The translations under genes and the position numbers were made by a program. From contig CALSCP010001313.1 in the NCBI GenBank assembly GCA_943704425.1, positions 1,308-65,307 on the forward strand: a stretch of DNA of 64,000 bases. The letters run 5' to 3'. The stretch's first letter is position 1. Each line of letters opens with the position of its first letter. Of the stretch, positions 1-64,000 are shown one piece after another. The notes under the pieces were generated by a model. That model was not told the DNA's origin, did not search any database, and was given only the letters and a program-made list of their open reading frames with translations. Source of the DNA: Ministeria vibrans ATCC 50519 (lineage: Eukaryota; Protista; Filasterea).

Positions 1-21
1 AGATGATTTGTAAGTTCAAAG

Positions 22-57
<36 letters not shown>

Positions 58-65
58 TAGTCTAC

Positions 66-141
66 TTGCTGCGGCCGGAGCAGCCAGACGCGAGGCGGCA
101 ACAGAAGTGAGGCTACGGATTTTTCCCAATGAAGAAAGCAT
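66..141 (-). CDS. Probable first exon of a mitochondrially targeted protein (continues off the window's left edge)
   Basis: ATG at 141 gives MLSSLGKIRSLTSVAASRLAAPAAA (S/R/A-rich, no acidic residues, presequence-like), followed by a GT donor and a poly-T intron. Confidence 0.4.
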
Positions 142-264
142 ATTTTCAAATTTCAAAAGAAAAAAAAAAAAGATCGACCATAGAAGTTAAAGAAAATGAA
201 AACAGAAGTGGTGCAATTGTATTTGAGAGGGTGTGTGGGTGTGGGTGCGTGTGTGGGGGGTGGG

Positions 265-3200
265 TCACCAGTTGGTAAACTGCGTAATGTCAACATTCCA
301 TCCGCTGGCAGCGTCACTGGCTGCTGCGGGAGACGCTTTCGATGCGGTTGGCTTGGGCGGTGGAGCCCCTCGACTTGACGACGGTTTGTTGGAAGCGTCA
401 GGTTTGGAAGGGGGCTTCTTTGGCGCCGCCTTGGACGACGATGATACTGAAGGGGTTGCCTTCGGCGTACTACTGCTCGCGGGCTTGCTTGGTCTCGAAA
501 CGGGCGCTTCGCTGCTCGACGATTTGGGCGCGGTACTCACGGGTTTCTTGGAGGGACGGGTTGGCGCGGCCGCCGGTGCCTCTGGACGATGTTTGGCGCT
601 GGGAGCGGCAGCGCGGCGTTGCTCGAGTGTCATTTTCTCCGGGGCGGGATGGACAGGAATGATGCGGGTCTCGGGGCGTGGAGGAGCGCGCGAGAGAGCC
701 GTCGGAGCGGAAGGAACGGCGGGGGGGGCAGCCCGACTGGCATTGGCTGTGGTGCCGGGTCGTGGGGCCGGGCGAGGCGTGGATGCCACAGTGGGTGAAG
801 GGGTGGTTGCCACAACTTCCGAGTAGGAACGACGCTTCTTCATCTGCTCCTTACTCTGCTTCTTGGCGGGTCGTGTTGGTACAGTCGCACTGGAACTGGC
901 AGCCGCAGTCGTACTGGAGTCGGGCGCAATGCCCATTTGAGCCCACTGCGAGGCGAGTTTGGAGGCCATGTCGTCCTCGGCGGGCGTAGGGGTGGGCGTG
1001 GGCTTGGGCTTCGGAGCAGGGCGTGGTGAATTGGCTGTGGGTACTGCTGCATCGGCGAGCATGACGCTATCAGTTCGCGGCGTGAGCGTGGGCTTGGGCC
1101 GAGATGCTGGTCGCTTGGCTGGGCGTTTGGCCACAGGTGCGCTTTGCTCTTCTGGCACAGCAGCCACTGGCTCGGGCATAGTCGGCGCCGCAGTGGCCAT
1201 GGTCAACTGGATCCACTGCCCTGCGCCATCGTAGTAACCCGTAGACCCGTCCTCTGCCGTCTGGATCCAGTTCCCCATCTCGTCGTAGTAGCCTGTCTAC
1301 AAAGCAAAAAAAGGACAATGAATAATAAAAAAAACATCGTCTCTCCCAAAAGCTCTTATACCATAAGTGCTTCAGCGTTCGCGGCGGGGTTGGCTGCGGC
1401 GGCCGATTGCTCTTCCATCCACTTCTGATACGCCTCCTCAGGTGACAGAGTGGGTTCAGCAACAGCAGCAGCAGCAACAGCAGCAGCAGCTGGAGTGGGC
1501 GCAGTGGGCGCACGACCACGCGACGTCGCTGTTCCTGCATCGCCATTGGAGTGTGACGACGGAGCCGTGGGCGCTCGTCTTCTACCGCTCTCGGCGCCTG
1601 TGCCTGCACTGGGCGCCTGAGGGGCTTCGCGTCGTTTCTTTTCAGGTGCAACAGCGGGACGTTCGGGCCCCACCTCACTCTCGACGGTGATGATGGCCTC
1701 CATGGCCACGCGCTTGAGGTAGGTGGACGGCGCCCAGCCAATTTTGTTGCGGATACGCACAAGCCACCAGCCATTGGCGTGCTTCTCCAGCACTTCCACC
1801 TCCTGGCCCTTGCCAAAAGTGATTTCGTCCTCGCGAACCCCCGTGTACTCGGCCGTCGTCATGTACTTCTCGTCCTGGTACATGCTCGGCTGCGTTGGAT
1901 CCCACACACGCCCCTGTCCATGCTCTCCACCGTCGTCCCCCTCCACATTCAGCCGCACCATCCCGTCCATCAGAGGCGGTGCGCTCTCGGCAATCTTCTT
2001 GAGAAACGTCGCAGGAGCCCAGCCCTTCTCTTCGCCCACCACAACAAACCACCAGCCATTGGGATCCTTCTCAATCACCTCCACCTCGTCGCCCTTTTCC
2101 AGCGACAGCTCTGTTTTGTTTTGTCGCTTGTAGTCTGCCACTGCCTCGTACTGCTCCAGTGCCATTGGCCCGGATACATGCATCTCCCGCCCAAACTCCT
2201 CCTCGTCGTCGTCCACCAGCGCCTGAACAAAGAAAAATGAGAATGAGAAGGGTTATTCGTATTTCTTCATTCCGTTTTTTGTTTCCTATTGTGAACACAC
2301 ACCTTTTTCACTTTGGTGACGACGCCCGAGACAGTCTCTGTGACTGACTTGGCCTCAGGCTTGCGCAGGTACTCTTCTTCTGACAGAGGATTCAGGTCCT
2401 CATCCGTCGACTCGAAAAAGGAGTGTACAAAATCGGATTGGGACACCTACACACAGAGAGAGGAGGAATAACAGGTAGTGAGAAGGGAGAACAAAGAGAG
2501 AGAGAAAGGAGGTCGAAAGAAATAAAGTGGTAGAGGGAGGGGAGAAAGAAAACAGTTACAGAGAGAGAAGGAGGAACACATACGGAGATAGATAAATTGA
2601 TAGAGTTTGAGAGAAAGAGAGAAAGAGTTTGAGAGAGTTTGAGAGAGAGAGAAAGAGTTTGAGAGAGAGAGAAAGAGTTTGAGAGAGAGAGAGACAGAGA
2701 GAAAGAGTTTGAGAGAGAGAGAGAAAGAGTTTGAGAGAGAGAAAGAGTTTGTGTGTGTGCGAGAGAGAGAAGTGATAGAGAGACAAAATGATAGTGATAA
2801 AGTGATAGAGACAAAGTGATGGTGACAAAGTGATAATAACAAAGAGAGAGAAAGAGAACAAAACGAGAATGAATAATAATATTATTTTTGGGTACGCTTT
2901 GGGGTAAGGCAAAGAGTGCGTCCAGATAGTAGGCGATTCCTTCAATTCGCGCTTCCGCCACCTTGCGCACATGCGAGCGACCAATAAGTTTCTTTCCCGG
3001 CAAGAAGGGAATCGACCGGCGACCGCCATCCGCCCCAGCTTCGACCGGGAACTTGTTGAGCAGCCCAACCTGCACATTGTGCGTATTGCGCAGCCCAGAG
3101 AGCAATAATCAAGTATTAGTCCGTTTCAAGTGAGTGAACAGTCGCATTCTCTTCGAGTGGTATCAACCAGGAGTCGGTGACGCAAGGAAAAAATCCCCAG

Positions 3201-3471
3201 AATCAAACCGATAAAAGAGAAAGAAAAAAGAAAAAAAAGAAAAAAAAGTTGACTAACCTGAAATTCGAAAAAGGCACTATATCTGCGATACACTTGAGCA
3301 ATGGTGCCGTCGGACCAGTCCACCTCTAGTACATACGTCTATGGGGCGAGAAGAATCAGAAGAGCGAGTGGAAAGGGTGCAAACAGGGCAGTTCACACGT
3401 ACGTAGTGCTTCTTGGGCACACGGCGCTTTTGAATGTCTCGCAGGAACACCTGACGAATAAATCGTCCCAT
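265..3471 (-). CDS. PX-SH3-SH3 adaptor, Tks4/Tks5 (SH3PXD2)/p47phox family, with long Pro/Ser-rich tail; multi-exon
   Basis: PX exons KRRVPKKHYV / WSDGTIAQVYRRYSAFFEFQ / LLNKFPVEAG..IPFLPGK..RSHVRKVA; two SH3 domains (PMALEQYEAVADY..GWW..GWAPATFL and EKYMTTAEY..GWW..GWAPSTYL). Confidence 0.85.
2600..2850. repeat. Intronic compound microsatellite: (GA)n-AAGAGTTT units followed by ACAAAGTGAT units
   Basis: Read directly from the sequence. Confidence 0.85.
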
Positions 3472-3602
3472 GACGGACGGAGAAGCCGGGGAGACGGATG
3501 GAAAATAAAAATGAACAAAATCTGATGGAGAAGTGAGAACACATCACAGATCACTCCACAATTATTTACAAGTAAGTAATAAGCAGTCACAAAGAACTTT
3601 TT

Positions 3603-4650
3603 ATGTCTACTCTGCGTCCCTCCGTTGTTGTGCATGGTGGCGCATGGGACATTCCTGATGAAGCAGTCGACGACCATTTGAATGGAGGTAGCGAACTTTG
3701 GCATTCCATTTGAACGATGTTCCCTCTCACTGCCCCACTGTCACCCCCAGTGAAAATTGCGTGTGATCGAGCTTGGGAGATTGTTTCGGCAGGAGGCACT
3801 GCATTGGATGCGGTGGAGGCAGCAGTAAGACTCTTGGAAGGTACGACAAGAACCCAAAATCATTGTGTTTGACTGACAACAATGTAACGTGCAGACGATC
3901 CCACCTTTGATGCGGGGCGTGGGTCGTTTCTGACGAGTGCACAGGAGGTTGAAATGGATGCTGTCATTGCGACGGACGCGTGGCGTGTGGGCAGCGTGTG
4001 TGGTTTGCAGAATATCGCGAATCCCATCTCAGTGGCTCGTCGCGTCATGGAGAATACCAAAGAAGTGGTGCTGGTGGGCGCGGGAGCGAAGAGCTTTGCC
4101 CTTTCCGAGGGCTTTGTCGAAGTCCCGACCGCCGAGCTGCTGGTGGGTCGGGAACTGGAGCGATTCCTTGCTATTGAGGGTCGTGCGTCGTCCTTTGATG
4201 CGAAAGGGGCCTTTGGAAAGTACGAGAAGGTGAAGACGCCTGGAATGGGCACTGTCGGCTGTGTGGCACGCGACCAGCATGGCCAAGTGGCTGTGGCCGT
4301 TTCGACGGGAGGAACGCCCTTCAAGCGACCCGGGCGTGTGGGCGACACACCACTGTGGGGAGCTGGGGGTTACGCGGATGCCGGGAGTGGCGCAGCGGCG
4401 ACAGGCTATGGCGAAGATTTGCTCAAGATGCACGCGACCAAGACAGCTGTGGATGCAAATGTGCATTTGGGAATGGGTGCGCAGGCGGCCGTAGAGCATG
4501 CAATAGCGCTGCTGGATCGGCGTCTGTCGGGTCTAGGGGGACTGATCATGTTGGGACGCGACGGAGACTTAGGGATGGCCTTCAACACGCCGCGCATGGC
4601 TCGTGCGGTACGACCCACCACTGTCGTGTCCTCTGTCTTTTTGACATGTT

Positions 4651-4696
<46 letters not shown>

Positions 4697-4753
4697 ACGT
4701 TGCAGTGGAGGACCAACGATGAGGGTGAGTCGAGTGCGCGTATTGAAAAGTAA
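3603..4753 (+). CDS. ASRGL1: Isoaspartyl peptidase/L-asparaginase (Ntn hydrolase), multi-exon
   Basis: MSTLRPSVVVHGGAWDIP, EMDAVI, NPISVARRVME, GTVGCVA (catalytic Thr), STGG, GRVGDTP, TGYGE, FNTPRMAR; last exon WRTNDEGESSARIEK*. Confidence 0.88.
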
Positions 4754-4794
4754 ATATTGTTGTTTTGTACAAAGGAGATGTTTGTTTCATTTAA

Positions 4795-7519
4795 TTAGAC
4801 GAGTGAGAAAGAGGGCTTGATGTTCATGACAATGCCTCCGTCGTCGTAATCTTCGTCTTCTTCTGAGTCAGAACTACCAGCCATGAACGTGACTGGGGTA
4901 CGGTGGGAGGTTGAGACAGGAGGGGAAGTGGGATCGGTGATTGTGGGGCTGATGAGGGCTACGTTGGATGCAGATGCGGATACTGGTGCGGATACTGGCG
5001 CGGATACAGGTGCGGATACAGGTGCGGGTGCAGATGCAGAGGGTGCAGGTGCAGAGGATGCAGGCACATCGGTGGCGCTGACCACAATACACGTAACCTG
5101 TTCCGACGAGTGCAGTCCTGACGCGTCTGTGGCGTCTGTCGTAGCAGTCGTAACTGTTGTCGTAGTGACTGTTCGTGTGTCGGGAGTTGCGCCCGCATTG
5201 CTCGCCACGCCACCAACCCCAGACCCTACGCCTGCTGCATCTGCTGCTGTTGTTGTAGCTGTCACTGTCGTGGTGGTGGACGCAAGGGGTGCACGAGGGG
5301 TGGCAGAGATGCGTGTCGCCATGGTTGAGTTGCGACGCATTGAGCTCATGCTGACGACGCTGCCAGAGCGCGTAAAGCGGTCTTTGATTGTACGGAAGTT
5401 CTCCGTCAGTTTCTGCGTAAGGGATCGTGATGAGGCAGAGGGACGTACTATAATAAGCGAATAATAAAAACAAGAACGAAAAAAGAGGAGGGTGAGCAGA
5501 GAAAGAGCGCGCAATGGGTTTGTAAGGAAACCAAAAGAACGTACAGTGGTCCGCTTTGAGTTTGTTTGCGAGCAGACACTGTTTGAGGCAATGTACATCG
5601 GAGGGCGCAAACGAGTTGCCTGTACACTCAAACGTCGTCAAGTGTGTGTTGCGCAGCATAGCCAGTGCTACTGCATTTCCTGTCTTTCGGCTCAACTAAA
5701 ACCGAGCGATTTGAGTCAGTTGAAATGTAGATCTTTAAAACTCTTTTCGTTTCTCCCTCCCGTTTTGTCTATTCGTCTCTTAGATATTAACTATCTCTAT
5801 ATATCACGTTCTTTCTTCCTCCCTCATTTCCCTCCCTCTCTTCACTTGTCTCTTCCTCCCAAATTTCCCTCTCTCACTATCAATTTGTTTCTTCTTCCCT
5901 CATTTCCCTCTCTCACTATCACTTTGTTTCTTCTTCCCTCATCTTTCTCTCTCTCTCTCTCTATCACTTTGTTTCTTCTTCCCTCATCTTTTTCTCTCTC
6001 TTTCTCTATCACTTTGTTTCTTCTTCCCTCATCTTTTTCTCTCTCTCTCTATCACTTTGTATCTTTCAACCTCTTTTTTCTCTCTTGCGCTTACTTGGTT
6101 CCCACTGACGTTAAGAGACAAGAGGGCAGTGTCGCCGGAGACAAGGTCAAGCAGGGCAGGGGCAGTGCTGTCGGTAAGGACGCAGTAGGCGAGGTTGACG
6201 GCGACCAGACTGCGGCTTTTGGCGATGGCCTGCAGGATGAGCGCACCCGTGTGCCCAATGAGGTTGTAGCGAAAGTCGACGTGCAACAGCGAAGTGCTGT
6301 CCTCGATAGCGACTGCAAGTGCCCGTGCGCCTAACAGCCCCGCCGAATTCATGCCAATGTCAATGTGTGTGAGAGACGGGTGGCGCGCAACGACGCGCAG
6401 CAGTGTCACGACGCCCTGGTGGCCCGCACAGTGGTTCAGGTTGAGCCGCCGGATCGCCGCGTTGGTCGCCAGGCCCTGTGCAATCACCCGGAACCCCCCG
6501 TCGCGGCCCAGAGGGTTCTTGGCCAAGTTAAGCGTGTGCAGGGTGCGGTTGTGACGCAGGACGTCGGCCACAAGGGAGCAGTACGACTTGCCCATCTGCG
6601 CATGATTGAACGTGAAGCGCGTCAGAGTCGTGTTGCTTGCGAGCGCACGCAGCACCGCCACCACGCCCGCGTGTTGCTTAGTATTCTCGCCTAAACGCGC
6701 TGTTGGGCCAATGGGCGTGCGAGCCATGCTCACGTCGAGGTAGCGCAGCGGCAGCGACGGGTTCTTCAGCAGAAGGTCTGCGACTTGACGGTATACACCT
6801 TCGCTGTGAGCGTGGACCCAGATGGAGCTGAGGTTGACGCGCGTGAGCGACTCGGATGACACGACTATGTCAAGAATAAGCATGGCTGAGCGCATCATGA
6901 GCTCGCCCGTCTCGAGCAGTGTTTGCCCAATCACTCGGTTGTCGCTTAGGTCCAGCTGGGACAAATCCAATTTTTTGCTCATTGTCTCCTTGAGGTGTCG
7001 CAGCGCCGCATGCACCGACGGAGGATTGAGACATTGGAGGGAGCCGTGTAAGGCAAGGCCAGTCACGGGCGGCGAACGTTCGCACAGAATTTGTAGACAA
7101 GAGTCAAAGTGAGCCGTTTTGCGAAACTTGACACATCGAAATGAAACGTGAGTCTACACAGAAACAACAGGCTCAGCAGGGATGGCGTGCTAGGAAGAAA
7201 GAACGTACGGTACAGAGGGTGTCGCGACAGAGGGCGCCGTCGTAACGACAGGCGTCGAGCCAACGATAGACAAAAGGACTCGGCTTGAGATGGTTCTGCA
7301 GAATCAAGTTCAGTACGCACAATTGATCATGTCGTTGCCTGAAAAGAACACATACTTCTTCACAGCGAGCATCATAGGCATTGAGCCACCACGCGAGCCA
7401 TTCAAGTTCTTCGGCAGTCGGTGGAGTGAGCGAGAGCTGTACACGTTTTTGTAACATGTTAGGTTTCAAGCAGAAAACAAGAGACGGGCGCTTACCGTTC
7501 GCGAGTAGTTAGCGCCCAT
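4795..7519 (-). CDS. RNI-like leucine-rich-repeat protein with low-complexity C-terminus, multi-exon
   Basis: Repeated LxxLxLxxNxxGxxG units (LHTLNLAKNPLGRDG, LLHVDFRYNLIGHTG) in ORF 6029-7066; predicted first exon MGANYSRT with GTAAG donor. Confidence 0.7.
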
Positions 7520-7754
7520 ATTTCATGAACTACAAGCCGATTTAGCCGAACGAGACCAATTAACAAATATAACGGTGAAAAAAAAAAATGACGGGACGAG
7601 TCATGACTCATGACACCATATCACAACTCTAATCTAACAACACGAATCATACATTTCATATCAGACATAAGTCCGAAGTCCGGAAGTCGTAATAGTTTAT
7701 TAATTATTTTCTTATTGCTTTTTTCTCTTGTGACACCCCCTTCACTTGACGACG

Positions 7755-9267
7755 ATGCGCGGCCAGCAATCGTCGATTGCCATTGTGTGTGCAATGTTTT
7801 TCGTTGTGTACCTGTTGTATTCCCAACCGCACTCCTCCGCACCAATCTCGCACACCGCTGATCTGGTAAACTACGGGTCCTAATACTCCCACGCAGACAC
7901 ACGCATGCACACACCGTCCATCATCCTTTTGGTCGCCTCCTTCCTCCCTTCGCGCTCCTTCGTCTGATTCTTTTTTCTTGTGTGTGTGTGTGTGTGTGTG
8001 TGCAGCCAAGAGAAGCACCGGCTGCTGTTGTAGCAGCACCGCCGCCACCCGTCGCAATACCCGTTGTCCAACCACTGCCAGTGGCTGCAGCACCTCCGGC
8101 GGCGGCAGTCGCAGCACCGGCCGGCAAGCCGGAGGAGGCGTCGTCAACAGAGCCGTCGCATTTTGTGGGCGAAACGGAAACAACGCGAGCACGTATTGCG
8201 CCCAATGCGCTGAATGGGTATCGGGGCGAGCAGAGCCAGAACCGCTGGAAAGTGATGCAGCCGGTGATGGAGAAGGAGCGAGGCGCGGGAACCATCATTG
8301 ACTATGGCGCGGCATTTGGGTTCTTCTCGATGCTTGCGGCCGACCTCAACCGCGTGACGACGCCCTGGGTGTTGAGCGTCGACGATCAGCGACAGAACCG
8401 CGGTCTTGAGTATCACAGCTCTAAGATTGCTGAGTACGAACTGCAACACTGCCTGCTGTGCAATTGCCAGTTCTCCATCCAGCTCATCGACGAGTTTGTA
8501 CGTCGCGGCGTCATGTTTCACATCCAATTTGTCCTGTCCATCTTTCACTGGCTCCCCATCCGTGACGAGGTAAGCACCAATCATTTTTATCAAAGAGAGA
8601 GATGAAACAAGGAGACTGAACGGGACTGGGTGTAGAATCATCACAAGGAGGTGCTGGGTAAGCTGCTGTCGCTGTCGCCCGTCTCGTTCATCGAACTGCC
8701 ACACCGCCTGGAAGGGCCCGGTGACCAGCGCATCTGGTACGGCAGCCGCAGAGAGCCCGAGGAGGCGATTCGGGATGCGCTGGCGGTGCACGGGGACACA
8801 GGTACAGTAGAATTCCTGGGCCAGACCATGGCCAGCTACGAGGGAGGCAAGTGCCAGCGCGACGAAATGCGCGGCAAGGTCTGCTATCGAAAGACTTTTG
8901 TCGTGCGCAACGCATCCGCACGCGCTCGCTACGACACGCAAGCTAAAGGTACACCAGAGAGAGAGAAAGGAGGGAGAAACAAAGTGACAGGAGAGAGAGA
9001 GAGAGAGAGAGGAGAAAGAAACAAAGCGATAGAGAGAGAGAGAAAGGAGGGAGAATGAAACAAAGTGATAGAGAGAGGAGGGAGAAGATGACAGATAGAT
9101 AGAGGGAGGAGGAAGGGAAAACAGTATTGCAACGGACCAGCCCACACTTGCTTTCTCGCTCATTCTCTTTTTCTCTTGTAGGAAAGGAAGCTGAGATGGC
9201 CAAGAAGGCGATTGATGTGCTCAAGTGCACTGGATCCAACCTCTTCTATGGACTCCTTCCCACCTGA
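7755..9267 (+). CDS. Type II membrane class I SAM-dependent methyltransferase (WbdD-MTase-like); exons 7755-7865, 8006-8569, 8636-8948, 9182-9267
   Basis: N-terminal signal anchor SIAIVCAMFFVVYLLY, Pro/Ala-rich stem, motif I IIDYGAAFGFFS, acidic motif II VLSVDD, VLSIFHW, SFIELP. Confidence 0.72.
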
Positions 9268-9491
9268 ATGCGTTCTTACTCTCCTTTTGTCATACTATTT
9301 CTTGCACGCACGCACACACACACCCACCCACACATACAGACATCTGAGTGTGCTCTCCCTCTCTTTCTATCACTTTGTTTCTTTCCCTCTCCTCTCCCTC
9401 TCTCTCGTTCTTTCTTTTTCAGTCCTGCCTCAATTGTGACACTATTGATACAGTCTAATTTTAATTTTTGATACAGTCAGCCTCAGCTGAG

Positions 9492-10460
9492 TTACGTTGC
9501 ATGGCGTGGGATGAGTGCCTCGAGATCACTGCGGTCGGGCACAGTGCCGTGCTGCGCCGAGTTCACCAGCGCCTGTACTTGCTGAGCATACTCATCAGGC
9601 GCCTTCCACAGGATCGCCTTGAGGTTTTGTCCGTAGTAGTACGTGTTGAACTCTTCGCGGTAGTTTGCGTCGGGACGGTAGTACGGCTTGCCGCGATGGT
9701 TGGCGGGGTCACCACACTTGCCTGCCTTCGATCCCATGTCCGCCAAATCGTCTACATCGCTAATCATCCACGAGCCGTCATCGCGAATTGCATAGTTTTT
9801 CGCATAGCCATCGCACAGAATGAGCTTATTGCTATTGAGAAACAAAAGTGCGTCGAGTAACAGTAGCGCCGTTTGCACCTGTGCCGGCCAGGGATCCGGC
9901 ATGCTATCCATCCAGGCGTTGTACTGGTCGGCGTGCAGTGGTCGCGTCGTTTCCAGCAGTGTTGCAAAGAGCCCTTCGCCTTCCATGCAGGATCCAACAA
10001 AGGTATACACTCGCTTTGTCCATGCGTATTTTTGCAGTGCCTCGATCGAATGGCGAAAGAACGTCTCCTTGTAGCGTGCCTGCTTCGGGCGAGACAAAGC
10101 AACGAGATGACCACCTGCCATTCCCACGGTGATCTTCTTCACGGACTGGCCGCCAAGATCGTACCAATCCTGAGCCTGATCGAGTTCAGCGCAACCCAGC
10201 ATTGTCTGTATTGCCAGAGGGGCCACTGCCGGTGGCTCTGGAGGGAAAAAAGAAGACGTCACGTCTGATACCGACGGTACAGGTGGTCCAGGCAATGGAG
10301 ATGGAGGAGGAGGAGGAGGAGGAGGTGGAGGTGGAGGTGGAGGTGGCGATACACGTGCTGGCGGGCACACTTCACACTTGAATGAAGTCGTGTACCACAC
10401 GTTGGCAAAGGTCACCACCAGGGCGAACACAACAAAGAGTAAACCGGGTCGTCGAGACAT
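9492..10460 (-). CDS. Type II membrane secretory-pathway kinase, POMK (SgK196)/PKDCC-like, single exon
   Basis: TM LLFVVFALVVTFANVWY, poly-Pro stem, LGCAEL, GGQSVKK, VALS in place of VAIK, LILCD catalytic loop, SDVDDL in place of DFG. Confidence 0.72.
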   Translation of the reverse strand: MSRRPGLLFVVFALVVTFANVWYTTSFKCEVCPPARVSPPPPPPPPPPPPPPPSPLPGPPVPSVSDVTSSFFPPEPPAVAPLAIQTMLGCAELDQAQDWYDLGGQSVKKITVGMAGGHLVALSRPKQARYKETFFRHSIEALQKYAWTKRVYTFVGSCMEGEGLFATLLETTRPLHADQYNAWMDSMPDPWPAQVQTALLLLDALLFLNSNKLILCDGYAKNYAIRDDGSWMISDVDDLADMGSKAGKCGDPANHRGKPYYRPDANYREEFNTYYYGQNLKAILWKAPDEYAQQVQALVNSAQHGTVPDRSDLEALIPRHAT

Positions 10461-10547
10461 GCAAAAAAGATATGATTAAAAAATGATCGAATCATCGAAA
10501 AATTCAAAATAATTATATTTTCAAAAAATATTCAGTCCGACATGCTC

Positions 10548-12919
10548 TCACAAAGCGGGGCGGTTGAACAGCTGGGGAGCGGACTTGCCGGCGTAGAATT
10601 CCAGAAGAGCGCGCGCCTTGCTCTCGACGTTGGAAGTTGAGAAACCAAAGTGGTCCATGACGGCGGAGCCCTTGCCACTGGCGCCAAAGGAGTGCATGGC
10701 AATCTGCGCATGGGAGTACTTCTCCCAGCCCATGGCAACGGCCGCCTCCACGGCAAGGGTGGGCACGCCATCGGCAAACACGCTTGTCTGGTAGTCGGCG
10801 GGCTGCTGATCAAACAGCTCCATGCAAGGCATCGACACGACACGCACGCGTACGTCGGCCATGTTCTTGGCTGCCTCGACACAAAGCGAAACCTCCGAGC
10901 CTGAAGCGACCAGCACAAGCTGCGGCTCGTCCGTTGTCGCCACGAGGGTGTAGGCGCCCTTGAAAACACCGTCGATGCTGGTACCGGCAAGGTGAGGCAG
11001 GTTTTGGCGCGAGAAGCAGAGCACGGAAGGCACGGAGGGGCTCTCGAGGGCGACGGCGTACGCGCCACTCACCTCGTTTCCGTCGCAGGGACGCAAGAGC
11101 AGCATGTTGGGCATAGCACGGACGAGAGCAAGCGACTCGATAGGCTGATGAGTGGGGCCGTCCTCGCCGAGGCCAATGGAGTCGTGGGTCATGACGTAGA
11201 GCACACGGAAGCGCGACAGGGCCGACAAACGCATGGCACCCAGTGCATAGCCAATGAAGTTGAGGAAGGTGGCGCAGTAGGGTACAAAGGCACCGTAGGC
11301 AGTGAGGCCGTTGCAGACGGCAGCCATGGCATGCTCACGTACCCCAAAGTGGAAGTAGCGGCCGTCGCGGGTGTTTGGCTGGAAGCTGTGCGAGCACTTG
11401 AGCCAGGTGAGCGTCGACGGGGTCAAGTCGGCACTGCCGCCGACGAGCTCGGGCATGCGTGGCGCAATCGCATTCAGCACGCCCTCCGACAGCTTGCGCG
11501 TCGCCATGGGTGCGTCCGACGGTGAGAACGTTGGCAGTGCCGCGCGCCAGTCGGACGGAAGTTCGCCTCGGAAGCGGCGTTCGAGCTCGGCAGCGTCGCT
11601 TGCATGCGCAGCCTTGTACCCTGCGAATTTGGTCTTCCACTCGTCGTGTGCCGCACGTCCTACACGTCCAAAGAAAGCACAATGAGTATATAAATGTATT
11701 TGATTAATTGGAGAGAGAGAGGGGCAAGAAGAGCGGTTGGGTACCCTTTGCAGCGACCGTCTTGAAGGCAGCGGCGACCTCGTCGGGAATGGCAAAGGAC
11801 GCACTCGCGTCCATGCCAAATTTGGTCTTGAGCTGCGCAATGTCGTCAGCCTTGAGTGGCGCACCGTGCACACCGGCGGTGTTCTCATTGAGCGACCCGT
11901 AGCCAATGATGGTCTTGACCGAGATGAACGAGGGGCGGTCCGTCACCGCCTTGGCCTCGTCGATGGCCGCGGCAATAGCCGCCAGGTCCGTGTTGCCATT
12001 GGCCACGGTGATCGTGTGCCAGCCGTAAGATGCATAGCGAGCAGCAACGTCCTCTGTAAAGCTCAGGTCGGTTGCACCGTCAATGGTAATCTTGTTGTCG
12101 TCGTACAGCACAATGAGACGCCCCAACTTGAGGTGGCCCGCCAGCGACGCCGCCTCCAGCGCCACGCCCTCCTGGTTGCAGCCATCGCCCATGATCACAA
12201 ACGTGTAGTTGTTAAACAGCTCAAAGCCGTCGCGATTGAAGGTCGCCGCAAGATGCTCTTGGGCACAGGCAAGACCAACAGCATTCGCAAAACCTAAGTC
12301 ACAAACAAACAAAGAGAAAAAAAAAAGAAGAAAAAAAAAAACGGAGCGCTCGTGTGAGATTTGTCGCATCTGGTTCGTATTGACATTCGATGGAGGAGAC
12401 CTTGGCCAAGGGGACCGGTTGTCACCTCAACACCTGGGGTGTGGTGAACCTCGGGATGGCCCGGGGTGCTGCAGGAGAGGAGAGAGAAGGAATGAAAGAC
12501 AATTCGCTGGATGACTTTGGTTTTACCGGCTGCCAAGCTTGCGGAAGTTACGCAGGTCGTCGAGCGACAGGTCGTAGCCGGTGAGATGGAGCATGGTGTA
12601 CTGCAGGGCGCAGGCATGGCCATTCGACAAGACGAAACGGTCGCGATTCCACTGAAAGAAAAACGATCAATTTTATGCAACTGCAACACACACACACACA
12701 CACACACACACATCTTGGGGTAGGGCACACTACAACACATACCCAGTGTGGGTCGGACGAGTCGTAGCGCATGGCGTGGGCCCAGAGGACGTACGCCATG
12801 GGCGCACAGCCGATGGGCGCACCGGGATGGCCCGAGCTGGCCGCCGACGGCTGATCGGCCGAAAGGCAACGGATCGTGTCGACGCACTTGGCGCTCAACG
12901 CATCGAATTCAGTAGACAT
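10548..12919 (-). CDS. TKT: Transketolase, multi-exon
   Basis: [40 protein letters not shown] (TPP motif), [23 protein letters not shown]. Confidence 0.96.
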
Positions 12920-13249
12920 TTTTTGTTTCTTCTCGCGGGACATGCAGTAATAAAAATGAATAAAATGATTAATGATTAATGGATAATAATTTCGTTTCGA
13001 AAAAGGACAAAGCTGTATTGTCAATGGAAAGGTTTTGAACTTGGACTTCATGTCGAGTGGGAGTGGGGAGTCGAGTGGGAGTGGGGGGTCGTCGAGGGTA
13101 AAGTATCGTGCTGTTGCGACGATAACTCGTACTCCTACCACCACTGCTCCTGCCACCACCATGACGCTCCTGCGTGGCCCACCTCAAACTGCGGGATACC
13201 GTACTCTCATGGAGGATATTGACAACACCGCATCGCGCGCGCAGGAGAA

Positions 13250-13532
13250 GACTGGGGAGGACATGTCGTGATGTAAAGCCCAAGACAAGACTGGGGAGGA
13301 CATGTCGTGATGTAAAGCCCAAGACAAGACTGGGGAGGACATGTCGTGATGTAAAGCCCAAGACAAGACTGGGGAGGACATGTCGTGNNNNNNNAAGCCC
13401 AAGACAAGACTGGGGAGGACATGTCGTGATGTAAAGCCCAAGACAAGACTGGGGAGGACATGTCGTGATGAAAAGCCCAAGACAAGACTGGGGAGGACAT
13501 GTCGCTGGGGACTTGATGTAAAGCCCAAGACA
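13250..13532. repeat. Tandem repeat, 39-bp unit GACTGGGGAGGACATGTCGTGATGTAAAGCCCAAGACAA, about 7 copies, interrupted by an N gap
   Basis: Near-identical head-to-tail units without spacers; gap at 13388-13394, so the true copy number is unknown. Confidence 0.92.
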
Positions 13533-14475
13533 ACGATGAACGATCAAAACGTGCACATAACGCAGGATCCCTTCACTTTTGAGCGTTTGAGCACCTCTTC
13601 TCCATCGACATGTCGCGTGGTGCCCCGATGTTGGGTTACGATGCAATCTGTTGAAGTGAGAAAAAAAAAAAAAAAAAAAGACATGTGAGATGACTTTTGT
13701 TCAGTATGAATCCTTAAAAAATGGCAGAAACACGGAGAACAGACATCCAGATGAGAAAACTCATCGTCGATATGGGCTCTATTTTGACCGCCAATGATCA
13801 CGGGAGAAGAGAACAAGGCGGCTTCGATAAGGCCGAGGAGGGGCAGATGGGAAGAGAGCACGTTTGTCGTCGGGAGAGCTCTTACCATGCGGGAAGGGAC
13901 ACGCCTGTCGGTCGCGCTGCACGTGGCGATTGCCCTCACCACACAGACGGTGCAGGGAGCGCACGAGACAGGCAGGAGGAGCAGCGAGAAAGACAGATGA
14001 GCATTCGCGTCCGTCAACGTGCTATCTGCTCATCTGTGATCTGGATCAATGACACGGCGTCGATGATAACTGTACGGTGCGGAGGTCACACGCACTGCGA
14101 GATCAAAGAAAGACTAAAAGATTAAAGAATAAAGAGAGTAAAAATAAAATAAATAAAATAAATATTTTTCGTCGTTCCCCCGGTCGTTTCATCACCAAAC
14201 ATAACCGGGACCAGAACGAACCGTAAGCAGAATCGACGAAGTCGAGAGAGACAAACCCTTTTTTTTTGGATTGCCTCTTTTTCAAAAAAAAAAAAAAAAC
14301 AAAGAAAAAACCCGACCCTACCGAAGGAAGGAGAGGGTTTAGACACGCGCTATGTTCCTCAATGTTCATCGGCTGATCTGTCTCTTGTTCTTTCGCTGAT
14401 TAGCCCTTTTCAAAGCGATTTTCTCAGCGGCAAGCCCAACCTTTGGTCGACGAAACATTGAGAAAGTGACACAAA

Positions 14476-15401
14476 ATGGATCTGGAACACGTTGTGCCCA
14501 CCGAGTCTACATTCACTGTGGACACCTTCCTCTCTTGGCTTGAATGCGACGACGCGAATCCAAGCCAGACGCGCTGTGCGCTCTCCAGCTCACCAGCGTC
14601 CACTCTGAGCTGCGACTCGGACGATGAATTGGCCCTTGTCGATTTCATTCCCCTGAGTCCCTCCTCGTCTCTGGACGACCTCCACGACACCATGGCCCTC
14701 GAGCAACACGCTGCGGCCCTGGCGGCCGCCGTGGGTGTCACCACACATTGCGACAACACCACTACCACCTCCAACTTCTCCGACATTTTGAACTTGATCG
14801 ACGCTCATACGCCTTCACCACACACCGAACCCGCAGCGACCCTCTTCTCGCCCATCTCCGAAGAGTACTTTCAGAGCGTTCTTGGCTCTATCACCAGCGG
14901 CAGCGGCAGCGAAGATGACGACGACTACGACAATGCCTCCCCCAGCAGTGTGTCGGGTGCCCCAGTCAAACACAAGGGCCCTTCGTCCTTCTCAGTGCCG
15001 TCGCCCATCCGTCAGCGCGCGCGTCATCGCCAGCAGCGACAGAAGCAGCACTCTGTGTCGCTCGACAAGCCGTTTGTCTGCGAGCACCAAGGCTGTGATA
15101 AGCGCTACGGAAAGGTAAAGATGTTTGTGTGTTTATTACTTTACTTATACTCTTGTTAACATGGGTCTGTGTGCAGCGATCACACCTGATTGCGCACATG
15201 CGGTCACACACGGGGGAACAGCCGTACGCGTGTCCGTACGTGGGCTGTGGACTGCGCTTCATGCGCTCCGACCAGCTCACACGCCACCGTCGCGCCCACT
15301 CGGGCGCCCTTCCCTTCCAGTGCCTTCACTGCGACCGTCGCTTCTCCCGCGCCGACCACCGCTCTTCCCACATCTTCCATATCCACTCTAAGCGCGATTG
15401 A
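14476..15401 (+). CDS. KLF/SP-type triple C2H2 zinc-finger transcription factor (2 exons)
   Basis: [12 protein letters not shown]|[61 protein letters not shown]; acidic Ser-rich N-terminus. Confidence 0.85.
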
Positions 15402-15497
15402 TTGTCCGATTTTTGTTTCTTTTTTGTTTTGAGGAGAATCAACACGTAAATGAAAAGAAAATGATTATAATACTACATGAATTATAAACAAAGCAGA

Positions 15498-17676
15498 TCA
15501 GGAGGTAAAGGCAAAGGCCTGATCCCAACTGGATGCACTGCTGGCAATGGAGAGATCACGAGTGGGCACATGAAACGGCATGTTAGTTGCAAGGACTGTA
15601 CCGTGTGCAGGGTAGGTGTCGGACGTGTGCTCAGGAGCGATTTCAGGCTTGTGCTCAGAAGCAACTTCAGGCTTGTGCTCCGGGACAATGTCTGCCGTGT
15701 GCGTAGGGTAGGTGTCTGGCTTGTGCTCAGAGGCAGTGTCTGGATTTTGCTCAGGGATAGTGTCTGCTGTGGGCTCAAGTGCAGTGTATGTCGTGTGCTC
15801 TGTCATACCCTCGCTTGGCTCACTTGGCCCTGTGATGGCACGCAAAGCTTCATCGAGAGCACGTCGGCGGGCTTCGGCAATGGCGTCAACACGATAGATG
15901 TAGGGCTCGTTGGGATTGGCACACTCAGCCAGACACCCACACACATGGTCGTGGCAGCCTATGCCGTCGCGAAAGCACTCGCACGTCTCCGCACGACACT
16001 CCATCCGCCGCCCCTTTGCATCACGTTCTTCCTTGCACGAACACCCGCACTCTAGTCGATCTCGTCGGAGGTGCTCCAGTTCCATTTCTAGACGCGAAGA
16101 TTGCACAGCACAACGTCTAATTGTTTAGAACAAAAAAATCGGCCTTGAATATGGCACGTACTCTCCCACTTGCGAGCTTCGTTGACGTTGGCCACACTGC
16201 TAGGTTGTGTTGCAGAGACAGAGCGTCGCAGCAGACGCCGTCGAGCATCCTCAGACAACTACGTATGCACACAAAATGTCAAAAAAAAAAATAACAAACA
16301 AATAAAGAGGAAACTGTGCAATCTATACGAACCTTGACGGGCTTTCCCGGACGGAGGTCTGTTTCGCGCTGATACTCGTCAATCGAGGCATACACATGAC
16401 ATGTCTTGGTGGTCCACTGACGCTGCCAGCCCAGCCCGAGGACACTCGCGCCCGCAGAAGGAACTCCAAGCGAGCCCTACCGCGCGTGTGGATACGCGAG
16501 ATGGGTAGATAAATAGATAGATAGATAATATATAGATAGATAGATAGAGAGAGAGAGAGAAAGAGAGAAAGAGAGGGAGAGAGAATGAGAGAGGCAGAGG
16601 CAGAGACAGAGACAGAGACAGAGACAGGAAGGAGAAAAAAACAAAGTAATAGATAGAGAGAGAGTGAGTGTGAGAGTGTGTGTGTGTGAGTGAGTGTTCA
16701 AAGTGCTTCAAGTGCTTCGGGTGTGAAGTGTGTATGTATATATGTGTGTTATACCGATGGCTCACGAGGATAGAGTCGCTCTTCCACTTGCGAAAACGCA
16801 ACGTGCTGAAGAAGAGCGTAAGCAAAATGAACATAAAAAAGACGAATGCTATGAGAGATACCTTCGAGGGGTGCTGCATGGCAGGTTCGCTTGAGCAGCG
16901 CAGGATAGAGGGAGGAGTAGCATTGGGGAGGGACGGGCTGGCAGCCGTGACCACGACCGTAGAAGCTGAGGATGCAAGAGAATCCTCGTCGGCGCTGGCG
17001 GTGGCTGTGGGCGGGGTCTCAGTGGGTGTCGGCAGAAGAAAATGAACATCACTGGTGATTTGAGTGCGACGGATAGCAGGCACAGCAGATGGAGCAGGAG
17101 CAAAAGGAGCAAAGGTATCCATGTGGACGTGAGAGGCAGGAGCGGACGGCGCAGGGGACGGTCGTGCACGCACAGCAGATGCCTTTTTGCGTGCCCGAGG
17201 AGGCGGACTGGAAGGTGGGCGGCGTACATGTACACGCGCTCGTGATGGCGCACGCACTGCCCTGCTGGGCTGATAGTCGCTGTCGTCAGCTGCAATCGCC
17301 ACACTATTGTCACTCTGCTCCCCTTCCGACAATGTTCCGGACACCACATAGTCCGATGAGATCTACAAGGCGGAGGAAGTAAGTAACAAAAATGAGAAGG
17401 AAAAAAAAAAGAGTAGGTGAGAGAGACACAAAAACACAAAAAAAGAAAAAGTATATAGGTAGGTTTTCAGTTGATACGTTTCGAGGTAGTCTGCGACGAG
17501 AGGGAGCGGCAGAACGAACTTGGTCAGGCACGACAAGGGCAGAAGATGATGAGGTAGTCGAATGCTAAGTAAGACAGACGGGCAGAGAATTAGAGACAGA
17601 AAGAAAGAAAGGCGGAAGTAAGAAACAAACAGAGAGGAAGGTGGATAAGCGACAGTGAAAAGAAAAAACAAAGTAG

Positions 17677-17769
<93 letters not shown>

Positions 17770-19564
17770 GGAGAAAGAAACGAAGTGATAGAGAGAGAAA
17801 CAGAGAGAAACAAAGTGATAGAGAGAGAGAGAAAGAGAGAGAGAGAAAGAAAAGAGAAACAAAGTGATAGAGAGAGAAGGGAGTAAGAAACAAAGTGATA
17901 GAGAGAGAGAAAGAGAGAAAGAGAGAGAGAGAGTGTGTGTGTGTGTGTCTGTTTGTGTGAGGTGCATGATTAAAGCAATAAACAAGAGCGCTTACGAGTC
18001 GTCTGGAGCGACCACTGGGCGGAAGAGAAATGTCGGTGACGGAGGGCTGAGATTCGGGCATGGGACGACGGGAGATGATCGAGTCGGGCTGGAGAGTGAA
18101 ACGAGTGAGTGTAAAGAGACCTGGGTGAAATTGTTGCGTGCGTGGGAAAAGGGTACGTTGGTAGAACGGGGACGTCGAGTAGCGGGAAGCTGAGAAGCAA
18201 GGTGCTGCAAGTGATGAAGGAACAGTGAGACAATGAGAAGAAGACATAAATAGACGGGGAGGAGAGTCACATACCATGGAACGGGTGCGAGGCGACGGGG
18301 GCTCGGCAGACACCTACGGGAAAATAGGATGATCAACAACAACGGGTGGCAATGGTACATGCGTACTGTTGAACGACGGCGCGACGGCGGTGAGGAAGGC
18401 GGGGGCGACGGAGCAGTCTACAGAAATCGAAAAATAAATAGGGGAAAGAGAGTGAAAAATTTGGGAGTACGGGGACGAGCGAGCGAGAACGGGCGATGGG
18501 TGACAGAGGGCCGGGAGAGGCACGCGAACGGGAGCGTGTGACCGGAGACTGGGGCATGTTCATGGGGCGCTTGGCGTCACGTTCGGGCGACGCCGGTTCA
18601 CTACAACTCATGCCGATCTATAGAGAACGGGAGCGTTTCAACATACACCGAGTTAGCAAAAGAAGAAAACACAACGATACCACATCGTTGGAAACATTGA
18701 CTTTCACAGGCAACACCTATTCAAGAGAGCACGAACAAAATCAATGGAACATGTAAAAAAAATTATGCCCAGAAAGATTACGTCCATGGGAACGGGCGAC
18801 TCGCTCCGCCTGGTGTCGACCCCTTCCATGGGCTCTGCAGTACTCGAAGATTCCTCTCGGGCCAGCCGCTCACGCTCATTCGCCATTTTCAGCTCAGCCT
18901 GTGTGAATAATGTGCAATGATGGGTGAAAGCCTGTTTGTTTCAAAATGTTGCGTGGTGAATGCAATACGTTGAATCTTCGCGTCCTGGGCGACTGCGGCA
19001 CCAGCTCGGAGCCCTACAGAATAATAGAGAGAATGTCGAGATTGTTTAAGCCATAGGGAAGGCAAAGGGCGCTTGAAAAGACGTACATGGCGTGGTCGTT
19101 TCGGGGGCGATGGGTCAGTCTGCATTGCATGGTCGACGCACAAACAATGCAAAGCGCAAACCGAAGTTGATGTACATACGGTCTACACGCTCTACCAGTC
19201 TTACCTCCACCTCGGACACATTGACCGACAACATTGTGTGCCTATTTTCCTCCGGTAAAGCCCGTTTGGGCGACTACTCCGTACACAAGAACAAGAAAAA
19301 AAAAAAAAAAAGGAAAATTCAAACGCAAAGAGTAAGTCAAGTGGAGTGCCACAACGGACGACACAATGCTCGAGGCCGCCTCAAATGCATGCTTACATTG
19401 GATTGGTCAGCCGGCGGCGGGAAGGCGGGCCCAGGCAGCGGCTTGGGACAGGGCACGGCGTCTGAGCTGCGAAAGAGTGTCGTTCGTGTCGCGCCGACCT
19501 TGTTGCACCGCAACGGCACCACGGGCGACGTCAACGTGGGCGAGTCGAAAGCGAAGGGGTCCAT
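15498..19564 (-). CDS. CSRNP (Axud1)-like cysteine/serine-rich nuclear protein, many small exons
   Basis: PPSILR..HVAFSQVEERLYPR; ARRRLLRRS; ELEHLRRDRLECGCSC..CRAETCECFRDGIGC..CGC..CANP, matching the CSRNP Cys cluster; 5' exons chained by hand through phase-0 GT-AG introns up to ATG 19564. Confidence 0.7.
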
Positions 19565-19752
19565 TCGTACAGACCAACGGCGAAGGATCAATAATAATTA
19601 ATAGTTTAACAGTCAACTGAGTCAAGTCAGTGAAGTCACATCATTCGAACTGGCGATCATCTATCAAGTTATGTTATCGACTATGAGACCTGAGTCTCTG
19701 ACTGACTGACTCTCACTTCTTTCTTTCCTTATTTTGCTACTTCTTTCAGCCA

Positions 19753-20091
19753 ATGTCGGAAGCGTGGCCCACCAACGTGCATCAGGAAGGGCGTCTTCTG
19801 GACGTGGTCACTGACGAGTGGCGACGCGAAAAACTCCCAAAGGACAGTACGACTTTTCAAACTCTAAATTGTCTCTCATTCCGCTTCTCTGTGCGGCTAT
19901 TAGACATTGCGCTGAAGGAGGAGCACATTATTCCTGTTGCCGACGATAACATGGATGCGTCTCGTACGTAATCCTCTCAAATGGAACAACGCTTTGCGTT
20001 TCAAACGATTATTGTGTCTTTAGAACTTGAACCAGCGAAACAAGAGAAATTGTGGAAGGACTACCAGCTGAGTCTGCTTCTGCGACTGTAG
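19753..20091 (+). CDS. ANAPC13: Anaphase-promoting complex subunit 13 (3 exons)
   Basis: VHQEGRLLDVVTDEWRREKLP..QEKLWKDYQL resembles the APC13 pattern GRILDLIDDAW..KLP / E.KW.DL.L; about 74 aa. Confidence 0.8.
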
Positions 20092-20177
20092 CGTACGGCA
20101 GTGCGCCCTGTTCTATGTACAGTGTTTTGTATTTTCACAATCTCCTCATTCTGAGTCGGTCAGTCACACAATCCGCT

Positions 20178-22560
20178 TCATTTTTTATCCTTCTCAATGA
20201 CAACGTATCGCACGAGCCCCTTGCCGCGCACCTCCTTGATTCGATGCAAATGACGCAGCACAGTGATCGCGGAACGCCCCGTCGAGTCCAGCCGTACTCC
20301 CACCGTCCGCAAGTTCTCCTCCACAACAAACAGGCATCCTACCAGGAGGGAGAAGCAACAAAGTGATAAGAGAGAGTTTAAGAGAGAGAGAGAGACAAAG
20401 TGATAGAGTGACAAAGTGATACAGTGACAAAGTGATACAGTGACAAAGTGATAGAGAGACAAAGTGATACAGTGACAAAGTGATACAGTGACAAAGTGAT
20501 AGAGAGACAAAGTGATAACAGTGACAAAGTGATAGAGAGACAAAGTGATAGAGAGACAAAGTGATAGAGAGACAAAGTGATACAGTGACAAAGTGATACA
20601 GTGACAAAGTGATAGAGAGACAAAGTGATAGAGAGACAAAGTGATAGAGAGACAAAGTGATACAGTGACAAAGTGACAAAGTGATGAGAGACAAAGTGAT
20701 AACAGTGACAAAGTGATAGAGAGACAAAGTGATAGAGAGACAAAGTGATAGAGAGACAAAGTGATACAGTGACAAAGTGATACAGTGACAAAGTGATAGA
20801 GAGACAAAGTGATAGAGAGACAAAGTGATAGAGAGACAAAGTGATACAGTGACAAAGTGACAAAGTGATGAGAGACAAAGTGATAACAGTGACAAAGTGA
20901 TGGGGAGAGTAGAGGAAAAGATCAAAGACGCCACGCTGGCATTGCATGTTGTGTATACCTCGGACTTCGTCGATTTCAGCATCTTTAAAGGCGCGATACT
21001 AATCATAATATTGAACAAAAAAAAACATCAAGACGGGGAAGGAAGAAGAATGAGTTGCAGTGTCCGGACCTTTTTCATTTTGGTTTCGCTCATGTGTGCG
21101 CGTGGAGTGGTCAGGATCTTCTGTTTATCGACGAGGATCTCATGGACACGGTCAATGAGAGTGTTGACGACGTCGCGCTGCAAACGACCGCGAATATACT
21201 GTGGTACTTGCGCAAACTGTGTGTTAAGAAAGTGAGAGTGAGAAGCAAAGAAAGGAATGTATATGTGTCAAACAAAGAGAAAGAGAGAATGGAGGGAGAA
21301 AAAAACAAAGCGATAGAGAGAGAGAGGAGGGAGAAAGAAACAAAGTGATAGAGAGAGAGAAAAGGAGAAAGAAACAAAGTGATAGAGAGAGAGAGAAAAG
21401 GAGAAAGAAACAAAGTGATAGAGAGAGAGAGAAAAGGAGAAAGAAACAAAGTGATAGAGAGAGAGAAAAGGAGAAAGAAACAAAGTGATAGAGAGAGAAA
21501 AGGAGAAAGAAACAAAGTGATAGAGAGAGAGAGAAAAGGAGAAAGAAACAAAGTGATAGAGAGAGAGAAAAGGAGAAAGAAACAATGAGATAGAGAGAAA
21601 GAACTTAATTACCTCATCTACGGTAACATAGTCCATTTTGACGATGGGTCGAGACACTGTGGGCCAATGAAATTATAGATCAGCAGAGCAACTGTTGTGT
21701 AGTTTGATGTCATGAGTACCTCCCAAGGCGACAGTGCGTTTGGCGCTCGTCGCCGACTTGGCCTGCTGCTTTCTTCGGCTTGAACCGTCTGTCGATGCAC
21801 TAGAGGCGTCGTTGTCTTCTGTATTTTCGTCGGGGGTCTCTGTTGACGATACGCTGCTGTTGTTTGCCTGCGCGTCCTCCGCTGCCACCATTTCGTGTGC
21901 CTCCGCCAGCGACACCCCTGGTAATTGTGCAGGCAGATCAGGCTTCATAGCCGCTGCACGAACCCCCAGAGCCTCCATTTGCGCGGCGATTTGCTCCATT
22001 TCGGCGACAGCGCGCTCCTCAGCGTCGAGTGCGGCGCGCAGTGCTGACACACTCGCTTCGATGTCACTCATCTCGCTCGATACAGTCTCTACGGCCTCGG
22101 ATAGTTCCGGAGACTCTGTAATAGGGGTGTTAGTATGCTTTAATATCATGCTTGCGCGTTCGCAAATCAGCTACAATGGCGAGGGGCGCCACAGCGAGGG
22201 CGGGGTTTTCAAAATTCGCAAACGAAAAAAGGAGATCGATTGACTCGAATTTCTAGATGAATTCCCTCAAAATATTGATGTAAAACGCTGGTACGGGAAA
22301 TAACGTTGATAAGAGTCTCAAATGAAGCAGACGAAATTCGTTGGAATGTTTCCAATATTGTTGGCGAGAGAGAGTGAGAATATTTGAAAAAATAAAAAAC
22401 GGCAATGGGATTAGAAGAAAGTTGGGGGAACACCGAGAGAACGAGGGACGCAAAGAATGGGTGAATGCGTGGGTGCGTGTTATGTACCTGCATTCTCAAC
22501 AAGAGAGAGAGTCTTGAGTTGTGAGATTCGCGAAGCAAGAGCGAAAACGATGTCGTCCAT
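20178..22560 (-). CDS. SKA1: Spindle and kinetochore-associated protein 1, multi-exon
   Basis: N-terminal coiled coil; YVTVDEFAQVPQYIRGRL; C-terminal FVVEENLR..TVLRHLHRIKEVRGKGLVRYVV (SKA1 microtubule-binding domain). Confidence 0.85.
20357..20901. repeat. Intronic minisatellite of about 16-bp ACAAAGTGATA(GAGAG/CAGTG) units with a 184-bp higher-order repeat
   Basis: Unit order C-AAA-BB-AAA-B-D recurs exactly at 20507 and 20691. Confidence 0.92.
21300..21598. repeat. Intronic tandem repeat, 30-34-bp unit (GA)n-AAAGGAGAAAGAAACAAAGTGATA
   Basis: About 8 units read directly. Confidence 0.88.
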
Positions 22561-22743
22561 GATTTGACCAGGGTTGATATGGGTGATCAAGAACAAAGAC
22601 GGGGGGGATTGAACTTCAAAGTACAAAGTAAGTTCACCAAGTCTTAGATTACTCAATAAAATTTGTGAATTAGTGGAATGTGATGTTGCACGATCATGGA
22701 ACTATGGAAGTAATTGATAATTCACACACATTTTTTGTTGATC

Positions 22744-24436
22744 ATGGGCAAACTTCAACATTTGGCGTACTTTACGATCGCAGTTGCGGTCGCTCTCTCG
22801 TCATACTATGCTGTTGTAATGCCAGTGTGGGTGCCGGCTGTGTTAAATCTTCCGGACGTCGTTCAAAAAGAACTTGCGTAAGCCCTCTGAGGCCTTCTCG
22901 GCGGTGCCCCTGGGTGCCGCGTTGGAGAGTGTCTGATGTGTGTCGTTCGTTCCCCACCTTCTCTTTTTTTTTGTGTGTGCTCATTGGAAGAGACGCGCTT
23001 TATATTTTTTTTTTTTTGGACTCGTGTAGGAATGGCAAAGATGCCAACGCTCCTGGGTTGCTGTGGCTCTCGCCGCTCCACTGGGCGTCTAGACTAGGCC
23101 ATATTGAGGTGATGCAAGTTCTTTTGGCCGACAAGGGCATCGAGGTAAACCGTTTCCGGGATGACATGTTGTGATGCGTTTTATTCCCATTGATTGTGCT
23201 ACACTGACGATTCGATGATGGAACACCCCGCGCGGGTGTGGAGGACACGGGCAGTGCGTGTGTTTTTCATTTTGTGTTCTGCATACTACGAGTGTGAAAG
23301 AGGATGCAGCAGACGAGCTGAACGTGTCTGGAACTGTGACTGTGTAGGTGAACGCACACAACTACATGGGACTGGCGCCGCTGTCCTACGCTGCGTACAC
23401 GGGCACCAAAGAGGCCTGCCAACTACTTTTGTCGACGCCATCCGTTTCGGTTGATGGCGATCGTGACCAGGTAGGAGAGAGAGGCAGAGAAAGAGGAGAA
23501 CGAGAGCGAGAGAGAGAGACAAGAGTATTACATGCACAATTGATAAGTTTAATGATTGTCATAACAATAATAATAATAATAATATCATTATTAATGTCTA
23601 GGCGGGCTTCTACAAGGATCGCGGAGAGATTGTGATGGCTCCCATTCACATGGCAGCGCTCTACAACAATCTTGGGTGTCTCGACGTCATGGTAAGCAAA
23701 GTGAGGAGCCTCAATTTCAAGTGTAAGTGATGCGACGAATGTAGCTTGAGGATGAGCGAGTGGATTTAAACGCTCGCAATACGTACAACGCAACTGCCCT
23801 GCACTTGGCTATTTTCCATGGACACATTGACGTGGTCAAGCGTCTCCTGGCCCATCCGCGTGTCAACCACTTTCCTCTCTCAAGGGTACGAGACAACAAG
23901 AGAGAGAGAGAGGAGGGAGAAAGAAATAAAGTGATAGAGAAAGAGGGAGAGAGAGAGAGAGAGAGAGAAACGAAGTGGTAGAGAGAGAAACAAAGTGGTA
24001 GAGAGAGAGAAACAAAGTGGTAGAGAGAGAGAAACAAAGTGATAGAGGGGAGAAAAAATGTGATAGAGAAACACGAGTGATAAAGAGACAAAACAAAAAC
24101 AAAGTGATAGAGCAATTATGTAACTGACCCACTTGTGTACAGTACGATCGGTCGGTAGTCGCATGGGCTGCCATCTACGACCAGCTTGACATTATGCGAC
24201 TGCTCGCAGTGCAGTGCAAGCAAGAAAAGGTGACCGTACACTACTCCCCACACGTAAATATAAACACGCAATGACTCATGAATATCTTGCAGAAACACAC
24301 GTGCTTCTCGCAAGAGGACTCGAAGAAGCGTTCCATTGCGTCGTTTGCCAATGAGTTTGCTTCCGCAGACCTTGTTGCGTTCGTGGCCGACCAGCTGTAC
24401 GTCGAGGCACAGCTGACACAGACACACGAAGACTGA
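22744..24436 (+). CDS. Ankyrin-repeat protein with N-terminal hydrophobic anchor, multi-exon
   Basis: MGKLQHLAYFTIAVAVALSSYYAVVM; ankyrin units SPLHWASRLGH, APLSYAAYTG, LPIHMAALYNN, TALHLAIFHGH; ends TQTHED*. Confidence 0.72.
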
Positions 24437-24531
24437 ATAATGCACACATACACATACACGCACATTATATACACACGCAGAGTGAGCGAGAAGAGTCATT
24501 ATGGGAATGAAAGACAGTGTGCATTGGAAGG

Positions 24532-24657
24532 TCAGATAACAATGCGGTAGGTGGTGTAGCGCCCGGCTGTCTCGCTGGGGCGCACAATCTTGACGACTTG
24601 GCCGCGCTTGAGCCCGTAGTACCGTGCAACGGGATCGCGTGCGGTGATGCGCGGGAG
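24532..24657 (-). CDS. POLR2E: Terminal exon of RNA polymerase subunit RPB5, separated from the rest of its gene
   Basis: After a CAG acceptor reads [41 protein letters not shown], the canonical RPB5 C-terminus. Confidence 0.93.
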
Positions 24658-24904
24658 CTGAGGGGCAGGAAGAAAACACACTCCAGTCAGAAAAGAATGG
24701 ACGAGCTGATTTGCTTTTTTTCTATCACGTTGCGCTCAATTTGTTCCTTCTCTCTCTCTCTATTATGTCTCGTTCAATTTGTTCCTTTCTCTCTCTCTAT
24801 CACTTTGTTCCTTTCCCCCTCCTCTCTCTATCACTTTGTTCCTTTCTCCCTCCTCTCTCTATCACTTTGTATCTCTCTCTCTCTATCAGTTTGTTTCTTT
24901 CTCC

Positions 24905-24951
<47 letters not shown>

Positions 24952-24960
24952 NNNNNNNNN

Positions 24961-26669
24961 TTGCTCCCGCCAGGGATCTGATCGTACTGGCACAGAGGAC
25001 CGCCAAAAGAGGTTGAGTTGCAAGTGCAGGTAAACCAGTCGTCTGTATCGGTACAGGTGGCACCATTCTGACACGGTCCCGAGGGGCACTGCGGCAGTTT
25101 ACTCTCGCACGCACTACCCACGAACGGGGAGAAACAGGTACAAGTAGCCTCACAAAGAAGGACATCGGCGGCGCAGGTGCCGCCGTTGAGGCATGGGTTT
25201 GAGTCACAAAGTGACGCGCATTCCTGCTCGCATAGCGTGCCAGTGTAGCCTGCGGGACAGCTGCATACAAATATCGATCCAAAACTGTCGCACGCACCGC
25301 CGTTCTGGCAGGGACTGCTCAGACAGGCATTGGCAAACTGGCAGGAGTCGCCATGGAAACCGGGCGAGCACATGCACACATAACGATTGTACACGGCCCC
25401 GCATGTACCGCCGTTTTGGCATGGGTTGGAATTGCAAGCGCTCAAAGGAAAGGTATCCGCTGTGATAAAGACATCGTCAAGGATCATATGACCCTTTGGA
25501 ATTCCACCTTGGTGGTCACTAAAAAAGAGAAGACGAAAAAGAAGGAGAATACAAGGGTCAAACAAAGGAAAGTTAATATAAAATTATTAGAATAAATTTA
25601 AGATAATGATAAACAATGGCCAAGCAAAAGAATGCGAATGTAAGAAAGGTCAATCGAGTTGCAAGAGAAGGAAGAGAGAACCCCATTTTCAAAAAAAATA
25701 TCAAAAGAGGATGAAGCAAAAGAAAAAGATTTAGAAAGAGGCAAACAAGATAAAAGAATACAAGAAGGGGTCAAGCAAAAGAAAGAGGTTTTTTTTTAAA
25801 AAAAAGGATAATTGTTCAGCAAGCAAACCAGCAAACAACAACAGTCAAAAATACAATTCAAAAAGCACCAACACCCAACGAGAAACGAACAGTGTTTACC
25901 TCCCGATCTTGATCGTTTGCAGGCCTGACGAAAGGTCAAAAGAGGGGTTGAAAGTGTTGGAGCCGGACGCGACGAGCACACCGTTGCGATAAATGTCCAA
26001 ATCTCCCGTCCCAATTCGGTTGAAAATGATCGTAAAATGAATCCAGACACCTTCGGGAAGCGACTGCAGCGTAGTTTATATTAGTGTGCGTGTAGATGGC
26101 TCGTGCAGAGTGTAACGGGGCACACACAAAGCGAGTGCGAACGGAATAGATAAAAAAAAAAGGCTCGCGACTGAAAACCAAAAATAACTTTATCGTACCG
26201 TTGAGTCTGCGACTACCCCGTGGGCGGAAGAGTAGACAAACAAGATGCCGCCATTCACGTAGACGTTAAAATCGTCGGAGGCGCCGACGCGACAGCCGAA
26301 AATGCTATAGCCGGACGACAGCGAGTGGATCCAGAAGGCCAGCGCCAGACCGCCCGTCTGCGTGCAGAAGTCGCTTGGAACAGGGACGTCGATCGACGTA
26401 CCGTTGCCGGGAAAGAAGAAGGCGCGCTCGATGGAGGCGACCCTGGAGACAGGCGACGCGACGTAGTGCGCAGCGGGGTTGCTCAGCGGCGAGACGATTT
26501 GAGACGGCTCAATCTGCGACAGCGTCTCCGTGTTGACGTCGGGAATGAGCGTGGTGCTGATATTGACGGCGTCCAGGTTGAACCGCAGTCGCGCAAGGGC
26601 CAGCGAGCTGCTGTGCACTTGAGTAATCGCAAGCAGCGATAAAATCGACAACACAATGGCCATATTCAT
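24961..26669 (-). CDS. Secreted or surface protein: signal peptide + LamG/ConA-like domain + at least 4 Notch-type EGF repeats; 3' end lost at N gap
   Basis: MAIVLSILSLLAITQVHS; LALAFWI..WIHFTIIF..IYRNG..ILDDVFI (LamG/pentraxin-like); CxSxPCxNGxxC EGF units. Confidence 0.8.
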
Positions 26670-27440
26670 CGTGTTCTCGGGGTTCCAGCTCGGTGGTACG
26701 CAAGCAATGGATGGAGGGCGTCAACCGCGTCGCTGTCCGAAGATGGAAAAAGCAGTAACTTGACCGTAATTGCTTATCGCACAGACTTGTTTTGTACATG
26801 ATTGTTGTAGTGATAAGGAACTGATAAGGATTATATTTATTAATGAACTTCCCTTGAAGAGCGAATGCATTTTTGGGTCTCATGTCGGTATTGGGCGCCC
26901 CAATCTTCATCTCTTTGGGTTTACACTATGGCGAAAGCATTCTCTGATTCTCTTCAATGTCGTTCGTCAATCTCCAATTTTTCGATTCTCACTTATGATT
27001 TCTGAATGAGTCATTTTCTACTCTACTCCGTAAGTTTCCCGTAAGTCATACAACACTCCGATGAGTCCGATCACTTAGTACTCACATCATCACATCAGAC
27101 CCTATGGCATTACATCGTGCTATGTCTTGGTTCATGTCTTGCAGCAAAGGCTATGAGTGAAATGTGAGTGCGGGCGTTTGCATGAGCTTCGCAGAGCACC
27201 ATTGCGCTGTACCCAGCCAGCCAGTTGTCCCGCACTCACTCTGACCGGAGACTCCCACGCGTTTTTTTCAAGGCCCGTTGGAATATTTGCTCATAAAATT
27301 TGCTGGTGTCAGCTGTGAGGGAGAATATCATGAAAATATCATTAAAAATCCCATCTGAAGCTATAACAAAGAAAGGGGAAAAGTATATATAAAAATAATA
27401 AAAATGAAATAAATAATAATGTACACACGACTTGACTGAA

Positions 27441-28717
27441 TTATTCAATTTTGGTCTCTTCGGCGCGAAGGGGCGACGCAAAATGCAGTCGTTTCGGTTC
27501 CATACGACAAGGTGGTGACGCTGGACGAGGCGAGAGAAAGGAATCTTCGTGGTCAGCATTGGGGGTGGGCATGTCGTCGAGGGGTCGGTGGCGAATGATG
27601 CGCGATGTCTGTGAGAGAGCCCAGCCGAATAGCCGACCAAAGTAAGATGGGACAGTACCAACGCTATAGAGAAGGAAACATTAGTAGTATGCTTTGCAAA
27701 AAAAAAAACGCACACATTAAGGCGTCTCACCTGGAATGAACACCGGACGCTTGAGCTAGGGCGCGCATCCAACGGAGCAGAGCAAGCACTGCAAAAAGCT
27801 TGAGTAGCTGTCTAGACCACTTGCGGGCACGATGCGATGGCAATGGGGCGAGGGTGAGACGCAGAGGCACATCGACAAGCGTCGTGTTGACCGCAAACCA
27901 GCTTGACACAAGTAAGACGACGTCAACCACTCCGTCGCGGTCTACCCGTCGGTTCACCAGTCGCTCAATCATATGTCGCTGCTCTGCCATGGCCGCCTCT
28001 TGTCGCTTTGACTCTTCCCGTCGCTACGAATCACTTATTATATCTCCGCCCCCCTCTTTCACCACACGCAACAGTGCGTCGTCGTATTGTATCTCACCTT
28101 CTTGATGGAGTCCTCTAGAAGTTTCTTGTGCGAGGCAAGCGACGCGCGCATTTGTTCGCCATCTCGTTTGTGCACATCCACCTCACAGCGCAGTGTGTGC
28201 ACCTCAGCCTGCTGCTCCTTCATAGACTCGCCCAACTGTCGTAGTTCAGCACGACCCATCTCAATGGTCTCTCGCATGCGCAGATAGCCAAGATGGTTCA
28301 GCTGAAGCACACGCGCAATGACAAGGTTGATGTCTGCCTGAGACGATGACGACGACGCACAAACTTCCAAGTCACTCTCTCGCTGCGCCACCACCATTGA
28401 CTGCAATCGATTGGTCAAACCAGTTCCAAGTGACCACAGGTTGTGTACCGACACGCGGCCAGCATCCCAAAGGTTTGTTTTACCTGCAATTCAGAGGTGA
28501 TTATTTTGAATATTTCAAAAAGTTTGTCACTTCGTGAGTTTTTTTTTTTAGCTTTGACAAACGCAAGAGAGTAGTGACAAGAAAAACGGCAACCAGGGGT
28601 GCTTTGACAACTACATTGCATGCTTTCTGTAAGTTTCGTACCCGATTTGGGAGTCTCTGAGGCCGGAGGGAGGTTCTTTGTTGAAATTTCAACAAGAGGC
28701 GATCGTGGCGAGCTCAT
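27441..28717 (-). CDS. Hypothetical coiled-coil protein with two hydrophobic segments, multi-exon
   Basis: Exons chain in frame via GT-AG from MSSPRSPLVEIS to RAEETKIE*; heptad region ELRQLGESMKEQQAEVHTL; hydrophobic VVDVVLLVSSWFAV and LLKLFAVLALL. Confidence 0.55.
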
Positions 28718-28865
28718 GAGCAAGTGAAATGTATACCACTGTTTCAGGATTTCAGGACAAATACACCAGTCACTAGTCTTGAATAACAATGAGAAAATGA
28801 CCAGAGGGAATTTTATTCATTATTTCATTTATTTTTTCTTTCTTCACCTTCTTCTTGTTTTCGCC

Positions 28866-29315
28866 ATGGCTGAACAGATCGCCCGTGACAACCAGTTCAC
28901 ATATGCGGCGGTAAGCTGTTTGTCTTTTTCTTCAAAGGAGCTTTTCCCTTTGCTTTCTTAGCACTTAAACATATGAACACACATCACATCACATCACACA
29001 CAGACACACACACACACGTCTACACCCGCGTATTCCCTTGCACGCCCCACTCATCCACACACCCACCCACACACACACACACCCACACGCACGCGCGCGC
29101 AGACAGAGTGACACACGAAGACACTTTGGTTCAAAGTGTGTCTCGCTGTGAACCGTCGTCGAAACGAATGGAAATATCTCAGCTCACCGCCAGCTCTCTC
29201 GCCCACTCCATCGACCCACTCCATTGGGCACACCTCCCATCGTCTCTTTGAAACACCATTCGCACCCCATACGCCACTCCGTCCATTTCCTCTTGTCTTT
29301 TTTCCGTTTTCTTTT

Positions 29316-29346
<31 letters not shown>

Positions 29347-31311
29347 CCACTCATCATTGCTTCATGGCTGCTTCTGCCGCTCTCTGGGTCGCCCTTAGAC
29401 CTCCAACTTGGTGTTGCAAGCGGATCGATCCCTAGGAAGTCGTGCACGCGACGAACCTACCGGTGAAGTGACGACTGTTAAGGTAAATGAGAGGAGGAAA
29501 AAAAAAAACGCTCATATGTCGACTGAGTGACTTTTTCCTTTTTTGTCTCCTTGTGAATTAATGACAATAGGACTATGTGAAGTCTATTCGCATGGGTGAC
29601 CTCGCCGAACGAACGGCCGCTCCCGACGTGGAGGAACGTCGTAAGAAGCAGGAGCGCAAGCAGGAGCGCAGTCAGAATCTTCATCACAAGATCCGCAAGG
29701 GCACTCTGCTCGCCGACACGGACGACATGGCCGACCTGTACTACCGGCCGCGCACACGCGAAACCCGTACCATCTACGAGGCACTCCTAAGCTCGGTCCA
29801 GGAATTTCTCGGAGACCAGCCTCGCGATGTGCTCTGTGGCGCTGCCGACGAAGTCTTGGCCATCCTCAAGACGGACGGGGCGCGCGACTCGCAGCGCAAG
29901 CGTGACATCGAATCGCTCTTGTCGCGTCGTCTCTCCGAAGAGTCTTACGCTCAACTGGTGAACCTGGGCAAGAAAACCACGGACTACTTTGACATGGAGC
30001 AGGGCGGCGACGACAAGGCTGACGACGAGCAGGAGGTGACCATTGTCTTCGATGAGAAGGACGAACAGCCAGGTGACAAGGAATCCTTTGAGGTGCGCGG
30101 CGGTGAGTCGGACGAGGACGATTCGGACGCCGACGAAGACGACGTGATGGGCGGTGGTGAGGCCCAAGAGACGCGCACCTCCCGAAAACGCGCCAACAAT
30201 GATGGCAATGCGTCCGACAACGACGACGACGACGACACCGGACGCGGTGGTCTCCGTGGCGACGGACGCACCGACGTAACCAGCTCCGGTGCACGTCTCG
30301 ACCCCGACCTGGTGGCCGCACACGACATCGACGCACATTGGCTCCAGCGTCAGTTGGGCACCTTTTTTGACGACGCCATGGTCGCCCAGAAAATGGCCGA
30401 CGACGTGTTGGCAACGCTCACCAGCGACGCCGACGACCGCGAGGCCGAGAACAAACTTGTCCTTTTGCTCGACTACGACAAATTCGACTTCATTCGTGTT
30501 CTTCGCAAGAACCGTCTCAAAATCGCCTACTGCATTCGCCTCAAGCGTGCCGACGACGACGCCGAACGCGACGCCATCCTCGCCGAAATGCGTCAGGCAG
30601 AGGATCCGCGTGCGCAGGCCGTCTGGCGCGAACTTGCCAGTGCCAACGACGACGACAACAATGCCGATGGCGACACCGTCATGACGGATGCGGGACAACA
30701 GCAACAACGCCGCTCTGCGACGGCTGCTCGTGGACTCGTCGACGACGACGAAGAGAGCAGCATGCGCAACAGACGGCAGCAGCTGACGGGCGACGAGCGC
30801 GCCGCCTCAGTCGCGCGTCGCGTCATGGACTTGGGCCAACTCGAGTTCACCGCCGGCTCCCACTTCATGTCGAACAAGACGTGCAAGCTGCCCGAGGGCT
30901 CGATGCGTCGCCAGAAGAAGGGCTACGAAGAGGTGCACGTGCCGGCCCTGAAGCCTCGTCCCTTTGGCGCCAACGAACGCTACGTGAAAATCTCCGAATT
31001 TCCTGAGTGGGCCCGCAAGGCGTTTGGCGCCATTGACAAGCTCAACCGCATGCAGTCGCGTGTCTACCGCTCGGCATTCCTCTCCGATGAGAACCTTCTC
31101 GTGTGTGCCCCCACAGGCGCCGGCAAGACCAACGTCGCTCTCATGACCATCCTGCAGCAAGTGGGCGCGCACCTTCTCGACGACGGCTCCGTTGACCTTG
31201 CCGCCTTCAAGGTCGTTTACGTCGCTCCCATGAAGTCCCTTGTGCAAGAAATGGTGGGCAACTTTGGTCGCAAACTTGAAAAGTTTGGCATGAAAGTCGC
31301 CGAGCTCACTG
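28866..31311 (+). CDS. SNRNP200: U5 snRNP helicase Brr2, 5' part only (truncated at CT microsatellite)
   Basis: SNLVLQADRS..DEPTGEV, YRPRTRETR, GSHFMSNKTCKLPEGS, KGYEEVHVP, CAPTGAGKTN (Walker A), YVAPMKSLVQE; stops after ELTG, about one third of the expected length. Confidence 0.93.
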
Positions 31312-31322
31312 GTACATTCAAA

Positions 31323-31324
<2 letters not shown>

Positions 31325-31413
<89 letters not shown>
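31325..31413. repeat. (CT)n microsatellite at the Brr2/RPB5 junction
   Basis: Pure CT run of about 88 bp. Confidence 0.95.
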
Positions 31414-31417
<4 letters not shown>

Positions 31418-31550
31418 GCTTTGTTCTTTGCTCCCTATCACTCTTGTCTTCGTTCGTCACTCTATCAAAAACATGTTCCACGACCCTGTCTATCTCTCTC
31501 TCTCGATCACTTTGGTTCTTTCTCCCTCCTCTCTGTCTCTTTCGTCGCAC

Positions 31551-31954
31551 CTGTGAGTCTTTGAGTTTGTAGCGATCAAGCAGCGCCTTCTTCTCTTCGT
31601 CTGTAAGCACTGTGTGTCTGGGCACCAGTTCGTGCTTGGTGATGTTCACAAGAAGTTCCTCCTCCTACACCAACACGCTCAATCCCCACTTCGATTCGTC
31701 TCGTTCGCTACCTTGAACAGTTCAATGTGACATGCCATTGCAGCATTGGTTGCAGCAATCGACTGTCGGGCAAACGGTGTAATGTCACTCTAAGAAAACC
31801 CATCGACACCCCAGTTTGACTCTTTTGTCCTTCTGAATTTGGGCGAATTTACCTTGAGAATGATAATGGCACGCTTCACGTTGTTCGTGCTCATCGTCTC
31901 GACGTATTCCTCAATAGTACGCACGCTTACCTGATGGCAATGAGAGAGAGAGAA

Positions 31955-31985
<31 letters not shown>

Positions 31986-32554
31986 AAAAAAAGACACACG
32001 TTGAAAGAATGCAATGACTTGTTGTACACCGACATACCGACGAGGCTTGCGGGAAAAACACATATAACTGGTTGCTGGGATCATCGCGGTGTTCGACTAA
32101 GATGCGCAGGTTCTCTCGATTCGATCTGTAGGCGAGAGAGGCGCAACAAGTCAGAGGGTTGATGCGCTGTTCAATAGGCTTGTTTCCATACGCATAGTTT
32201 GGCACAAGGTCGTTGAGATCCTCCATTGTCATGTTGATCTGACCCTCCGCAATGTTGTAGCCTCTGTCGACGCAAATCTGTTGGGGAGGAGGAGAGTAGA
32301 CGAAAACGTGAGAAATATTTTGAGTGGTTCAACGCGAAAGCCTCGATCAGGCAGACACACCGTGTGGGCAACGGGGAGTGTATGGGTGTGGGGCAAGGAA
32401 AACAGCGAGAGCGAGAGGGGCTCAGCGAGCGTCCCGCTGAACTCAATCAGAGCGTTGACAAACGCATTTTGTACTTCTCCAAAATTCTCACCTCGTGCGC
32501 TACCCTCCGTACACGCCACAATTTCCACGCGTAGTCGTCTGAAGATGCCTCCAT
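31551..32554 (-). CDS. POLR2E: RNA polymerase I/II/III subunit RPB5, all exons except the last
   Basis: [11 protein letters not shown]|[61 protein letters not shown] then a GT donor. Confidence 0.93.
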
Positions 32555-33026
32555 ACGGAAATGTGAGAAAATCAAAAATAACAATAATAATTAATTTTTT
32601 AGAATTTTCAATTTAGTGAAGAAGATTTAGAAGCAGAAGAATACAACCCATTTATTAATGATAAATGATAATCATTAGTCGAATAAGTCGATAGAAGAAG
32701 AACAACAGCAAAGGAGAAATTATCAGTAGATGAATTTTTCATGATTCATGAAGTGAAAAGTTTACTCACGGGCAGAGACGATGAAAATGTAACACACAAT
32801 GTTTCCGCCAGAGGCTAACCCCAAGTCCCTAAACCCTAGCTCACTAGTCACTACTCAGTGTCCAGTGAACTCCTTCAAGAGAATGGCCGATGAAGATTTA
32901 CTGCACCCATACTCACTTATAATTTTCGGAATGAGTAATGACCCGACTTGCGAGTGTAGCAGAGAAGGAACATATGAAATGAAAAGAAGAATAAAAAAAA
33001 CAAGATGTAATAAGAACAAACGGCGG

Positions 33027-33694
33027 TCATTCTTTGGCGTCGGGACGCACAACGACGACGGGGGTGGAGCAGTGGTGCAGGCAGTAGTCGGAAATCGATC
33101 CGAGCAGAGCGCGCGCAATGGCGCCCCTGCCACGCGAGCCCACCACAAGGCATTCGGCCTTGACAAGCTCAGCTTTGCGCACAAGTGCTTCGCGCACATT
33201 CCCGCGGATAATCTCTGTCTCATGTTTCACCTGTAAAGCAAAAAAACAAACAATACATTTCAATTTTCAGTGCGATGTGCGAATAAAACAACTTACGCCA
33301 GCTTCCCGAAGTCTGCGCTCGTAAGGGATGGCAACCTCCTTAGCATTGTCGCGCTCTTGTTGGTTCACTTGGTCGATAACGTCCTGAGGGATCACGTATC
33401 CACCTGAGAGAGAACGAAAATAGAAGTGCGAGGTTTTAGTCAAAACCCTCGCACTTCGTGTTTACCGGCCCTACCTGGGCTGAGCGGAATGATTGTCACG
33501 GGATCATACGCATGAACCACGTGGAATGTCAAATCAGTGGGGTTGAAGTTGCGCAGGGCCCACTCAAGCGCATTATGGCTCTAAAACACGAATTGTTTGT
33601 TGTTTCAGTTTTTGTGTGGGCGTTCTGTGCGTACCTCGGCAGACGAGTCGACAGCAATGACGACATGGCGTTCTGTAGTCGTATCGGCAGACAT
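33027..33694 (-). CDS. Universal stress protein (UspA family), multi-exon
   Basis: HVVIAVDSSAESHNALEWA; LVVGSRGRGAIARALLGSISDYCLHHCSTPVVVVR. Confidence 0.9.
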
Positions 33695-33867
33695 TATTAT
33701 ATGGTTGTTTTCTTTTTTGGGGGGAGGGGAGGAAAATAAAAAAGTGAGTAGTGAAAATTAAATTGATCAGATTTTAGACCGACCGATTTCTGAATCAACA
33801 TTCAACCCTCGGTCATACAGTCACTCGTCACGCAGTCACGCACAAACCACTAGTCACTGCTAGTCAC

Positions 33868-33895
33868 TAGACACTAGACTACTGTCTAGTGTCTA
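33868..33895. promoter_or_regulatory. Perfect 12-bp inverted repeat (TAGACACTAGAC-TACT-GTCTAGTGTCTA) within an AGTCAC-rich divergent intergenic region
   Basis: Read directly; a regulatory role is inferred from position only. Confidence 0.4.
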
Positions 33896-33989
33896 CTAGA
33901 GTCTAGGTAGTCACCAGCCAGTTTTCCCGGGCAGTTGGTTCATTGAAGGTTAAATGAAAATTTTTATTCACTTCATTTCAAATAATTCC

Positions 33990-34814
33990 ATGAATCCTAC
34001 CGATCCACCGACCTGCAGCCTGGACCCTCAGCTTCCTGATCTCAGTCAGCTGTCACTTGCAGATCCGCCACCAGTGCGGCCATCTTTGACGACGCTGTAC
34101 ACCGATTGGAGTGTCAACGTGTGCTTCGTCAAAATCACTGACGAGAAACCATTCGCGTACACCCAACAAGAGCTCAAACGCAAAGGCTGGCGTCGAAACT
34201 GCCAGGGAGGATGGAAAGACGAAAAGGGGCATGACGATACCCCTTTTACAACGGCTGCGCGTGAAGCGGCGGAAGAAATTCATGTCTCACTCGACCAGCG
34301 GAAAATTTTCGAGAAGAATGTTCACGACCGTCTGAAGCAGTGCTACTACGACGCCACACCCTGCCTATCGGTGGCACTTAAGCAGCTGGAGGACCGCAAG
34401 GGCCACATCTCGTTTCGACTGATTCTCTCAGACGACAACGTATTGGACACATTCATTCTGAAACAACTTGTGACAAAGGATGCCGGGTGTCCTGGAGTGT
34501 CGTCAGGGGGACGGCAGGAAGAGAAGACTCGTAACCTCAAGTGGGAACTGCTCGACGTCTTTGCCAATGCACGCAAACCCGACCTTCGAGTAGACGTGTC
34601 GTCCAGCGACATGAAAGACGGTGTCTGGAAGGAGACGGCGCGCTTCCGTCGAACCGATCTGCCTCCAAAGTCGGCAGTGTTCTCCTCGACGAGCGCTATT
34701 GCGGCACAACGACCCCATACTCCAAGATCTGGTTGTGCATCCGCAGCAGACGCTTCTGCAACTGCCAGTAGGTCGAGCACCTCTGCCCAGAAGAAATGGA
34801 AGGGAAGAAAATAA
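33990..34814 (+). CDS. Nudix-hydrolase-like protein, intronless
   Basis: Nudix-box-like GGWKDEKGHDDTPFTTAAREAAEEIHV. Confidence 0.65.
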   Translation: MNPTDPPTCSLDPQLPDLSQLSLADPPPVRPSLTTLYTDWSVNVCFVKITDEKPFAYTQQELKRKGWRRNCQGGWKDEKGHDDTPFTTAAREAAEEIHVSLDQRKIFEKNVHDRLKQCYYDATPCLSVALKQLEDRKGHISFRLILSDDNVLDTFILKQLVTKDAGCPGVSSGGRQEEKTRNLKWELLDVFANARKPDLRVDVSSSDMKDGVWKETARFRRTDLPPKSAVFSSTSAIAAQRPHTPRSGCASAADASATASRSSTSAQKKWKGRK

Positions 34815-34852
34815 AGCGATTACAATATTTATTTTTTGTACTGTTTCAGTTT

Positions 34853-37339
34853 TCATTGCGGGTCCTGACCGACATTCCACACCAGGTCACCTGCACGCGC
34901 CTGACGGCAAAAAAACTGCCAAAGTTTGGCGTCGTAAGAGCGGACGGTTGCATAGGCGGGTTGGGCACGGGCGTCGTCGGTGAAGCGCTCGGGAGCAACA
35001 AGTAGACGGTAGCGGCCACGCAGCTCGGTGAGGTTCTCCTCGCGTATAGTACGGCCCACCTGGACCAAGACGAATTGAGCGTTGGGGAAGACACGCCCAA
35101 GCGCCCGCGATAGGGCACCAGAGCCGGCAGTCACCCAGACGCGCGCCGGTGGCTGAGAGCGCAGTCGCTCGGGTAGCGCCGCGGATATGGCAGTAGCAAG
35201 GGCAGCGACAAAGACTTCAGCATCAAGGCCAAAGGGCAGAAGAGCGCCCACACAGTCGTGGCGGTGCGCATAGAGCTCACTGGTCGCCTGGACGCGTTTC
35301 AGCGTGCCGCTGCGCCCCCGCGCATCGCTCACACTGTGTACATATCCGCCCGCGTCGACAGAGAGCTGTGTAAGGCGATGCAGAGGCGAGTGCTTCTCGA
35401 CAAACACGGTCGCCCGAAAGCCGTACACTCCACCGGCAACGGCAAGCGCTACCTGTGCAAAACCGTGGGCAGGGCCGGCGTAGATGAGTTCACGTACGGA
35501 CCCAAGGTTCATTGCCGACAATGCCCGCTGCTTGGTTCCGCCTGGCAGCACTCCGTCCTGCACCAACAAAAAGGGCACATCGCCAACGCGGTGCTCCTCC
35601 ACGCGCAGCTCAGGGTTCAGCTCCCCCGGCGTCTTCGGCAGCCCAACGTGTCCTGTCCACGTCTTACCACTGTTCTGCAGTGTCTCACGCTGAGGCTTGG
35701 ACTTGTGGCCAAGCTCCGTCTGACGTTTGCCCGTCTCGACATCGTCAGCATCGTGGTGTCGTTGCCGTTTGCTCGCTACGACGTCGTCTGTGTCGGAAAG
35801 TCGTCGCTTGCGGCTGGTTTGCGCCGCTGTGAAACTCGCCTGTTCAACCACCATGGTGCATGTTCGCATGTCGTAATACTCAGCGACTTGTCGTACAAAG
35901 GCCGCCGCATGCGTATCCAGTGCCTCAATAGCACGCAAACGTGTTGTCCCCACTGTAGCAGCCCCGCCATCCTGCTTGCGCCAGATAGCAGACGTGCGTG
36001 GGCGACCGTTCTTGGTACAGCCGGTGACAATGCGCACGAGGCATGAGCCCGGCAGTCCAGCCATTCCCGCTAGCAGCAGTGTGTCGGGCGCACCTATTTC
36101 GGCGCGCTCGTCCCACTCGAGCACAAGATGCCCACCGTCAACAACCATCTTCCACGCGTGTAGTATCTCCGTCACAAAGAGATGCACAAGCCAGAAGGAA
36201 CTCTCGTCGGCATTCGACCACGACGACCGACCTCCCGGGGCTGCTTCGGGCACATTCAGCAGGGCCACGTCAACATGCTCGTCCAAGCGCGGTACATGAG
36301 CAGACAAGCGCGAGTAAGACACGCGAAAGTTACAAGCATTCGTGCCCAGATCCGCCAACAGGCGCTCGTGTCCCGGTCGCCAGCGGGTGTCGTTGCAGAA
36401 GGCTGTGATTCGGGAGGCTTTCAAAGCCGCGGCAGCCACAAGGACACTGCCGCTGCCCACGTTGCCCACGAGCAAGTGCTCCACATGATCGTGGCCTTGC
36501 CGACAAAGAGGCGCCATAACCGCCTCGTAGAATGACGCTTGCTCCGTCGTCCAGGGCATGTCGTGAGCCCGCAAAATCTCTTGCTTGACGAGTTCGTGGA
36601 GGTGCTCGCCGTTGCCGTGAGTATTGTTGGTCTCGAGACGCGTCAGTGCGGCACACACAGCAGCAGTGAGTTCGGTGCTCGAGGCGCGCCACAGCGTGTT
36701 CGCCGGTGCCGGTCCCCCGCGTGTGGTCTTCGCCACGTCAAAACGAGCAGACTCCTGGTAGCCGTCGAGAAGCATATCGAGTGAGGTTTCCTGCAGCCGC
36801 GGCGGTATGCTGAACAACAAGACGCCAAGAGGCAGAGCTGCTAAGGTAAAGGGCTGGAGCGGTAGACTCTTGGCGGCTGTCGCAGAATCAGTTTGAGCTT
36901 CGAGTGCATTCGCGGCGACCGCGGCGCGTCCCGAGAGCGTCTCAACGTCGAGTCTTTCAGCTTGCGCGACCGGAAACGAAGCGTCGCCCAACAAGAGTGC
37001 CTCTAGAAGCGGCGTGACGTACGCCTGAGTCGCTCCATTGCACAAGGACTTCAGCTGTTGCGCGTCACTCTGGCGCAGCGGGCGATGGTCGGCGACCCCC
37101 AAAGCGGCGACGCCGATGCGTACAATGTCCATCTGAAGCCGTTGGCGGCCGCCTGCGCTCGCACTCACGAGGGGCGGCGCTGTCTTGGCCAGATGTGCCA
37201 GGATCGGCCACAGTTGCTCCATACTCTCACATCGACCAACCGCGTCGCGTTGCTCGGTAAACAGACTGGCCAGTTTCGGTACACTGACCATGTCCTTCAC
37301 GCAGCGATCCAGCTCGCCGATAGCCCTGGCCAGTTGCAT
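34853..37339 (-). CDS. Intronless fusion: degenerate SAM-methyltransferase fold + NLS linker + fold-type II PLP-dependent enzyme
   Basis: MTase-like LLVGNVGSGSVLVAAAAL / DVALLNVP / AWKMVVDGGHLVL / AIWRK; PLP domain QDGVLPGGTKQR (Schiff-base Lys at 35531-35533), YAGPAHGFAQVALA, LLPFGL, WVTAGSG, SYDAKLW, WNVG. Confidence 0.75.
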   Translation of the reverse strand: MQLARAIGELDRCVKDMVSVPKLASLFTEQRDAVGRCESMEQLWPILAHLAKTAPPLVSASAGGRQRLQMDIVRIGVAALGVADHRPLRQSDAQQLKSLCNGATQAYVTPLLEALLLGDASFPVAQAERLDVETLSGRAAVAANALEAQTDSATAAKSLPLQPFTLAALPLGVLLFSIPPRLQETSLDMLLDGYQESARFDVAKTTRGGPAPANTLWRASSTELTAAVCAALTRLETNNTHGNGEHLHELVKQEILRAHDMPWTTEQASFYEAVMAPLCRQGHDHVEHLLVGNVGSGSVLVAAAALKASRITAFCNDTRWRPGHERLLADLGTNACNFRVSYSRLSAHVPRLDEHVDVALLNVPEAAPGGRSSWSNADESSFWLVHLFVTEILHAWKMVVDGGHLVLEWDERAEIGAPDTLLLAGMAGLPGSCLVRIVTGCTKNGRPRTSAIWRKQDGGAATVGTTRLRAIEALDTHAAAFVRQVAEYYDMRTCTMVVEQASFTAAQTSRKRRLSDTDDVVASKRQRHHDADDVETGKRQTELGHKSKPQRETLQNSGKTWTGHVGLPKTPGELNPELRVEEHRVGDVPFLLVQDGVLPGGTKQRALSAMNLGSVRELIYAGPAHGFAQVALAVAGGVYGFRATVFVEKHSPLHRLTQLSVDAGGYVHSVSDARGRSGTLKRVQATSELYAHRHDCVGALLPFGLDAEVFVAALATAISAALPERLRSQPPARVWVTAGSGALSRALGRVFPNAQFVLVQVGRTIREENLTELRGRYRLLVAPERFTDDARAQPAYATVRSYDAKLWQFFCRQARAGDLVWNVGQDPQ

Positions 37340-37441
37340 TTGAGAGAATAGAAGACGAAACAAAAAATTAATAATAATTATATATAAACGTAATCATGAT
37401 CTCAAATTAAAAAAGTAATAAATTCTTTGAACTTTTCTTGT

Positions 37442-38391
37442 ATGGCTGCAGAAGCTGCTCTCAAGTGGCTTGCTGAAGCATCGGGAGATCAAGCGCCGCC
37501 GCCCTTCAAGGCGAACACACAATGCATTGGTGCGCATCGCGAAGGGCCCTTTTCGCTAACCCACTCGATCAACTCTTTCTCTCTCTCACTTTGTAGAGCG
37601 ACTGATGCGCTACGCACGACGCAACGAGAAGAAAGATCAGGAAGCCCGCGATGTCTTGTCCGTCATGCGGTCGCTCACGCACCACTATCAACTTCATGGT
37701 AACACCCAAAACAACAACGAAGTGCGTTTTTTACTTTTACTTTTTGAGTTCAGGCAAACGGTTAGACGGACTCCTGGCGCGAGCTGGCTTTGCGCTAGAC
37801 ACATTAGACGAGTCCACTCGAGAGTCTGTTGGTGAAGTTGCCTCTATGGCGGTGGCGGTGGGTGCGTCGACGAGCGAGACGACCTCCCTGGCATCCGCAA
37901 TAGTGCGTCTCCGCGTCGAACTGGCGCGACTCCAGCGCCACCAGTGTCAGCTGCAGCGCAACCTTGCCTATGTACGGCGAGAGCGATGCCGCGAAGACGA
38001 GCGTTTGCGGCAGTATGAGTGCGTGGCGTCCACTGAGGCGGCGCCTGCTGTGCCTTTTGGCGAGCAGTGCAAACGGTGGAACGGCGAGACGCGATTCTTT
38101 CGAGGCAAACAGCAGCAGTACGAGCGACTGAGCGAGACGCACGAGAGCGAACTGGCAGCGCGCGCTCGTGTACATGGGGTGCCTTTGGACCAATTGCAAC
38201 ACAGTGCTATAGTGGCGCTGAAACGGCAACTGCGTGAGCTGGAGACGGGTGCTGTTGCTGCAGTCCGGACACAACTAGATGCGTATGCGGCGCTGCCTGT
38301 CGATGCGAGTGGGGCACGCGCAGCGGTGGAGAGCGCGCGAGGGCGCTTGCGGGAGCTGGAGGACCGCATTCTGGCACGGATGGACTTGTAA
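37442..38391 (+). CDS. HAUS1: HAUS augmin-like complex subunit 1 (3 exons)
   Basis: KWLAEASGDQAPPPFKAN, TSLASAI, FFRGKQQQY, LQHSAIVAL, LDAYAALPVDASGARAAVESARGRLRELE. Confidence 0.8.
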
Positions 38392-38438
38392 AAAATTTAT
38401 TATACTTTCAAAATGTGTGTACAACAACAGCTTCGGTT

Positions 38439-39803
38439 TCATTGGTGCGTTACAGTTTGTTTGTCAAAGAGGGAGGCGAATGAGGAGGAGGCGGAGGAAC
38501 GAGCGCGAGAGACGACCTCCTTGGCGGGGATGGCGAGGGCACAGGGGTCTTCGTCATCAGGGCTGGAGGGGTTAGAGATGAAAGGATGCTTGTGCACGGC
38601 CGAAAGAGTGAGTCGCGCTGAAGGGGTGGGGACAAGCAGGCCCGCCAGGAGCGCACGCAAGTCAGGCGAGACATGATCGGGAATGGTGTACTGTGCGGCA
38701 ATGAGAGCTTGCAGGCGCTCGGTGAGCTGCCCAGCGCTGAAGGGCGCGTGTCCGCAGGCCATGAAGAAGAGCAGTACGCCCAGCGACCATGCCTCGCTGC
38801 ATTCGCCGTCGTAGGCCTCGCCCATCAGCATCTCCGGCGACGCATACTCTTGTGTGCCGCAGAAAGTATTGAGTTGCTTTTTGGACGACGAGTTTGGGTG
38901 GCAGAAGCCAAAGTCGCAGAGGACAACATTGAGGCGCATTTCGTCAAGCAGAATGTTATCGGGCTTGAGGTCGCGATGGACCACGTTGCGCTCGTGCATC
39001 CACTGAAGCGCACTCACAATATGTTGGGTGTAGTGGCGCGTGCGAGTCTCCGACAGTCGTCCAAGCGACCCGATTAGCGACAGAAGATCGCCACCCGCGT
39101 AGTACGGCAAAATGAGCACAGTCTCGCCCACCGTCTCAATGACGTCGAGCAACGAGATGATGTGAGGGTGCGAGAGCAACCTCAATGCCTCAATCTCGCG
39201 CCGCACCGACGTTTCCTGCTCTTCGTCGTGCATGCGCTTCCACCTTACAATCTTAGCGGCGACCTGAGCGAAGAGAGAAGGAGAGAGCGGTGTAAGTTGT
39301 GAGAGTAAAGAGTGGTGCGTCAGTGAGAAAGAGAGAGAGAGAGTGTGTGTGTGTGTGTATGTGTGCATGTATGTGCAATAGCGTGAGTGCTTAGTGTGTG
39401 TTTGTTTCGTGTGCAAGCGTGTAAGTGTGTGTGTATAGGAAAAAAATATAAAACGTTGCCAAGCCCCTTCCCACACAACGCCATTTGTACGAGTAACGTT
39501 GCAACACACTGTGTATCCAGTGAAACCCGAATGGAGCGATCGCCAATGGTGCGTAAGCGAGAGGGAGGAAAGTGTGAAAGGAAAAAAGCTGAACTTTTAA
39601 TTCTGCCTTCAAGAGCTTACCCTGTCGCCAGTCTCTGAATGGTATCCTAGTTTCACTTGATTACAACCCGTGCCAAGGGTAGTGCGTGTGATGAAGTAAT
39701 TGCCAAACGTCTCGACAAAGTCATCTTCAAAACTTCCTGAATCTGTTGAAATGACACTGGAGAGACGCGTGAGCGTCGACGGCCGTCGAGTGGTGGTGTC
39801 CAT
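38439..39803 (-). CDS. Ser/Thr protein kinase, CAMKL (AMPK/MARK-related) group (2 exons)
   Basis: VAAK, REIEAL..HPHI, HRDLKPDN, DFG, LNTFCGTQEYASPE, WSLGV. Confidence 0.9.
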
Positions 39804-39972
39804 AAAATGAAATACGTCTAAAGCTATGACGTTTAATTGAAAGAAAAAAAAAGAATAAACAAGAAATAAAAATAATTTCGATTGCGTTCGTTCTCGAAAT
39901 TGAAAGTTCAAAGTCCGAAACTGAAAAGCTTAAAGTTACAAGCCACTTCTCACCTTATTTTGTTGCTTTATC

Positions 39973-41975
39973 ATGGATCAGGATGAAGGAAGTGCACCAC
40001 CAGTGACGTGTAGTCACAAAGAAGCTATTCACTCGGCCATTGCTGCCCTCGAGTCGGACGACGAGGTCGACGATGAAGAAGAGCGGACAGACACAACGCC
40101 AGGCGTCGCAGCCACGCCCGTCTTGCCACCGGATGTTGCCGAAATGGCCGCATGGCTTGAAGGTACCACGATTGATCGAAGGGGCGGCGGCGAAAGTGAC
40201 GTGCCGGTCGCGTCTCTGGACGAACTTGTCGCCGCGGCACAACCGCCCTCCGCGAACACGCCCACAACCACCGCACGACAGCGCTCGACCGCTGCCGTTG
40301 TTGAAAATCAGGTTTGCCAGCGGTTGATGCGCCCCTTGCATGGCTCATTCTTCTTCTTGTCATTAGGTGTACGCCATCAAGAGGTTTGTGTTCAACGGCC
40401 AGCCTGTGGGCGTCATCACCCAGAACGAAAATGGGCCGTGTCCGCTCATCGCCGTGTGCAACAGTCTCATTCTACTGGGACGTATGTCGCTTTCACTGGA
40501 CGCCCAGCACGTCACGTACGAGACGCTTGCCTCGATGCTGGGCGAAATCCTCATCCTCGGTGCGACGGGCGATGACCCTAACCACGCGCAGAATATGAAC
40601 GACTGCATCTCGGTGTTCCCCAAGCTGCAAACGGGTCTGGACGTGAACGTTCAGTTTGCAGGGTGCGACAAGTTTGAGTATACCTCAGAACTCATCATCT
40701 TCGATATGCTGTCATTGCACCTGTACCACGGATGGACAGTGGACCCGCAGGAGACGGAGACGCACCGGGTCGTCGCCCCGCACTCGTACAACACGCTCGT
40801 CTCGTGGGCCATTGGGCGGCAGGACGACGATGGTAAGGCACACGCACTGAGTGACGTAAACACACTGGTTCGTGTGTGATTGTGTGTGTGTCTTTGTGGT
40901 GCGTGTGTGTATTTGTGCCCGGTTCGGTTCTTTCTCTTTCGCTCACTTTTGTGCATCTGTCACTTTTTTTTTTCCTTCTCTTTCACTATATCTATCTCTC
41001 TGTGTATCTTCCTTTCTCTCTATGTGCAGACAGTGAAGAGACGCGGGACGCACTGAGAGCACGCGAGTGGCTGAATGAGACGGCGAGTCAGTTGACGGTG
41101 CACGGGCTGTGCGAGCTGCAGCGCAAGGCGGGGACACAGGAGGTGTTTGTGCTGTTTCGCAACAACCACTTTAACACAGTGGTGAAGCGCACAGATACAG
41201 ACGCACTGCTGGTTTTGGCGACAGACCAGGGCCTTGTTGATCAGCCCGTCTGCTGGGAGACTTTGGCGGGCGTCGACGGCGACTCGCAGTTTCTCACTGC
41301 TGACTATGCGCGCGTCAACCCCGACGCCATTCGCACGTCCGCCGCACGCCCCGGTGAGGGCGTACAGGCCAACGCAGAGTAAGAAGACTGACGTTTACCA
41401 GTGAATATGCCACCAACCACTAGTTGTGTAGCTATATGCTGGCACTGGAACTCCAACGCGAAGAGGAGCGACGAATGGCTCAGCCTCGCCAAAGGCAGAA
41501 CAACACGGCGACGCCCGCTCCGACTGCCAATTCTAACCCTAACCCTAGCCCTAACCCTATTTCGAGTCCACATGCGACTGGTCGGGATGAGCCCCAGGGG
41601 GGTGTGGACCGGGGTCATGCACCACCCGTCGTGCCGCGGATGGGTGCAGATGCAGACCATGCTCTTGCAATGCGATTGCAACAGGAGGAGCAGGAACGCT
41701 TTCAGCAGCTGGAGATGCGCCGGCAGGAGCGCCATCGGCAGGAGATGGCTGCGCGCGCGCTAGCGCAGCTACAGGCCGAAGCAGACGCCTCTGCTGGTGG
41801 TGGTGGTGATGGTGGTGGTGGTGGTGGTGATATGACAGGAGCACAGGCGCAGCTGGTGCGATCGGCCATGGGCGACGGCGTTGGAGGGGAAGACGAGGCG
41901 CCACCACCACCATACCACGCTTCGCCATCATCGTCGCAAGCGCCCAAGGACAAGGGTGGCTGTGCAATCCAATAA
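39973..41975 (+). CDS. MINDY-1/2 (FAM63) K48 deubiquitinase with MIU motifs and C-terminal CaaX
   Basis: TQNENGPCPLIA (catalytic Cys), TGLDVNVQF, LYHGWTVDPQ, FRNNHF (catalytic His), TDQG, DGDSQF; DYMLALELQ and DHALAMRLQQEE; ends CAIQ*. Confidence 0.92.
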
Positions 41976-42063
41976 ACACACACACGCACACGCATACCTC
42001 TTACTCCTCTCTTTCTCTCTCTCTCAATATGTGTGTATGTCGGTGTTTTTCATTCGAGTATTG

Positions 42064-42763
42064 TTACATGGTGAGAGCCTTTGGAGCGTGCTCGCCCGGC
42101 GCCACTCCGGTCATCTCGTCGGTCGCTCGCTTCGCATTGAGCTCCTCGTGGAATGCATCGAGCGGTCGACGCATCGCAAAGGCGTCTTCGCCATCACCAT
42201 AGTATTTCTTTTCGGTCTACACTCCACAATGTATATAATTAAGAATCAAAACAATGTTAATGATAAAAAGACGACTGGCACGAAGACCCATCCTTACGTC
42301 CATGATGGTGTACCCGAGGGTGTCACGGTACAAATGCAGGGCGGCACGGTTGCTGACGCGCACGTGCAGCGAGCAGTACTGTGCATTGTACGATTCAACC
42401 ATGGCCAGACAGCTCTGGTCCATGAGCCGCTGGGCCAGGCCAAGGCGACGGTGAGAGCGCGCAACCTGACACAGAAGAAATCGCTTAGTCCGTCAGAGTC
42501 TCTTCGTTTCGAGCTCCTTACCGCCAAACTCGTGATATGTCCATGCGGCAGTCCACCCCCCTCTTCGTCCTCCTCCATTTTCGCCAGTACCTGCGCAACG
42601 AGCAGAGAGAAGGTCAAAAAGACGACAAAAAAAAAAAGCATGCGATATGCATTTCGGGTCGCGTACATAGCCCACAATGCGCCCATCTTCGTTCTCGGCA
42701 ATGAATGATAACTGTGGCCAGCTGAGGGCATGATAGAGGTAATATTTGAAGCCGTAATTCTGC

Positions 42764-42799
<36 letters not shown>

Positions 42800-43038
42800 A
42801 TCAGAAAGGACAAAAATCAACGAAGAATGGTCGAAGAAGCAGACGATCAGAGGAGTGGAGACAACACGTGAAAGATTAGAATGCAAAGAGGGAGGTGGGT
42901 GGGCGTGTGTGCAGGTGTGCGTGAGTGTGTGCGTATGAGTCGATCAATCAACGGAGTATTTACTTCTGGCAGGCACAGCGTGTTGGCGTGCTGCATATTC
43001 AGCAGAGATGTTGGGTCGGCTCTTTTTATAGTCAACAT
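42064..43038 (-). CDS. NAA10: N-alpha-acetyltransferase 10 (NatA catalytic subunit), multi-exon
   Basis: [75 protein letters not shown]. Confidence 0.95.
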
Positions 43039-43310
43039 TGTGTAGACGGTGAAGAGAGAAGAAAGAAAAGTTTGAACTTGAGTCTTCAACTCTTGATTAA
43101 AATTCTCCATCAACAAATTATCATTGATAATAATTACAAAATGCCAATGCAAGTTGATCTGAGTGTCTCTTACTACAATTTACACACTAAAACTTTAGAC
43201 TTAAACAAGTTTTCTTAAAGCAAAAAAGGTCAAATCTATTGGTTTGATAACTCCTTTTGAGTGATGTTCTTTTGTACAAATCAAATACAAGTCAGTCGTT
43301 CGTTAACGAC

Positions 43311-43406
43311 TCACAACAAATCGAAATCGTCGAGCTTGTCGTTGTAGCGCATGACATGCTTGCGCACCTTGGAGTCGTCCGCCCAGGTCACATAGTCCTC
43401 GAAATT
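43311..43406 (-). CDS. IMP3: Terminal exon of U3 snoRNP protein IMP3; upstream exons absent
   Basis: After a CAG acceptor reads NFEDYVTWADDSKVRKHVMRYNDKLDDFDLL*, matching the IMP3 C-terminal pattern EDFVTW..SKIKRHV..YN...DDFDL. Confidence 0.82.
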   Translation of the reverse strand, partial: NFEDYVTWADDSKVRKHVMRYNDKLDDFDLL

Positions 43407-43640
43407 CTGACACAAAAAAAGTAGGATGAGCAATCTTTTTCAGGCTCAAGACATTCATAACAATAATTATATCTATTATTTTGTTTTCCCTTCTCTATCA
43501 CTTTGTTTCTCTCCCCTCATTTCTCTCTCTCTCTCTCTCTCACTTTGTTTCTTTCTCCCTAAACTCTCTCTCTCTCTCTCTCTCTCTATCACTTTGTTTT
43601 TTTCTCCCTCCTTTCTCTCTCTCTCTCTCGCTCTCGTTAG

Positions 43641-44665
<1,025 letters not shown>

Positions 44666-44703
44666 AAACGAAGCTTCTTCCTGCCTCTCTTCTTCCTTTA
44701 CTG

Positions 44704-45786
44704 TTACAGCTTTGATTTCGATCGCGATGTCACAAATTCCAGAATCGCATTGGCAGATTCCTCAGAACTATACCTACAACAAACAAAACAAAAATTAGTG
44801 TGTCACGAATGTATGTGTATCCTGGCGCGAAATGCAAAGGCGCACCGCTTAGCGAGAAGCACACATTCACGCTCATTGACGCGCGTAAGAGTGCCGCGCA
44901 GCTCAGTCTGCAGCAGTGCTTTGGCGTCGAGCAGCGCACCCGCAGCCAGCCCCTCGAGCATTGCAAGACGCGCATTGAATTCGCGCTGAAAAAAAGACAA
45001 ACGCCCCCCGTTGTGTATGTGTCACCAGTAGTGCATTGTCGCTCTGCATGTGAGACTGGGGTACCTGAAAAGAATCAACGGGAAACACTTCGCTGACAAG
45101 ACCACAGGAAAGCGCTTCGGTTGCGCTGAGAGTACGACCACGCAGAAGCACATCGTTGGCCAGCGCACGGCCCATCAGCAGGGGAAAGGTGTAGGAGGAG
45201 CACGCCTCGGGCGACTGCGCCAGCTTCATGAACGGCGTCATAAAAGTCGCCGTTGAGCTCGCATACACGTGGTCCGATAGTCCCAGAAGCGTCACGCCCA
45301 CACCGACGGCCGGCCCATTCACCCCGACGCACACAAGCTTGGTGCAATTGATGAAGGCCAGGGCAAAGCGCCTGAAGCGGCTCACCCCTTCGTCCATCAG
45401 CTGAGCCGGGTCGCCTCCTTTCATCATTAGCTCCATGGATGCCTTCAAGTCGTTGCCCGCCGTGAAGTACTTGCCTTCGCCCGTGATGGCCTGGATGGAA
45501 CGACGATCAAAAAAAAGAGCAGTTCGACGCTGCCTATTGGGAAGTTCCGTCGTACCACAATAGTAATGCCTGCCTCGCTGGATGCGTAATTCAACACATT
45601 CGTAATGTCCTCGTACACTTCCGAGTTGATCGCATTGTACTTCTGCGAGAATAGGATGAGACGGATCATAATTCGCAAAGGGTTGAGTTTGTTATTATTC
45701 ACCTTTGGTCGAGACAGCGTCAATTTTAGAACCGATCCTTTCCTTTCCACCACGACATTCGAACTAAATAGCGGTGGGGGTGACAT
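44704..45786 (-). CDS. ECI2: Peroxisomal enoyl-CoA delta isomerase (crotonase fold) with PTS1
   Basis: RPKKYNAI, FTAGNDL, VNGPAVGVGVT, TPFMKLAQSPEACSSYTFP; last exon ends SKSKL*. Confidence 0.85.
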
Positions 45787-46239
45787 CACACTGGTTCACA
45801 AAGAAAAGTGAAGATCAGATAACAGATTAAAATTGTCCATTTCGAAATTCGAATCAGTATTCAGTAATTTTCATTATATTATTTAGCAGGTACGAACACC
45901 CTCCTTCTTCTTTGTGTCCTTCTCCTTCCCCATTCTTTCGTGACATGTGAAGATGTGGTGTTCCTCTGGCTTCTGCACGCACTCTTGATTGTCAACTGGT
46001 TTTTTTTTGCTCTCTTTTTTGACATGTCACTCCCTTTTCCCTTTTTTTTTGCGAAATCGCTGTCTAAATTCCACGCCCGCACCTGTCAATGTACCATCTG
46101 CATGCCATTATTTAATTTCCATGGCGAACCGCGCGGCGGACGCTCTTATTTGGCGTTTTATCGCTACTGTGTTTTTTTTTGTTTGAACTTGGAACTCACA
46201 AACACAAAAAAAAAACAAAAAACACTCAATAGGACGGAG

Positions 46240-49200
46240 ATGCTGTCGCAATTTGCTCGCGGCGGTCTTGTGCAACTGCAGTCCTCTGCACGCACTGCCC
46301 CGATTGCGTGGATTGGGCAGCAGGCGTCCGCGCGGATGTCGACAGTGAGCCAAACACCCTTTAGCGAACTTGTTGTTGGTGTCCCCAAAGAATCGTTCCC
46401 CAACGAACGACGCGTTGCGCAGTCGCCGGCTACCGTGGGAAAGCTGTCCAAGCTTGGCTACAAGGTGATCGTTGAGTCTGGTGCGGGTGCCGGTGCGAAA
46501 TTCTCCGATGCTGAGTATGTTGCGTCTGGCGCCAGAATCAAAGGGCGCGACGAAGTGCTGTCGACGGCCGACATCGTGCTCAAGGTGCGCCCGCCGACGC
46601 CCGAGGAGGCCCTTCAGCTTAAGAAGCACAGCCACCTGGTGAGCTTCCTGTATCCCGCTCAAAATGCGGATCTGGTGGCGACGCTGGCCAAGAACGAGGT
46701 GAGCGCATTCGCCATGGACTGCGTGCCGCGCATCAGTCGCGCCCAGTCCATGGACGCGCTCAGTTCCATGGCCAACATTGCCGGCTACAAGGCGGTCGTG
46801 TTGGCCGCCGACCACTTTGGGCGCTTCTTCACCGGCCAGATCACCGCTGCTGGCAAGGTGCCGCCCGCCAAGATGCTCGTCATTGGCGGCGGTGTCGCGG
46901 GTCTCTCGGCTATTGGCACCGCCAAGAATATGGGAGCCATTGTGCGCGCGTTTGACACGCGTCCCGCCGTCAAGGAACAAGTGGCAAGCATGGGCGGCGA
47001 GTTCCTTGAGATTCCCGGCTTCGAGCTGGCCGAAGGCAGCGGCGGCTATGCCAAGGAGATGAGCAAAGAGTTCATCGACGCAGAGATGGCGCTATTTGCG
47101 CGCCAGTGCAAAGACGTCGACATTGTCATCACGACAGCCCTCATTCCGGGCAAGCCGGCACCCAAACTAATCTCGCAAGAGATGATCGAGTCCATGAAGG
47201 ACGGCTCAGTTGTGGTCGATCTCGCGGCCGAGGCCGGCGGTAACATTGCCACGACCAAGCCAGGCGACCTCATTGTGCACAAGGGCGTCACCTGCATCGG
47301 CTACACCGACCTTCCGTCGCGCCTTGCCACACAGGCCAGCACTCTCTACGCCAACAACGTCACAACACTCCTCACCACCGCGCTCGGCAATAAACAAGGC
47401 TTCGGCATTGACATTGGCGACGACGTGGTGCGCGGCTGCATTGTACTCGACCGTGGCAAGGGTATGTGGCCGCCGCCGCCGCCCAAGGGGGTTCCCGCCC
47501 CGCCCAAAGCCAAAAAGGTCGAGAAGAAGGTGGCGCCGCCGCCGCAGGACCCCTTCAAGGCCATGCTTAAGACGTCCGGCATGACTGCCGCAACCCTCTC
47601 GTCGCTCATTGGCCTGGGCTTTATCTCGCCCAACCCCGCCTTTGCCCAGATGGTCAGCACGTTTGCCCTCTCGGGCATTGTCGGCTATCAGGTTGTGTGG
47701 GGTGTCTCGCCGGCACTCCACTCGCCCCTCATGTCGGTAACCAATGCCATCTCAGGCATGACTGCTGTCGGTGGACTCGCCCTTATGGGTGGCGGCCTCC
47801 TGCCACACACAAGTTCGCACATGCTTGCCTCGACGGCCGTTCTTATCTCCTCGATCAACATCAGCGGTGGTTTCCTTGTTACCAAACGCATGCTCGACAT
47901 GTTCCGTCGTCCCACCGACCCCGCCGAGCACAACTATCTCTTCATGGCCCCCGCCGCCGCCATGCTCGGTCTGTTCGCGTACGGCTCGCACATCGGCTTA
48001 AGCGACGTCACGCAGCTCACCTACCTTGCAAGTGGCGTCTGTTGCATTGGAGGCATCGGCGGGCTGGCGTCACAGCAGACAGCACGCATTGGCAACGCGC
48101 TGGGCATGTGTGGTGTGACGGGCGGTCTGGCGGCAACACTCGGCTCGGTCGATGTCAGCAATGATGTCTACGTGCAAATGGCGGGTGTCATGGGCATTGG
48201 CGGCACCATTGGCTTCCTCATTGCCAAGCGCATGGAAGTCACGGAGTTGCCTCAGGTGGTTGCTGCCTTCCACAGTCTTGTCGGTCTTGCCGCAGTCACG
48301 ACCAGCGTGGCCGCCTTTGTGAACGGCTCGTTCGAGTCGGCCCTTGAGCACGGCATGGACGGCGTCCACAAGAGCGCCATCTTTCTCGGCACTTTCATTG
48401 GCGGCGTCACTTTTACCGGCTCCATTGTTGCTTTTGGAAAACTGCACGGTATCATGGGCAGCGCGCCACTGCAGCTGCCGGGCCGTCACCTGGCCAACCT
48501 GACCATGTTCCTGGCGAACGTGGGCGCCATGGGTGTCTTCCTGACGACTCCCGAGCCTATGATGGGCCTGGCCATGCTTGCCGCGACCACCGGCCTCTCC
48601 TTCACCATGGGTGCTCACATGACTGCAAGCATTGGCGGTGCCGACATGCCCGTCGTCGTACGAACACACTCACACAGACAATTATCAATTCTTTTTGTGT
48701 TTCTCAAAAAATTTCATTTTCCCTCCCTCTTTGTAGATCACGGTGCTCAACTCGTACTCGGGCTGGGCACTGTGTGCCGAAGGATTCATGCTGGGCTCTG
48801 ATCTTCTGACCATTGTTGGTTCGCTTATTGGTAGTTCGGGTGCCATTCTGTCGTACATTATGTGCAAGGTACGGTGCCCCTAGGAAAATGTTCCCTAGGG
48901 TATGCCTCAGAAGAGCTGATTTTTTTTCTTTCTTTTTTTTTCTTTTTTCGTTCTTTTTTCTATGCGGTGTAATTAGGCGATGAACCGTTCGCTTCCCAAT
49001 GTGATTCTGGGCGGCTTTGGCACAAACGCTACTGGGTATTGCAAAGAACGACTTTTTACTTTTTTGGGGGATGAACTTTTGAATGAACTTTGGATGGACT
49101 TTGGATTAACATTTGGTTCTGAATGTAGCACTGGCGAGGCACTGCAGGTGACGGGAGAACACCGTGAAATTGACGTGGCAGGCACGGTGGAGGCGATGAT

Positions 49201-49932
49201 GCAGGCCAAGTCGGTGATCATTGTGCCGGGCTACGGTCTGGCCGTCGCCAAGGCACAGTATGCCATTGCCGAGATCACCAAGCAGCTGACGGACAACGGC
49301 TGCAAGGTGCGCTTTGCTGTGCATCCTGTAGCTGGTCGTATGCCGGGTCAGCTTAACGTGCTCCTTGCCGAGGCCGGCGTGCCCTATGATGTGGTCCTTG
49401 AGATGGATGAGGTATGGGCATTGAGTGATTCCAAGGCGGCTTTTTGTCTAAGGCTCACTCGCTTTGGTGTTCCTTTGGTGTGTGTTTTCTTTTAGATCAA
49501 TGATGACTTTGCTGATACTGACCTGGTCCTCGCTATCGGTGCCAACGACACGATCAACTCGGCCGCTCTCGAAGACCCCAACAGGTGCGTTTTTTCAAAA
49601 TAGCCTTGTTGCCCGTCCATCGAACGTCCATCTCATCTATATTGTGTTCTCTTCTTCAGCATCATTGCCGGAATGCCCGTTTTGGAGGTGTGGAATGCCA
49701 AGCAAGTGGTGGTCATGAAGCGGTAAGTGGCAATGAGTCGACATTGAGAAAGTAAGTTACTGAATAATGCCATTCTTTCGTATTATTATTTTGCAGATCG
49801 CTCGCATCCGGCTACAGCGACTGTCCCAACCCGGTGTTTGTCAAGGAGAACACTGAGATGCTTCTGGGCGACGCTAAAAAGACGTGCGATGCTTTGCGCA
49901 ATGGCATCGAGTCGTACCTTGCTGCTCGCTGA
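46240..49932 (+). CDS. NNT: Mitochondrial NAD(P) transhydrogenase, alpha-beta fused order, multi-exon
   Basis: Presequence; [82 protein letters not shown]. Confidence 0.96.
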
Positions 49933-50326
49933 GTCAGAGAGACGACATGAGGGAGATGATATGAGACTTAGCAAGAGAGAGAGAGGAGTTAGCGCGATAG
50001 TAAACAAAAGTCACAAAAAAAATAAAAATCGTGTAGTGCTGCTGAGTGGGACGGGAGGTTAGTGCCCTTCGTACTTAGTCAACCCTATGCAGTCTATACT
50101 CTAAGACGCGACTCACGCGAGCACTGTATCACTCTCTTAATTTGAGTCTCTTTTCGGTATTTCTTATAACGACGTACTTTCAAGTGACTAATAATAATAA
50201 TTTCAACTTTGAGTAAACATTAAAATTTGATTACTCTTCGCTTTGTACTGACCTCTTTTGAGTTCGACACACTGCGTCCTCCTTTGTAGTTGTATTGGCG
50301 GGCGTTACCGCCCCTCTGCCTAAGAA

Positions 50327-50683
50327 ATGTCGCAGCGTGAGCCGCGAAAGGTTTGCCAGCGGTTTCACCTGTCTCGCCTGGCCCTGACACGCCGTCTTGC
50401 TCCACTTCCTAGCTGTCGTTTGGCTCGCTTCTAGGGCGTAGGTCCAGCAGCCACGGAAGTACTGGAAGGTAAGTGAGGCCGATTTCGCGTTTTTAAAGGG
50501 GGTTGATGAAAAATGTGTCGACTTTGCGCAGACGACAGTCCTCTGCGCCGTCCATTCTACCGACTCTCGAGCGTGTTTCCGTGGCGCCCGGAACACTGTG
50601 CATTCATATCACCAACATCGAGGGTCTCAACAACCTCATCGACGGCCCTCTTGCTCCCGTTTGCGACATCACTTTCCGCTCAG

Positions 50684-50734
<51 letters not shown>

Positions 50735-51131
50735 GTGTGTCTCTCGCTCGCTCCTTCTCAACGTTTTCCTTTTTTTGTTAGATACACGCCAGGCACGCTC
50801 GCGTGTGAACCATCGTGATGATACCATTGAGTTTGAAGAGGTCTCCTTCAACGTCCCTGGCGCCAACTTGTTTCCGCACGAACTCCTCTCGCTGAGCATT
50901 TGTAATGCTGGGCAGTGCTTTGGCGAGGCCGATTGTTCCGTCTCCTTTGCCATGAATGGCCACGAGACCTCTACCATTCCCGTGTCCCACTACTGTCGTC
51001 TACTCATGCGTCCGCCTTCGTCGCGTCTCGCCAGTTCCACGGCTTTCCTCGAACTCTCTTGGTCTCCCATTGTCCAACCACCCGCTCAACTTGTCATTAA
51101 ACACACCGCTCCACCCAAGAAGGAGCGGCAC

Positions 51132-51173
<42 letters not shown>

Positions 51174-54100
51174 CAACAACATCCACTAAAACAACAACAA
51201 CCACAACAGCAACAACATCAACAACCGCACCATCAGTCTCCCAAAGGCTTTAGCCGTCGCGAACATGGCTCTGCCTCGAGTCTCGTCTCGGTGCTCACCA
51301 ACTCGACTGTGCCCGACACAGCTGTAAGTGTCAACACTGACACAGTTCCCATCCATCGCGAGTCCCCCTCGTCGTCTCTGCCTCCACCCGACGTTGAACC
51401 TCTCTCGCCCGACGACAGTGTGTTCACGACCACCAATGGTAAGAGCCGCTTTAGTGTAGGAGACGAGACAAGCGATGAGAACTTTAGCGACGTCACCGAG
51501 GAGTTTCCAGAGGACAATGGCGAAGATGACCCGGACAGCTACTTCAACTCGACCAACCCTCGACCGGTCGAGAAGCGCGCACCCGCCCAGGAGCATACCA
51601 TCCGCGCACCGCGTGCGCGTCCCATTACGGTCCCGCTCGCCAAGAAGAGTGACAGTGGAACAAAGAAGAAGAGTAACACGGTGATGGGGGCAGCGAACGG
51701 CCATGGCGCTGCTTCGTCAACGTCGGCGTGGGACAAGAAGACGACGGTCGAGCAGACGTCGTTTGCAGACCAGCTCAATGCGGAGCTGGACAGTCTATTT
51801 GAGGAGGAAGACACGGTGGCGGCACTCGACGAGCTCACGCGTGAACTTGAGACCACCACTGTTGCTGCGAGTTTTGCTGACAGCGATACTGATGGCGCAA
51901 GCACGCGCTGCAACAGCGATGATGCTCTGCTGGGGGGTGTGCGAGGGTCCTCCTTGGTGACAGAGTCGTCGTCGTCGCCCGTGTCCACGTCGCCTAGCAC
52001 GGTTGCAGCCAAGACGGTACGTGCCGCAGCGTCGACGATCCAGATCCACGAGAGCGACGGCGTGTACAAGACGCTGCAGGTGGATGAGACGACAACGGTA
52101 CGCGGTGTGGTTCTGATGATGCTCGCACGCTTTTTCCATGTCGCTGAGAGCGAGAACGCCGAAGGCAAGTACATGCTGTTGGTGCAGCTGCCGGACGGGA
52201 GCACGCGACGTCTCAAGAACGGCGAGCTTGTGCTTCATGTCAAGCGCCTCCTTGAGATGGACTCCTCCGTGCGCGGGTTCAAGTTTCGCCTTCAGCGCAA
52301 CCTGGTACGCCGCAACAGCAGTGGACGGCGGACCGTCAACTCGGTCAAGAAGAAGCACCGTAGCGACTCGACGAATCGCAAGAAGGGACGCGACAAGAAG
52401 AACCGCGGGAGCAAAATCACAGACATCGTGACGGGCGTCGAAGTGGTCGATCCGGTCGCCGACGATCTAAGCGACTGGTCACTTTTTGGTGGCAACTCAC
52501 CCTCGCTCGACATTATGGTCGCCGAGCGTGTTGCCGCCGAGCGGATTCAGCGCACCAACTTGCTCAAGTCCAAGCGCACCCAGACGGCCAAAGTTGCGGC
52601 GGCGGTCGCTGTCGCTGCTGCTGCGGCGTCAACTGCCGCTGTTCCCGGTGTGCTGCCATTGTCATCTGCTGTTGCGATGAAAGGTTCCCCCAAGACCCGC
52701 CTTACTGCCGCCGCTGCCTTTTCCGCCAAAAATGCCTCGACTGCAGCCACCACCTCTGTACTTGTCCAACCCGCCACTGTGCCTGCTCCCTTGATTGACC
52801 CCTCCTCGACGTCTTCTGTTCCCGGCCCTTCACCCTCCGTGACCTCCGACACGGCCTTGAGCGCGACCTCTCCGCCACCCCTGAGCCCACACATTCCAAG
52901 AAGTGTCTTCCAATGGGACACAACAGCCGCGCAGCAGGCCATCAAGGACGCCAACAACGCTACTACCATCAACAATGGCAACAACATGACGGACGCCATT
53001 GCAAAAAGCCCACACACCACCTCGTCCGTCACCACGCCCACCAACACCACCGCACCTGCTACTGCACCCACAGCCTCCTCATCACCATTGCTCGTACCAC
53101 ACGCGTCACAAACCAAGCCGCTCCTGGTGCACCCAGGGGCGACACATCAAGACACCTCCGGTGTCACAGCAGGAGCTGTGTCGCCGCAGAACGAGTCTCC
53201 CTCGTTGCTCCTCGAACTTGACGAGATTCTTTCGGACCTCGACCGGTCCGTCACGCTTCCAACCTCCACCACACCCACCATGCGTCCCAGTGCAACCACT
53301 AACGCTACGACTGTTGCCCGACCCCCGTCGTCGCCGTCGCTCACCTCGCCCTTTCTTGTGGCCCAATCTAGCCTCGACTTGAGCGTTGCGTCGCATCCCA
53401 CCACGGGAGGCACACAGACGAGCGACATTGTGTCTCGGCTTGTCAATGAAAATAAACGACTGCGTGACCGACTGCATCGTCTTGAAGAGCGCGAACGGCG
53501 CAAGGTGACCACAACGCCCTTCAAACAATTCCATTTGCCAATACACCCGTCGCCAACGACAACGACACCGACGCCCCAGCCACCCAGTGCCGTGGCCGTG
53601 GGTCCAGGACGAGCCCAAGTGGCGCTATCACCGCACGAGCAAGTGAAGGGGCCCTCTCCTCTGCTGGCGGGTCCGTCTCTGTCGGACTCGAGTATCGCCG
53701 ACCTCGTCGATAGTGCAGTGGGTCCACTCCTTGCAAGCGCACCCCCAACCGAGCCCAATGCGAACGAATCGACCCGCTCGCTTTTTCAAATGCGCCAGCG
53801 TCAGCTGCAGATGCGTCAGATCCAATCGACACTCCCTGCGGCGGCGGCGGCGGCGGTGGAAACATCAACTCCTTCGCCTCACAATGATTCTCTGTCTCCT
53901 CTTCAACGTCTTCAGCAACAACAGTTCATTTTGCGGCAGCGACAACTGCAACAACAGCGTCCCATCCAACAACAGTCTCTACAGCCACTCCAATTGTCTC
54001 ACAATTTGTCTCCCAGTCACAAGCTTGAGGCGACGCGCGAGTCACAAGAGTTTCAACAGCCATTGCTTAAATCCCTTTTGCCTTGCAATGGGAGCAGTAG

Positions 54101-55612
54101 TAATAGTAGTAGTGGCGGTAGCGATGTGGCGCTTGCACAGGTGCAGCGGGAAGTGGAGTTTGAGCGAATGAAAGTGCGGGCACTGGAGGCACGCGTGAAG
54201 GAGATGCAGGAGCGCACGAACCTGCTGGAGGAGGAAACGGAGCGGCTCAGCGGTGACCGTGAAGCGGCTCAGTCGAGCCTCTCGTCGATGGGTCGTGACC
54301 TTGAAATGAAGGAACGTCAGCTCAAAGGTAATGTCGATATGATCACACATGCTGTTGTCACTGAATTGTGTTGGTACAGGCTCGCAGGATCAGTTGTTCC
54401 AGGCACTCAAGGACCAGTATCTGCTGCGTGGTGAGGTCGAGCGCCTCAAGCAGGGTGTCGGGCAGTATGTCATGCAGCTGCGCAACCAGAAGCGCAAGGT
54501 TAGCGCAAGGGAACGCCAAGAGCCTTCTTCTGACTGGACTCTTGTGCTTGTAGATCAATGTGATGAAGAACAATCTCAAGTTCCGACAAGGGGAGATTTC
54601 GCAGTTGCAGGCGGAAGTGGAGCAGCTCGAGGCGGACATCAAGTACGCAGCCTTGGTCAAGTACACTTGAGAGCGTCTCGCCTCACGCAACTGTTTGTAG
54701 GGCCAAGGATGTGCGGATCGGGTGGATGCAGAGTGAAATTTCTCCCGAGGTGCTGGCACAACACGTATCGCCACGGCCTAAGCGGTGTCCGTCGCTGGCC
54801 AAGGGCCGAGGGGCGCGACGGCGTGTGCGGTTTGCGCCTGAGATTGTGTTTCTCGATGCGGCACTCGACGGGAATCTGCACGAGGTGGAGCAGTTGGTTG
54901 AGAGCGGTATTGACGTTAATACCCGCAGCAGCCAAGGTAATGGGTCGTATAGGTGTTCATGAAATTATTTTTATTATTATCATAGTTATCATCATTGTAT
55001 TGATTGTTGGTTGCAGGTGTGACTGCGCTGCACAATGCGTGTTGCAACGGCCATGAGGATGTCGTGGAATACTTGTCGGAGAATGGGGCGGATGTGAATG
55101 CGGTCGACGAAGACAAATGGTACGACGGAAGTGCCTCGCGAAACTGCTTAATCTTATCTGTCTGTGTGTGTGTGTGTGTGTGTGTTTTTTTTTTTCTTTT
55201 CTTTTTTTCTTCTGTATCATTATTAAATGGGTTGTATTCTTCTTCTTCTTCTTTTTCTTTTTTGATGTATGTGTAGGACACCGCTGCACTCTGCGGCGTG
55301 CTCGTGTTCGGTGAGGACGGTACAGCTGCTACTTCAACATGGCGCAGTGCTTAATCTGCTCAACACAGACGGCGAGACTGCCCTTGATGTGGCCGAAGAT
55401 CCTTTCGTGATCCACACCCTCAAGAGTAAGTGCACCCCCCCTTTTTTTCAGCGTCTTCCATTACTGTTTTTTTTCTCTTCTTTTTGTTTTCTGTCTTCCA
55501 ACTTTATTTCTTCCCTTTGTCTCTCTTTGCCTCTGTTTATCACTTTATTTCTCTCTCTATCACTTTATTTCTCTCTCTATCACTTTGTTTCTCTCTGTCT
55601 TTATCACTTTAT

Positions 55613-55647
<35 letters not shown>

Positions 55648-56136
55648 TGCTTACTCTCTTTCGCTTTCTCAAATTATGACGATCCTTCATATTATATGTT
55701 CTTTCGCTATTCAGGTGCCGTTGAGCGCAAGGAGAAATCAACGTGGCTTTACGTTCTCTGTGACATTATGGGCGAGGTGAGTCACAGATCAACCAGTATG
55801 AACAGCACCCCTTCTGAGACCTTGTTTTTTTTGTTTTTTTTTCCTTTACTCGCACAGGACGGGCAGCTGAACTTGCATGAGAACTCGCGTGTTCGTGTGG
55901 TGAATCGACCGAGTGCGGCTGCGTCGCCGTCGATCGCATCGAACCGCGAGACGAACAACCCAGCGTTGGGCGACGGCGAGCAGCTAGTCGCCAACAACAA
56001 CGGTGACACCGGCAGCACCAGCAGCAATGAGCAAGTCATCTGGCAGGTCGAATACAACGCAAGCATCTTCAGCGTGTCGGCTGCCTTCCTTGGCGAGTTC
56101 CCCAAGGGTGTCTCTGGCCTTACTTCATCGTGTTAG
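50327..56136 (+). CDS. ASPP-like PP1 regulator: C2-like + RA/ubiquitin-like + coiled coil + RVxF + ankyrin repeats + degenerate SH3, multi-exon
   Basis: GTLCIHITNIEGL..LELSW (C2-like); IQIHESDGVYKTLQVDETTTVRGVV..RRLKNGELVL (RA); RRRVRFAPEIVFLDAALDG; GVTALHNACCNGH..WTPLHSAA; C-terminal WLYVLCD..VSAAFLGEFPK. 5' exon boundaries are uncertain. Confidence 0.75.
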
Positions 56137-56375
56137 TTGATGCCATTATATTGACAGACACTGTGATTGTAATGATTGTATTATTGATACCTTTTTTTTC
56201 CGTATAATACGTTTTGAGATTCTGAATTGTTTGTTGTTTAAGTAAAGTAAACTTCATTTTTTTCCCCTTCGTCTCCTCTCTGTGGGGCCTCTCACCTCCA
56301 TCGCCTGTCTTACCCCTCTTCCCTCCTACCACGTCTCTGCGCTTCATTTCGTCCGTTGATCGTTGAACGACCGCA

Positions 56376-57877
56376 ATGCGCAACACTGCCCCCGGCAAAC
56401 CAGACGCGGACGACGACGAGCCGCCCGCTGCTCTCCCCTCGGTCAGGGCATCTTCGCGAACGTCAACGGTCCTAGCGAAAGCTTCTTCACACACTGTGTC
56501 GACGTCGCTGGCGCACAATAGTTCGCGCGAGACCACCGCCTCCTCCACATCCACCGCACCTGCGGCTGGCCCCATCCCATTCGTCGCGTCGGCCGACAAC
56601 ACACAGCCAGACACCGCCGAGCAGGTGTCGCAAGTACCGCAAGCCAAAGAGGGGTTTCAACCCATCGCATCGCCGTTTTCATCCTCGGCAACACCGACTG
56701 CAGAAGAGGGCACGGTGAAGCACAGCCTTGCACCGGCTACCCACACGTCAACTGCCGTATCAGACGCAGCACGACCGCATGCGCAACCGATTGACACGGT
56801 TGGTGGGGCGCTTCAAGCACTTCTCTCGCAGCTTCCGCTTGAACCGAAGCCGCTTGACGCCACCAAACCCCTGTCCAGTGCTACCAGCGTCCCTGCCACT
56901 AGCATTGCCACGACATCCGCAACCGCAACCTCCCTTAGCGCTCCGCCCGGCGAGCTTTTGCCCCAAACGCGCCATGGAAGAGTTCGTCGTGCGCCCACCA
57001 TTCATGCCGACTGCTTTCTCGCGCACGACAAAATTCCCCGTCAACGCACACTTCCAAAAAGTCGACCCCGAAAGACACCCCTCTCAAAAGCTGTTGCTGC
57101 AGCTAGGATGACGGAAGCTGTTGCTGCAGCTAAGAAGGTGGCGGATGCTGCACCTCCACAACGAGCAAAGGCGGGCGGTGGCAGCACACGTCCCTCACGC
57201 AGCACACCTCCCTCACGCAGCAGGAAACGAAAGGCAGACAGCACAGATACAGCCACGGAAACAGCAGATACAACATCAACAGCATCCTCAACAAAATCAA
57301 CAACACCACCAACAGCAACAACAACAACAGTACCGTCATCAACAACGACAATCAATGGTAGGGCACGCAAGAAGCCAAAATTGCCAACGGTGGCTGATGT
57401 GCGCCAGGCGGTGAAAGGCACAACCATTGCCAAGACAGGCGCGACGATCCTTTCGGCAGAGCTGGGCAAGCACGCACCCACGAGCGCCGAGTTTCTCGTG
57501 CACAACACACACTCACCGCTGGGCGAGCCTCAGATCAACCTGCGCCATCTAGTGAACCACGCACGCTTCAGCAGTCTCGACGCGACCACCCGTGCCGCGC
57601 TTACGACACTCTTGCCCGCTTGTGACATTGGCGCAGACGGTACTGTCGCCGAGCACATTTTCACGTGCAACCCGTTTCTCTCTCAGGCGCTCACCGAGTT
57701 CCGCCAGCACTTGCGCGAGGGGTTGCTCACGGCCGACGCAGAACGCAAACGGAAGAGGAGACAACGCGCATGCGAGCTCCGCCGTCAGAAGATTCCCGAC
57801 TGGAAGGTATTATTATTCTATTCTTATGGAGCACACACATACACACTAAGCGCAAACGCACACACAAAACACACAAA

Positions 57878-57909
<32 letters not shown>

Positions 57910-58071
57910 GAAGATGCCGTATGTACGCACGCTACTCACGACCACTCGTTTTTGTAGAAGCGCCACTTTGAAGAGTCATGGGGAGATCTGCAGCGGAAAG
58001 ACGGACAAGAGGAAGAAATGCAAGAGGAGAGGGATGCGCATGATGATGGCAATGGTGACATGAGTGAATAA
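56376..58071 (+). CDS. ASX-homology/DEUBAD-domain protein (2 exons)
   Basis: SPLGEPQINLRHLVNHARFSSLDATTRAALTTLLPACD..NPFLSQALTEFRQHLREG..KIPDWK|KRHFEESWG. Confidence 0.78.
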
Positions 58072-58100
58072 TATACACATGTATACAAGTAAGTAGGACA

Positions 58101-59279
58101 CTACACCAATGGCTTTGAGAACCAGTCTACAACGTCGGTCGCTGCGGGGAGTGCAGAGGATGCTGGAGGGGGCGGGGGAGGCGGGGGAGGCGCCCCGTCG
58201 CCCGCAAGTTCGTTGGAAAGACCTTCGGCGGTGCACACGTCGGGGACTTGTGGCTGCTCGTGACACTGTTGTTGCTTCTGTTGGAGGGTGGCGAGGATGG
58301 TGCTGGCCATGGAGCCACTGGGAAGGGGCGTGATGGGCGAGCACGCAACGTAGCCGAGACGCGAATAGAAGCGCTGGCGGTCGTGTGTGCTCAGGTACGC
58401 TGTCGTACAAGACCATTGGGTGTCGCCGTTGCCTTGGCTGTTCATTCCCTGCGATGCAAGGTACAATTCGGTGCCGCGCATGAGAAGGGCGCCGAGTCGA
58501 CGCCCGCGCAGTTCTCGGCGTATCACCACAGACTCTATCACGGCTCCCGTGCTGTCTTCGAGCGCTCGTGAGACCCGCGCAGCGCCCACAGTAGTCACTG
58601 CAGGTGCCGTGCCACTCTGGCTGTTGTCGTCGAGCACACCGCATTGTAACACCACGTAGGTGGGTAGGGATGCGCGGCAGTGACGCAACGAGGCGAGTCT
58701 CGCCGAGCTACTACGACCCCACTCATCGTGAAGCATATTAAAGCAGTCATCGGTGAGGCTGGGCTCCTCGTGAAGTAAATAGACGTCGGCGCAATTGCAC
58801 ACAATGTGTGGCGAATACGTAAAGAGCGTCACGAGAGCACGGTGTGTGGCACACTCGCGCTGCTTCAGCCATGACACGACGCGATCGAGCAGTCGACGCC
58901 TGTCGTTGGGCTCCACATCAAGAGAGTGGATCCACCAGAATCGAGGAGACGCCTTCAGCGCACGTCGCTTCTCGTGTTCCGCAAGCGCTTCCGGGACCGA
59001 CGCGCAAGGCGATTCAGTGACGAGCACCGTCGAGTGGCTGCCCAGTACCTCGAGATACCGTGGTTCGCGGACGATCACAATCAAATCAGGGACAGCATCA
59101 AGCAGCGGCATGGCGTGAGGTGGCGTCGAAGGGTCTATCAGCACGAAGCAGGGTTGAGCGGCGCCGCTCAAATCCGCCACGGCTCCTTCCTGATTTCTGA
59201 CACCGCTTCCGTCCGCAACAAAGTAGCTGCCCGCAGGCAGCACCTTCTCGTCATTCTCTGCTCTTGAGAGGGAGTTCAT
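58101..59279 (-). CDS. NAA80: Actin N-terminal acetyltransferase NAA80-like GNAT with extra N-terminal domain, intronless
   Basis: EWGRSSSARLASL, VGAARVSR, IESVVIRRELRGRRLG, LSTHDRQRFYSRLGY, poly-Pro loop, terminal WFSKPL. Confidence 0.8.
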   Translation of the reverse strand: MNSLSRAENDEKVLPAGSYFVADGSGVRNQEGAVADLSGAAQPCFVLIDPSTPPHAMPLLDAVPDLIVIVREPRYLEVLGSHSTVLVTESPCASVPEALAEHEKRRALKASPRFWWIHSLDVEPNDRRRLLDRVVSWLKQRECATHRALVTLFTYSPHIVCNCADVYLLHEEPSLTDDCFNMLHDEWGRSSSARLASLRHCRASLPTYVVLQCGVLDDNSQSGTAPAVTTVGAARVSRALEDSTGAVIESVVIRRELRGRRLGALLMRGTELYLASQGMNSQGNGDTQWSCTTAYLSTHDRQRFYSRLGYVACSPITPLPSGSMASTILATLQQKQQQCHEQPQVPDVCTAEGLSNELAGDGAPPPPPPPPPASSALPAATDVVDWFSKPLV

Positions 59280-59384
59280 AGAAAAATTCTGAGAATCTGA
59301 GTAATCTCCTTCTTCACAAGTTTATACAGAGTTTGTTTGTTTCAATTTCATATCATTTCATTAAAGTCTTTGGGAGTGGCCACG

Positions 59385-60273
59385 ATGCAACGGCCCACTG
59401 GACCAGCGCCGCCTGTTAGTGCTTCGGTAAGGGAACGATCTTCAACGTCGTTCTGAGTGCTTATGTTTTCTCTTGGAAAGGCATCGACGTGGAAAGAGCA
59501 CAAGACGGACGAAGGACGCACGTACTATTACAACACAGTCACAAAGCAGACGCAATGGGACAAGGTTTGTGTTCCGCGAAGGCGATTTAAAGGGTGAGTT
59601 TTGACATGCTGACGCGTTTGGTTGCTTGATAGCCTCCGGAGATGAAATCCCACGCGGAATTGCTGCTGTCGACGTGCCCCTGGAAGGAATTCAAGACGCC
59701 CGAAGGGAAGCCCTACTTTCACAACAGCACCACCAAGGAGACGGTCTGGAAGGTGCCCGACGAGCTGCAGCGCATTCGCGAGCAACTCGAAGCGGATCAG
59801 CAGCAGCGTGAAGCGCCCGCAGCCACCACTGCCGCCTCACTTGCCCTTGAAGGAGGCCCCGAGCCTGGCCAGGTTCCAGCGACCAAGCAATTTGCGTCGC
59901 ACGAAGAGGTAAATTCATTTTCTTGTCGAATTTTGCATCGTCAAGCTTTTGACCTTTCTTTGCACCAAGGCGCACGAAGCCTTTATTGGGATGCTAGACA
60001 CACACGATGTTGCTCACCTGCCCAAGTGGGAAGACGTACATCGTGTCGTGATGAACGACCCGCTCTTTTCAGCGCTGCACACCATGGCTGAACGCAAAGG
60101 CGCGTTTGCCGATTTTCGAGCACGAAAAGCACGCGAAGCTCGTGCTATCGAGGCGAAGAAGGCACGTGAGCTGTGCGAGCAGCTGAAAGAACACCTATTG
60201 AGTAAGTCTCCTTCACATTCTCTCGAGCGAACTTCTCTCCCCTTTCCCACACGCACACACACATAATAATTAT

Positions 60274-60315
<42 letters not shown>

Positions 60316-62218
60316 TATATTAATTATAATAATTATAATAGAGAGACGCCCACCCCACTCACAGACACACACACATACACACACACACACACACACAACG
60401 CAAACATACTACACTCACTTATTCAGCACGACGCACACTCAAAAATATATCATCTTCATTAAATGTGTGTCTTTGCCACCCCAAGATTACAAGTACATTT
60501 GGCCCGACATGCGGTTCGGAGAGTGCGCTGATCTGATGTCGGATGAGGCGGTATGGCGGGCGGTGGCGAACGAGCGCGATCGACGGGATGTCTTTGACGA
60601 TGTGGTGCGGCAACTAAAGCGACAACACCACGAGCGCGATCTGGAGCTGCGTCGCGAACGGTGGGTGCTCATTCGACGGGTCATTCTGAGTTTTGAACAA
60701 TTTGATGCGCACACGCCATGGGCGACAGCACGCCCCCTCATTCTGGCGCATGCTGATCTGCAGCCTGTGGCGGCACGCGGGAAGAAACTAGTCGAGGTGG
60801 AGGCAGAGGAAGAGGGAGGGGCGCCGTCGATGCGCGAGGTGGACGAGGACGAAGACGAGGCGGTGACGCGCCAGCGGACCGTCATGAAAGACTTTCATGA
60901 ACTCGATGTGCTTGTTGTGTGGGAGGAGGTGTCGCTTGAACGTGGCCGTGAGGAGGAGACGGTTATTCGCAAGGCACGCGATGTCGAGCGTACTCGCCAG
61001 CGCACCAACCGTGAGGCATTTCTGTCGCTTTTGGAAACGCTCGAGGCGGACCGTCGCATTCATGCCTCGTCCACCTGGAAGGAAACCTACCCGCTCATTC
61101 GCGACGATGCGCGCGTTGACGCTATGCTCGGCCAGCCGGGCTCGTCTCCGCTTGATCTGTTCAAGTTGCGTGTGCAAGAGATGCGCGACCGTGTGACGCG
61201 TGGCGCGCGCGACATTCGCACACTCGTGCACCACTGCGCGCCCGACTTTGTCTTCAGCGCCCGAACCTCACTGGCGCAACTGGAGGAACTGTTGGCAGCA
61301 ATTCCGTCTGTCAGCGCCGACGGCACAGCGGTGGCCCCAGCGGAGGCGGCGGCGGTGTCGTCGTCGTCGTCGTCGTCGTCGACCTCTGTCGCTGCACTTC
61401 CGACGCACATTGCCTCTCTTGTTGATCTGGTGCATCTACCGGTATTTTTGCGCGATCTCCCTATGGTATTTGAATACTTGCACGCCAAGGCTGAGCGCCG
61501 CGAAGAACAGGTTAGAACGGCTCTTAGTCGCGACTCGGAGCGCGTCAAGCGTCTTTTCCGACGGACTCTCGCACGCGCGGCCACGAGCGTACCCATCGAC
61601 CCCAATGCAGTTCCGTCATGGGCCGAGTACCGCCTCAATCTCAGTGCCGATGTCAATCTTGTCTTGGCTGCCATTGGCGAGGAAGAGTGTGCGAGCCTCT
61701 TTGCCAACTTCCTCAAAAACATCCCCGAGCCGGGCGAGCTCGGCAGCGACGACGACAACGATGCCAACGGAGACGCCGACCCTGCGAGCAAGGTCATGAT
61801 GGGCGCAGAAGTGACAGCGATCGTGTCAACAGGAGGTGGAGGAAAGAAGAAGGAGGAGTCGGGCGAAGTGGCCGCTGCCAAGCCCGTCTCGTCACTCAAC
61901 ATCTTCGAAGAGTTCGGCAGCGACGACGAAGATCATGACGGACGCGACTATGGTAGTGACGATGGGGGCGGTGGGCGTCGTCGCTCGTCCTCGTCCTACG
62001 GCGGCGCTACTTCGTCGCGCCACAGCCATAGCTATCGTGAGCACAGCCACCGTGAGCACAGCCATCATCACCACCAGAGCGAACGTCACCGACAAGGCCG
62101 TTCACACCACCGTCGCTCAAGTCGTTCTCCACCCCCTGCCTCGTACAAACGCTCTCGCCATGACTCGCGCGACCCCGATGACGACGTTGCTCGTTCAAAG
62201 CGCCAGCGTCCCGAATGA
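59385..62218 (+). CDS. PRPF40: Pre-mRNA-processing factor 40 (WW-WW-FF, RS-like tail), multi-exon
   Basis: [56 protein letters not shown] repeats, [14 protein letters not shown]. Confidence 0.9.
60264..60398. repeat. Intronic (AAT)n and (CA)n microsatellites
   Basis: Read directly from the sequence. Confidence 0.9.
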
Positions 62219-62355
62219 GAATGAGCCAATGAACTTAACAGCGCTTTGTTTTGTTGTCTTCTCTTGAATAGATTGCTACAGTTTCGTACAAATTTCATTT
62301 TTCTTTTTGTTGTCTCAGTTTCAGTTTCAGTTGGTTGTTGTTGTGTGTCGTGCTC

Positions 62356-63300
62356 TCATCGAACAATTTTTTCTGGAGCATCGTCAGCGAGCTGTTGAGC
62401 GTTCGCTGGGTCGGGCATTAGAATCGCCGAAACATTCCCTGTGCTGTCGTTTAAGTCGACACTGTCGTTGGAGTCATGAGAGTCGACGAAGGGACGACGC
62501 AAACTCTGGAGGAACTGTCGTTGTTGCTGCTGCAGAGCTGATTGTCGTTGCGAAGCGTCGAGTTGATCAAAGTGCACCAGGTGGCTTCGCGAAAGAGCCA
62601 AGGGAGAATAGGCGGGAGGCGGAGGGGGCGGAGGAGGACGCGTGAAGAGACCCTCAGTCAGGGCTCGTCGGGGTCTGGCAGGCGCAAACAAGTCAATGTC
62701 AAAGATTCCCTCTCGCTCCTGCCGTCTGATCGGAGCACGCATGCGCATGCTCGCCTCCGGCTCCGGTGTCTCGTCGCCGTCATCGTCCAAAGCTCTTCTT
62801 CTTCGAAAATGTTGCGAATTGACAAGGACATCGCGCTCCGCAAGGCGTCGAGCAAAGTATCGATAGGTGGTTGCAGACGGCACGCCTAGCACTCCATCAT
62901 GGGGTGGCTGCAGCGACGACGACGCTGAGGAGGCGGAAGAGGCGAGAGGAACGCCGTCGGGTGAGAGAGGGGAGCCGTCGGAGTCGGTAAGGACGCGCGA
63001 GGGTAACAGCGCCGACGCGTGTGCCGACACGGCGACTCGGCGAAGAAGGCGCGCATGACGGTCGCGTCCTATGCGACCCGAGGCAAGCGGCGTCGAGCGG
63101 GAGGTGACAAATGGACGTGGACGACGCGTCACAAACGCAAACGCCTCTTGCGGGGGGAGGTCGCTCGACGCCACTGGCTGGCTATCGATGCTACTGTCGC
63201 TACTATCGCCCAGGTCGTGTGGCATACTGTGGAGAAAATAGTTTATTGTAGTGAGTAGGTCTACTAGGTCAGACGAACTTTGTTCGACTCTTAAAATCAT
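62356..63300 (-). CDS. Hypothetical low-complexity (S/R/P/D-rich) protein
   Basis: Long GC-rich open frame convergent with PRP40; the start could instead be 63225; no domain recognised. Confidence 0.5.
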   Translation of the reverse strand: MILRVEQSSSDLVDLLTTINYFLHSMPHDLGDSSDSSIDSQPVASSDLPPQEAFAFVTRRPRPFVTSRSTPLASGRIGRDRHARLLRRVAVSAHASALLPSRVLTDSDGSPLSPDGVPLASSASSASSSLQPPHDGVLGVPSATTYRYFARRLAERDVLVNSQHFRRRRALDDDGDETPEPEASMRMRAPIRRQEREGIFDIDLFAPARPRRALTEGLFTRPPPPPPPPAYSPLALSRSHLVHFDQLDASQRQSALQQQQRQFLQSLRRPFVDSHDSNDSVDLNDSTGNVSAILMPDPANAQQLADDAPEKIVR

Positions 63301-63397
63301 ACACTCTACTTGAACTCCAGACACTTGTCAATTCAAATTGCTGATCACTCTGCAGCCTGTACTGAGTACTCATACGTGTCATTATTTATTTGTCTCA

Positions 63398-63889
63398 ATG
63401 GGAGACGCCTCGGTGCCCCGCACGCCCAAGGAGATTGAGGCGGCGTCGCTTCGTCGCGCGCACAAACTGGATGAGGCCATTGCGTTTCAGCGTGAGGCAC
63501 TCGAACCGTTCACTCAGCTGATCCAGTCGAGCGCCGAGGACGGGCCACTCGCCACAAGCGTCATTGATGTGTCGTTGACGACGGCCGGGGCGGGCGGCAG
63601 TGCGTTCGACCAGCGACGAGGCAGTGCCAATGCGTCGTCCGCCGCCAACGAAGGATCCAAAGTCAAGCGCCTCTTTGCTCGATTCCGAGACAACAAGTCG
63701 ACGCGGTCACGCAGCAACAGCGATTCGGACGTGGGCGCGTCGTTGGAGGCGGCCGAGTCCGCTCTGGCCAGCCACAGCGACTCCTTCAACACCATGTTCA
63801 TCTCCTCTCCCGAGTCGCAAGTCGTCATTTGCGCTCGCCTGCTCAACGGCCTTGCCGTCATGCTCAGAGAAACGGGTGCCATGCATGAG
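63398..63889 (+). CDS. First exon of a probable TPR-containing protein (continues off the window's right edge)
   Basis: MGDASVPRTP..HKLDEAIAFQREAL..ARLLNGLAVMLRETGAMHE then a GT donor and pyrimidine tract; NxLAxxxxxxG is TPR-like. Confidence 0.55.
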
Positions 63890-64000
63890 GTAGTCATTCC
63901 CGCCGCGATTGCTCCCTTCCTTTCCATACTTTCACTTTTGTGGTCTGCGTCTGCTTTTTTTTCTTCGTTCTTTTTTTTTTTTTTTCGTGTTGTCGCGTTG

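Follow-up and report, generated by a model that had tools for sequence, protein, structure and literature searches.

In this study, a stretch of Ministeria vibrans DNA, 64,000 nucleotides long and referred to as the window, was observed to harbor a gene for a SAM methyltransferase (MTase) placed tail-to-tail with a gene for a putative divergent relative of the kinase POMK. With regard to function, we give slightly better than even chances to the reading, drawn from sequence comparison, in which the two products form a two-enzyme module of the ER/Golgi lumen that would phosphorylate a glycan and afterwards methylate the phosphate. Relatives of the MTase occur time and again as kinase fusions in other organisms, which makes it probable that the pair caps secreted glycans with methyl-phosphate. 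The kinase would use ATP to phosphorylate a hydroxyl group of a sugar in a secretory-pathway glycan, the acceptor sugar most likely being mannose by analogy with POMK, which acts at C6 of O-linked mannose; the neighbouring MTase would then methylate that phosphate to give a methyl-phosphate diester, and the resulting cap would be phosphatase-resistant and would block further extension. Arranged in this manner, the pair would be the eukaryotic equivalent, split over two genes, of WbdD of E. coli O9a (4AZS, 4AZW, 4AX8, 4UW0), the bifunctional kinase and phosphate methyltransferase that caps the polymannose O antigen. We infer that the two proteins share a substrate, that this substrate is a glycan and that its phosphate is the methyl acceptor. 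An earlier reading of the letters without database searches (the sequence-only reading) had already put forward this split phosphorylate-then-methylate idea, which the comparisons reported here partly support.

Layout of the locus and gene models

Ministeria vibrans is a single-celled relative of animals. In the window, the MTase gene (7755-9267, + strand) and the kinase gene (9492-10460, - strand) run towards each other, and the base-by-base models, in which the two stops bound positions 9268-9491, bear out the convergent, adjacent arrangement with 224 bp between stops that the sequence-only reading had described. The MTase gene consists of four exons totalling 1074 nt, that is 357 codons plus the stop, and all three of its introns are of the GT..AG type. 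This model is backed by a paralogue with a shared intron position, as well as by homologues that align over exons 2 and 3 and over the C-terminal Cys motif of exon 4. The features are as follows.

7755..7865, + strand: MTase exon 1, with the start Met, the short N-terminus MRGQQSS and a hydrophobic signal-anchor of about 16 residues, GT donor at 7866 (from translation)
7866..8005, + strand: MTase intron 1, GT..AG, with a (GT)n run at its end; the frame continues over the junction
8006..8569, + strand: MTase exon 2, Pro/Ala-rich stem and then the N-terminal half of the class I MTase domain (from translation, family and WbdD alignments, and Atlas)
8570..8635, + strand: MTase intron 2, 66 nt, GT..AG, with an in-frame TGA inside; the C1671 paralogue has an intron at the identical codon
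8636..8948, + strand: MTase exon 3, encoding the domain's C-terminal half, with FIELP, WY and the conserved Arg that precedes the last strand; its end is in phase 1, and it aligns with the family
8949..9181, + strand: MTase intron 3, GT..AG, containing a purine-rich repeat
9182..9267, + strand: MTase exon 4, C-terminal tail with a family-conserved Cys, TGA stop at 9265-9267; the tail is like those of the paralogue and the homologues
9268..9491, no strand: intergenic spacer, 224 bp, which must contain the 3' ends of both genes; the second arm of an inverted repeat lies here
9492..10460, - strand: POMK-like kinase, single exon, 322 aa, comprising a type II anchor, a poly-Pro stem and, at about residues 87-322, the kinase domain (from the ORF and the POMK, PIP49_C and Atlas matches)

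The MTase gene product is a type II membrane protein in which a Pro/Ala stem precedes a class I SAM methyltransferase domain. Its exon 2 displays the motifs GY, RW, DYGAAFGFFS, SVD, H and Q..LSIFHW, with the SAM motif I IIDYGAAFGFFS and LSIFHWLP, and the class I assignment of this exon is also indicated by Atlas. The kinase begins with a short basic N-terminus, followed by a single hydrophobic anchor and a run of 15 Pro inside a longer Pro-rich stem. The translations therefore confirm that both proteins are of type II with a Pro-rich stem before the catalytic domain, and the motifs, the family alignment and the POMK-type residues likewise establish the claimed pairing of one SAM methyltransferase with one atypical kinase. 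The further suggestion that the Pro-rich stems act as a length ruler like that of WbdD found no support; such stems are common among Golgi enzymes.

The POMK-like kinase and its acceptor groove

Among solved structures, POMK (5gz8) was the sole meaningful match of the window kinase (HMMER, E 0.0024, residues 87-289), and this sequence match to the PDB is weak. The best Pfam match was PIP49_C at 0.0011, below the cut-off of that model, and a protein-kinase fold was also indicated by Atlas. The fold was called from these three matches, as the AlphaFold model of the kinase domain, made with no real alignment, reached a pLDDT of only 37 and was unusable. A word-index search returned near-identical sequences only, with no match to POMK, and no paralogue of the kinase was detected in the M. 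vibrans genome.

The catalytic residues of POMK are relocated, with a Lys on strand beta2, a Ser at the beta3 Lys site, no Glu in helix alphaC, a Cys-Asp and a D-x-D (PMC5142810), and all of these traits are shared by the window kinase, which also has the type II topology and luminal kinase domain of POMK/SGK196 (5GZ8, 5GZ9). In the alignment to 5gz8, K108 pairs with DrPOMK K91 at the start of strand beta2, S123 (in VALSR) pairs with DrPOMK S106 in the beta3 Lys position, and helix alphaC carries no Glu. Similarly, L215-C216-D217 aligns with the MCD of POMK, the Met being Leu here, D235-V236-D237 aligns with DLD in place of DFG, and K248-C249-G250 aligns with KCG. The Cys pairs C90/C158 and C216/C249 match the 72-139 and 201-241 disulfides of POMK, of which Cys201-Cys241 ties the catalytic loop to the activation segment. 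Judging from these residues, we propose to place the window kinase in the POMK group as a divergent member.

The resemblance stops at the catalytic loop and the acceptor groove. The POMK loop is five residues longer than that of PKA and has a short helix bearing K208 and Q212, whereas the loop of the window kinase (D217-G-Y-A-K221-N222) is five residues shorter than that of POMK and so does not hold the K208/Q212 helix; instead, it has K221, and N222 occupies the canonical +5 position after the catalytic Asp. The groove that receives GalNAc-b3-GlcNAc-b4-Man in POMK is formed by D116, N204, A228, G242 and H243, and these correspond to T133, Y219, D238, G250 and D251 in the window kinase, with only the Gly retained; an Ala-to-Glu change at the groove Ala inactivates human POMK. 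With one out of five groove residues kept, the window kinase is predicted to use another acceptor, which is probably not the core M3 trisaccharide, and it is unlikely to be a plain core-M3 POMK. Thus the POMK likeness claimed by the sequence-only reading stands for the relocated catalytic residues, the two disulfides and the top structure match, but not for the acceptor-binding residues or the long catalytic loop.

These replacements (D116 by Thr, N204 by Tyr, A228 by Asp and H243 by Asp) also weigh against a rival view in which the two genes are independent neighbours, the POMK-type kinase serving an animal-like O-mannose pathway and the MTase belonging to some other pathway. We consider this view unlikely, though a serious contender, and the genomic observations that bear on it are given below.

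The methyltransferase family and its affinity to WbdD

The window MTase displays all 17 of the 17 positions that are invariant or near-invariant in its family, and no model of Pfam or NCBIfam recognises either its pieces or any family member. When the family profile of 18 rows was compared with the PDB, the top matches were four WbdD entries (E 1.8e-4), the next protein following at 5.7e-3. This match is remote (24 bits, about 17% identity), and WbdD was found in the PDB only by this 18-row profile, not by a single MTase sequence or a two-row profile. In the alignment, WbdD R36, D82 and H132 correspond to the invariant Arg (of RW), the acidic residue ending strand 2 and the invariant His of the family, and the window MTase has both counterparts of the SAM-contacting Arg36 and Asp82. 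Phosphate is bound in WbdD by His132, His133 and Arg203, and Tyr16 is essential. Of the two essential His residues, the first thus aligns with an invariant His, but the second, H133, with an invariant Trp; the last strand begins with an invariant Arg, close to the R203 site, the alignment ending before that point, and an invariant Tyr is found upstream, with spacing unlike that of WbdD Tyr16.

The fold was read from a full-length model of a homologue (P0004) and not from the window protein; this model shows a class I MTase fold with pLDDT >90 over residues 117-330, and all of its top structural matches are class I MTases. In VIA-align, WbdD ties for the best match, level with TehB, whereas Foldseek ranks generic O-methyltransferases above WbdD and does not single it out, so that the WbdD hit expected from structure searching appeared with the first program and not with the second. 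Being headed by WbdD in the profile comparison and tied with it in the structural one, the MTase does not match an unrelated family, in agreement with the WbdD-like label of the sequence-only reading.

The parallel with O9a WbdD extends to the coupling of an MTase to a protein-kinase fold, with family fusions occurring in either domain order, and to a glycan-biosynthesis genomic context. The differences are also considerable, as the window pair comprises two separate convergent genes for type II proteins of the secretory pathway rather than one enzyme of the bacterial cytoplasmic face, its kinase is POMK-like and not that of WbdD, and it has no coiled-coil ruler.

The same residues bear on the possibility that the MTase methylates a sugar hydroxyl directly, like the serotype O8 WbdD, with the kinase and the MTase modifying glycans each on its own or at separate positions. 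The O8 enzyme, a relative of O9a WbdD, is a plain O-methyltransferase, and the Trp at H133, the unproven R203 equivalent and the hydroxyl O-methyltransferases at the head of the Foldseek matches are all compatible with such an activity. However, what separates the phosphate-methylating O9a enzyme from the O8 enzyme is kinase fusion, a trait that the MTase family shares, and an anion could be bound by the invariant His that matches H132, by the invariant Arg at the beginning of the last strand and by another conserved His. Hydroxyl methylation is judged quite improbable, below the independent neighbours.

With reference to MePCE/Bin3, the 7SK RNA capping enzyme (6DCB), which is likewise a class I MTase methylating a phosphate oxygen, membership was rejected because no sequence-level match was obtained in the PDB and Pfam searches, including the Bin3 model; that enzyme is nuclear, acts on RNA and ranks below WbdD. 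The word-index search with the exon 2 ORF returned near-identical sequences only, and the one with the family profile was swamped by candidates, yet yielded a Euglena longa protein (P0030). A narrower MTase alignment found no related loci in the bacterial and archaeal genome set, and the profile matches P0007, P0011 and P0012 were discarded as repeat proteins.

Kinase linkage and glycan context of the family

Members of the MTase family were found fused to or abutting kinase domains in at least four separate architectures. The Euglena longa protein combines a membrane anchor, a C-type lectin domain, a Pkinase domain and the MTase; in Astrolonche (P0013) a PIP49-like kinase is followed by the MTase; in the metagenomic proteins P0017 and L033 the MTase comes first and the kinase second; and on the viral contig L031 the MTase is fused to a mini-kinase, whose homologue (z ~31) in the L014 glycan cluster is a stand-alone kinase gene that abuts the MTase. 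The window kinase resembles the kinases of P0017 (z ~7) and L014 (z ~5), and shows no detectable similarity to two other family-linked kinases. As the linked kinases elsewhere are of different subfamilies, the pairing of a POMK-like kinase with the MTase is seen only at this locus. The linkage anticipated in other organisms thus recurs for the MTase with kinases in general, as fusions or abutting genes, but not for the POMK-like combination. In the bacterial operons L038 and L040, a 281-aa ORF downstream of the MTase was not counted as a kinase, since it gave only a CotS hint (E 0.012) despite its D..N and IDLE motifs.

In the window itself the coupling is adjacency only, and adjacency inside a compact 30-Mb genome is, taken alone, weak evidence. 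Several further observations are in keeping with independent neighbours. The M. vibrans genome contains three PMT genes, four GT61 matches, several GT49 (LARGE/B4GAT1-like) matches, three LicD (FKTN/FKRP-like) matches and one Stealth/GNPTAB-like gene, and a published study reports POMK, B4GAT1 and LARGE1 from Capsaspora and choanoflagellates (PMC4582122). Because the Stealth/GNPTAB-like gene is GlcNAc-1-phosphotransferase-like, the MTase could act on Man-6-P made without a kinase, by that transferase and an uncovering enzyme, as in Dictyostelium. In addition, no relevant kinase lies next to any of the three further MTase-family genes of M. vibrans (C1671, C1768 and a degenerate one on C2383). 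On the other side, kinase fusion or abutment recurs in unrelated lineages, making a chance pairing less likely, and this recurrence argues for the proposed two-enzyme module.

The surroundings of the family point to glycans, as its genes adjoin glycosyltransferases or sugar-nucleotide enzymes in L014, the P0019 operons, P0016, P0003 and P0005. These neighbourhoods, the lectin domain of the Euglena fusion and the fact that every checkable catalytic or invariant residue is kept in both window proteins all speak against the view that at least one of the two proteins works on something other than a glycan, for instance lipids or secreted proteins, or is a catalytically dead scaffold. We regard that view as very improbable, although POMK-related secretory kinases (FAM69/PIP49, PKDCC) act on proteins and PIP49_C was the best Pfam match of the window kinase, and although one secreted protein of M. 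vibrans contains the MTase domain in three degenerate copies.

Knowledge of glycan methyl-phosphate in Dictyostelium goes back to the 1980s, and the group also occurs in bacterial O antigens. Dictyostelium makes Man-6-P-OMe on its N-glycans by a Golgi phosphomannose methyltransferase activity, and this luminal, SAM-dependent methylation of a sugar phosphate would give the product proposed for the window pair. The phosphate there comes from GlcNAc-1-phosphotransferase and not from a kinase, and the Dictyostelium discoideum family member (P0009, KAM9993903.1), in which every invariant residue is present, is fused to DUF218 and not to a kinase, which again accords with independent neighbours. The literature searched names no gene for the Dictyostelium phosphomannose methyltransferase, nor any eukaryotic gene for the methylation step of glycan methyl-phosphate. 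We infer that the Dictyostelium activity may belong to the MTase family of P0009. More broadly, and tentatively, as we lean somewhat against it, the Pfam-less family may be a general eukaryotic glycan-phosphate methyltransferase, including the Dictyostelium enzyme, that together with lineage-recruited kinases makes up a capping module widespread across protists, giant viruses and bacteria, the kinase recruited in M. vibrans being of the POMK type. Should the module prove real, one MTase family would have been combined repeatedly with different kinases to arrive at the same two-step capping chemistry. Outside animals, the glycan served by a POMK-type kinase may be one other than the core M3 of dystroglycan, which bears on the origin of the animal O-mannose pathway. 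The locus and the MTase family provide concrete candidates in the Dictyostelium gene and in the natural kinase-MTase fusions, one of them with a lectin domain.

Gene models and layout of the gene pair

The window is eukaryotic, from a source assembly of 29.7 Mb in 2860 contigs, and it harbors a methyltransferase (MTase) gene and a kinase gene that run towards each other, with 224 bp between their stop codons. The sequence-only reading had described this pair, and checking of the gene models and the spacing found it right in all particulars.

7755-7865, + strand: MTase exon 1, with a seven-residue N-terminus and a hydrophobic anchor
8006-8569, + strand: MTase exon 2, with a Pro/Ala-rich stem, then SAM motif I (IIDYGAAFGFFS) and LSIFHWLP
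8636-8948, + strand: MTase exon 3, with FIELP, WY and the conserved Arg
9182-9267, + strand: MTase exon 4, with the conserved C-terminal Cys
9492-10460, - strand: kinase, a single ORF of 322 aa

The four MTase exons total 1074 nt, and a base-by-base check showed all three introns to be GT..AG. The kinase ORF displays, in order, a short basic N-terminus, an anchor, a Pro-rich stem including a run of 15 Pro, and the catalytic domain. The searches used single MTase exons, left unjoined, or full-length homologues from databases as queries.

Around the pair, an ORF for an LRR protein (6029-7066, - strand) lies upstream of the MTase gene, and a transketolase gene of at least two exons (10548-12369, - strand) directly adjoins the 5' end of the kinase gene. 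The two arms of a 60-nt inverted repeat (80% complementary) lie in MTase intron 3 (9018-9077) and in the 224-bp spacer (9361-9420), bracketing exon 4; the unit is a purine-rich repeat (GAAACAAAGYGATAGAGAGAG) that recurs on contig L025, where it shows as spurious ORFs whose peptide strings match. Additionally, a 99%-identical kinase copy (P0002) was noticed on two short contigs, L008 and L009 (ENA ERZ23497376 and Logan SRR23272272), from two environmental or host-associated samples, indicating that the window organism or a very close relative was sequenced there incidentally.

The methyltransferase family and WbdD

No Pfam or NCBIfam model matched the window MTase exons. An exhaustive HMMER search of 1.8 billion representative proteins, with a profile built from exon 2 and its paralogue, gave only 21 matches at E up to 0.001, three of which were discarded as repeat proteins; the true matches form a small family that has no Pfam model. 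Its invariant or near-invariant positions comprise GY, RW, D-Y-G-S-N-x-G-F-F-S, the acidic residue ending strand 2, a His followed by Q..LS.FHW, TTF.ELP, WY, and an Arg opening the last strand, and the window MTase has every one of them. Eukaryotic members come from Entosiphon, the diplonemid Namystynia, Paratrimastix, Astrolonche, Euglena longa and Dictyostelium discoideum, the Entosiphon member sharing type II membrane topology and a Pro stem with the window protein. The others derive from a Chlamydiales MAG, a 59-member bacterial cluster including a Poribacteria MAG, a viral contig and several metagenomes.

The window's own genome carries four family genes: the window copy, a paralogue 64% identical to it (C1671), and copies on C1768 and C2383. 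The C1768 copy (45441-45818, - strand; locus L022; profile E 8.6e-16) looks intact and has its hydrophobic anchor at the C-terminus, not the N-terminus; the only kinase-like gene near it encodes a SCYL1-type pseudokinase about 3 kb off. The C2383 gene (L025:6766 to L026:760) encodes a secreted protein with a signal peptide, a Pro-rich region and three tandem degenerate MTase domains, which have lost motif I and the His-Trp pair, with TTFIELP retained in one copy. This protein is probably a pseudoenzyme, and no kinase domain was detected within or next to it.

When the 18-row family alignment was turned into a profile and compared with all PDB sequences, the top matches were four WbdD entries (E 1.8e-4 to 2.4e-4; next protein 5.7e-3), aligned from before motif I up to the ELP/ELA motif. 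R36 and D82, which contact SAM in WbdD, and H132 (PMC3482155) align with invariant family residues, whereas H133 aligns with the family's invariant Trp. By this profile comparison, no solved structure is closer to the family than the WbdD MTase domain. The proposal of a WbdD-like MTase thus holds as to rank, but the relationship is remote and the WbdD phosphate-binding triad is only partly recognisable in the family. Direct methylation of a hydroxyl by the MTase appears improbable to us.

The kinase and POMK

Among all solved structures, the sole meaningful match of the kinase was zebrafish POMK 5gz8 (E 0.0024, residues 87-289). In Pfam it matched PIP49_C slightly under the cut-off, and its protein-language look-alikes were all protein kinases, PKDCC-like ones among them; an AlphaFold model made without a real alignment reached pLDDT 37. 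Most of the unusual POMK active site, as defined in the structure paper (PMC5142810), is reproduced in the alignment: K108 matches K91, the Lys opening strand beta2; S123 (in VALSR) matches S106, the Ser at the usual place of the beta3 Lys; the Glu of alphaC is absent; L215-C216-D217 and D235-V236-D237 match the M-C-D catalytic motif and D-L-D; and C90/C158 and C216/C249 correspond to the 72-139 and 201-241 disulfides. However, the catalytic loop lacks the five-residue POMK insertion bearing K208 and Q212, having in its place K221-N222, where the Asn occupies the canonical +5 position, and the residues holding GalNAc-b3-GlcNAc are substituted (D116 to Thr, N204 to Tyr, A228 to Asp, H243 to Asp). 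Human POMK loses its activity when the Ala matching A228 is changed to Glu (PMC5142810). The POMK-like label therefore stands for the catalytic residues and both disulfides, but not for the loop insertion and the acceptor residues, and from this alignment we read the protein as a kinase of the POMK group that is presumably competent but has an acceptor other than that of POMK. Non-glycan substrates or dead enzymes are considered very improbable here, the C2383 pseudoenzyme being set against the complete family positions of the window MTase and the matching catalytic residues of the kinase.

No kinase paralogue was detectable in the window's genome. POMK-like genes of Capsaspora and choanoflagellates have been published (PMC4582122), and by itself the kinase is therefore no novelty.

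Linkage elsewhere and the proposed module

Linkage of the MTase with kinases beyond the window was observed in several members. Euglena longa P0030 (892 aa) is membrane-anchored and combines a C-type lectin domain (1.5e-9), Pkinase (7.8e-25) and the MTase; in Astrolonche P0013, the MTase comes after the C-lobe of a PIP49-like kinase; and P0017 (578 aa) carries the MTase between a signal or anchor sequence and a kinase (Pkinase 8.2e-11) whose DFG is replaced by D-I-D, the P0017 relative on L033 having D-L-D. On L031, a 188-kb IMG/VR viral contig, the MTase and a mini-kinase share one ORF. On L014 the same mini-kinase (Smith-Waterman z about 31) has its own gene, which begins one base past the MTase gene; one genome thus has the pair fused and another has it split. 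The L014 pair sits within a cluster of glycosyltransferases, epimerases and an aminotransferase, and further family genes adjoin glycosyltransferases or sugar-nucleotide enzymes. The kinases of P0017 (z about 7) and L014 (z about 5) resemble the window kinase to a modest but significant degree; those of Euglena and Astrolonche show no similarity to it.

In the bacterial branch (P0019 cluster, 59 members), an ORF of 270-281 aa always comes after the MTase gene, abutting it or, in L040, overlapping it (L038:1133-1981, L040:5662-6504, L015:2854-3186). It has no Pfam match, carries YDLTYHN and FIDLE motifs with a weak CotS-family hint, and may be an unrecognised kinase.

This linkage moves the window pair from two neighbours to a probable module. 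We somewhat favour a luminal module in which both proteins would face the lumen, the kinase would phosphorylate a sugar hydroxyl of a glycan, and the MTase would methylate that phosphate into a capped diester. Counting against this module, none of the three other family genes of the genome has a relevant kinase neighbour, the linked kinases belong to several subfamilies, and the genome has animal-type O-mannose pathway parts (PMT, GT61, GT49, LicD) and a Stealth/GlcNAc-1-phosphotransferase-like gene (G000:C386:23156-23476; Stealth_CR2, E 9.8e-46). Weighing these against the linkage elsewhere, we regard independent neighbours as a possible but rather unlikely account. Nothing was found in support of Pro-rich stems measuring distance like the WbdD coiled coil.

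Dictyostelium makes Man-6-P-OMe glycans, with Man-6-P arising there without a kinase. By analogy, O-mannose glycans could be what the window kinase serves, with Man-6-P of kinase-free origin being methylated by the MTase. P0009 of Dictyostelium discoideum (KAM9993903.1) and L032:135-1700 join a membrane anchor, DUF218 and the MTase in one protein, and P0009 is a testable candidate for the Dictyostelium Man-6-P methyltransferase. In the one literature collection searched, where absence is not proof, no paper was found that names this gene or any eukaryotic glycan-phosphate methylation gene, or that describes the MTase family. Returning to the module, we class the window pair as putative kinase-plus-MTase capping of the WbdD type, which is known; the split form and the location in the eukaryotic secretory pathway would, if true, be new. 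The PMT, GT61, GT49, LicD and Stealth-like genes together form an animal-like toolkit of glycan phosphorylation and O-mannosylation in a protist.

Follow-up and report, generated by a model that had tools for sequence, protein, structure and literature searches.

The 828-residue ORF is a genuine transcribed protist gene, and the protein it encodes appears to be a variant of known chemistry, composed of a likely active PLP enzyme of the type of phage M6 gp52 and a likely dead member of an amino-methyltransferase (MTase) family. The reading that we favor, tentatively, is that of a host gene, transcribed, with a PLP domain that would trim, probably by decarboxylation, an amino-acid-like group borne by a nucleobase, and with an MTase-fold domain that, likely dead as an enzyme, would be kept for binding the substrate or a partner. 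The protein would be at work in the nucleus, the likelier substrate being RNA, plausibly mRNA 5′ ends, and the aminocarboxypropyl (acp) step would, in this host, fall to an intact enzyme encoded by another gene. The main value of the gene is that it exposes a eukaryotic branch with intact members; degenerate itself, it is a poorer starting point than these intact copies.

Table 1 Features of the 828-residue ORF. Positions are those of the window, that is, the whole 64-kb stretch of DNA analyzed.
Feature	Position	Strand	Description
Whole ORF	34853..37339	minus	828 aa, intronless, transcribed, no internal stop
N-terminal region, aa 1-114	36998..37339	minus	predicted helical; low-confidence single-sequence model
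Degenerate amino-methyltransferase domain, aa ~115-457	35969..36997	minus	family N-terminal extension and class I Rossmann core (aa ~285-457)
Motif I remnant VGNVGSG, aa 291	36449..36469	minus	family D.SAGWGDR; Asp, Trp, Asp, and Arg lost
Cys315 at motif II position	36395..36397	minus	family Asp (DPN); register fixed by AF...PGH
Motif IV remnant NVPE, aa 362	36245..36256	minus	family SPP[YF]; ensuing F.xE.Y loop absent
Bipartite NLS-like motif RKRR-x10-KRQR, aa 510-527	35759..35812	minus	predicted only; in low-confidence linker aa 458-569
PLP fold-type II domain, aa 570-828	34856..35632	minus	M6 gp52-related (phrog_7093), catalytic residues intact; profile and columns
Lys603	35531..35533	minus	candidate Schiff-base lysine, aligned to M6 gp52 Lys36; profile alignment

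The motifs on which the initial annotation relied (VGNVGSG, NVPE, RKRR-x10-KRQR, GGTK, GFAQVALA, AGSG, YDAK, and WNV) are all located where it had placed them, and its description of an intronless ORF holds: an RNA-type contig from run X6 is unbroken and identical over 34017-37210, with no internal stop in the ORF, and skips the introns of the flanking genes, which are of the GT-AG type. Short pieces of the ORF are also present in runs X17 and X18. As the X6 contig spans three genes, it is evidence for transcription and for the absence of introns, not for the strand or the level of expression; the claim of transcription is based on spliced contigs from runs none of which is recorded as RNA, and contig depth cannot rank genes. 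The lack of introns is not itself odd, since in the neighboring BRR2 gene the first intron-like repeat comes only after ~570 open codons. The tail-to-tail neighbor of the ORF is a NUDIX-like gene and its head-to-head neighbor is HAUS1, BRR2 and a protein kinase being nearby, and the remaining ORFs of the window are ordinary eukaryotic genes. Its GC3 is 0.66, the range of its neighbors being 0.58-0.75. No viral-type gene was found among the 62 window ORFs scanned, a Pfam scan of the same 62 ORFs detected neither a 5-hmU DNA kinase nor an aGPT-Pplase, and Rfam gave 0 matches within the 64-kb window.

The C-terminal domain carries the motifs GGTK (aa 600), GFAQVALA (aa 626), AGSG (aa 738), YDAK (aa 802), and WNV (aa 821) and had been assigned to the gp52 type rather than to the metabolic PLP enzymes, an assignment that profile comparisons bear out. 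The phrog_7093 profile matches residues 579-824 with 59 bits (E 9e-16), the gp52-fitting ORF of M6, with its lysine at position 36, scoring 530 bits on the same profile. In addition, hhalign aligns a profile of 44 relatives with gp52 over 238 columns at a probability of 98.3%, placing K603 on K36. Both proteins have a fold-type II PLP domain with this aligned lysine, which is invariant across 49 sequences, and the C-terminal motif YD.K.W..WN is common to gp52 and to the PLP profile of the family. The protein keeps 47 of the 51 family-conserved PLP columns (38 of 41 in a second alignment). Identity with gp52 is only 21%, by profile, and pairwise BLAST is not significant (E 0.11); the link thus rests on profiles, and the domain represents a distant sister group of gp52. 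The PLP family counts 955 representatives at E ≤ 0.001, and in the ESM Atlas the domain scores 0.95 to viral PLP clusters. As judged from its residues, it is likely an active gp52-type enzyme.

Pfam PALP gives 16 bits on this domain, below the cut-off of 35, no NCBIfam metabolic PLP family matches at E ≤ 1, and the best metabolic PDB profile matches are those of serine dehydratase (29 bits) and of ACC deaminase/D-cysteine desulfhydrase (27 bits). These PDB matches end at profile position 190 of 253, thus covering the N-terminal part only, and stay far under the 282 bits obtained with the domain's own family. The curated thresholds of ACC deaminase, D-Cys desulfhydrase, Ser/Thr dehydratase, and Cys synthase are not reached over the full length of the domain. 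That the protein is an ordinary metabolic PLP enzyme, or else a decaying remnant of a viral insertion, would agree with the weak PALP similarity and with the long branch described below, but seems to us quite improbable, given the truncated metabolic matches and an ORF that is intact, transcribed, similar to its neighbors in GC3, and accompanied by no viral-type gene in the window scan.

According to the accessible part of PMC8989533, M6 gp52 and ViI gp226 are the PLP-dependent decarboxylases of thymidine hypermodification, and gp52, with K36 as its lysine, has been proven to decarboxylate amino acids attached to bases, for which it requires a free α-amine. These phage enzymes are coupled to a 5-hmU kinase and an aGPT-Pplase, whereas the present PLP domain is coupled to an amino-MTase fold, is encoded on a eukaryotic chromosome, and is joined to an NLS-like linker. 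For the comparison with gp226, the ViI stretch 110000-157061 gave no match to the PLP profile.

The middle region had been described as a giant-virus-type amino-MTase fold, which the profile and structure comparisons corroborate. An HMM built without this protein scores the region at 14.9 bits, none of 300 shuffles exceeding 0.6 and the reversed sequence reaching -3.6, and hhalign aligns residues 185-457 with a probability of 91.9% (E 7e-7). A model of the domain (pLDDT 74, pTM 0.79), partly circular as the family alignment was used to make it, finds its best viral structure matches in Satyrvirus and Pithovirus proteins, with a TM of 0.59-0.65 over ~390 columns. Its PDB structure matches are class I MTases, many of them tied (VIA Z up to 15.6, r.m.s. 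deviation of 2.8, 184 aligned), and the best ESM Atlas score of residues 1-470, 0.84 to viral N6_N4_Mtase clusters, is taken as a lead only. The alignment suggests that homology to the MTase family extends back to about residue 115 (position 36997), beyond the limit at 36790 set in the initial annotation.

The motif I stretch of this domain reads VGNVGSGSV, and motif II reads CND as compared with DPN in the family; the motif II Asp of the GWGDR family contacts the SAM ribose. Thirteen of 29 conserved MTase columns are kept, as compared with at least 24 in each of 52 intact references, the same references having served to define the columns. With both SAM-binding aspartates and SPPY lost, the domain is most likely a pseudo-enzyme and not a new transferase. 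Seven further proteins, spread over several branches of the tree, keep 8-19 of the 29 MTase columns and 37-41 of 41 PLP columns, and loss of the motif I Asp is shared by none of the eight other degenerate or variant members aligned, the decay taking a different form in each degenerate member. Catalysis has most likely been lost repeatedly, the fold being kept beside an intact PLP domain, and the present protein indicates that the PLP step can persist after the fused writer is lost.

The altered motifs had also been read as new transferase chemistry, the MTase of this very protein being active and transferring a group other than methyl, which would then be decarboxylated by the PLP domain of the same protein. 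We regard this as very doubtful. The domain does keep a full-length colinear fold at ~20% identity, the GxG turn, and the N-x-P of motif IV, which is also found in the degenerate member P0018, but the changes strike residues that are invariant in the family, namely the SAM-binding aspartates of motifs I and II, the S-P of SPP[YF], and the E.Y loop, along with the W, D, and R of motif I, and this set of changes is found in no homologue. Of the options put forward for the altered domain, that of a binding module is more likely. METTL14 is a pseudo-methyltransferase subunit, and by analogy only, the domain may be compared with subunits of this type, in which the fold is kept, the SAM pocket is lost, and the likely role is the binding of a substrate or partner.

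No homologue was found for the N-terminal region, and residues 1-150 gave no match to the helical spacers of five homologues. AlphaFold, run on the single sequence of the entire protein, gave a model with a pLDDT of 36, which was left out of the fold searches. As for the putative NLS, a strict bipartite pattern, written after the motif was seen, occurs in 0.02% of 5000 shuffles, and a loose textbook pattern occurs in 12% of shuffles.

The pairing of the two domains recurs across the family. Of the 166 homologues that were retrieved, 88 have no MTase match; the MTase is an intact one with GWGDR and SPP[YF] in 51, of the ParB type in 8, and represented by some other MTase match in 19. The arrangement varies: either domain may come first, the two may be encoded by neighboring genes, or the PLP domain may interrupt the MTase, as in Erythrobacter phages, where motifs I and IV of a ParB-MTase flank it. 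Of the 31 viral loci detected by means of PLP-only patterns, most of which belong to one T4-like group, 28 contain an MTase, as do 47 of 80 viral loci of a wider scan (4 fused, 40 within 2 kb, and 3 further), the other 33 having none nearby. The latter figure is biased upward, as the wider scan included the MTase pattern, and we therefore rely on the former. The homologues and loci devoid of an MTase (88/166 and 33/80, respectively) indicate that the PLP domain works in other settings too.

The same two domains as in the present protein are found in PTSG_07789 and FNF29_03028 and in giant-virus and phage fusions (Erythrobacter phage ZS04 gp7 and R6L gp1). Fusions with the D.SAGWGDR and SPP[YF] motifs are colinear with the protein over the whole MTase region and have PLP domains that are 31-47% identical to its own; they differ from it by their intact SAM-binding and catalytic MTase residues and by the absence of its extra N-terminal helical region. 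Intact pairs are also carried by the cultured phages ZS04, R6L, and Mae-JY30. No close match to the whole protein occurs among the homologues found. The JGI metagenome contigs contained no close orthologue, the 79 loci detected being distant relatives of the PLP domain (26-42% identical, in matches of at least 100 residues). Word-based protein searches with the whole protein or alignment A1 returned nothing, which is uninformative on absence, and a complex prediction for the MTase-like and PLP domains, made without alignments, scored 0.00, which is uninformative either way.

Of 29 homologues whose sources were looked up, and which had been picked partly for their eukaryotic look, 8 have a eukaryotic source on record, and the family occurs in at least six named protist species. 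Intact MTase-PLP fusions are found in Salpingoeca rosetta (PTSG_07789), Cafeteria (FNF29_03028), and one MMETSP transcript, and PLP proteins without an MTase in Monosiga, Didymoeca, Protostelium, Planoprotostelium, and one further EukProt protein. In an IQ-TREE phylogeny of 49 hand-picked rows, 40 non-phage rows, among them all named eukaryotes and the giant-virus-like sequences, fall on one side with a support of 91/98. The present protein forms the deepest, long branch (88/67) of this mixed eukaryote/giant-virus clade, in a tree whose bootstrap had not settled. FastTree on 176 rows places it differently, and neither placement is strong; for this reason, no donor is claimed. The tree would allow the family to descend from phages and gives neither donor nor direction for this gene. 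The proposal of a virus-derived, domesticated gene thus finds no backing in a weakly placed long branch of a mixed clade and in flanks made up of host genes.

The extra domains of 91 homologues, 70 of which were chosen for length, bear on the substrate. Ten of the 91 are fused to cap enzymes (6 PCIF1, 2 TGS1-like, and 2 VP39-like), and four proteins (P0042, P0120, P0130, and P0166) are triple fusions of a cap enzyme, an intact MTase, and the PLP domain. Further fusions comprise 5 WW, 2 CCCH, 1 XRN, and 1 XTBD domains, several of the WW, CCCH, and XTBD matches falling under the curated cut-off, as well as RNA-polymerase subunits. PCIF1 and CMTR1 are linked to RNA polymerase II through their WW domains. 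Since fusions of the PLP domain to mRNA-cap enzymes recur in the eukaryote/giant-virus clade, RNA seems no less likely than DNA as the substrate; these fusions point to RNA as much as to the DNA of the original choice. For this clade, we place RNA slightly ahead, DNA second with a substantial share, and any other substrate well behind.

Base J of kinetoplastids is a precedent for a hypermodified base in DNA, and the same enzyme pair could produce such a base in nuclear DNA, the dead MTase serving as a DNA reader or base-flipper. We consider this unlikely for the present protein. It would fit the NLS-like linker, the PTM/DIR17-like Tudor domain of one eukaryotic homologue, the phage relatives fused to ParB and adjacent to terminase, and the activity of gp52 on DNA (accessible part of PMC8989533), but the eukaryote/giant-virus clade (91/98) has cap enzymes and domains linked to RNA as its recurrent extra domains. 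The DNA-MTase names borne by the best matches of the MTase model among viral structures would speak for DNA but are automatic. Against the preference for RNA stand the promiscuity that gene fusions in giant viruses can show and the phage relatives just mentioned, which point to DNA.

Fold-type II PLP enzymes mostly catalyze elimination or replacement, so that a γ-elimination, which would make the PLP domain an eraser, is possible. To our knowledge, no PLP step occurs in the TYW2, Tsr3, or TapT routes or in the TYW2/TYW5 route; TYW2 has a class I MTase fold. gp52 needs a free α-amine, which a SAM enzyme provides only via an acp arm, a methyl group giving PLP nothing to act on; from this we infer a route in which SAM-derived aminocarboxypropyl transfer would be followed by PLP decarboxylation. 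The idea suits the intact family members better than the present protein. Transfer of acp from SAM to RNA bases has a precedent in TYW2, Tsr3, and TapT, from which the GWGDR family differs by its amine-type motif IV, and an acp arm on an RNA base can be further tailored, as by TYW2 then TYW5 (accessible part of PMC7694415). None of these three transferases is among the structure matches listed for the MTase model.

Eukaryotes already possess acp marks, namely acp3U in tRNA, m1acp3-pseudouridine in 18S rRNA, and wybutosine intermediates (accessible part of PMC7694415). The PLP domain might act on such an existing group, or on SAM, as a decarboxylase or γ-lyase independent of the family MTase, as would suit the stand-alone PLP proteins of Monosiga, Didymoeca, Protostelium, and Planoprotostelium and the repeated decay of the fused MTase. 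We judge this distinctly unlikely, in view of the intact fusion in S. rosetta, Cafeteria, and the MMETSP transcript and of the length and fold retained by the degenerate MTase domain.

Intact versions occur in giant viruses and in protists, choanoflagellates among them, and likely place on RNA or DNA a mark that is larger than a methyl group and so far undescribed. More speculatively, and as a possibility only, giant viruses and diverse protists, the choanoflagellate relatives of animals included, may share a writer-plus-tailor system in which acp is placed on a nucleobase amine and converted to a positively charged aminopropyl base, at mRNA 5′ ends or in nuclear DNA. The present protein would then be a specialized subunit, its dead MTase serving to read the mark or to partner a writer that is active. 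If the conserved pair of MTase fold and PLP domain in protist chromosomes holds true, it would mean that eukaryotes have a nucleic-acid modification not yet described and that the amino-MTase fold has been put to a new use; in the literature found, PLP tailoring of nucleobase amino-acid adducts is proven only in phage DNA. The full-text literature searched contained no description of the MTase-PLP pair, which may be listed in supplements or in the 2013 NAR paper of Iyer et al., and no characterized member of the family. PLP is not mentioned in the accessible parts of PMC4738411, PMC7253447, and PMC7824862 and has an unrelated mention only in those of PMC12700378 and PMC11245014.

The question can be tested, as the intact copy PTSG_07789 belongs to S. 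rosetta, which is cultured and for which gene-editing methods exist. Finally, the T4-like loci contain an extra Asp-β-hydroxylase-like gene, all three parts being fused in loci L145 and L147, which echoes the TYW2-then-TYW5 route.

The degenerate methyltransferase-like domain of the 828-aa protein, modeled with a family alignment, was used in a fold search. Among the best whole-domain matches is a Satyrvirus protein of 699 aa that carries the label glutathione synthase and is perhaps a methyltransferase–ligase fusion; an uncharacterised protein of Salmon gill poxvirus is another. A second GC-rich-looking protein is P0040, a retrieved homologue of the PLP domain, whose cluster comprises 15 members on contigs of up to 74 kb. 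It has an intact PLP domain, a degenerate methyltransferase, a helical spacer, and a basic C-terminal motif, and the order of the domains is reversed with respect to the Ministeria protein.

The two domains are also combined in viral loci, either within one polypeptide or as separate genes (see table). A subgroup of the PLP family, about 300 residues long and methyltransferase-free, is present in loci L061, L068, L086, L100, L102, L106, L110, L113, and L115, flanked by unannotated genes of 300–400 aa; in two cases, a thymidylate-synthase-like gene adjoins the PLP gene. These loci possibly represent another undescribed pyrimidine hypermodification cluster.

Features of the viral loci (locus-internal coordinates) and of the window
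Feature	Position	Strand	Remarks
Methyltransferase, Asp-β-hydroxylase-like, and PLP domains	L145:1810-5049		one-protein fusion
Methyltransferase, Asp-β-hydroxylase-like, and PLP domains	L147:3421-6675		one-protein fusion
Methyltransferase and PLP genes, then Mom-family gene	L101:4676-8242		Mom family, 94 bits
Multi-SH3 protein	268-3108	-	proline-rich tail; two SH3 within one exon
ORF	7862-8605	+	no Pfam match at E<=1e-4
ORF	9492-10475	-	no Pfam match at E<=1e-4
Tandem repeat	13248-13504		39-bp unit, 6.5 copies, 93% matches; contains N gap
NUDIX-like gene	33954-34814	+	spliced; Pfam 17 bits, below cut-off

In the window, the NUDIX-like gene is arranged tail-to-tail with the fusion gene, its end lying 38 bases from the stop codon of the latter, and a single RNA contig covers both; this linkage may be due to chance. 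Elsewhere, the tandem repeat sits just upstream of a transketolase gene and the multi-SH3 protein resembles NADPH-oxidase organisers. Inspection by eye of the two Pfam-negative ORFs revealed a SAM-binding-like DYGAAFG motif in one and motifs of a membrane-anchored, kinase-like protein in the other.
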